28,187 nt of DNA, taken from positions 1-28,187 of the IMG/VR virus record IMGVR_UViG_3300023118_000008. One strand, written 5' to 3'. This document shows, piece after piece, positions 1 to 28,187 of the stretch. The notes beneath the pieces are model-generated. The model made no database searches, was not told the DNA's origin, and worked only from the letters and a program-made list of their open reading frames with translations. This stretch comes from a virus (Duplodnaviria > Heunggongvirae > Uroviricota > Caudoviricetes). Within the stretch, counting starts at the first letter, position 1; every line of letters starts with the position of its first letter. Made by a program: the position numbers and the translations under genes.

Positions 1-41
1 TTTATACTATTGTCTTTACATTCCTTTTCTTTGCAGTCCAT
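1..41 (-). CDS. 5' end of a hypothetical protein running off the left edge (MDCKEKECKDNSI...)
   Basis: ATG at 41 just after the stop of the 45..374 ORF; open to the window edge; not in the ORF track. Confidence 0.4.
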   Translation of the reverse strand, partial: MDCKEKECKDNSI

Positions 42-44
42 ACT

Positions 45-374
45 TTACCATTCTATTTTTGGTGCACATTCTCTTAGGATCTTAAATTCATCACACCAGT
101 CGCATTTATTTTCCTTGTAGTGCTTTATGCAGGCTTTTATGCCGTGTTTTTTGCACTTTTTGTTTGTCTGTCTGTTCACTTCTTCTTTTATTTCATCTTC
201 AAGACATTGGTAGAAATTTTGATAGGCTTCCATCTTGAAATAATCATTAAGAAAATCTATTTCTTCTCCTATTCTGAAATGCTTGAATTTATAATACTTT
301 TGATAGTTATCTTGAGCTGTCTTTTCTATGTCATTGGAGGAGTATTTTTTGAAACTTATCTGTCCTGCTAACAT
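45..374 (-). CDS. hypothetical protein with Cys/Lys-rich C-terminus (virion-module gene)
   Basis: 109-aa ORF, co-oriented and coupled (7-nt overlap) with 368..844. Confidence 0.7.
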   Translation of the reverse strand: MLAGQISFKKYSSNDIEKTAQDNYQKYYKFKHFRIGEEIDFLNDYFKMEAYQNFYQCLEDEIKEEVNRQTNKKCKKHGIKACIKHYKENKCDWCDEFKILRECAPKIEW

Positions 375-844
375 ATCCCTAAGTTTTTTGCCGAGCTGTA
401 CGCTTGAACTGCTTTTTGGTAATTACCCTCTTTTATGTAAGATTTTGCAACTTCTAAAAGCCATTTCAATTGAAAAACTGTTTCTTGCTCTTTTCTGCCA
501 AAATTTGAAAGTTCGTTAATCTTAATAATTTTTTTAGAAAGTTCAAATTCTAAGCTGTCTGTTTTTAGGTAATACTTGGTTTTATCTATATCCTCAAAGT
601 TACTTAAAACTTTTATTTCATATATGCCATCAGGTAAATCTCCACAGCCTAATCCTAAATCTTTTGCATTAATAGTGTTTATATTATTTTTGCGAAATGT
701 TAAGGTGGTGCATTTTTTTGATCCTGGTGGGATAATTTGTATATGGGATATCTTTTTTGAAGCATAAGACCAATCACTGTCATCATATACCGCTATAGTC
801 TTCGGAGAAGTGGGTAGTACGTAAAAATCTATATCAATCTTCAT
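368..844 (-). CDS. conserved hypothetical protein of the virion module
   Basis: 158-aa ORF with beta-rich N-terminus (LPDGIYEIKV) and helical C-terminus; synteny in the structural operon. Confidence 0.75.
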   Translation of the reverse strand: MKIDIDFYVLPTSPKTIAVYDDSDWSYASKKISHIQIIPPGSKKCTTLTFRKNNINTINAKDLGLGCGDLPDGIYEIKVLSNFEDIDKTKYYLKTDSLEFELSKKIIKINELSNFGRKEQETVFQLKWLLEVAKSYIKEGNYQKAVQAYSSAKNLGIC

Positions 845-857
845 GAGCTTTAAAGTA

Positions 858-890
858 AGAGGGAAGCTTTTACACCTCCCTCTGTTTTTT
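858..890. terminator. intrinsic terminator-like hairpin, possibly bidirectional
   Basis: Stem AGAGGGA (858-864)/TCCCTCT (877-883); followed by GTTTTTT on + and TACTTT on -. Confidence 0.55.
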
Positions 891-895
891 AATTA

Positions 896-3118
896 TTATA
901 CTGTGAAAGCCTTCTCTACTGGGATTCCTACCTTAGCCGCCAACTGATTGACTAAGACTTGCAAATCTTGGTGGAAGCCCACTTCTGCCCAAATTGTGTA
1001 ACTTGTGCCTATGTTTGAAGTGTGTCCTCCGCCTTGAGAGAATCCTCTATCCATTATTGTAATTTCAAAACCTACATACTGAGCAGAAAAGTTCAAATTA
1101 GAAGCCTCTCCCAATACCTGTCTTGCATACATATTATTCTTATGGCGGAATGTTCCCTCAAAATATACTCTTGAAGCCTCTTCCCATCCAAGCAAATGCC
1201 ATCCTAAATTATCTCTGTCTTGTGCCCAGCTTAATTGCTTGATTGCAAAAGGCTCGATGCTTACATAAGTTGACAAGTTGATTTCTTCTGCGTATCCTCC
1301 TGCAACCATAATTCTCACTGAAGTCTCATAGTAAGGGATTTGGTCTCTTGCAATATCGTCAGGTCTTTGGATGATAGGTTTTCCTGTAATCTTAATACCC
1401 ATAAGTCCTTCTGCATCTTCCACTACATCGATTCTTTTCCACTCAATTCCCTCATAAGCATTAGGAGCTTCTGACTTGAAAAGTTCTGTAAAGATTGGAT
1501 CGCAGTCTTCACATACGATATTTGTAGGTACTGTTGTTTGGTAAACTGTCTGACATCCTCCTTGAGAAGCTATCGGAGTAACTGCTCCTAAAGTTCCTGC
1601 TAAGTTAGTTGTCGCATTGGTAATTGTAATTCCTGTAACATCTGTATTTAAAGCTCTGAAAGTCAATACTGCCCCGTTTGCTGAAACTTCTACTCCTGCT
1701 GTTGCTAAAGCGGCTGAATGCGTTGTAACGAAGTTTGTAGCTGTAACTGTCAAGCTTGTTGCGAAAGTTGCCAAGTAATTAACTCCTTTCACTGAAACAT
1801 TTGCTGTTCCTGAAGTACCTGTCAAAGTAACTGTTCTGGTAGCAAAATCTGTGTTTGCTATTACAATTGATAATTGCGGATAAGCTAATTCTAATTCTGC
1901 CAATCTTGTACCTTCACAATCATCGTCTTGCAATTGAATTTGGTAAGTCTCTGTTGAAGCAAAACAGCTGTCTCCATCCACCCAAGCAAATTCTGTTTCT
2001 GTTGTATTGTTACATAAGTCTGAAACTGCGCCAACTAATTGGATTTCTGCTGTTTTTTGTATTGTCCCTGCATTTACAAAAGTATTAATCTCTCCAACTG
2101 TAAGCTCATTGTCTAAAACAACTGTATATGTTCCCATACCATCGCTGTTACCGACTTTTACTGCTGAAGAAGCAACTGCTCCTGGAAGTGCCTGAACTAA
2201 AGCTGCTGAGTTTCCACCGTCATCTTCTAAAGATACAGAGTAGATTACTCCGCCTGCTAATTCAGTGTATCCTGCTGGACAGTCCTCACATCCCTTAACA
2301 TAACCTCCAAAAGATTTTACATAATCTTCTAAAGTCACTCCTTGTGGCCTCATAATCGAGTAGATAGAATTGATACCTTCACGGTTCTTTAATACTACTG
2401 TATAATCATACTGCGCTTGGATTCTTGCCAAATCTGCTGGATATCCTTGGTCTTGTACAGTCAAGGTAGCAAATACATATTCTTGTCCTGTCAAAGCTTC
2501 AGCTGTTGAATCTACTAATTTTACAGAAGCTAAAGAAGTCAGAGGAATATTTCCTTGAATTGTATAGTTTTGAATGTTTCTGTAAAGTTCTTCAATAACT
2601 TCTTTCATTGACTGTCCTACTTCTCTTTGGATGTGGAACTTGGCTAAGTGTTTTTTAGTACCTGTAACGAATTCTAGAGCGTCCCCACAGAAAGCAATGT
2701 CTACTACTGAGTAACCTCCCTCTGGAATTGTCAGAGCCGAAGATGGATTGATTCCGTCATATCCGATAATCCAAGAATCAAATTCCTGTTTTTCATATTT
2801 TGGAGCAACTGTCTTGATAGCCTTAATATCCCCTAACCTGAAAACCTCAGATGAGTTTGGCTTGTTATTATATACGTTTGTCGGATTAGGAAGCTGAAAT
2901 TTTCCCATTCTCATTTCCAATTGGGCGTTAGGAGAAAGTGCTGAAATTAAATTTGCACTCAATACTGCCGCACCTGATTGTGTTCCAACCGTAATGGGTC
3001 TATCTTTTTGCACTAATGCAAACTGTCCTTGGGCTAATTTTGATCCTACCCCTGTTGTCTTTACTGCACCATCAATTGTAAAAAGGTGGCGAGATAATGC
3101 TGAATGAATACCTGGCAT
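896..3118 (-). CDS. abundant structural protein (auxiliary capsid/decoration-like) with an inserted Thr/Ala-rich beta module
   Basis: 740 aa, third gene after MCP as in crAss-like capsid modules; high-expression codon bias; paired Cys motifs (CEDCP, CEDCDP). Confidence 0.6.
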   Translation of the reverse strand: MPGIHSALSRHLFTIDGAVKTTGVGSKLAQGQFALVQKDRPITVGTQSGAAVLSANLISALSPNAQLEMRMGKFQLPNPTNVYNNKPNSSEVFRLGDIKAIKTVAPKYEKQEFDSWIIGYDGINPSSALTIPEGGYSVVDIAFCGDALEFVTGTKKHLAKFHIQREVGQSMKEVIEELYRNIQNYTIQGNIPLTSLASVKLVDSTAEALTGQEYVFATLTVQDQGYPADLARIQAQYDYTVVLKNREGINSIYSIMRPQGVTLEDYVKSFGGYVKGCEDCPAGYTELAGGVIYSVSLEDDGGNSAALVQALPGAVASSAVKVGNSDGMGTYTVVLDNELTVGEINTFVNAGTIQKTAEIQLVGAVSDLCNNTTETEFAWVDGDSCFASTETYQIQLQDDDCEGTRLAELELAYPQLSIVIANTDFATRTVTLTGTSGTANVSVKGVNYLATFATSLTVTATNFVTTHSAALATAGVEVSANGAVLTFRALNTDVTGITITNATTNLAGTLGAVTPIASQGGCQTVYQTTVPTNIVCEDCDPIFTELFKSEAPNAYEGIEWKRIDVVEDAEGLMGIKITGKPIIQRPDDIARDQIPYYETSVRIMVAGGYAEEINLSTYVSIEPFAIKQLSWAQDRDNLGWHLLGWEEASRVYFEGTFRHKNNMYARQVLGEASNLNFSAQYVGFEITIMDRGFSQGGGHTSNIGTSYTIWAEVGFHQDLQVLVNQLAAKVGIPVEKAFTV

Positions 3119-3140
3119 AATTTTGGTTTATTGTTTTTAT

Positions 3141-3797
3141 TTAATTTTGTAATCTGTTTAAGTCAGGATTAATCCTGTTTGAATTAGCCGATGTGTCAAA
3201 TTCCAAGACACATAGGTCGATAATTTTGTAAATTGATTTGTCGTCCCACTCTATTGTGAAGTCATCAAAATCTGATTCTGGATTGGTCTCTTGCATCAGT
3301 TTTATTTCCGAAGGGTTTCGGTAGTAGGACATTTTAACTTTTTCTATTGTGAAGTCGTCTTGGAATATCTCAACCATATCCGAGGAGAGAGAGTATAAGC
3401 TTTCTCTCCATAGGAAGTCTGGTTTTGTATCTGAGTTTCTTAAATATTCCGTGTAATTTTCGGGAGAGGTTTCATAGAGAAAAATCTTTTGGTTTTTGCA
3501 TTTTTCTTTTGTGGCGTAAGCCTCTATGTCTCCCAAGTCGAAAAAGTTTTGGGGTAGTTTGAATTTAGATGATTGGGCTGTCTTGGAACTTAATTCCAAT
3601 GGTTTTGAAATTTCTAGAAAAACTTGTGCTTCTCTTATATCATCACTCCCTTTCATTTCAAGTAATCTGCGGTAGTACACTATCTGCTGATTGTTCCATA
3701 GTATTTGAAACCTTCCTCTATCTGTAGATTTTGCATCATTTGTAAGGTTTTTTTCCGCCTTGGTCAAATATATTAGATAGATATCTTCTGGCCTCAT
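3141..3797 (-). CDS. head-tail ring/adaptor-type structural protein (crAss-like)
   Basis: 218 aa; pattern F.LP..F...//YYR.P..I typical of crAss ring proteins; position two genes after MCP. Confidence 0.6.
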   Translation of the reverse strand: MRPEDIYLIYLTKAEKNLTNDAKSTDRGRFQILWNNQQIVYYRRLLEMKGSDDIREAQVFLEISKPLELSSKTAQSSKFKLPQNFFDLGDIEAYATKEKCKNQKIFLYETSPENYTEYLRNSDTKPDFLWRESLYSLSSDMVEIFQDDFTIEKVKMSYYRNPSEIKLMQETNPESDFDDFTIEWDDKSIYKIIDLCVLEFDTSANSNRINPDLNRLQN

Positions 3798-4760
3798 TTA
3801 TTCTATATTTTCAAGTTCGTCTTGAATTGCTTTTTTAAGCTTAGAGGCTTTCTCGTCTTTTTGTATTGCCGCGTTAGCCGCCGATTTCAAGCTGTTTCCT
3901 AAAAGCAAATCTCCAAGATAATATTGACTTCTTCTATAAGTAAGCTTTTTGTTATGGTTTAGTTTGTTCAAGGCTGAAAAATATTCCATTTCAACTTTTC
4001 TATCCTTGTCATCTAACATTCCATAGGCTTCCATAAATTTCTCGCAGTTCTTTTGTCCTGTGGTCATATTGTCAAAGAAGATTGAAACTTGTGTTAATAA
4101 AGTGTCTTTATCCGTGTCTCTCGAATTTGGGAAATTAATCCATTCCAAGATTGAGTAAAGGTCATCATTTTCTTCAATTTCGTTTAGGAGGTTCATAAAG
4201 GTAAAGAATGCCTGAGCTTTGTCTTTTGCTTTTTTCTCCTTAACGTTTTGTTTTTTATTGTTGTCTACTATGCAGTATTTTGCTTTTTGGTAGAAATGGT
4301 CTTTCTCCCCTTTTTCGCAGATATGTCCTTTTTTCAAGGCTTGGAATAATTCCAAACGATGCTTGAGGTTTTTCATATCAAATACTTTACCTATGTACAA
4401 GTCCATCATAAATCCCTTATCCCCACCTTCTCCCCAAAAATCATCATTTGTAGAGTCAAGCTTTTTCTTGAATCTAGTCTCGTAAGGTTTTTGAATATAG
4501 GTAACATAGTTTTTTACTATACTTGGATCTAATCCTTCATTTGAAGCAGAATCTGTATCAAAGGATGTATCATAGCAGTCCAATTGCGAATCGTAAGGAA
4601 CTGAATGCTTTTCTCCAATGTTTGCCATAAGATATTTTGAAGTATCATATTCTGCAAAACCTTTGGGGGCGTCCATATCAGGCTTTCCTATAATTGTATA
4701 TTTGTGGTTCCCATTGACAGTAATCTCGGTGTTCGCCACTTTTAGTGTTACTTCACTCAT
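3798..4760 (-). CDS. conserved crAss-like protein encoded immediately after MCP
   Basis: 320-aa ORF; synteny; function not recognisable. Confidence 0.65.
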   Translation of the reverse strand: MSEVTLKVANTEITVNGNHKYTIIGKPDMDAPKGFAEYDTSKYLMANIGEKHSVPYDSQLDCYDTSFDTDSASNEGLDPSIVKNYVTYIQKPYETRFKKKLDSTNDDFWGEGGDKGFMMDLYIGKVFDMKNLKHRLELFQALKKGHICEKGEKDHFYQKAKYCIVDNNKKQNVKEKKAKDKAQAFFTFMNLLNEIEENDDLYSILEWINFPNSRDTDKDTLLTQVSIFFDNMTTGQKNCEKFMEAYGMLDDKDRKVEMEYFSALNKLNHNKKLTYRRSQYYLGDLLLGNSLKSAANAAIQKDEKASKLKKAIQDELENIE

Positions 4761-4788
4761 TTTGTTTTGTTTTTCTCTTTTTTCTTTA

Positions 4789-4822
4789 AAAACCTCCCTT
4801 GGTTTTCTTAGGTCAAGGGAGG
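4789..4822 (-). terminator. rho-independent terminator after the major capsid gene
   Basis: 9-bp stem CCTCCCTTG (4793-4801)/CAAGGGAGG (4814-4822) followed by TTTT on the minus strand, just after the MCP stop. Confidence 0.8.
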
Positions 4823-4837
4823 GTATGCTTATTCTAT

Positions 4838-6535
4838 TTAGTTATATCCTCTACGTGCTTCTTTTGCCAATTCAATCATTGCAAATTTAGAAGGGTCTCT
4901 CATCCAAGTAGAAGCAGAACCGTAAATGAAGAATGATTCTGTCATTGTTTTTCTTGAAGCCACAATGTCTTTTGCAGATTTAGAACTGTAACGTCCGTTT
5001 TCTGTTCCCCAAAATACCTTGTCTCCTTTTGGAACTACCAAGTGGATGTTTGCCTTGTCATTTCCTCCAATGTTGGTAACACCTGCTGGCATTCTACCGT
5101 TGTTAGAGTATGCTTGGTCTGTTACATCCCACATAAGTCCTGAATAAGTGGTGCTTGCAAATCCGTTAGCATTAGCTCCTTGGAATCTTCTGTCTTGAAG
5201 TCCTTGAGCAGCGTAATCTAATCCTTTGTCAACTGTGTGCTCTACTTGTCCAATTCCTGGCAAATAAACAGACTTAACTTTTACAGGCTTAAGAACTAAT
5301 TCTCCCCAGCTTCCTGAAACAGGACTAGAATCCATAATTCTTTGCGCTCCTAAAAGCGGTGCGATACGGTTGATCTGCTCGTTAAATTCATCTTGGTAAA
5401 TCATTTCAAAATTCTTCCCAAGTTCGGTACCTGTCTTGAATCTTAAAACTCTATCGATGACATCCATCATAGGGTTTTGCTTGAACACATAGTCAGCTAA
5501 AACTCCCAAGTGGCTTTTCTTCATCCCCATACGTTTAGGATATGTCAAGATAAAACCTCTTCTCATCTGATGCCACAATCCTTCATTGTATCTTACTGTA
5601 CCTTTTTCAGTTTTTAAAGTAAAACCTCTCTGCCACATTAAAGAGCGAGACATCAAAGTATTAAATTTTCTGATTGTCAAAACTTGCATCATTGAAGCTA
5701 CAGATTTAACTGTTCCTCTTCCTGGTACGTTTTGTTTTAGGAAAGCAATTTCCATTCCTTTTGCAGAATAGTCCTCAACATCTGAAATCAAATCTCTTGA
5801 ACTTGTTTTTCCCCAAGCCAGATCCACTTCATTTGCCTTCCCTGTGTAGAAAGTTTCAGCTCCCATTGGAGAACCAATTTGGAATTCAAAAGTCTGGTAG
5901 TTTGAACCTGCTTCTAGGTGAGCCAAAGCTAATTTTTCTCCATATTCCGCAACCCCGTGTCCTGTATCGATATAAGTAATATCAGATTTCAATAGAGAAG
6001 TATCATAAGTTTTTTCAGAATCATTTGTTCCTAAAACAACTGTATGTAAGAAACCTCCTGCTACTGCCTGAACTGGTTCTGCATCTGAGACTACAATAGT
6101 CATACCTTCATCATCAATGGCATTAGCTGTCAAAGTTGTATTAGGTGCAAACTCTTTGTTCAAGATAATTTGGAAAGTGGTTCCGTCAATACCTGCCAAA
6201 GGCTGGTCAGAAGTATCTCCTGTAGTTTTTGTTCTGTTGTCAGTTTCGATTGGCAAGTCATAGTGGAATTTTCCTTCCCACCCGTTCACTTCCAAAATTG
6301 CTCCTGAAGATAGGGCATCCTGATAAAAAGGAACTACCGATACATCTCCCTGTTCTCCAAATTGCCTGATTAGTCCTAAGTGGTTTCTCAGAGGATCTTC
6401 CTCATAGATGTCTTGTAAAGTGGAATAGTCTTGATATCCTTGTTGAGATACTAATGATCGTGCCGCATCTGCCGTTGTAAAAGCAACAGCCATATCAGAA
6501 TTTCTATTTCCTACATAATTAGTGTAAAAACTCAT
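4838..6535 (-). CDS. major capsid protein (crAss-like, HK97 fold)
   Basis: 565 aa; order terL-portal-acidic protein-this gene; strong high-expression codon bias; downstream terminator; GLWHQMRRG segment resembling crAss MCPs. Confidence 0.85.
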   Translation of the reverse strand: MSFYTNYVGNRNSDMAVAFTTADAARSLVSQQGYQDYSTLQDIYEEDPLRNHLGLIRQFGEQGDVSVVPFYQDALSSGAILEVNGWEGKFHYDLPIETDNRTKTTGDTSDQPLAGIDGTTFQIILNKEFAPNTTLTANAIDDEGMTIVVSDAEPVQAVAGGFLHTVVLGTNDSEKTYDTSLLKSDITYIDTGHGVAEYGEKLALAHLEAGSNYQTFEFQIGSPMGAETFYTGKANEVDLAWGKTSSRDLISDVEDYSAKGMEIAFLKQNVPGRGTVKSVASMMQVLTIRKFNTLMSRSLMWQRGFTLKTEKGTVRYNEGLWHQMRRGFILTYPKRMGMKKSHLGVLADYVFKQNPMMDVIDRVLRFKTGTELGKNFEMIYQDEFNEQINRIAPLLGAQRIMDSSPVSGSWGELVLKPVKVKSVYLPGIGQVEHTVDKGLDYAAQGLQDRRFQGANANGFASTTYSGLMWDVTDQAYSNNGRMPAGVTNIGGNDKANIHLVVPKGDKVFWGTENGRYSSKSAKDIVASRKTMTESFFIYGSASTWMRDPSKFAMIELAKEARRGYN

Positions 6536-6552
6536 TTGTTTTAATTTATTGT

Positions 6553-7674
6553 TTATAAGGTTTTCATGTTCTTGAAGGCAGTTTCAAAACTATCTTCTTT
6601 CTTTTCGGGGATTTTTTCCGCCGTATTTGTTCTTGCTTTTATAGACAGTATTTTTTTAAATGTTCCTACTGTTGCTTCGTTTTTTGCTTTTGTGTATTTC
6701 ACGCTTTCGTACATATCTCTGTCTGATAGTAGCATTACCACTTCAAGAAATCTTTCAGGATCTTCCTGTCTGATTTTGTAAAATAGTTTTTCTGCTTCCG
6801 AAATTCCATTCTCATCATACTTGGAGGCAACTTCAAGAGTTTTTCTTTTATCGTGCTCCTTTAAGTTGAAAGCTGTGATTTTATCTGAAAGTGTTTTTCG
6901 ATAGTCTTTTCTATCTTTTTCCACTTGTTCCCTTTGTTGGGATAGGTGTAGTTTTGTAGCTTCAAGGTGGTTGTTGTAGTTGGTTTCGATTTCGTTGATT
7001 ACCTTGTCGGCTTCCTCATCGAGAGTTCCCTCCTTTAATAGCTTTGTGATTTTTTGATTGATGTAGTCATTCTCATAACCTAAGTTCTGCATTTTGAATG
7101 CTACCAAATCAATTAAAGATTTTTCATCCCTATTTTCCTTGATTTTTAAAACTGGATTTATAAGGCTTGCCTGAGTCTGTATAAGCTGGGTCAAGTCTCC
7201 CCCTTGTTTTGCAATTTCAATAAGCTTTTCGGTGTATTGGTCTATACCATCCTTGCTTATGTAATTTTTTTCAAGCTCTGCTTTTTTTTCAGCTTCCTGA
7301 GCTTCCTTAAGTTCAAGGAAAAGTTCTTTGTCTATATGTTCAAGACTTAGAATATCTACTTCCTCTTCTTCTCCTTGCTCATTTGTTATCTTAATGGCGT
7401 AATCTTCCCAATCTCCTTTTTCGACCAAAGACTTAACGAGTTCAGAATAGTCACTTCCTTTGGGTGCTTGAACTTCCTCCTGTCTTTGTTCTTCTTTTTT
7501 TATTGGCTCAGTTTTAGGACTTTCTTCTGTCAGAGTTTCCTCTTTCTTGTCGAATAGGTCATCAACTGTTTTGATTTCACTTTCTACTTTTGGTTCTTCT
7601 TTAATAATAGGCGTTTCAACTCCTAAAAATTCTCCCAAACCTTGTAAGTCTAATAATTGCGTTCCGTCTTCCAT
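6553..7674 (-). CDS. scaffold-like acidic coiled-coil protein
   Basis: 373 aa, Glu/Lys-rich and helical, located between portal and MCP. Confidence 0.65.
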   Translation of the reverse strand: MEDGTQLLDLQGLGEFLGVETPIIKEEPKVESEIKTVDDLFDKKEETLTEESPKTEPIKKEEQRQEEVQAPKGSDYSELVKSLVEKGDWEDYAIKITNEQGEEEEVDILSLEHIDKELFLELKEAQEAEKKAELEKNYISKDGIDQYTEKLIEIAKQGGDLTQLIQTQASLINPVLKIKENRDEKSLIDLVAFKMQNLGYENDYINQKITKLLKEGTLDEEADKVINEIETNYNNHLEATKLHLSQQREQVEKDRKDYRKTLSDKITAFNLKEHDKRKTLEVASKYDENGISEAEKLFYKIRQEDPERFLEVVMLLSDRDMYESVKYTKAKNEATVGTFKKILSIKARTNTAEKIPEKKEDSFETAFKNMKTL

Positions 7675-7691
7675 TTTTCTTGAATGCTCTG

Positions 7692-7722
7692 CAAAGCTAA
7701 GAATGTTATTTCACTCTGCAAA
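7692..7722 (-). promoter_or_regulatory. Bacteroidota sigma70 promoter for scaffold/MCP operon
   Basis: Minus strand TTTG (7722-7719)-N19-TAGCTTTG (7699-7692), matching the -33/-7 consensus. Confidence 0.8.
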
Positions 7723-7766
7723 ATCTATAAATTGATTAGTAATTAGTTTATTTATTATTAATATAT

Positions 7767-10598
7767 TTAATTTATATTAACTGTTTTTGGTGTTAGGGCT
7801 ATTCTTTCCTTAACTGCAAGTGCTCTTTCTTTTAGGGCTATTTCTCTTGCCTTTAAACCTAGTTCTTGCATTTTTGCAAGATTGTTATTATTATCAGATA
7901 TTGCTTTTCTGTTTACATCTTCATTTTTTATATTCAGGTTGGCAACTTGAAAATCATCTTGGTTTGCTTGGTTGTAAGCTTTTTCAATTCTATCATACCC
8001 GTCAGTATTTGAAGTTTTATCCGCCGCTCTTCCAGTTGCATCAATATACTTCTCTTCTATGTCTCCCTGAATTTTCATTGCTGTCAATTCTTTTTCATGA
8101 GCATAGTCTTTATCTATTGCTTGGGTTTGAGCATCAATCTGCTGTTGGTTTAGCTGTTGCTGTCTTTCAAATTCTAATTGGCCTTGGGCTTCTTTTTGTT
8201 TTTTCATTTCTTGCGCCGCCGATTTTAGTTCAGCCAGGACAGGATTTGTGAAAAGAGTAATCAAATCGTCCAAGTCATTAACTATTGTATTGTTATTCAT
8301 TACCACATTTCTGATAGTTTCAACTATTTTTCTGTCTTTGTTATCTGTTTCGGCAACTATCCCTAATCTTCTCAAAGGGAATATTTCGCCGTCTTCTTTC
8401 ATGATATCAAGATAATAAGTATCCCCATCAGAATTTCTATAAATGGATGATTTACGTATTCCTTTATATTCACAGAATTGCGAGAAAGCCAAATGAAAGT
8501 TTATGCCTTCTGTCTTTCCATAATTGAATTTATCAAAGTAAGGCGACATCAGAGCCATAGAGCCGTTCACTCCCTGTTTAACTCCTTCTGCCGTTGCGTA
8601 GGCTTGGGGTGCTCCTAAAATTTCAGGAGAGATTCCTAGTTTATTAAATGCTTCCTGCTTATAATTTCTTGCAAATCCCCACTTAGCGGTAATCATATCC
8701 GTAAAAGATAAGTCCTGTCTTTGGAATACATTGGGGGTATTTCCTTGGGTGTTTTGACGGCTGAGGTCTAATGGCATGAGTTTTGTTGCTCTTGCCGCAT
8801 CCCACATGCTGTTCAAAGCATCCATAGTGCTTTCCCCTCTATACTCATCGGGAATTCCCGTAACATCCAAAGCGAATATTACTCCAAGCTCATCCATTGT
8901 AAGCTCTGTAATCCCGTTCATTTGAATATTATATCCAATCTGTTCGTTTATGATATGGGGGATTACTCCTGTTGAAATAAGTCCAGAAACGGGCAAAAGA
9001 ATATCAAACAAGTTAGAATCGGAACCTTTTATTTGGAAATCTGTCGGTGATACATCAAGATATAAGTCATCTTGGATAGTAAATCCGTTTCCTTTTATTC
9101 TTACATACTTCCAAGATTCGGGCTGTGGGAAATAAGTTATTGTATTTATGTAATCCGCGAAATCTTGACTCTCAAAGGCTTTTCTGATTTCTGAGATGCT
9201 TTTAGTATTTACTTTTTTTATGTCGTTTTTCTCTAGGAAGCCTTTTAGAAGTCCTTCATCGACTATGCTTAATTCTACTTGATTATATTGGTTTTCAAAT
9301 ACTACTATAGCCATCTGTTTGTAGCTTCTCCAATAGCCTTCGTCTACTTGGATTAAATCTCTCCTAAGTTCAATGTCGTGTCTTAAATATCCTTTAGGTC
9401 TGTTGGCAGAGTATCCATATTCTTCTCTTGGTACAAAACTTCTGAACGAATGTTCCTCTCCCTCTTCATCTAAGACTGTTGTAAGTCCTGCTGGATTGCC
9501 TGTAGCGTCTTCAAGCTTTTCTAGAAATTTATGTTCAAAGTAATTATGAAAAGGAGTAACTACAGGTTGAGGAATCAATGCTTTCTTGTAATCGGTTGTC
9601 ATAAATTCTGCCGAGTAGCTTCCAAAACCATAATTTTTATAATTCTTTTCACTTCCCCAGTATTCAGAGATATCTTTAATCATCTTAGGAGACATTATAT
9701 GCCCATAAGTATTGATTATTGAAGATACTGACATATGTTTTCTTCTTCCTATGAATTCTTCTTTTTGAGGGAGCTTGGTGTCAACTTCTGCTGAAAAGTA
9801 TGTTTCCTCAGGCGACCATCTTTCTATGTCGTAGGTATCAAATTTTATTTTGTAGTGTCTGAAATATCTTCCTGATAATAACATATCCATAAACTGTTCC
9901 TTATCCAGTTCTGTGAAGTTGAAATCTTTTTTATCATCTGTCAGCTTGTTTTGCGCCCACTCGACTGCTAAGACTTTAAACCCTTTTGCCACAAATTTTT
10001 CAATTTCTTCGGGCGTAAGGGACTTTACTTCTTGGTCTACGTATTCTTGGTATTGAGCCTGCTCTTCTTCTGATTGAAAATCTGTCTTGTTTACATCAAC
10101 TCCTTTTAAGAGAAGCATTCTTTCCAATTCTTCAGCGAAAAGCAATTCTGCATTTTTTCTGATCTGCTCGTTCTTGAATCTTAGAAATTCATTTGTGGCA
10201 TATTCATCCACGCTCTCAATTCTATACTTGTCATCAAGTTCTTGAAATACTGACACAAAGGCATTTAATATAATAGCCGTGAAGTCATAATGTCTCACCC
10301 ATTCGGGCGCACCGCTTTTGCTTGAGGCATCATCTCCAAATAAATCGTAATCATCTTGGAACTCTCTTATGAAGTCTGTAGCCATTCCTGAATACTCCCC
10401 ATCTTTCATTTTCCTATACTCTGCAAATTTTCTATTTCTTGCAAGCATTCTGTTCCCATAATTACAAATAGAATCTACAGTTGCTTTTTTCCAATCTGTG
10501 GTCTTTTTGCTTTTTGGGAGATACTGTATAGGAATTTCATTCCCTATTCCGCCATCTATTATGTTGAAATTGGCTAACTCGCCTTCAAATTTTGCCAT
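7767..10598 (-). CDS. portal protein
   Basis: 943 aa directly downstream of terL; HYDFTAIILNAFV helix and long C-terminal Gln-rich coiled coil as in crAss-like portals. Confidence 0.85.
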   Translation of the reverse strand: MAKFEGELANFNIIDGGIGNEIPIQYLPKSKKTTDWKKATVDSICNYGNRMLARNRKFAEYRKMKDGEYSGMATDFIREFQDDYDLFGDDASSKSGAPEWVRHYDFTAIILNAFVSVFQELDDKYRIESVDEYATNEFLRFKNEQIRKNAELLFAEELERMLLLKGVDVNKTDFQSEEEQAQYQEYVDQEVKSLTPEEIEKFVAKGFKVLAVEWAQNKLTDDKKDFNFTELDKEQFMDMLLSGRYFRHYKIKFDTYDIERWSPEETYFSAEVDTKLPQKEEFIGRRKHMSVSSIINTYGHIMSPKMIKDISEYWGSEKNYKNYGFGSYSAEFMTTDYKKALIPQPVVTPFHNYFEHKFLEKLEDATGNPAGLTTVLDEEGEEHSFRSFVPREEYGYSANRPKGYLRHDIELRRDLIQVDEGYWRSYKQMAIVVFENQYNQVELSIVDEGLLKGFLEKNDIKKVNTKSISEIRKAFESQDFADYINTITYFPQPESWKYVRIKGNGFTIQDDLYLDVSPTDFQIKGSDSNLFDILLPVSGLISTGVIPHIINEQIGYNIQMNGITELTMDELGVIFALDVTGIPDEYRGESTMDALNSMWDAARATKLMPLDLSRQNTQGNTPNVFQRQDLSFTDMITAKWGFARNYKQEAFNKLGISPEILGAPQAYATAEGVKQGVNGSMALMSPYFDKFNYGKTEGINFHLAFSQFCEYKGIRKSSIYRNSDGDTYYLDIMKEDGEIFPLRRLGIVAETDNKDRKIVETIRNVVMNNNTIVNDLDDLITLFTNPVLAELKSAAQEMKKQKEAQGQLEFERQQQLNQQQIDAQTQAIDKDYAHEKELTAMKIQGDIEEKYIDATGRAADKTSNTDGYDRIEKAYNQANQDDFQVANLNIKNEDVNRKAISDNNNNLAKMQELGLKAREIALKERALAVKERIALTPKTVNIN

Positions 10599-10617
10599 AC
10601 TATGTATAAAATATCTG

Positions 10618-10649
10618 CAAATTTAAGGCTTTAGTGTCAGACTACCAAA
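10618..10649 (-). promoter_or_regulatory. Bacteroidota sigma70 promoter for portal
   Basis: Minus strand TTTG (10649-10646)-N20-TAAATTTG (10625-10618). Confidence 0.8.
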
Positions 10650-10669
10650 AGTGTAAATTTTATATTAAC

Positions 10670-13600
10670 CTAGCGTCTTGAACGATAAGTTGGTTTCAGA
10701 TTTTTTTGGTAGAAAGATTTGGTTCTCTGTATTTCTTTTCTAGCTTCTTCTTTTCTTCCTTTATATCTGTCAAACGATTTCGATGGAACCCAATGCAAAG
10801 CTTTGATTAAATATTCTAAATAAGCATACCCCCCCATAGCTCCTATTATTCTATCCACGTTGGCATTTTCTTGATAAGATATAATTTCATCCAAAAGGTA
10901 TATATCATCTATTCTTTGAACTCCTTTCAATTCTACAATTTTTATTTGCCCTGTTTCCTTGTCTTCTACTTCTATATCAAAAGTTTCATTACAGTATTCT
11001 ACAAAAAAGTCAAATATAAATCTTTTCACTGCCCTAGGAGTCCATCCAAATTTACGCTTTTCATTATTAGGTCTATTAAAACTTGAAGTAAAGTCTAAGC
11101 TGTTTGCTAAATATTTTTCTGTAAGTTGCCTAGTATCTAAAAAATCTTTAATTTTGAAATCTTCGTTTTCCCCAAAACACGTTGTTTCAAGTTGATAAGC
11201 CTCCATTAATAGCAACCACTTTTCCCAAACTGTTTTATGCTTTTCTGGGCGTATAGAAAGAGATGCTACTATCTTTTTAGAGAAAGGGTCTCCTAAAATT
11301 TCATTCTTCCAAACATAAAATGTGGCAACAGAGTCGGTGTCTGAGTCCTCTTGTTTGTAATCATCAAACCCAGCCGTATATGTACCTATTGGTACTCTTC
11401 CCTCAGGCGGATTTTCAAATATCATAAATGGGGCATCCATCACTCCTTTATAAGGGTATTCAATTAAGGGACGTTGTGAAAGCTCAACTTGTATTTTTCC
11501 GTTTGAATCTTTGTACATTTCTCTCCTTCTATCCCACAAACCCGATTCCCATAAATACTTTCTATGAGCTTTTGCTTCTGCTACAGGGAAAGGATTAACC
11601 TTGCCCGAAAGAAATATTTCAGAAGGATCTATTGGATGATAAGCAAGGAGTTTTACATAAGCTTTTTTATCACTAACCTTATTGTCTCTTTCTATATTTA
11701 TATTCTCAAGTGTTTTTTTCCAATCTGTAACACCTATCATTAGTCTTGAAAGATTGGGACATTCTTCGGCTTTTAATCCTAAGTAGTCACTCATAGACAT
11801 GACGTTCTTTTTACCAAATCTAATTGACATCTGACCTGGTAAAAATAGTCCAAAAGGCCTTTCAGTCCAAGTTTTATGTTCATTAGGGACTCCTCTGTTC
11901 AAATCGTCCCAATTCATCAAGATAACTTTATTTGCTTCAGGATTGCTTAACATTTTTATACCATCTGATGCTAATTCGTCATCGCCTCCTGTATTGAAAG
12001 TACAAAAGTTGTTTGCTAAATAGGTATGGGTATTTCCTGCTGTTAGATTATAAACTTCTTTCTTTCCTATGTACTCAACACTTTTTATGGCTCTCATTGA
12101 TAAGTTATTTAATGACTTACCTTCAAAATAACTCCCTTTCCCTTCTTTATTTAATATGAACTCAAATCCACTTGCACTTTTACGTGTCTTTGTCTTTTCA
12201 TCTAATTTTAATATTTTATCTAAACAGACCTGCTTGTGTTTGCACAATAAAGTTATATTTTCTCTAAATTTTAAAACATCGCTTCTTCTCCCAATATATA
12301 ATCTGTAGATATTTTTATTGGGAACATAACCTCCTTTTCTAAATTCTTTTACAATACTTGAATGTATTCCTAATTTATAAAGCTGATATTTAACCTCCTC
12401 TAACAGTTCTCTAAAATAACAAGTCAAAGTTACAGTTATACAATTTTTGTTTTTATCATATTTCACACTACCATCGGCATCATAATATCCAGCTAAAAGT
12501 TCACATACTGATTTTTTGTCATATTCGTGAATATTTTTAGGAAGTGTTTTAGAAGTTTTACTTTTCAATAACCCAGCCTCCCTAAAAGTAGGTAACATTC
12601 CTCTTATTCCAACATCTCGATAAATACCTCCATTTTTCATTTCAAATGTTCGGCCATCTTTTGTATCATAGTTGGTTTTTATGAATTCATATATTTCTTC
12701 GTCACCGCAGGATAATCTAAGTCCAGAATTACTTGCATTACCATCTCCAATCATTAATCCAAAAAGTCTTGCGTTGATTTCTTGTTTTTTACCCCAGATA
12801 TCTAATTTATCTAGCATGTAAAGTTTATCGCCCTTTTTTAAATCTAAGGCTTTTTTTGCTGTTATTTTTTTGCTCCGCTTCTCACTATTTAAAGGTGTTA
12901 AAAAAGAATGGTCAATACTGCATTCAATACTGTCCCCGCCTTCTGTTGTGATTTTTACACACTCTTTTTTTTCAGGAGGCTTCATCCAAGTTATAAGTTC
13001 TTTACTATATCCTTTTTCATTAAACCCTATAATCCCATCCTCTTGTTTTAAGTCTTCTATATTTATTAAATTACCTTGATTATTCCAAACTTTTGTTCCT
13101 ACACATACACAGGCTGTCAGTAGCGGTGTTGCTCTCATTACACCCTCTCCAAACAAGGCTGGTTCCAATCCTTGTAGTTGATTCATAAAAGGAAATTTGA
13201 AAGCCTCGTCTAATATAAACTCATCAATGGTAAATCCTGCCAAGGATTCACCTTTCTTTTTATTAGTTCCACCATCAAGATTCTTTACATACAAGGCGGC
13301 ATGTCTTTTACGTTTATTATCTTTAGTTCTGATACCAAATTCTTCTCCTTTACCTTCTTTAGTTTCTCCTAAAGAATCCAAGGTGAACGCTGGTTCACAA
13401 TTATCCATGTTAACTTTACAGTTGTCCATAATCTGACCTAAATCCGAAGAAGATCCTCCTGCTAATAAAATACCCATCCTGCCCAGAACTTTGGCTCTCT
13501 CAACACGAGACGCATTTAAAGTTGTCTTAGCGGCACGTCTTGTCGCAGCGATAAGTGCATATCCCTGTTCTCGACTAGCTTTAATAAAATATTCAGACAT

Positions 13601-14494
13601 AATCCACTCATTGTCCCTCAAAGGCGGTCTGTCTGTCACATCCTTGGATTTTGGATGACCGTTAACCATAACTGTTATGGGGTACTTAACTCTAAAATGA
13701 TTTATATGGTAATAAATCCAACCGTCAAAATATACTCCATCGATATCAACCCCGTCTTCAATTTTTTTAAGCTCGTCTACGTAATATTGTATTGTCTCTT
13801 TTTCCTGCTCCCAAAAATGCTTATCAGGATTCCATATAGGGGAGTTTTCATTTAATATGTGTAGATTTTTTGGCGCGGGAGAATCAAAATCTATTTTCAT
13901 TAATTTCATCTTCTCCCTAACAGCAGGAAAATCCCTAACAACCTCTTTATAGACTGCTAGGGACGCTTTCTTGTTATCAAAGAACTCAATATAGTCTGAA
14001 CCTTTATCTTCCTCTTCTACGAAGCCGTAGGAGCTTAAAATTTGGTCTACTTTTGAATACTCAGCAAATACTTCTGAATTGAACTTGGCTTCCTTACTTC
14101 TTAGGTCGTGGATTTTAATGTCAGTCTCGTCTATTTCTAAAGAGTACTTGTCACACCTTTTTAAGTGGATGTTTATTATGTTAGTGGCAAGCTTGAAGAA
14201 AGACTTAAATTTTGGATTTTTATAATCTCCTTTTGACTTGTCTATAAAAAACTTAAGTCGGTCTAGTATTTTTTTAACTAAGCCGACTTGCACTCTAAAT
14301 TCGTTATCTTTTTGGTAGAACTCATTCTCATAGTTTGATGTCTTTCCAAACATAACTATGTCTTTTTCTTCTATAAATAAAAGCTGTACATCCCTGCTCC
14401 AATCAAAATCTTCTAAATGCTGTTTCCATTTCTTGAAGCGGGGACTGTTTCTTTTTATGAACTCATCTATCTGTTCGTTGCTATTGTTTTCCAT
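10670..14494 (-). CDS. terL: terminase large subunit containing an intein
   Basis: ATPase motifs (ATRRAAKTT Walker A-like, FILDEA Walker B), RNase H-like nuclease motifs (YTAGFDDYKQ..SDTDSV, NVDRI); adjacent to portal. Confidence 0.92.
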   Translation of the reverse strand: MENNSNEQIDEFIKRNSPRFKKWKQHLEDFDWSRDVQLLFIEEKDIVMFGKTSNYENEFYQKDNEFRVQVGLVKKILDRLKFFIDKSKGDYKNPKFKSFFKLATNIINIHLKRCDKYSLEIDETDIKIHDLRSKEAKFNSEVFAEYSKVDQILSSYGFVEEEDKGSDYIEFFDNKKASLAVYKEVVRDFPAVREKMKLMKIDFDSPAPKNLHILNENSPIWNPDKHFWEQEKETIQYYVDELKKIEDGVDIDGVYFDGWIYYHINHFRVKYPITVMVNGHPKSKDVTDRPPLRDNEWIMSEYFIKASREQGYALIAATRRAAKTTLNASRVERAKVLGRMGILLAGGSSSDLGQIMDNCKVNMDNCEPAFTLDSLGETKEGKGEEFGIRTKDNKRKRHAALYVKNLDGGTNKKKGESLAGFTIDEFILDEAFKFPFMNQLQGLEPALFGEGVMRATPLLTACVCVGTKVWNNQGNLINIEDLKQEDGIIGFNEKGYSKELITWMKPPEKKECVKITTEGGDSIECSIDHSFLTPLNSEKRSKKITAKKALDLKKGDKLYMLDKLDIWGKKQEINARLFGLMIGDGNASNSGLRLSCGDEEIYEFIKTNYDTKDGRTFEMKNGGIYRDVGIRGMLPTFREAGLLKSKTSKTLPKNIHEYDKKSVCELLAGYYDADGSVKYDKNKNCITVTLTCYFRELLEEVKYQLYKLGIHSSIVKEFRKGGYVPNKNIYRLYIGRRSDVLKFRENITLLCKHKQVCLDKILKLDEKTKTRKSASGFEFILNKEGKGSYFEGKSLNNLSMRAIKSVEYIGKKEVYNLTAGNTHTYLANNFCTFNTGGDDELASDGIKMLSNPEANKVILMNWDDLNRGVPNEHKTWTERPFGLFLPGQMSIRFGKKNVMSMSDYLGLKAEECPNLSRLMIGVTDWKKTLENINIERDNKVSDKKAYVKLLAYHPIDPSEIFLSGKVNPFPVAEAKAHRKYLWESGLWDRRREMYKDSNGKIQVELSQRPLIEYPYKGVMDAPFMIFENPPEGRVPIGTYTAGFDDYKQEDSDTDSVATFYVWKNEILGDPFSKKIVASLSIRPEKHKTVWEKWLLLMEAYQLETTCFGENEDFKIKDFLDTRQLTEKYLANSLDFTSSFNRPNNEKRKFGWTPRAVKRFIFDFFVEYCNETFDIEVEDKETGQIKIVELKGVQRIDDIYLLDEIISYQENANVDRIIGAMGGYAYLEYLIKALHWVPSKSFDRYKGRKEEARKEIQRTKSFYQKNLKPTYRSRR
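11993..13111 (-). mobile_element. intein (373 aa) with LAGLIDADG homing endonuclease
   Basis: Starts CVCVGTKVW after LLTA; ends VYNLTAGNTHTYLANNFCTFN before +1 Thr (TGG); LAGLIDADG motifs LFGLMIGDG and LLAGYYDADG; block B ECSIDHSF. Confidence 0.92.
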
Positions 14495-14900
14495 TCAGCA
14501 TTCTTTGGATGTTTGCGTAAAATGCGTCTTCCATTAACTTATGAATTTCTTCATTTACTTTTTGCAGTTTTTGGTCTTTGAATAGGTAGTAGGTTTTTGC
14601 AGGAGATATTTTTTCCATATCTTCTTTTACTTCTTGCGGGAATTCCGTTTCATTCTCTAAGATTCTATAAAGTTCTACCAAACTGCTTGACAACACAGTT
14701 ATGTCATTTATGTGTTTTGCTGGCTCTCCTTGTAATTGGAAAAATTCCTCCACCTGTTCTTTTGTTTCAAGGTTTGGAACTCTTTTTGTGAAATCTTTCT
14801 GTTTCTCAACCAGGTCTGCGTTATTATCTTCAATGAATTTTTTATATTCTTTCCAAGATTTATATTTCTCTTCAAATTTTGTTTTTAGTGTTTCTAACAT
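14481..14900 (-). CDS. hypothetical helical protein upstream of terL
   Basis: 139 aa; overlaps the terL start by 14 nt. Confidence 0.75.
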   Translation of the reverse strand: MLETLKTKFEEKYKSWKEYKKFIEDNNADLVEKQKDFTKRVPNLETKEQVEEFFQLQGEPAKHINDITVLSSSLVELYRILENETEFPQEVKEDMEKISPAKTYYLFKDQKLQKVNEEIHKLMEDAFYANIQRMLNGKQ

Positions 14901-14902
14901 AT

Positions 14903-15166
14903 TTACGCTTCTTGAAATTTACCGTTTCTCCATTGTTCCCACTCTTCATCTGTACATTGTTCATCTTTAGAATCTCCATATTTTAGAAATTTTTCCGCCG
15001 AAGCATAGAGCTTTTCATCTGACATATCAAAAAAATGAGCTCCTTTAAAATTGCTTTTGTGCAAGATTGAATAAAATACATGTGCTGTTGGTACTTCAGG
15101 GTACTTTGAGAATATTTCTCCTAGAACTGTATGGAAGTTCCCTTTAAAATTTATTTCGTTTTCCAT
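14903..15166 (-). CDS. hypothetical protein
   Basis: 87 aa; tightly packed in the operon. Confidence 0.7.
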   Translation of the reverse strand: MENEINFKGNFHTVLGEIFSKYPEVPTAHVFYSILHKSNFKGAHFFDMSDEKLYASAEKFLKYGDSKDEQCTDEEWEQWRNGKFQEA

Positions 15167-15474
15167 TATAATATTGTTCCTCTTAGTGTTATTTCTCCTA
15201 TTACTTTTTTGTCCGCCATAATCTTCAAGACTTTTGAAAAGCTGTTGAGTCTTTTAGAATCATAAGCTAAAGAAACATCGTATCCATAATCTGTTTTTGT
15301 TTTGTCTATTGTTGTACAAGGACAAGTTGCTATTATGTTTATTATCTCTTTTGTTTCTATTTTCAAGTCAGTTTTTAAATCGCTGTTTCTTTGCCTGTAG
15401 CCGTAATTTAAAATATGGTTTTTACCGTCTTTTGTGAATTCGACTATGTCTTTGTTGATTAGTTCTATATTCAT
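15166..15474 (-). CDS. DUF1573-like Ig-fold protein
   Basis: I.ATCPCT, V.L.YDS....FSK.L.I and ITLRGTI resemble the Bacteroidota DUF1573 pattern (SCGCT...YD...F.K.I.V...L.I.G.V). Confidence 0.55.
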   Translation of the reverse strand: MNIELINKDIVEFTKDGKNHILNYGYRQRNSDLKTDLKIETKEIINIIATCPCTTIDKTKTDYGYDVSLAYDSKRLNSFSKVLKIMADKKVIGEITLRGTIL

Positions 15475-15475
15475 A

Positions 15476-15778
15476 TTAAAAATTTACAGTTCCTATACTT
15501 GGCATGTAGCCTTTTTTAATGTTTTGTGGTACTATCGGTTCAAGACTAAGTTGGTTAAGCTGTTTCTTATACTCTAATGAGAAATAGTTATAAACTTCAT
15601 TTTTAGAATCTTCTATAATATCCCACTCTCTTTCTATTGGATTCCAGATATTGATATCGTTCAAGTCTAATTCAATCTCTTCTCCTGTATTTACGTCCTT
15701 AAGTCTTACCATTGTTTCCATTTGTTTTCGGGGCAATTTTCCCATTCTCCTTCTCTTGCCTTGTAATATACTGAGCAA
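15476..15778 (-). CDS. hypothetical protein (true start probably 15745 or 15721)
   Basis: ORF abuts the next gene; the annotated N-terminus overlaps the upstream gene. Confidence 0.6.
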   Translation of the reverse strand: MLSILQGKRRRMGKLPRKQMETMVRLKDVNTGEEIELDLNDINIWNPIEREWDIIEDSKNEVYNYFSLEYKKQLNQLSLEPIVPQNIKKGYMPSIGTVNF

Positions 15779-16011
15779 GAATTACAAGCTGTGCAGTTGC
15801 CGAATTTGTCTTTGTGTTTTTGTCCTGTGATTAGAGAATAGAAGTTTGACATCCTTATCAAAAGTTTTTTATTTTTTGGTATCTCAGTCTCTTTCATATT
15901 TAAGCTGTTCTTGGGGCAGTTTAAACACTCTCCTATTCTCTCAGCAATCTTTTTATTGTTCTTTTGTTTTCTTATTCTTGAAAGGAGGATTCTTAAAAAA
16001 GTTTTCCACAT
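15706..16011 (-). CDS. Cys-rich putative Zn-binding protein
   Basis: ER..ECLNCP...CTACNSC..YK......CPENKW pattern. Confidence 0.65.
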   Translation of the reverse strand: MWKTFLRILLSRIRKQKNNKKIAERIGECLNCPKNSLNMKETEIPKNKKLLIRMSNFYSLITGQKHKDKFGNCTACNSCSVYYKAREGEWENCPENKWKQW

Positions 16012-16345
16012 CTTCTACTATTTCTTCTATGTTATTTTCTCGGTATTTTGAATTCATGAGATAATCTCCACGATAAGCACTTCTTTTATCAAAATACAGA
16101 TTATTCATAAAGTATTGCAAATGTTCCGCCTCGTATTCCTGCTTTTGGCCTTTTAAATAGATATCAGATATCAAATCAAATCTTCCCATCTTTATCTTCG
16201 TAAATCCTTTTCTAGCCGAGTCTTTAGCGTACTCTTTCATAACTCTCCAAATTTCCCTGACTGCCCTTTCATCTTTTTTAATGCCTGAGTTAAGGTACTT
16301 TTGGATAATCATTTCTTCTGTTATTAGGGGGTCAACTGTTTTCAT
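15953..16345 (-). CDS. hypothetical protein, possibly a divergent HU/IHF-like DNA-binding protein
   Basis: Two helices followed by KIKMGRF, loosely like the HU/IHF V.L.GFG.F turn; IHF-like genes occur near terL in crAss-like phages. Confidence 0.35.
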   Translation of the reverse strand: MKTVDPLITEEMIIQKYLNSGIKKDERAVREIWRVMKEYAKDSARKGFTKIKMGRFDLISDIYLKGQKQEYEAEHLQYFMNNLYFDKRSAYRGDYLMNSKYRENNIEEIVEDVENFFKNPPFKNKKTKEQ

Positions 16346-16712
16346 CTATGAAATTTATCAGTAAAAGCTTTCTTTCAGAATCAGTTTCGTAAAACTCCCT
16401 TAACTTGGACAATTCTTTACTTAAAGTTTTGTTCCTTTGGTTATTAGGGTCGGCTAACAAAAAGCCTTTCTTTTGGAGCTTGCAGTTTATGGCATTTACG
16501 CTAGTTATTGTAGTATCCAAAGTTTTGACTATGTGCTTTTTTGTATTTAAGGAATACCCTCTTATGAGATACTCCCTTAAAATTTCACATTCTGTTTTTG
16601 ATAAGATATAATTTTTTTGGCATTTTGAAAACATATATATCAAACAGTCCATAAATCTGAAACTGCTGCTATAATTGAAATCAAACTTAAGTGCCGAAGG
16701 ACTTTTATTCAT
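16332..16712 (-). CDS. winged helix-turn-helix DNA-binding protein (MarR-like)
   Basis: LSKTECEIL...IVKTLDTTITSVNAINCKLQKKGFL fits a wHTH. Confidence 0.6.
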   Translation of the reverse strand: MNKSPSALKFDFNYSSSFRFMDCLIYMFSKCQKNYILSKTECEILREYLIRGYSLNTKKHIVKTLDTTITSVNAINCKLQKKGFLLADPNNQRNKTLSKELSKLREFYETDSERKLLLINFIDENS

Positions 16713-16947
16713 CTTCTGTTACCTTTCCTATGACACCCAAATCAGAGTTCATAATCCAAAGACCTTCAATGCTTTCATACTTGATCTTGGCATGCTCGTT
16801 CTTTGTAAATATTAAGACATTGTCTCCTTTTTTATAAAAGGAATCCTCTCCTGCAAATAAAACTTGCACTATGGAAGATGTTCCCGCCAAAGGTTCTGAG
16901 CTTATGTTTGATACGATTAATTTTTTTCCAGGGAATTTCAAGTTCAT
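16705..16947 (-). CDS. GroES/Cpn10-like co-chaperonin
   Basis: 80 aa; M.LKFPG..LIV, V.V...G, KKGD.V.I, IK.E..E.LWIM..D..VIGKV follow the Cpn10 pattern; mobile loop short/divergent. Confidence 0.6.
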   Translation of the reverse strand: MNLKFPGKKLIVSNISSEPLAGTSSIVQVLFAGEDSFYKKGDNVLIFTKNEHAKIKYESIEGLWIMNSDLGVIGKVTEDE

Positions 16948-17245
16948 TTTTATGGGTGTCTATTATTGAGTTTATAGTTTGTAAAAATTCTTTTCTTCTT
17001 TGCCTGAATTGTGGTTTTTTACTAAATGGGAAATCATCGAACTCAATATAGCCTATTGACAAATCTTTATAGGTTATTATTATAAGCCCGATTCCTTCTA
17101 GGAGCCTTCTTGGAATAAAAATACCGTAATCGCCTTTCAAGTAGTAAGACATTTTTGAATTTTTCTTATCCAGCTCAAAACCTTGCAATTCCGATTTTAA
17201 AACATTTACAAATTTCGTGTAATATTGCTGCTTCACGTTATTCAT
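16832..17245 (-). CDS. hypothetical protein, first gene of the leftward operon
   Basis: 137 aa directly downstream of a consensus promoter; overlaps the GroES-like gene by 116 nt. Confidence 0.65.
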   Translation of the reverse strand: MNNVKQQYYTKFVNVLKSELQGFELDKKNSKMSYYLKGDYGIFIPRRLLEGIGLIIITYKDLSIGYIEFDDFPFSKKPQFRQRRKEFLQTINSIIDTHKNELEIPWKKINRIKHKLRTFGGNIFHSASFICRRGFLL

Positions 17246-17250
17246 CCTGA

Positions 17251-17282
17251 CAAAGATATAAATATATATTTAACTAGGCAAG
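17251..17282 (-). promoter_or_regulatory. Bacteroidota sigma70 promoter, leftward
   Basis: Minus strand CTTG (17282-17279)-N20-TATCTTTG (17258-17251). Confidence 0.75.
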
Positions 17283-17327
17283 ATAATTAACTAAACTTTA
17301 ACTCAATGTAAATATTCTATTTATGAA

Positions 17328-17359
17328 TTTGGTTATTTGGATTTTAGTTTGTATCTTTG
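17328..17359 (+). promoter_or_regulatory. Bacteroidota sigma70 promoter, rightward (divergent pair)
   Basis: TTTG (17328-17331)-N20-TATCTTTG (17352-17359). Confidence 0.8.
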
Positions 17360-17380
17360 CGGGAAGAAAAAAGAAATAGA

Positions 17381-17594
17381 AATGCAAAAAGACAAGCTCG
17401 GATTCTTCGAGTATAAAGAAGTTATCTACGGTTTCTTGAATGAGCTGATTTTAAATTCTTTCGCGGAAGAAAAAATAGAAGAGATACTCTACTCTCTTTG
17501 GAACAGCTACTACACAAGCCAAGTAAAAGAAATCTCAATAAAAAGAGATGCCCAAGTTTTAGAAACGGCATTATTCTTCTTAATCAAAGGTTAA
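17381..17594 (+). CDS. hypothetical protein (start about 17381-17382, MQKDKL...; the track's 17337 start lies inside the promoter)
   Basis: A-rich leader before the ATG; promoter immediately upstream. Confidence 0.65.
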
Positions 17595-17598
17595 ACTG

Positions 17599-17630
17599 TT
17601 TGGTTTTAAGTATTTTAATTCCTATCTTTG
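17599..17630 (+). promoter_or_regulatory. Bacteroidota sigma70 promoter upstream of the structured leader
   Basis: TTTG (17599-17602)-N20-TATCTTTG (17623-17630). Confidence 0.8.
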
Positions 17631-17639
17631 ATTATTATT

Positions 17640-17795
17640 ACGCGTGTGAAGGGGAAGTCACACAAAACATAGAATTTTAAAGGTTATAATTGTTGTAGCA
17701 CTCTTTTATAAACCACATCATAACAGTATTTAAAAATTACCCTGTTAGATAAAAACCAGTGCTACTTTAGGTTTTTATTTTTCGGGGCTTTTTTA
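17640..17795 (+). ncRNA. candidate structured leader RNA/ncRNA (four hairpins, complementary loops)
   Basis: Inverted repeats at 17644-63, 17682-714, 17721-47, 17747-80; GTAGCACT (17695-702) is complementary to AGTGCTAC (17758-65). Confidence 0.45.
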
Positions 17796-17800
17796 TTTTA

Positions 17801-18706
17801 ATGCAAAAAGTTTTCAGATTGCCATCACAATTATATTTTGATCTGTTTTCTACTCCTGAGTTATCAGGAGACAAACTTATTGCTGTTTACTCAATCTTGA
17901 AAACCTCAAGAAATGGTGAAGTAAAATATTATGCTTACAAAGCTAAAAATAATAAATTTGTTAGTGGATATTCTCTTTTGAGAGCAAAAACTAACATATC
18001 GTTGAAGACATTAAAAAAATATGTTCCTGCATTAATAGAAAAAGGTTTATGTCATTTTGACGAAAACGGAGATTTTGTATTATTAGGAAATAAGAAAGTT
18101 AAAGAATTATATACAAGAAAGCTTGTACCTGTTGTTATAGGTGAAAGTTTTCTTGATACTGCCCTAAAAGTAATGTCTGTAAGAATCCACTCGAAAGAGG
18201 GATATCAAAAGAAAGAAATTGCAAAAAAACTAACTCGAAGTGAACAACTAAAGCAAGTGGTTGATAAATCTAATACAAACGCGGGAAAAAGAGCCCTAAA
18301 GCGTTCTGTAAAGGATGAGTCAGTTATTATCGAGAAAACTGTTTTATCGTTGCAAGGATTTTCTAAATTAAAAGACGGAACTTTAGACAATAAATCTAAA
18401 GGGTATTATTGGAAGAAAAAATTAAAAGCAAAAGGGTTGGTTAAGACTTCAAGAAGATTTGAAGAAATTGAAAAAATGTCTTTCTCAGAATACCAGTATT
18501 TAAAATCTGTCTTTGGTTTGCAAAGAGCGGAGACTTACAATAATGGATTTTTGTGTAGAGAAACTATTTCTTCTTTTTCGGCGGTGGATTTAACCAAAAA
18601 GGAAATTAAATTAGAAATTAAAGTTTCTCCTAGAAAACCATCAAAGAAGCCTATCAGATTAGACTTTGATATGATTAAGTTTTGGGAAAGTGGGGCAGGA
18701 AATTAA
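17801..18706 (+). CDS. HTH DNA-binding protein, candidate replication initiator (Rep-like)
   Basis: 301 aa, very basic; N-terminal wHTH (LRAKTNISLKTLKKYVPALIEKGLC) and a second wHTH-like segment (YYWKKKLKAKGLV); heads the replication arm. Confidence 0.5.
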   Translation: MQKVFRLPSQLYFDLFSTPELSGDKLIAVYSILKTSRNGEVKYYAYKAKNNKFVSGYSLLRAKTNISLKTLKKYVPALIEKGLCHFDENGDFVLLGNKKVKELYTRKLVPVVIGESFLDTALKVMSVRIHSKEGYQKKEIAKKLTRSEQLKQVVDKSNTNAGKRALKRSVKDESVIIEKTVLSLQGFSKLKDGTLDNKSKGYYWKKKLKAKGLVKTSRRFEEIEKMSFSEYQYLKSVFGLQRAETYNNGFLCRETISSFSAVDLTKKEIKLEIKVSPRKPSKKPIRLDFDMIKFWESGAGN

Positions 18707-18752
18707 ACCCCTTGCTTTAGTTGGTGTTAATAAAATACAGTGAGACAAAATT

Positions 18753-19016
18753 ATGAGAGAAAGTTGGAAAGACTACAAGGCTAAACTTGTATTATTAGGC
18801 TATTCGAAAGAGGAAATAAAAGCCGTAAAAGAGATTAGGGAAAAAGCTGAGCATTGTACTTTTGAGCAGTTTCGTGAACTTTATATGCAAGGCGTAGTTA
18901 AACGCACAAGAAAACTAAAGATTCCACGTAATATATATGTAACAGAAGACGGAAAATTATGGGCTTTAAGCCACTACTATAAAAGGTATGAATATGTTGG
19001 ATATTTTAATAGTTAA
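18753..19016 (+). CDS. hypothetical protein
   Basis: 87-aa ORF with A-rich leader. Confidence 0.7.
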   Translation: MRESWKDYKAKLVLLGYSKEEIKAVKEIREKAEHCTFEQFRELYMQGVVKRTRKLKIPRNIYVTEDGKLWALSHYYKRYEYVGYFNS

Positions 19017-19018
19017 TT

Positions 19019-20230
19019 ATGGGAAAATTAAAATGGACATATGAAGCTTGCAAAGAAGAGGCTTTAAAGTATACTACTAGAAATCAATATTCTAAAAATT
19101 CAGCTAGTTCATATAACTCAGCTAGAGAGCATAAATGGTTAAACGATATCTGTTCTCATATGAATTACGAACAGCTTCCCAAAAACTATTGGACTAAAGA
19201 GATATGTCAATTAGAGTCTCTAAAATATTCATCAAAAGTTGATTTCAAATTAAATTCACCAACTGCATATTCTACAGCTAGGAAGAGAAAATGGTTTAAC
19301 GAGATATGTTCACATATGGAAGTTACAAGAAAACCTAATGGATATTGGACAAAAGATAGGTGTAAAGAGGAGGCATTAAAATATACAAACTGCACAGACT
19401 TCCAAAAAAGTTGCTCAAGCGCATATAATACTTCTTTAAAAAATCAATGGTATTGTGAAATAACTAGTCATTTCGAACTAAAAGGTAATTGGTATAAAAG
19501 ATTCATTTATGCGTACGAATTTATAGATGGTAGTGTTTATGTGGGATTAACTTATAATATAGAAGAAAGGAGAATATCCCATAATATAAGCGGAAGTGTG
19601 TTTGAATACATAACTAAAACTGGTTACACATTTAATTTTGTGCAGATAACACCAGAACCTGTTGATGTTGAAGATGCTAAAAAACTAGAAGCTTATTATT
19701 TAGATAAATACATTAAAGAGGGTTGGAAACCTCTGAATAAAAATAAAGCAGGAGGAGTTGGAGGAAACAGTCTAAAATGGACAATTGAGAATTTAAGAAC
19801 AGAAGCACTTAAGTATAACTACAGAGGAGAATTTACAACTAAAAGTCCTTCCGCTTATAACGCGGCTTTAAAAAGAGGGTTATTAGATAGTATTTGTTCC
19901 CATATGACTAGAAAGCATAAAGAAAAAGCAGTATATTCTTTAGAGAAATGTATAGAAATATCTTGTAGATATACTAATATGAGAGACTTTGTAAAAGCAG
20001 AACCCGCCGCATACCACGCTGTCTTAAAAAATAAATGGCAGGAATTTCTATGTGAAACCTTAATTAGAAAAAGGAATGTTAAGAACTATTGGGATTATGA
20101 TAAATGCATAGAAATTTCTAAAGATTTTAAATCTTTTACAGAATTAAGAAATAAACATTATGGTGCGTATAAGTTAATTCTAAAAATGGGTTGGCAAGAG
20201 CGGATAAAAAATAAATTTAAAAATGATTAG
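19019..20230 (+). CDS. free-standing GIY-YIG homing-type endonuclease with six ~52-aa repeats
   Basis: FIYAY-x7-VYVGLT..IEERR core; repeats W..E.C..EALKY....F...S..AY..A....W...ICSHM, three on each side. Confidence 0.8.
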   Translation: MGKLKWTYEACKEEALKYTTRNQYSKNSASSYNSAREHKWLNDICSHMNYEQLPKNYWTKEICQLESLKYSSKVDFKLNSPTAYSTARKRKWFNEICSHMEVTRKPNGYWTKDRCKEEALKYTNCTDFQKSCSSAYNTSLKNQWYCEITSHFELKGNWYKRFIYAYEFIDGSVYVGLTYNIEERRISHNISGSVFEYITKTGYTFNFVQITPEPVDVEDAKKLEAYYLDKYIKEGWKPLNKNKAGGVGGNSLKWTIENLRTEALKYNYRGEFTTKSPSAYNAALKRGLLDSICSHMTRKHKEKAVYSLEKCIEISCRYTNMRDFVKAEPAAYHAVLKNKWQEFLCETLIRKRNVKNYWDYDKCIEISKDFKSFTELRNKHYGAYKLILKMGWQERIKNKFKND

Positions 20231-21602
20231 ATACCAATTAAGAGAGAATCAAAAAGAATCAGTTGAGATAGGCTTGAAAGAACTTACAAATCCAAAAGGT
20301 TGTAAATCAGTACTTTGTCTACCAGTAGCTTACGGTAAAAGCCTCTGTATATCCGAGATAGTTAGAAGGCTTCCAGAAGACGGTAATATATTATGTATGA
20401 GCCCTAACGAAGAATTGTTGGTACAAGGTATCTCAAAAATAGAGTCTTTTGGAACCGTGCCTAACGCCTATAGTGCTTCTATTAACCGAAAAGAGTTTGG
20501 TAGAGTAGTGTATGCCACAAATGGATCTGTAAGTGAGGATTTTTTAAGGCAAGCTAATATCAAGTACGTACTTTGGGATGAAGCTGACTATAGTTCTAAA
20601 GGAGGTAGTGTTTTAGCTGAGAAACTTAAAAAAGCAGGGATAAAAAACATATTAGGATTGAGCGGTACACCCGTATACCTAGAGTCAGGTCAAGATGGCT
20701 CTGTTGTAAAAATAATGACAAGGACTAAAGGCAAATTATTTAATAATATTGCCCAAGTTGTTCAAATGAAAGAAATGACTGAATTGGGATATTGGACACC
20801 TTTGAAATTTATAACAGAGAAAATAGAACAATCTGACTTAAAACTTAATTCCACAGGTGTAGAATATACCGAAGACTCAGTTGCTGAATTTAGTATAAAG
20901 AATGATATTATAGATAAAATAAAAAATAAACTTGAGATAATTGGAAATGAGTCTGTATTGATTTTTGTAAATGGTGTAAATAATGTAGAAGAAATTGCAA
21001 GAGAGACAAATTCTGTTTACGTACATTCAAAATTAAATAAGAAACTCAGAAAGGAATATGTAGAGGGATTCCTAAGTGGAAAATATAAAAGGATGGTTAA
21101 TGATTCGATTCTCCAAGTTGGTTTTGACCTGACATCTTTACAAAATATTATCGATGCAAACCCAACTGCTTCGATTAGGAACTATATACAGCGGATAGGA
21201 AGGCTTGTAAGATTACACAAGGGAAAAGAATTTGGCAGAGTATTCGACATATCAGGGAACTATCAAAGGTTTGGAGATTTAACAGAAATAACCTACGAGT
21301 ACATAAAAGGTTACGGTTGGGGATTATTCAGTGGAGATAAACTACTTACAGACGTACCTGCGGGCTCAAAAGAAATAACAACAAAAGAGTATTTACTTAA
21401 ACACGGAAAGCCTAAAAGCACTCAATTTGAATTTACAGAAGAACACAACGGTTCAGATAAACTATTGAATGGGAAATTTCAAGGGAAAAGCTTAAAACAG
21501 CTCTACTTTAGAAACAGATGGTATTTGAAATATCTTTACGAAAGTGGGTATACTTCGGCGAACAAAAAGATAGAAGAAACTTTGAAGTTAATGTTTGGTT
21601 AA
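20223..21602 (+). CDS. SF2 DNA helicase (RadD/YejH/UvsW-like)
   Basis: Q motif LRENQ, Walker A LPVAYGKS, WDEAD, SGT, LQVGFD, QRIGRLVR; C-terminal GKFQGKSL...WYL.YL module. Confidence 0.88.
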   Translation: MIRYQLRENQKESVEIGLKELTNPKGCKSVLCLPVAYGKSLCISEIVRRLPEDGNILCMSPNEELLVQGISKIESFGTVPNAYSASINRKEFGRVVYATNGSVSEDFLRQANIKYVLWDEADYSSKGGSVLAEKLKKAGIKNILGLSGTPVYLESGQDGSVVKIMTRTKGKLFNNIAQVVQMKEMTELGYWTPLKFITEKIEQSDLKLNSTGVEYTEDSVAEFSIKNDIIDKIKNKLEIIGNESVLIFVNGVNNVEEIARETNSVYVHSKLNKKLRKEYVEGFLSGKYKRMVNDSILQVGFDLTSLQNIIDANPTASIRNYIQRIGRLVRLHKGKEFGRVFDISGNYQRFGDLTEITYEYIKGYGWGLFSGDKLLTDVPAGSKEITTKEYLLKHGKPKSTQFEFTEEHNGSDKLLNGKFQGKSLKQLYFRNRWYLKYLYESGYTSANKKIEETLKLMFG

Positions 21603-21659
21603 AATCTTAGCTAATCTAAAGTTATTTGATTACTTTTACCATACAATAATAAACAAGAA

Positions 21660-21911
21660 ATGGAAGAAGTAGAAGACCAAAGAATTATGGAATTAATAGC
21701 TCCATTTTTTCTTGAAAATGATTTTTACGCGCATAAAAACAAATTCAAAAACGAAAAGTGCACCGTAACAGTAGACTTAGAAGAAGAGTACTATATTATA
21801 GAATGGAAAAATAACTGGATGTCAACTGAAAGCTTGAATCTAATGTATTTAGTTGGAGCTTTAGTTTGCCAAGGGTTAATTAAAAAAGATTTTAAATGGA
21901 AGATAAAATAA
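21660..21911 (+). CDS. hypothetical protein
   Basis: 83 aa; A-rich leader. Confidence 0.65.
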   Translation: MEEVEDQRIMELIAPFFLENDFYAHKNKFKNEKCTVTVDLEEEYYIIEWKNNWMSTESLNLMYLVGALVCQGLIKKDFKWKIK

Positions 21912-22087
21912 TAACATACTCAAATGTTATCGGCAATAAAAAAGGAGAGGTTAGGATTAATACGTTAGAAGACTTATTAAATTTTAGAAAAACTACAGCA
22001 AAAGGAGAAGAAATAATTATAAGTAGATGGACTTCAGAGGAAGATAATGTATTTGAATTGGAAATTTATGACTCTTATAGAGAATAA
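21896..22087 (+). CDS. hypothetical protein
   Basis: 63 aa; overlaps the upstream gene. Confidence 0.6.
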   Translation: MEDKIITYSNVIGNKKGEVRINTLEDLLNFRKTTAKGEEIIISRWTSEEDNVFELEIYDSYRE

Positions 22088-22094
22088 TAGATAT

Positions 22095-22403
22095 ATGGAA
22101 GATAAAATAATTTTAAATCATAAAGCATTAAAGTGCGACCACTGTGATTATAGAGACGATACAGTTGAAAGATATCAATATGAATCCATGATTAACAGAG
22201 CTTGTCTTCAATGTGGCGAAAATCTTTTGACTTTAGAAGATTACAATAATGTTTTGGTTTTAGAACAGGCTGTGAGAATGACTAATAATTTATCAGAGGA
22301 GCAGATCGCAGAAATGACGGCGGGAATAAGTAAAGAAACAGAAGAAAAACTTAAAACTTGGCTAGTAGATACTCATAAAGATATAACATTTACAGAAAAA
22401 TGA
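22095..22403 (+). CDS. Zn-finger protein (start MEDKII at 22095 preferred over the track's 22047)
   Basis: LKCDHCD...Y...INRACLQCGENLLT..DY two-knuckle Zn ribbon. Confidence 0.7.
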   Translation: MEDKIILNHKALKCDHCDYRDDTVERYQYESMINRACLQCGENLLTLEDYNNVLVLEQAVRMTNNLSEEQIAEMTAGISKETEEKLKTWLVDTHKDITFTEK

Positions 22404-22588
22404 AAATATTCATAACAGAAGATACAGACTCAGAAATGATTAGGATAGTTACAGAAGAGGGTAAGCATTTATTTGAAGGTAATTATTGGGATTTTGATTT
22501 CTGTGGTAAAAACATACAAAAACTTCTTAAAAACGCGGGACTAAAAGTAGAATTAACAGAATTGAATTATGATGAGTGGTACAAGTAA
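22400..22588 (+). CDS. hypothetical protein
   Basis: 62 aa; ATGA-coupled. Confidence 0.6.
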   Translation: MKIFITEDTDSEMIRIVTEEGKHLFEGNYWDFDFCGKNIQKLLKNAGLKVELTELNYDEWYK

Positions 22589-22781
22589 TATAGAATATCT
22601 TTTGGCGCAAGAAAAAACTTCAAAAGAAGAAGCACAGTTTGAACTTAACGAACTTGATAAGCTAGATACAAGCAAATTTGATGCTTTTGAGGCACAAAAA
22701 TTGGAAGAGAAAATACAAATGCTTCAACTAGAAGTAACTCTAAGAAACGGATTTATTTCAGATTTAGAAAATTTATTATGA
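22569..22781 (+). CDS. small coiled-coil hypothetical protein
   Basis: 70 aa, heptad-like. Confidence 0.6.
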   Translation: MMSGTSNIEYLLAQEKTSKEEAQFELNELDKLDTSKFDAFEAQKLEEKIQMLQLEVTLRNGFISDLENLL

Positions 22782-22966
22782 AAGAATTTAAAAGCATAGA
22801 TAAGTTTAGAATAACTGGCAGAGGCGAAGTAATAACAGTAAAGCTCGAAGATACAGACAATATAGTAGGTCAAACAGTTCTTATAGACGGAGAAGAATAT
22901 AAAGTCAGAGGAGTTGAATCTATGGGTAAAATTAAAGTTGGAAGTTTTGTAGGACTGCTTGTATGA
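22778..22966 (+). CDS. stand-alone EF-Tu/SelB domain II-like beta-barrel mini-protein
   Basis: IDKFRITGRGEVITV...IVGQTVLIDG...GVE...KVGSFVGLLV vs EF-Tu IEDVFSISGRGTVVTG...VGEEVEIVG...GVEMF...AGENVGVLL; ATGA-coupled on both sides. Confidence 0.6.
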   Translation: MKEFKSIDKFRITGRGEVITVKLEDTDNIVGQTVLIDGEEYKVRGVESMGKIKVGSFVGLLV

Positions 22967-23394
22967 GGAAGTACAGTAAAAAATTAGACTACCAAACAGA
23001 AGATTTAGAAAGTCTAAGCATAAGTGAATTAAAGAAGTTGGCTGACTATTGGCTTAGGCAGTATTTGTTGAGGCGAGAAGGAGATGTGACTTACTATTCT
23101 TGCCCTCTAAAACAAAAATTATACACTAAAGAATATATGGAAGTCGCTCATTACATTGACCGTCAATGTATGAATACTAGATATGATTTAACCAACTGCC
23201 ATTTAATTTCTAAGCAAAGTAACACTTGGGACGCCCAAATTCCAAAAGAAGGTTATAAATCAAAGCACCATTATGATTATGAAAATTATTTAGGTGATGT
23301 TATTGTGAAAGATTTAAAGGAAAGGGGAAAGGAAATTAAGACTTTCCGAAGAGAGGATTACATTGAAGTAATAGAAAAATTTAAAAATGAGTAA
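22963..23394 (+). CDS. NinG/Rap-like HNH-family junction nuclease
   Basis: L.K.AD.W....L..R...C...AHYI.R....RYD..N.H pattern. Confidence 0.75.
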   Translation: MRKYSKKLDYQTEDLESLSISELKKLADYWLRQYLLRREGDVTYYSCPLKQKLYTKEYMEVAHYIDRQCMNTRYDLTNCHLISKQSNTWDAQIPKEGYKSKHHYDYENYLGDVIVKDLKERGKEIKTFRREDYIEVIEKFKNE

Positions 23395-23800
23395 AGAAAA
23401 AATACATCCTTTTCTAAGATTAACTCAACTTGTAGAAGAGTATGATGATAATAAAGAAAGTTATGACGTCCATAAACTACAAATGTTGCGAGAGGAACTA
23501 AGTATAAATTTATTTTATATGTCAGACTCAGCTTCTGTAGCTCTGAGTAATTATGATTTCGCCGAACACGCCAGAAAGACCAAGACAGCGGAAAGAGAGC
23601 AGTATTATCACACACAAGTTGGGAGTAATGGTAAAGCAATGACTGTTTCAGAAGCTCAGAACCTCGCAAGAATAGATTGTAAGGAGGAAGTAGAAAATTG
23701 TAAAGAAACATTGAGGCAGAAAAAAAGAGTCGAAATAATATTATCATCTGTCTCACAAATATTAAATTCATTAAGTACAAGAATAGCGATAACAAGATAA
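23387..23800 (+). CDS. helical protein, candidate UvsY-like recombination mediator
   Basis: 137 aa, all-helical; AEHARKTKTAEREQYY resembles UvsY EAQKKVALKARLDYY; directly upstream of the RecA-like gene. Confidence 0.4.
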   Translation: MSKEKIHPFLRLTQLVEEYDDNKESYDVHKLQMLREELSINLFYMSDSASVALSNYDFAEHARKTKTAEREQYYHTQVGSNGKAMTVSEAQNLARIDCKEEVENCKETLRQKKRVEIILSSVSQILNSLSTRIAITR

Positions 23801-23807
23801 AATAAAA

Positions 23808-24809
23808 ATGGCAAAAAAAGCAGTTAAAGAAGGTGATGAAGTTGCAATGAGTGCAATTGAAAAAATGTATGCAAAATATAAAAAATCAGATAATATCTTC
23901 CAACCACCTAAATCACTAGAGGATATTGACACTTCCGTTGAAAGATTAAAAAATCCATTTCTCTCTTTTGACAGATATTTAGGAGGAGCTCCTGCGTATG
24001 GAAAAATGACGACGTACTCAGCATTTGCTTCATGTGGAAAAACAAGTTTGGCATTAGCTTTGGCAGGAGCAAACCCCGATAAAATAATTGGGTTCAGCGA
24101 CAATGAATTCAATTGGAGTGACAGTTCGTACATATGGATAGATAAATATTTTGGAATTGAAAAAGAAAGAATCCACATCCTACAGCCTACTTATTTAGAA
24201 GAAGGGGCGGAAATGGTTGAAGATTTATGTGAGGTTGCAGATATTGTTATTTTTGATGGATTTGACTCATTAGCACCAAAAGCAGAATATCAAGCAACAA
24301 TGGAAGAACAGCAAATGGGGCTTCAAGCAAGAGCCTATAAGAAGTTTTTCAGAAGATGTATGGGTAAGATTTACAAATCTAAAGCGGCATTAATCGTAAC
24401 TAACCATTTATATGAAAATATTGGAAACCCTTATGAGCCGTTTAAAGAGCCAGGAGGAAGATCTATTCACGATTTTGCTAGTCAAAAGTTATATCTGACA
24501 AGGAGTAATGTAAAAGATAAGGATAAAAATATGACAGGACAAGATGTTAACGTAACAGTTAACAAAGATAAACTATCGGGTAACAGAGGTGCTAAATTTA
24601 GTCTTCCTTATGACAATAAGACAGGTTTTGATATTGAGTTGGATATCTTAAATAACGCGGTTGAATTAGGTATTGTGAAACAAAATGGAACTTTTTTCAG
24701 TTATGACGGTACAAATATCGGACAAGGGCAATTAAAGGCAAGAAATACTTTGGCAGAAAATCCAGAGTTAACATCAGAAATCATTTCACTTTGTAAAGAA
24801 AAATTCTAA
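23808..24809 (+). CDS. RecA/UvsX-like recombinase
   Basis: SFDRYLGG, Walker A AFASCGKT, Walker B IVIFD, APKAEY, MGLQAR, PGGRSIHDFAS, IVKQNGTFFSYDGTNIGQG (RecA C-terminal signature). Confidence 0.9.
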   Translation: MAKKAVKEGDEVAMSAIEKMYAKYKKSDNIFQPPKSLEDIDTSVERLKNPFLSFDRYLGGAPAYGKMTTYSAFASCGKTSLALALAGANPDKIIGFSDNEFNWSDSSYIWIDKYFGIEKERIHILQPTYLEEGAEMVEDLCEVADIVIFDGFDSLAPKAEYQATMEEQQMGLQARAYKKFFRRCMGKIYKSKAALIVTNHLYENIGNPYEPFKEPGGRSIHDFASQKLYLTRSNVKDKDKNMTGQDVNVTVNKDKLSGNRGAKFSLPYDNKTGFDIELDILNNAVELGIVKQNGTFFSYDGTNIGQGQLKARNTLAENPELTSEIISLCKEKF

Positions 24810-25036
24810 TGCTACTAAACAATACAATTACAATAGAAGTAACAAATGATGGTGAAAATAATAAAGTAGCTCTTAATTCAAAGGGAGCTACTTACCTGAT
24901 GGAAATTATGACTTCTTTAGAGCTTGCTAAAAACAGTTTGATGTCAGTTATTGAACAAAAAGTCAAATCAGATAGCCCTAAAGGAGATTTTAAAGAGTGG
25001 TTGAATAATTTAAAAATAGAGGATTTAGATTTTTAA
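24809..25036 (+). CDS. hypothetical protein
   Basis: 75 aa; TAATG coupling. Confidence 0.65.
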   Translation: MLLNNTITIEVTNDGENNKVALNSKGATYLMEIMTSLELAKNSLMSVIEQKVKSDSPKGDFKEWLNNLKIEDLDF

Positions 25037-25057
25037 TCTTTTCTCGGCAATAAAATT

Positions 25058-25657
25058 ATGTTTACAAAAATAAAAAATCTTTGGACTTTATACAAATGGA
25101 ACAAAGACGTAAATAAAATAAAAAACAAAGATAGCTTCCTAAAAACCTATAAACATTTCACTCCCAAGAGAAAAGGTTCTAATACAAGAAACCTAATAGC
25201 TTCAATCTTAAAACAGATAAGGGATTATAAAGTTTTAGGTTATTACTCCGAAGCTAAAAGTCTTTATGATGAATATTGGACTTTAGATAATCATATTCCT
25301 AGTTTTGAATACATCAGAGAAAAAGTTAAAGAGTCAGAGATTTGGTTGACTTTATTTAGGAGGGATTATCCAGTGAAAGGTACTAGGTTTTGTGAGTATT
25401 TTATAAATTCTTCGGGAGGTTTAAAGACTTTTAAATTATCAAGTGAAGAGAAATCCTATGGCTTTGTTTCCGATCCATTTGTGAATGAGTTTGGAAATTC
25501 TATATCAGAGGAAAATTTGACTCAGTTTAAGTTTGCTACAAAAGAAGAAGTTGAAAAAGAAAAATCTCGCCAAAAGAAAATTTCAGACGTAGAAAAACTC
25601 ATAAAAATAAAACAGAAAGAAGTACAAGCTTTATATAACCAAAAGAATGAGTTATGA
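25058..25657 (+). CDS. hypothetical protein
   Basis: 199-aa ORF. Confidence 0.7.
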   Translation: MFTKIKNLWTLYKWNKDVNKIKNKDSFLKTYKHFTPKRKGSNTRNLIASILKQIRDYKVLGYYSEAKSLYDEYWTLDNHIPSFEYIREKVKESEIWLTLFRRDYPVKGTRFCEYFINSSGGLKTFKLSSEEKSYGFVSDPFVNEFGNSISEENLTQFKFATKEEVEKEKSRQKKISDVEKLIKIKQKEVQALYNQKNEL

Positions 25658-26025
25658 AAAAAGAAAGAGAACAGTACTTCAAATCCCTTGGCTATAGAGT
25701 AATAACAGAGGAGGATTTTGAAAATTATTCATTATATTTTAGAATATTGGAATTCGATGTATACCAAAAAAGTACATGGTCATATCCTAGCGTGTCCCCT
25801 TATCATAAAAATTTAGAACTTTATATAAAAATTACAAAGGAAGAAGAGGATTGCGAATATTATAACTTGATATTCTACGATAAAGGAATTTTTAAAATAG
25901 ATTTATCATCCTGTAAGGCTACAGTTTACGGTACTTATGTAGATGCCGTTATTATGGATGATATTCAAAGATATTATGAACTGGAAAGTTTGGAAGAAGT
26001 AAAAGAAATAGAAAATTTATTATGA
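25654..26025 (+). CDS. hypothetical protein
   Basis: 123 aa; ATGA coupling. Confidence 0.65.
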   Translation: MKKEREQYFKSLGYRVITEEDFENYSLYFRILEFDVYQKSTWSYPSVSPYHKNLELYIKITKEEEDCEYYNLIFYDKGIFKIDLSSCKATVYGTYVDAVIMDDIQRYYELESLEEVKEIENLL

Positions 26026-26330
26026 AGATGGAAAATAAATATATAGCAGTAACAGAGGTGTCAAATAAAGAAGTTTATATTGAACCAAAAGCGTTACCAC
26101 TAGAGAAGTTTGTAAAAAATTTAATTTTTACTCCTATAGACCTCGGTAAACAATCAAACATACAAAAACCGTTCTTAGCTTTTGAATTATCACAAGAAAT
26201 ATTTGATTTTATAAACTCTGTTGCAACTATAACTGTACCTTTATTCGGCGAAAAAGAATATAAAATAAACGACTTGACTTTTAAAATATACCCAAAAGAA
26301 GATTACGAAAACATTCACGGAAAAATATGA
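26022..26330 (+). CDS. hypothetical protein
   Basis: 102 aa; ATGA coupling. Confidence 0.65.
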   Translation: MKMENKYIAVTEVSNKEVYIEPKALPLEKFVKNLIFTPIDLGKQSNIQKPFLAFELSQEIFDFINSVATITVPLFGEKEYKINDLTFKIYPKEDYENIHGKI

Positions 26331-26629
26331 AACTAGGAGAATTTATAAAAGAGTTCAGCCACAACAACATTGTGAGATTAGTCTACGATTACAAAGGTGG
26401 GCATAAATTAGTAGGCGAAGATTGGAATGATGTTTCAATGGATCATGAAATCACAAGACAGACTGGAAAGTTTAAAAATTACATAAACAATGAGGTTTTA
26501 GGCTTAGCAACTATTTTAGTCAAAGGTCACTATCCTGAAGCTTTAAATATATGCATAGAAAGGTTAGAAAACCAACCACAGTTAGAAGATTTATACGAAA
26601 AGAAAAATAAAAATTCAGATGGACAATAA
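26327..26629 (+). CDS. hypothetical protein
   Basis: 100 aa; ATGA coupling. Confidence 0.65.
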   Translation: MKLGEFIKEFSHNNIVRLVYDYKGGHKLVGEDWNDVSMDHEITRQTGKFKNYINNEVLGLATILVKGHYPEALNICIERLENQPQLEDLYEKKNKNSDGQ

Positions 26630-26813
26630 ATTAAAAAACGCAGTAGAAGTACTAAGAGAAGCTTTAAAAACAGATGAAGGCTACAGAATTGGATGGCAAG
26701 CTAACATTGCAATGGCTTTCAAAGATGAATATTACCGTTCTAAAAATAAGGAAGAAATTCACGAAATAGCAAATAAAGCCTCAGATAATTTTTTACAATT
26801 GTTATGTCAATAG
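26619..26813 (+). CDS. small conserved-looking phage protein
   Basis: 64 aa; L..AL..D.GY..GWQANIAMAF.DE motif. Confidence 0.65.
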   Translation: MDNKLKNAVEVLREALKTDEGYRIGWQANIAMAFKDEYYRSKNKEEIHEIANKASDNFLQLLCQ

Positions 26814-26989
26814 AAAGATCTAAAGTTTCGGAGAGAGGTATATACATAAAAGAAGGTGAGTATAATTTTACAATTTCAAATACCGAAAATAGAAGAGAAT
26901 TACTCATGTCATTTCCAAAAAGATATGATAGAGAAAAGGCGAAAAAAGAATTTCAAAGTAGATTAAATAGTTACGAGTTATGCCAATAA
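26804..26989 (+). CDS. hypothetical protein
   Basis: 61 aa; overlaps both neighbours. Confidence 0.6.
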   Translation: MSIERSKVSERGIYIKEGEYNFTISNTENRRELLMSFPKRYDREKAKKEFQSRLNSYELCQ

Positions 26990-27408
26990 AAAAACAAACA
27001 GTAAATTGGACTTTTAATGGTAAGGAGATTACTTGCTTGCAAGATTGTGAAGCTAATGCTTTAGCCTTTATTTATAAAATTTCTCTTTTAGACGGCACAG
27101 GAAGATACTACATTGGTAGAAAAACTCTTCTAAAACCAAAACATACTAAAGGTGTGAATAAAGGACTTAGCAAAGGGGAGTATTCATGGAAATCATATTG
27201 TGGATCATCTAAGGAACTCTTAAAAATTTTAAAAGACGAGAAACCTTCCTACAAAAAAGAGATTTTAAAATTTACCTTCACTAAGGCTGAAACAACTTAT
27301 GAGGAAGCAAAAAATATAATCTGCTCAGGAGCTTTGACAGACCCCTTATGTTTTAATTATTGGTTTAAAGGAACAATGTACAGTAAACACTTAGAAAAAT
27401 ACACTTAG
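26980..27408 (+). CDS. short GIY-YIG family nuclease
   Basis: FIYKI-x7-YYIGRK, W..Y.GSS, KEIL.F, TYEE. Confidence 0.75.
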   Translation: MPIKKQTVNWTFNGKEITCLQDCEANALAFIYKISLLDGTGRYYIGRKTLLKPKHTKGVNKGLSKGEYSWKSYCGSSKELLKILKDEKPSYKKEILKFTFTKAETTYEEAKNIICSGALTDPLCFNYWFKGTMYSKHLEKYT

Positions 27409-28187
27409 ATGGCAAAATATTTTTACGATTGCGAATTTTTAGAAGGAAGACAAAAAGAACAGTTTCCTATGTCCTTATTTAGAAAAGAAACTAAACCGAC
27501 GATTGATTTAATCAGTATTGGAATTGTTAGTGAAGAACAAGAAGTTGAAACTCTGAATACAGGAAGGGATTGGTCTATCATCAAAGAGTTTAAAAGTAGA
27601 GAGTACTACGCTATTTCAAAAGACTTTAATCTAAAAGAGGCTTGGAATAGATTCGATTTAGAGTATAGGCTTGTTGACGCGGGAAGAGATAAACAAAATG
27701 TAAAAGTTTATTGGATTAGAGAAAATGTCCTAAGACCTATCTTTAATGAACTTTTAGAAAGATTTAATAAAGACAGTATAAAATCACTCAATAGTAATAA
27801 TTATATTGGGTGTATCCCTAATCAAAAATTCAGGTACGATCTTCTAAAATTTCTTATAAATTATTATGGTAAAACTAACAACCAAATCGCACAAGAAGTT
27901 TTTGAATTTATAACTCAAGATGAAATAAGTTTAAAAAAGGCTAAACATTACAATGTAAATTACGAAAACATTGAACTATATGGTTATTATTCAGCTTATG
28001 ACCACGTTGTACTGTGTTGGCTATTTGGTAAAATGATAGACCTTCCAAACGGGTTTCCGATGAATACAATAGACCTAAAGCAAATTTTAGATGAACAAGC
28101 TTTGAAAGAAGTTTTAGAAAATAATCAAAAAGAGAACATAGAACAAGTATTAAACTCATGGAAAAGGTTTGACAGTTACCCCAAACA
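27409..28187 (+). CDS. DEDD 3'-5' exoribonuclease (Rv2179c/DUF5051-like), truncated by the window edge
   Basis: Own translation, absent from the track: MAKYFYDCEFLEG...IDLISIGIV...EYYAISKDF...YGYYSAYDHVVLCWLFGKMIDLPNGFPM..IDLKQ; ATG directly after the preceding TAG. Confidence 0.85.
   Translation, partial: MAKYFYDCEFLEGRQKEQFPMSLFRKETKPTIDLISIGIVSEEQEVETLNTGRDWSIIKEFKSREYYAISKDFNLKEAWNRFDLEYRLVDAGRDKQNVKVYWIRENVLRPIFNELLERFNKDSIKSLNSNNYIGCIPNQKFRYDLLKFLINYYGKTNNQIAQEVFEFITQDEISLKKAKHYNVNYENIELYGYYSAYDHVVLCWLFGKMIDLPNGFPMNTIDLKQILDEQALKEVLENNQKENIEQVLNSWKRFDSYPK

Follow-up and report, generated by a model that had tools for sequence, protein, structure and literature searches.

A conserved phage leader RNA with a covarying loop–loop contact and an attenuator-like layout

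In the CI RNA of phage P4 and the c4 RNAs of P1 and P7, a single leader transcript carries short, mutually complementary words through which premature termination, or translation, of downstream genes is controlled. These words covary between related phages and define specificity. The RNAs are processed and act in trans on linear sites, in temperate phages or plasmids of enterobacteria, and c4 is a family in Rfam. The leader described here resembles them in that its words, too, are complementary and covary; it differs in joining its words by a kiss between a loop and the loop of a terminator-like hairpin, which P4 CI and c4 lack, and in matching no Rfam family at the gathering score. The late unit of lambdoid phages, PR'–6S RNA–tR', offers another comparison: it is released by Q, an antiterminator protein that loads at the promoter. 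Here, as there, a promoter is followed within ~200 nt by a terminator, a putative one in our case, and the genes downstream would need read-through. The lambda promoter is constitutive, and lambda needs no intramolecular kiss; no Q-like factor was identified in our phage.

Control of repZ in the IncI-alpha/IncB plasmids relies on the leader peptide repY, on an antisense Inc RNA, and on a pairing partner adjacent to the RBS. There, as at our locus, the leader of a replication gene contains a hairpin whose loop pairs with a distal stretch, and a preliminary description of the locus, made from the letters of the DNA, called its proposed switch reminiscent of this system. The analogy breaks down in the details: our leader contains no ORF, no antisense promoter is conserved, and the partner of the upstream loop is a terminator loop rather than an RBS-proximal sequence. 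The pRNA of phi29 likewise carries two mutually complementary loops in one RNA, covarying between phages. Its loops are 4 nt long, pair between molecules, and build a ring on the packaging motor. Our element differs in type of genome and in context; it heads a replication block in a 144-kb phage, and the leader matched neither the pRNA family (RF00044) nor any other in Rfam at the gathering score, nor anything at E values up to 10; membership of the pRNA family, raised earlier as an alternative, is thereby set aside. Pairing between copies of the leader RNA stays conceivable. With each of the systems compared so far, the leader has no more than single features in common.

The nearest mechanism is the expression platform of corrinoid riboswitches, where a kissing loop stabilises a marginal hairpin and so tips the choice between terminator and antiterminator (PMC10327014). 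Our leader is like the L5–L13 contact of these (cobalamin) riboswitches, in which an upstream loop contacts the loop of the marginal platform hairpin, and the partners covary and are swappable (PMC10327014). Unlike them, it has no aptamer (the RF00174 core was not matched) and no known ligand, and its upstream partner is a plain hairpin; the kiss spans 8–12 bp rather than 4–5 bp, it is hypervariable, and the hairpin kissed is the apex of the terminator itself. The zipper attenuator cATT of pLS20 (PMC13401043) also occupies the leader before an operon's first gene and is also built of an upstream stem-loop, a central hairpin and a terminator, with the first and last structures complementary. 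In our leader, pairing is limited to two loops instead, with no inward extension, and both hairpins can coexist. A literature search found no published description of an equivalent leader, and the RNA control element is uncatalogued.

The leader and its promoter

The phage record (IMG/VR) is 144 kb long and 98% complete; the window—the whole stretch of DNA analysed—is its first 28,187 nt. Leftward tail and structural genes reach to ~17245, and a rightward block opens at 17328 with a 70-aa ORF (17382–17594), a 301-aa gene (17801–18706) and an 87-aa ORF, continuing with a GIY-YIG nuclease gene, an SF2 helicase and a UvsX-like recombinase. The leader lies inside the 206-nt gap (17595–17800) between the 70-aa ORF and the 301-aa gene, the first gene of the replication/recombination block. 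One homologue carries a name from a Flavobacterium MAG, which points to a Flavobacterium-type host.

The full consensus promoter claimed in the preliminary description is there, and it is of the Bacteroidetes sigma-ABfr type, whose consensus is TTTG / TAnnTTTG (PMC7366714). It occupies 17599–17630 on the + strand, with the −33 TTTG at 17599–17602, a 20-nt spacer, and the −7 element TATCTTTG at 17623–17630; transcription is expected to start around 17636–17640. Most relatives have an equivalent promoter immediately upstream of the leader. A second, near-identical promoter-like site of the TTTG–20 nt–TATCTTTG type lies at 17328–17359. The two 32-nt copies, 271 nt apart, are 78% identical; the gene after each begins ATGCAAAAAG, and together the copies may represent a duplicated promoter module. 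There is also a perfect 9-nt inverted repeat, TAATCAAAG / CTTTGATTA (17581–17589 / 17626–17634), that links the end of the 70-aa ORF with the leader promoter's −7 box. RNA started at the upstream promoter would fold at this repeat into a hairpin spanning the second promoter.

Read directly, the folded leader takes up ~165 bases between the promoter and the 301-aa gene. The four hairpins previously noted are all present, all on the + strand, as is the 8-nt loop pair. The 5' hairpin, H1 (17644–17663), pairs GTGTGA (17644–17649) with TCACAC (17658–17663); it is clade-specific and hypervariable, with counterparts of different sequence in loci L031 and L033, and it falls outside the covariance model described below. 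H2 (17682–17714) pairs GGTTATAA (17682–17689) with TTATAAACC (17706–17714) and displays in its loop word 1, GTAGCACT (17695–17702), the exact reverse complement of 17758–17765. H3 (17716–17750), a candidate antiterminator, pairs the linker CAUCAUAACAG (17716–17726) with CUGUUAGAU (17742–17750); its core is TAACAG (17721–17726) / CTGTTA (17742–17747), and its 3' arm overlaps the ascending strand of the terminator. H4 pairs AGATAAAAACC (17747–17757) with GGTTTTTATTT (17770–17780) around an apical loop (17758–17769) composed of word 2, AGTGCTAC (17758–17765), and a conserved spacer, TTTA (17766–17769).

An outer helix, CCCTG (17740–17744) / CGGGG (17783–17787), escaped the preliminary description. 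It extends H4, which becomes the upper stem of a long, terminator-like hairpin (17740–17787) with a G/C-rich base abutting the U tract. After it come the U tract and a conserved A/U-rich tail, CUUUUUUAUUUUA (17788–17800), that runs to the start codon; the U tracts reported earlier are at 17789–17799, and the ATG is at 17801. No ATG occurs within 17631–17800, so the leader is ATG-free, as had been said.

Comparative evidence for the stems and the loop–loop contact

Finding relatives required a profile: blastn of the region against the phage collection gave no match, nor did a scan of viral contigs with the single protein. The 301-aa protein has 104 homologues in metagenomes, and profile search combined with exact look-ups produced 31 distinct loci with the same local gene order, i.e. 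31 related phages with the same leader ahead of the orthologous gene. MAFFT alignments of these leaders are non-structural, and RNAalifold predicted no pairs on them, so a covariance model was seeded from one well-aligned clade instead (A6, R1), and then rebuilt on 21 matches (R2). The model matches the element at full length in 27 of the 31 loci; every one of these matches lies on the + (sense) strand and ends at the start codon.

Since the alignment was fitted to the model, the pairing and covariation figures are biased in its favour; the margins are nonetheless wide: pairing reaches 86.7% of stem cells, versus 60% when shuffled and 35–54% with slid partners; double-sided changes are found in all 28 of the modelled stem pairs; and the covariation score is 0.657, versus 0.214 for shuffles and at most 0.17 for slid partners, with none of 500 shuffles reaching the observed scores. 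H2, helix 1 of the model, has double-sided changes in 12/12 pairs and 85% of its cells paired. The long hairpin, helices 2–4, has them in 16/16 pairs, with 84–92% paired; its base helix covaries in 5/5 pairs and is 91.5% paired. Summed over the per-pair table, the stems hold 69 G·U cells, each of which would be an A/C mismatch on the opposite strand, and so the RNA is the sense transcript. Folding of the single sequence is not significant against shuffles (z = −1.4 for the + strand and −1.7 for the − strand), and one complementary pair of 8-mers is not rare by itself in 144 kb. It is the comparative data, not single-sequence folding, that are decisive and that put the leader beyond chance. On this comparison of sequences, we regard it as confirmed to be a genuine RNA element.

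The two words behave in the same manner. In all 31 loci, the upstream word has its exact reverse complement 30–50 nt 5' of the start codon, and the letters of the words differ in nearly every phage, even at 95% protein identity. The word is GTAGCACT here, ATAACGAG in L031 (the protein of which is 95% identical), AATCAACAGT in L033, and ACTAGGAATC in L003. The perfect Watson–Crick match between the two loops is 7–12 nt long across the relatives, and the word-to-word spacing ranges from 49 to 69 nt. Measuring this contact takes some care. Longest Watson–Crick runs in 55-nt windows are swamped by A/T runs, and were replaced by duplex energies and by loops that the model delimits independently of loop–loop pairing (~10 nt for H2 and ~13 nt for the apical loop); loops from single-sequence minimum-free-energy folds are unreliable in AT-rich RNA. 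Between the model-delimited loops, the longest cognate Watson–Crick run averages 8.5 nt (7–10 in 26 of 27 phages), versus 3.5 nt for non-cognate loops. In 25 phages the cognate loop partner strictly outranks all others among the 27, and none of 20000 permutations reaches the observed mean. Wide-window duplex energies, a cruder test, are −17.6 kcal/mol for cognate and −10.8 kcal/mol for non-cognate partners (Mann–Whitney p = 4e-16). Linker and loop columns do not keep one register across clades; in a clade alignment with the loops in register, 6 of the 10 kiss pairs show double changes. Stems and loop pairing, which the preliminary description proposed to check by covariation in relatives, do then both covary, and we take the kissing-loop contact to be genuine, as shown by this covariation.

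Pairing ends exactly at the edges of the loops. One position further in than the words, pairing is seen in 0 of 27 phages, and the 3' arm of H2 fits the ascending strand no better in cognate than in non-cognate combinations (−1.16 versus −1.01 kcal/mol; 5343 of 20000 permutations as good). Because pairing is confined to the loops, both hairpins can coexist with the contact, which makes it a kiss and not a zipper, and on the same figures a zipper-type attenuator of the pLS20 cATT kind was rejected. The kiss pairs are, moreover, exclusively Watson–Crick: there are no G·U pairs among 244 in the 27 phages, helix ends included. In the stems of the same 27 RNAs, G·U makes up ~11% of paired cells.

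The long hairpin has a mean folding energy of −20 kcal/mol across the relatives, and on average 5.4 of the first 8 nt after its stem are U. In our phage the CCCUG/CGGGG base is followed directly by CUUUUUUAUUUU; in several relatives the U tract beside the stem is interrupted (e.g. UCGUCAUUUUU). A terminator scan with an 8-nt loop limit did not call this hairpin because its loop exceeds that limit. The AUG follows by ~10–20 nt in nearly all copies, leaving no room for another promoter. Taken alone, the apex—four closing pairs around a large loop—is marginal, at a mean of +1.2 kcal/mol; the loop–loop duplex has a mean energy of −14.5 kcal/mol, and −10.8 kcal/mol for the 8-mer here.

H3 competes with this hairpin: by pairing with the ascending terminator strand, the 3' portion of the linker forms an alternative helix that excludes the terminator stem. 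Its duplex energy is −4.45 kcal/mol for cognate and −2.70 kcal/mol for non-cognate arms, a difference that none of 20000 permutations equals, and the arms are compensated between clades (UAAAGA/UCUUUA, AAAGUG/CGCUUU, AGAGG/CCUCU, UAACAG/CUGUUA). It is a weak helix, of −1 to −8 kcal/mol, and barely present in one clade. When growing prefixes of the leader are folded, H1, H2 and H3 form first, H3 before the descending strand exists. At an intermediate stage, while the descending strand is still missing, the state of lowest energy is a nested word 1:word 2 helix with H3 inside it; the complete terminator takes over only when the final five nucleotides of its stem have been added. Judged from such folds, word pairing could speed the terminator, or could delay it instead. 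The layout as a whole, a terminator-like hairpin and U tract before the AUG with H3 as competitor, reads as the anatomy of an attenuator.

Copies before other genes, and turnover of the words

The covariance model and two architecture scans revealed no further copies in this genome. The match at 48 kb is a plain hairpin, GCCACT/AGTGGC, with a U tract ~20 nt before an ATG in a divergent intergenic region (G000 48028–48126; L041:1501–1599); it is terminator-like and in a leader, and it has no kissing partner. In the complete genomes of relatives the model does find extra copies. One of these, G001, has three copies, all with promoters of their own and with distinct pairs of words (ACTAGGAATC, GTGAGACG and GTAACGG): one copy stands before the orthologue, another before an HNH endonuclease gene, and another before ~700 nt without an ORF. 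Another, G002, has a second copy, with the word CCGCCAAG, before an HNH endonuclease gene. The HNH genes behind the two extra copies are of phrog_953 and phrog_374. Because the copies stand before unrelated genes, the element is a portable, gene-independent cassette rather than an operator for the 301-aa protein. The remaining G001 copy (116199–116328) is followed by ~700 nt without an ORF of at least 50 aa, then by small ORFs and a PAPS-reductase-like gene; since no ORF adjoins it, this copy speaks against a role in translation alone. This ORF-free stretch (L054:1600–2300, minus strand; G001 about 115500–116200) is, by eye, richer in G+C than its surroundings, and has no match in Rfam; it may be a large non-coding RNA.

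The 301-aa protein has an N-terminal winged-helix domain, a long helix, and a second alpha/beta domain. Its AlphaFold model (pLDDT 83.6) gave no clear Foldseek match, and its sequence no match in Pfam, PHROG or the PDB. Aligned by VIA-align, the model is a generic winged helix (Z at most 6.1), with ORC2, Cdc6 and a plasmid initiator appearing alongside IclR, ArsR and TFE; on the strength of this model, the label 'Rep-like' is no more than possible. The preliminary description had proposed a kissing-loop switch or attenuator for an initiator-like gene. The kiss and the attenuator layout have stood up, and the tie to Rep has not: copies occur before HNH genes, and the winged helix is a generic one.

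The words turn over quickly. Compared with L031, the gene is 90–96% identical in nucleotides and the promoter 93%, whereas identity falls to 40% in H1, 53% in the H2 loop region and 67% in the apical loop region. Over eight close pairs of phages, identity is 62% in the H2 stem, 62% in the H2 loop and 66% in the apical loop, versus 92% in the linker, 87% in the terminator stems and 94% in the tail. Wobble-free pairing and fast turnover of H2 and the loop word suggest, as far as sequences can, selection for a specificity beyond that of a purely structural contact. How both sites change together, and what selects for novelty, are the questions that these two features raise. A search of three other genomes (two 100% complete, one 86%) for exact copies of the full-length words turned up the two loops and nothing else. 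The 10-mer TTGTAGCACT, which is word 1 with two flanking bases, recurs at G000 131196–131205 inside a 2450-aa minus-strand ORF; this is probably chance, as ~0.3 matches are expected from base composition.

A possible mechanism, and its rivals

We lean, with somewhat better than even confidence, to the view that the leader is a kissing-loop-assisted terminator, or attenuator, that gates transcription into the downstream gene. It would be a self-contained, cis-acting cassette of promoter, upstream hairpin, competing helix, and intrinsic-terminator-like hairpin. Host RNA polymerase would initiate at the sigma-ABfr-type promoter. H2 would fold first, showing its 8-nt word in the loop, and the linker would pair with the ascending strand of the terminator as H3, holding that strand before the descending strand is made. 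As the apical loop of the terminator emerges, word 2 would dock on the H2 loop by eight strict Watson–Crick pairs. The apical hairpin alone is predicted at ~+1 kcal/mol and the loop–loop duplex at ~−11 kcal/mol here (~−14.5 on average in relatives), and with an apex so marginal and a duplex so strong, we propose that the kiss would lock the apex. From there the descending strand would anneal downwards, oust H3, and close the G/C-rich base beside the U tract, and polymerase would stop 2–12 nt before the AUG. Should the kiss fail or come late, H3 would persist and polymerase would read into the gene. Termination itself we infer, and likewise the direction of the kiss's effect and its modulator; the leader has no ligand-binding domain or other obvious sensor. 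If the kiss does set the efficiency of termination, this would be a riboswitch-like expression platform working without an aptamer, its specificity reprogrammable by changing two complementary words, which would be of use both in understanding phage timing and in making orthogonal RNA parts.

Alternatively, though we think it unlikely, the terminated leader of ~160 nt could be a stable small RNA that acts in trans, with words that pair with the matching loops of nascent leaders. The two words would be an address code by which each short RNA recognises solely nascent leaders with the same word, setting a delay, a dosage feedback, or the specificity of incompatibility or immunity between co-infecting relatives and paralogous cassettes, and their hypervariability would keep cassettes orthogonal. 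Much in the words suits this: identity of 62–66% in H2 and the terminator loop word, versus 87–94% for the rest of the leader in close relatives; words wholly different from those of L031 despite 95% protein identity; 244 kiss pairs without wobble; and different words in the copies of one genome. There are precedents, too, in P4 CI RNA (seqB with seqA/seqC), P1/P7 c4 RNA, and the antisense incompatibility determinants of plasmids. But both words reside in one molecule, where intramolecular pairing would mask them; full-length words are absent elsewhere from the genomes of three relatives, and the extra 10-mer here is within chance; and with a single copy in this genome, orthogonality within it is not needed. 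Were the address code nonetheless real, the phage would have a timer or dosage sensor for delayed-early genes and homing endonucleases that consists of RNA alone and needs no protein; between related phages it would determine incompatibility or exclusion, and arms-race selection for new words would explain both the strict Watson–Crick pairing and the concerted turnover of H2 and loop. A little less likely again is an effect on translation or mRNA stability, the kiss-locked hairpin in the 5' UTR setting ribosome access to an A/U-rich start region that lacks a Shine–Dalgarno sequence, or shielding the 5' end from RNases. Bacteroidetes mRNAs do lack Shine–Dalgarno sequences and depend on unstructured, A-rich start regions (PMC7366714), the hairpin does end 10–20 nt before the AUG in nearly all copies, with the tail the most conserved part (94%), and the minimum-free-energy fold lets the A-rich linker pair with the U-rich tail. 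No covarying helix sequesters the start codon, however, one G001 copy (116199–116328) has no ORF close behind it, and an A tract upstream, a G/C-rich base and a U tract immediately after it are together how an intrinsic terminator is built.

Two further readings have little to recommend them. Countertranscript control, of the IncI/IncB or pT181 type, would have an antisense RNA bind the loops and control a pseudoknot or the terminator. Any antisense transcript would match both words automatically, and there is a minus-strand TAnnTTTG box at 17879–17872, but this box is lost in the 95%-identical L031 and found at the homologous position in few of the 31 relatives; with an ATG-free leader, no leader peptide, and no Rfam family at the gathering score, we consider such control very improbable. 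It is more improbable still, if only slightly, that the element acts as DNA, either as the hairpin-rich origin once suggested or as an inverted-repeat site for a protein such as the winged-helix product. That idea draws on an AT-rich region at the head of a replication block, on words that are perfect inverted repeats without wobble, and on the weak resemblance of the winged-helix domain to those of initiators and ORC (Z at most 6.1). Words that differ completely at 95% protein identity and among three copies in one genome tell against it, as do spacing that varies from 49 to 69 nt, copies before unrelated genes, and a model that matches the sense strand only, with 69 stem G·U pairs that would be A/C mismatches on the other; an origin, in particular, does not fit.

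Almost nothing is known of how Bacteroidetes phages regulate their genes, and their hosts do without Shine–Dalgarno-based control. The leader looks like a portable control module, with its own promoter, a programmable loop–loop contact of 8–12 nt, and a terminator, placed before replication genes and before selfish endonuclease genes. In our phage the slot 3' of the 87-aa ORF (window 19019–20230) holds the GIY-YIG nuclease gene; L031 has another gene there, of 311 aa, and L033 a D12-class methyltransferase. The slot is a variable insertion site beside the conserved unit of leader and gene. In L010 (2201–2300), L025 and L022, the cassette adjoins a tRNA region, and tRNA-like 3' ends (e.g. GGTCGTTAGTTCAAATCTAAC...) lie directly 5' of the leader promoter. 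In L007 (2270–2400), L014 and L021, a second conserved element of ~100 nt lies between the promoter and the kissing-loop leader. The one in L007 ends in a clean terminator (TCTAACTTACGGAGTTAGATTTT), and in these several relatives the element may be another small RNA.

Follow-up and report, generated by a model that had tools for sequence, protein, structure and literature searches.

A 62-residue phage protein homologous to EF-Tu domain II and a possible mimic of its pocket face

The gene and its genomic setting

The stretch of DNA analysed here (the window; 28,187 nucleotides) forms the opening 28 kb of a virus record of 144,326 bp, estimated to be 98% complete, which has a G+C content of 32.9% and carries two tRNA genes. 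The stretch occurs in full in a single sequencing run, a leaf-litter metagenome from which the DNA may originate; four other runs contain only small shares of it (0.05–0.13), and no RNA run is listed. The Bacteroidota host suggested in a sequence-only reading of the window is conjectural. Genes for the terminase, the portal and virion proteins occupy the minus strand between 0.9 and 14.5 kb, and from ~17.8 kb onwards the plus strand encodes a GIY-YIG protein, an SF2 helicase, a NinG/Rap-like nuclease and a RecA/UvsX-like recombinase, with small ORFs without assigned function between them. Among these small ORFs of the replication/recombination arm, at positions 22,778–22,966 of the plus strand (ATG start, TGA stop included), sits a gene for a 62-aa protein, described below as a truncated homologue of EF-Tu domain II, which is present in a single copy per 144,326-bp genome.

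The start codon of this gene overlaps the stop codon of an upstream 70-aa ORF (22,569–22,781) in an ATGA at 22,778–22,781, an arrangement also found in the near-identical contigs L012 and L013, and its stop codon overlaps the start of a downstream 143-aa NinG/Rap-like ORF (22,963–23,394, with matches to phrog_32466 at 9e-42 and to the NinG/Rap family phrog_5034 at 2.1e-5) in a second ATGA at 22,963–22,966, both on the plus strand. ORF coordinates and sequence thus confirm the coupling to both neighbours from which a sequence-only reading of the window had judged the ORF to be probably a real gene. The copies in L012 and L013, which come from other samples and are 97% identical to the gene in the window, differ from it by four synonymous and two conservative non-synonymous codon changes, giving a dN/dS of ~0.14; both non-synonymous changes (codons 27 and 29) fall inside a variable loop of the protein. 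Given this ratio and the ~57 diverged homologues that share the same motif pattern, the 62-aa ORF looks like a real gene, as had been supposed.

The surrounding genes form a recombination cassette (20,223–24,809, plus strand) with a counterpart at 6,078–7,847 of L001, a related 131-kb phage (60% identity). It comprises the SF2 helicase (phrog_16), the NinG/Rap-like protein (phrog_32466, phrog_5034), a 137-aa helical protein (phrog_38137) and the RecA/UvsX-like recombinase (PF00154; phrog_97). The RecA-like gene is common to the two phages, and the domain II-like gene is inserted inside the cassette, lying upstream of the RecA-like gene in L001. A further 181-aa ORF of L001 (3,242–3,787, plus strand), 1.2 kb upstream of the domain II-like gene of that phage, gave borderline matches to the class II aminoacyl-tRNA synthetase (aaRS) core (PF01409 at 19.8 bits, exactly the cut-off, and PF00152 at 19 bits) and, to judge from these, looks like a truncated aaRS-like protein; a tblastn search of the 144,326-bp genome found no counterpart.

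Three other ORFs of the window deserve mention in their own right. The 1273-aa ORF at 10,670–14,494 (minus strand) matches a terminase large subunit family (phrog_6681, 1.7e-58) over residues 830–1218 only, and so carries an N-terminal extension of ~830 residues beyond the terminase match. The 403-aa GIY-YIG protein at 19,019–20,230 (plus strand; PF01541, phrog_20046) contains several copies of a ~45-residue module with the pattern KY..-SAY..A-KW-..ICSHM on both sides of the nuclease core, which resembles a homing-endonuclease-like DNA-binding repeat. Finally, the 142-aa ORF at 26,980–27,408 (plus strand) matches phrog_447 (6.7e-21), the label of which, 'NAD synthetase', looks doubtful given the size of the ORF; a homing-endonuclease phrog was matched weakly as well.

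Relationship to domain II of bacterial EF-Tu

The 62-aa sequence had been proposed, from comparison by eye, to be a stand-alone counterpart of domain II of EF-Tu or SelB. Taken singly, the sequence does not rise above chance: a phmmer search against PDB returned EF-Tu at E ~1.4, the same level as unrelated proteins, with exactly the alignment drawn by eye, and the Pfam model of this domain (PF03144, GTP_EFTU_D2; gathering score, 30.3 bits) had no match at E ≤ 10 in either the protein or a six-frame search of the genome. The single-sequence matches that did appear, to NfeD, MacB_PCD, Phage_attach and phrog_82, were sub-threshold and non-specific small barrels. A role in head–tail attachment or head closure was dismissed: PF05354 scored 14.9 bits against a cut-off of 26 and was matched by five of the 57 family members (best E 0.002), phrog_82 reached an E-value of only 0.24, and the gene lies in the replication/recombination arm, outside the structural arm.

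To assemble the family, 1.84 billion representative sequences were searched exhaustively with phmmer, yielding 62 matches, from which five giant proteins (P0002, P0014, P0015, P0020 and P0058) were removed because their scores sum many weak stretches; the two of these that were scanned, P0014 and P0058, are Ig-like repeat proteins (Big_13, BslA). The profile of the remaining 57 members, searched against the PDB sequence set, matched 59 EF-Tu sequences over EF-Tu residues ~216–286 (best E 7.8e-8), spanning bacterial, mitochondrial and reconstructed EF-Tu as well as Q-beta replicase fusions, at 28–36% identity; the first unrelated protein appeared at E 0.71. Of the proposed likeness, the EF-Tu part was thus borne out and the SelB part was not, since SelB was missing, together with EF-G, IF2 and EF-1alpha, from the 60 matches listed at E ≤ 10. 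In addition, 12 members individually matched the NCBIfam EF-Tu models TIGR00485 or PRK00049 (best ~1e-7). PF03144 itself was matched by a single member, at E 0.01, and another single member gave a weak KOW-like match (EFP_N, E 0.018); with EF-Tu dominating, and exclusive among the significant profile matches, a generic KOW or SH3-like barrel was rejected.

At the level of sequence profiles, then, we regard homology to domain II of bacterial EF-Tu as established. The resemblance is significant only at that level, the single sequence being no better than chance, and the protein is best described as a domain II homologue that falls below the curated PF03144 cut-off and is thus not a member of the Pfam family. 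That it stands alone, without a GTPase domain, is likewise supported by the profile, NCBIfam and genome searches: the 144,326-bp genome contained neither the G domain (PF00009) nor domain III (PF03143) at E ≤ 10, in a search for which 14 of 14 control genomes were positive.

For reference, domain II of E. coli EF-Tu spans residues ~205–296 of TufA (TIGR00485; PF03144), and positions 7–73 of the family profile correspond to residues 216–284 of that protein and 226–296 of Thermus aquaticus EF-Tu. All the motifs picked out by eye are present, namely F10-x-I12-x-G14-R15-G16-x-V18-x-T20, V30-G31-x-x-V34-x-I36-x-G38, G45-V46-E47 and G55-x-x-V58-G59-x-L61. In this register, the first strand, the GRG turn and the start of the second strand (22,805–22,831, plus strand, as are all features below) place F10, I12, G14-R15-G16 and V18 at E. 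coli F218, I220, G222-R223-G224 and V226. Conservation among the 57 members is high here (I12 in 50, G14 in 50, R15 in 54, G16 in all 57, V18 in 49), with F10 found in 38 and otherwise replaced by H or Y. The GVE motif (22,910–22,918; E. coli G257-V258-E259) keeps its glycine in 55 members and its glutamate in 56, and the C-terminal G59-L60-L61-V62 (22,952–22,963; G59 in 53, L61 in 52) corresponds to G275-V276-L277-L278. In all, G16 is invariant, and conservation reaches 90% or more at R15, D37, G45, E47, G59 and L61, so that the GRG and GVE residues singled out from the one sequence prove to be conserved family-wide.

Other parts of the protein are its own. An N-terminal motif, F4-K5-S6 (22,787–22,795), is absent from EF-Tu (F in 41 members and Y in another 10, K in 38, S in 42). 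Residues 22–30 (22,841–22,867) form the variable loop, the length of which differs across the family. A tight hairpin, D37-G38-x-x-Y41 (22,886–22,900; D37 in 53 members, Y41 in 49), takes the place of a longer EF-Tu loop, with HMM alignments placing an insertion of 4–5 residues in EF-Tu at this site. The protein also stops at V62, the equivalent of E. coli L278, and so lacks the last barrel strand, with about six strands left; the longer members of the family end within ~10 residues of this point, their alignment running to EF-Tu ~284–286. The earlier alignment of the protein, over its full length, with the domain II barrel thus holds as regards homology, but the protein does not amount to a complete domain II. 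With the last strand goes the equivalent of Arg288 of E. coli, which is Arg300 of T. aquaticus and contacts the 5' phosphate of tRNA (PMC4329189).

What survives of the tRNA-binding face is uneven (residue roles for both pockets follow PMC4329189). The A76 pocket of T. aquaticus EF-Tu includes Leu289 (PMC4329189) and is lined by Glu271, the equivalent of E. coli Glu259 (PMC4329189, PMC9071432). By alignment, all four of the A76-pocket residues appear to be retained, with I12, V18, E47 and L61 taking the places of Ile231, Val237, Glu271 and Leu289, and at this sequence level they are conserved in 50, 49, 56 and 52 of the 57 members, respectively. The aminoacyl pocket, by comparison, is degenerate: Glu226 is replaced by I or L, Asn285 is variable and His67, a domain I residue, is absent, while the position of Asp227 is D in 26 members, that of Phe229 is F in 38 and that of Thr239 is T in 19 and V in 20. 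Compared with EF-Tu domain II, therefore, the phage protein shares the barrel, the GRG, GVE and GxLL motifs, the A76 pocket and the equivalents of F218 and of R223, which in EF-Tu sits at the rim of the thiopeptide pocket (PMC5071768). It differs in standing alone, without G domain, domain III, last strand or R288 equivalent, in the degenerate aminoacyl pocket, in the shorter c2–d2 and d2–e2 loops and in its own F-K-S, D37 and Y41.

Structure prediction, as proposed in the sequence-only reading, again put EF-Tu on top. An AlphaFold2 model computed with the family alignment was all-beta and very confident (pLDDT 97.1, pTM 0.82), and a single-sequence model (pLDDT 58) was discarded as poor. The best 33 Foldseek matches in PDB were all EF-Tu (TMq 0.64–0.72, 28–36% identity), with E-values no better than 0.017 for this very short query. 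By VIA-align, the best match was EF-Tu domain II (Z 6.2, rmsd 2.3 Å over 62 residues, 34% identity), and the domain IIs of other translational GTPases and some phage tail barrels lay less than one Z unit away, so that the fold alone does not single out EF-Tu. The predicted fold is thus consistent with EF-Tu domain II, and the specific assignment comes from the profile evidence above. Among viral proteins (BFVD), the best structural neighbours were A0A6J5RXE1 of an uncultured Caudovirales phage (166 aa, E 5.5e-3) and A0A249XSU6 of Mycobacterium phage Phabba (158 aa, TMq 0.74, 26% identity). Both are uncharacterised and, judging from the models, may represent further phage domain II-like proteins.

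A scattered phage family and its nearest known counterparts

The ~57 relatives are mostly stand-alone proteins of 60–100 aa from uncultured phages, about two-thirds of them no longer than 100 aa, and in the large protein collection that was searched they carry neither a name nor a Pfam domain. Their net charge is neutral to slightly acidic (median −1), reaching +3 or more in only two of the 57. Among 50,697 genomes of isolated phages, tblastn searches with the 62-aa protein and three diverse members gave no credible match; the one candidate, the N-terminus of a 343-aa protein of Blautia phage Montmirail, was rejected at E = 5. A search for longer fused forms found none at E ≤ 0.001, although such a search is in itself weak evidence. 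Within the family, the domain II-like module of P0006 (483 aa) and of P0021 (396 aa) precedes PF18909 (E ~1e-12), the N-terminal domain of dATP/dGTP diphosphohydrolases, which may be a real fusion or an artefact of gene calling; a double CxxC extension occurs in P0003 only, and P0027 has a weak, sub-threshold match to FemAB. These partners are too sporadic to serve as a clue to function.

Across 11 loci on different phage backbones, one with a lambda-type terminase, one with glycosyltransferase clusters and others consisting of arrays of tiny genes, no ORF other than the domain II-like gene is common to all. The remaining ORF matches between loci are confined to pairs of near-identical contigs or to the lineage of the source phage and L001.

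Stand-alone barrels of this kind are already known. Pbp11 of Pyrococcus abyssi (Q9UZY3, PDB 7ANU) is a free-standing domain II-like barrel that binds tRNA, as judged by gel shift, and the PAN–proteasome (PMC9540759), an experimental demonstration that a barrel of this type can work by itself. The phage model superimposes on it with a Z of 5.2 at 15% identity (VIA-align), and both are small EF-Tu domain II-type barrels with an equivalent of E259. Unlike the phage protein, Pbp11 is an archaeal, cellular protein of 11 kDa that retains the R288 equivalent and a flexible N-terminal tail on which its tRNA binding depends (PMC9540759), both of which the phage protein lacks, and no Pbp11 model is among the NCBIfam matches of the 57 members. 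The ESM Atlas likewise holds solo 'EF-Tu domain 2' mini-proteins, among them a cluster of 104 aa from Actinomycetota, 99% of which carry PF03144 and which are longer than the phage family, and a cluster of 81 aa from Nanobdellota; a cluster of 83 aa exclusively from Uroviricota has a similar predicted structure. With Atlas scores of 0.81–0.90, these serve as leads only. The kind is therefore not new, but the phage-borne family itself, truncated and specifically close to bacterial EF-Tu, appears undescribed, and our literature search found no paper on a phage-encoded stand-alone EF-Tu domain II.

What the conserved face might bind

Of the sequence-only reading, the structural part is supported, whereas the roles it offered, those of decoy, translation modulator and tRNA-binding factor, stay conjectural. 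Several factors are known to dock on EF-Tu through the domain that the phage protein resembles. The E. coli tRNase toxin CdiA-CT(NC101) binds domain II exclusively (PMC5737660), and another from E. coli, CdiA-CT(EC869), docks via Phe218 and Glu259, with the F218A and E259A substitutions abolishing its EF-Tu-dependent activity (PMC9071432); the surface it uses is the one conserved in the phage family. A clade of Avs7 immune proteins recruits EF-Tu through domains II and III, enhancing defence, with the domain III contacts weighing more than those of domain II; the same study states that a T4 capsid protein binds EF-Tu (PMC13581612). As possible ligands of the phage protein, the CdiA-CT tRNases and Avs7 would be partners rather than relatives. 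Other attacks on EF-Tu make poorer analogies. Lit and Doc had been offered as examples, but the site cleaved by Lit lies in domain I of EF-Tu and the one phosphorylated by Doc in domain III, and both targets are missing from the phage protein; type IV Thoeris also cuts in domain I. The CdiA-CT tRNases and Avs7 are better models because they dock on domain II itself.

With these precedents in view, our tentative preference, held well short of even confidence, is that the phage protein mimics the pocket face of domain II and competes with host EF-Tu for a ligand, more probably a protein than tRNA, as a decoy-type counter-defence gene. The mini-protein would copy the acceptor-end pocket face, with the aminoacyl pocket and the clamp for the tRNA 5' phosphate lost, and, uncoupled from GTP hydrolysis, EF-Ts and tRNA delivery, would contend with the host factor for something that docks there. 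This ligand might be a toxin that depends on EF-Tu, or an immune sensor that uses domain II to recruit it, and the decoy would be expressed from the replication/accessory arm of the genome. We lean towards mimicry because domain II suffices as a complete docking site for CdiA-CT(NC101), because Avs7 recruits and the T4 capsid protein binds EF-Tu, and because the gene behaves as a mobile accessory. Its being the only ORF common to the 11 loci points to a partner on the host side rather than one encoded by the phage, and the neutral to acidic charge suits a protein ligand better than RNA.

The same features can be read in other ways, the strongest rival being that the A76 pocket still binds the 3'-terminal adenosine of tRNA, or else a small molecule that contains adenine. 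A protein of this sort could cap and protect acceptor ends, hand tRNA to an enzyme or sequester a nucleotide, and the four conserved pocket residues, the precedent of Pbp11 among the structural neighbours and the truncated class II aaRS-like ORF upstream of the gene in L001 all speak for it. We nevertheless find it doubtful: both of the Pbp11 features named above are gone, as are domain III with its T-stem contacts and a 5'-phosphate clamp of the Lys90/Arg300 type, the aminoacyl pocket has degenerated, the family presents no basic surface, and the aaRS-like neighbour is missing from the 144,326-bp genome, which itself has only two tRNA genes. Of comparable standing, and roughly as likely as tRNA binding, is that the barrel was acquired from a tuf gene and retained as a stable scaffold for a job unrelated to EF-Tu, for instance binding a phage or host protein, the EF-Tu-like residues only maintaining the fold. 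The identities to EF-Tu do fall on strand cores and glycine turns; the family has conserved residues absent from EF-Tu (F4/K5/S6, D37 and Y41); phage proteins often contain small barrels of this shape, those of tails and baseplates matching at Z 5–6; and the neighbouring genes serve DNA replication and recombination rather than translation. A mere scaffold would account less readily for the near-invariance of two charged residues, R15 and E47, or for the joint retention of four A76-pocket positions, which exceeds the needs of a generic barrel; other translational GTPases are not known to need the arginine of the GRG turn for the folding of their domain II, which also counts against this explanation.

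Two minor possibilities involve the translation machinery directly. Domain II of translational GTPases contacts the shoulder of the 30S subunit with the involvement of the GRG loop, to which the EF-Tu substitution G222D maps, and a free copy might sit in the factor-binding site and alter the course of translation. The GRG turn, the best conserved part of the family, would fit, but we consider this improbable given that an isolated domain II would have a small footprint, that blocking the factor site would also harm translation of the phage itself and that the charge is neutral to acidic. More improbable still is that the protein binds EF-Tu in trans, for example by docking at the place on the G domain that domain II occupies in the GTP form, with regulation or inhibition of EF-Tu as the outcome. 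In its favour is the general logic that a detached domain may compete for intramolecular interfaces; co-folding with E. coli EF-Tu scored 0.00 in a run without controls, which speaks neither for nor against binding.

Mimicry of the pocket face, which we still prefer, has difficulties of its own. The residues of the pocket also belong to the core and the turns of the barrel, and their conservation may thus be purely structural. Since EF-Tu makes up 6–10% of the E. coli proteome (PMC13581612), a decoy would need a much higher affinity than EF-Tu itself or a scarce target. Docking in the manner of CdiA-CT(NC101) is disfavoured by the lack of conservation, within the family, of the d2–d2x hairpin and the R262 equivalent, and docking in the manner of Avs7 by the reliance of Avs7 on domain III, which the phage protein lacks. 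In its more specific form, in which the decoy disarms EF-Tu-dependent sensors or toxins, such as STAND proteins of the Avs7 type, BECR-fold tRNases of the CdiA-CT type or systems of the Gol/Lit type, we judge the proposal rather unlikely. If true, it would add a new type of anti-defence protein, one that mimics a domain of a translation factor, and we know of no previous description of that type.

Regardless of which reading holds, EF-Tu has recently emerged as a hub of the conflict between phages and bacteria: Lit and type IV Thoeris cleave it, Avs7 enlists it as a structural cofactor, and CdiA tRNases use it as a platform for docking. Here is a family, nameless in Pfam, PHROGs and NCBIfam, that carries only the pocket face of its domain II and does so as a solo protein across unrelated phages. 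With 62 residues and a very confident model, the protein should be easy to express, mutate and solve, and it offers a ready probe for factors that dock on this face of EF-Tu during infection. Were it an acceptor-end binder, it would be the smallest module known to bind tRNA ends in this way; were it a decoy, it would show which EF-Tu-dependent defences matter in soil bacteria.
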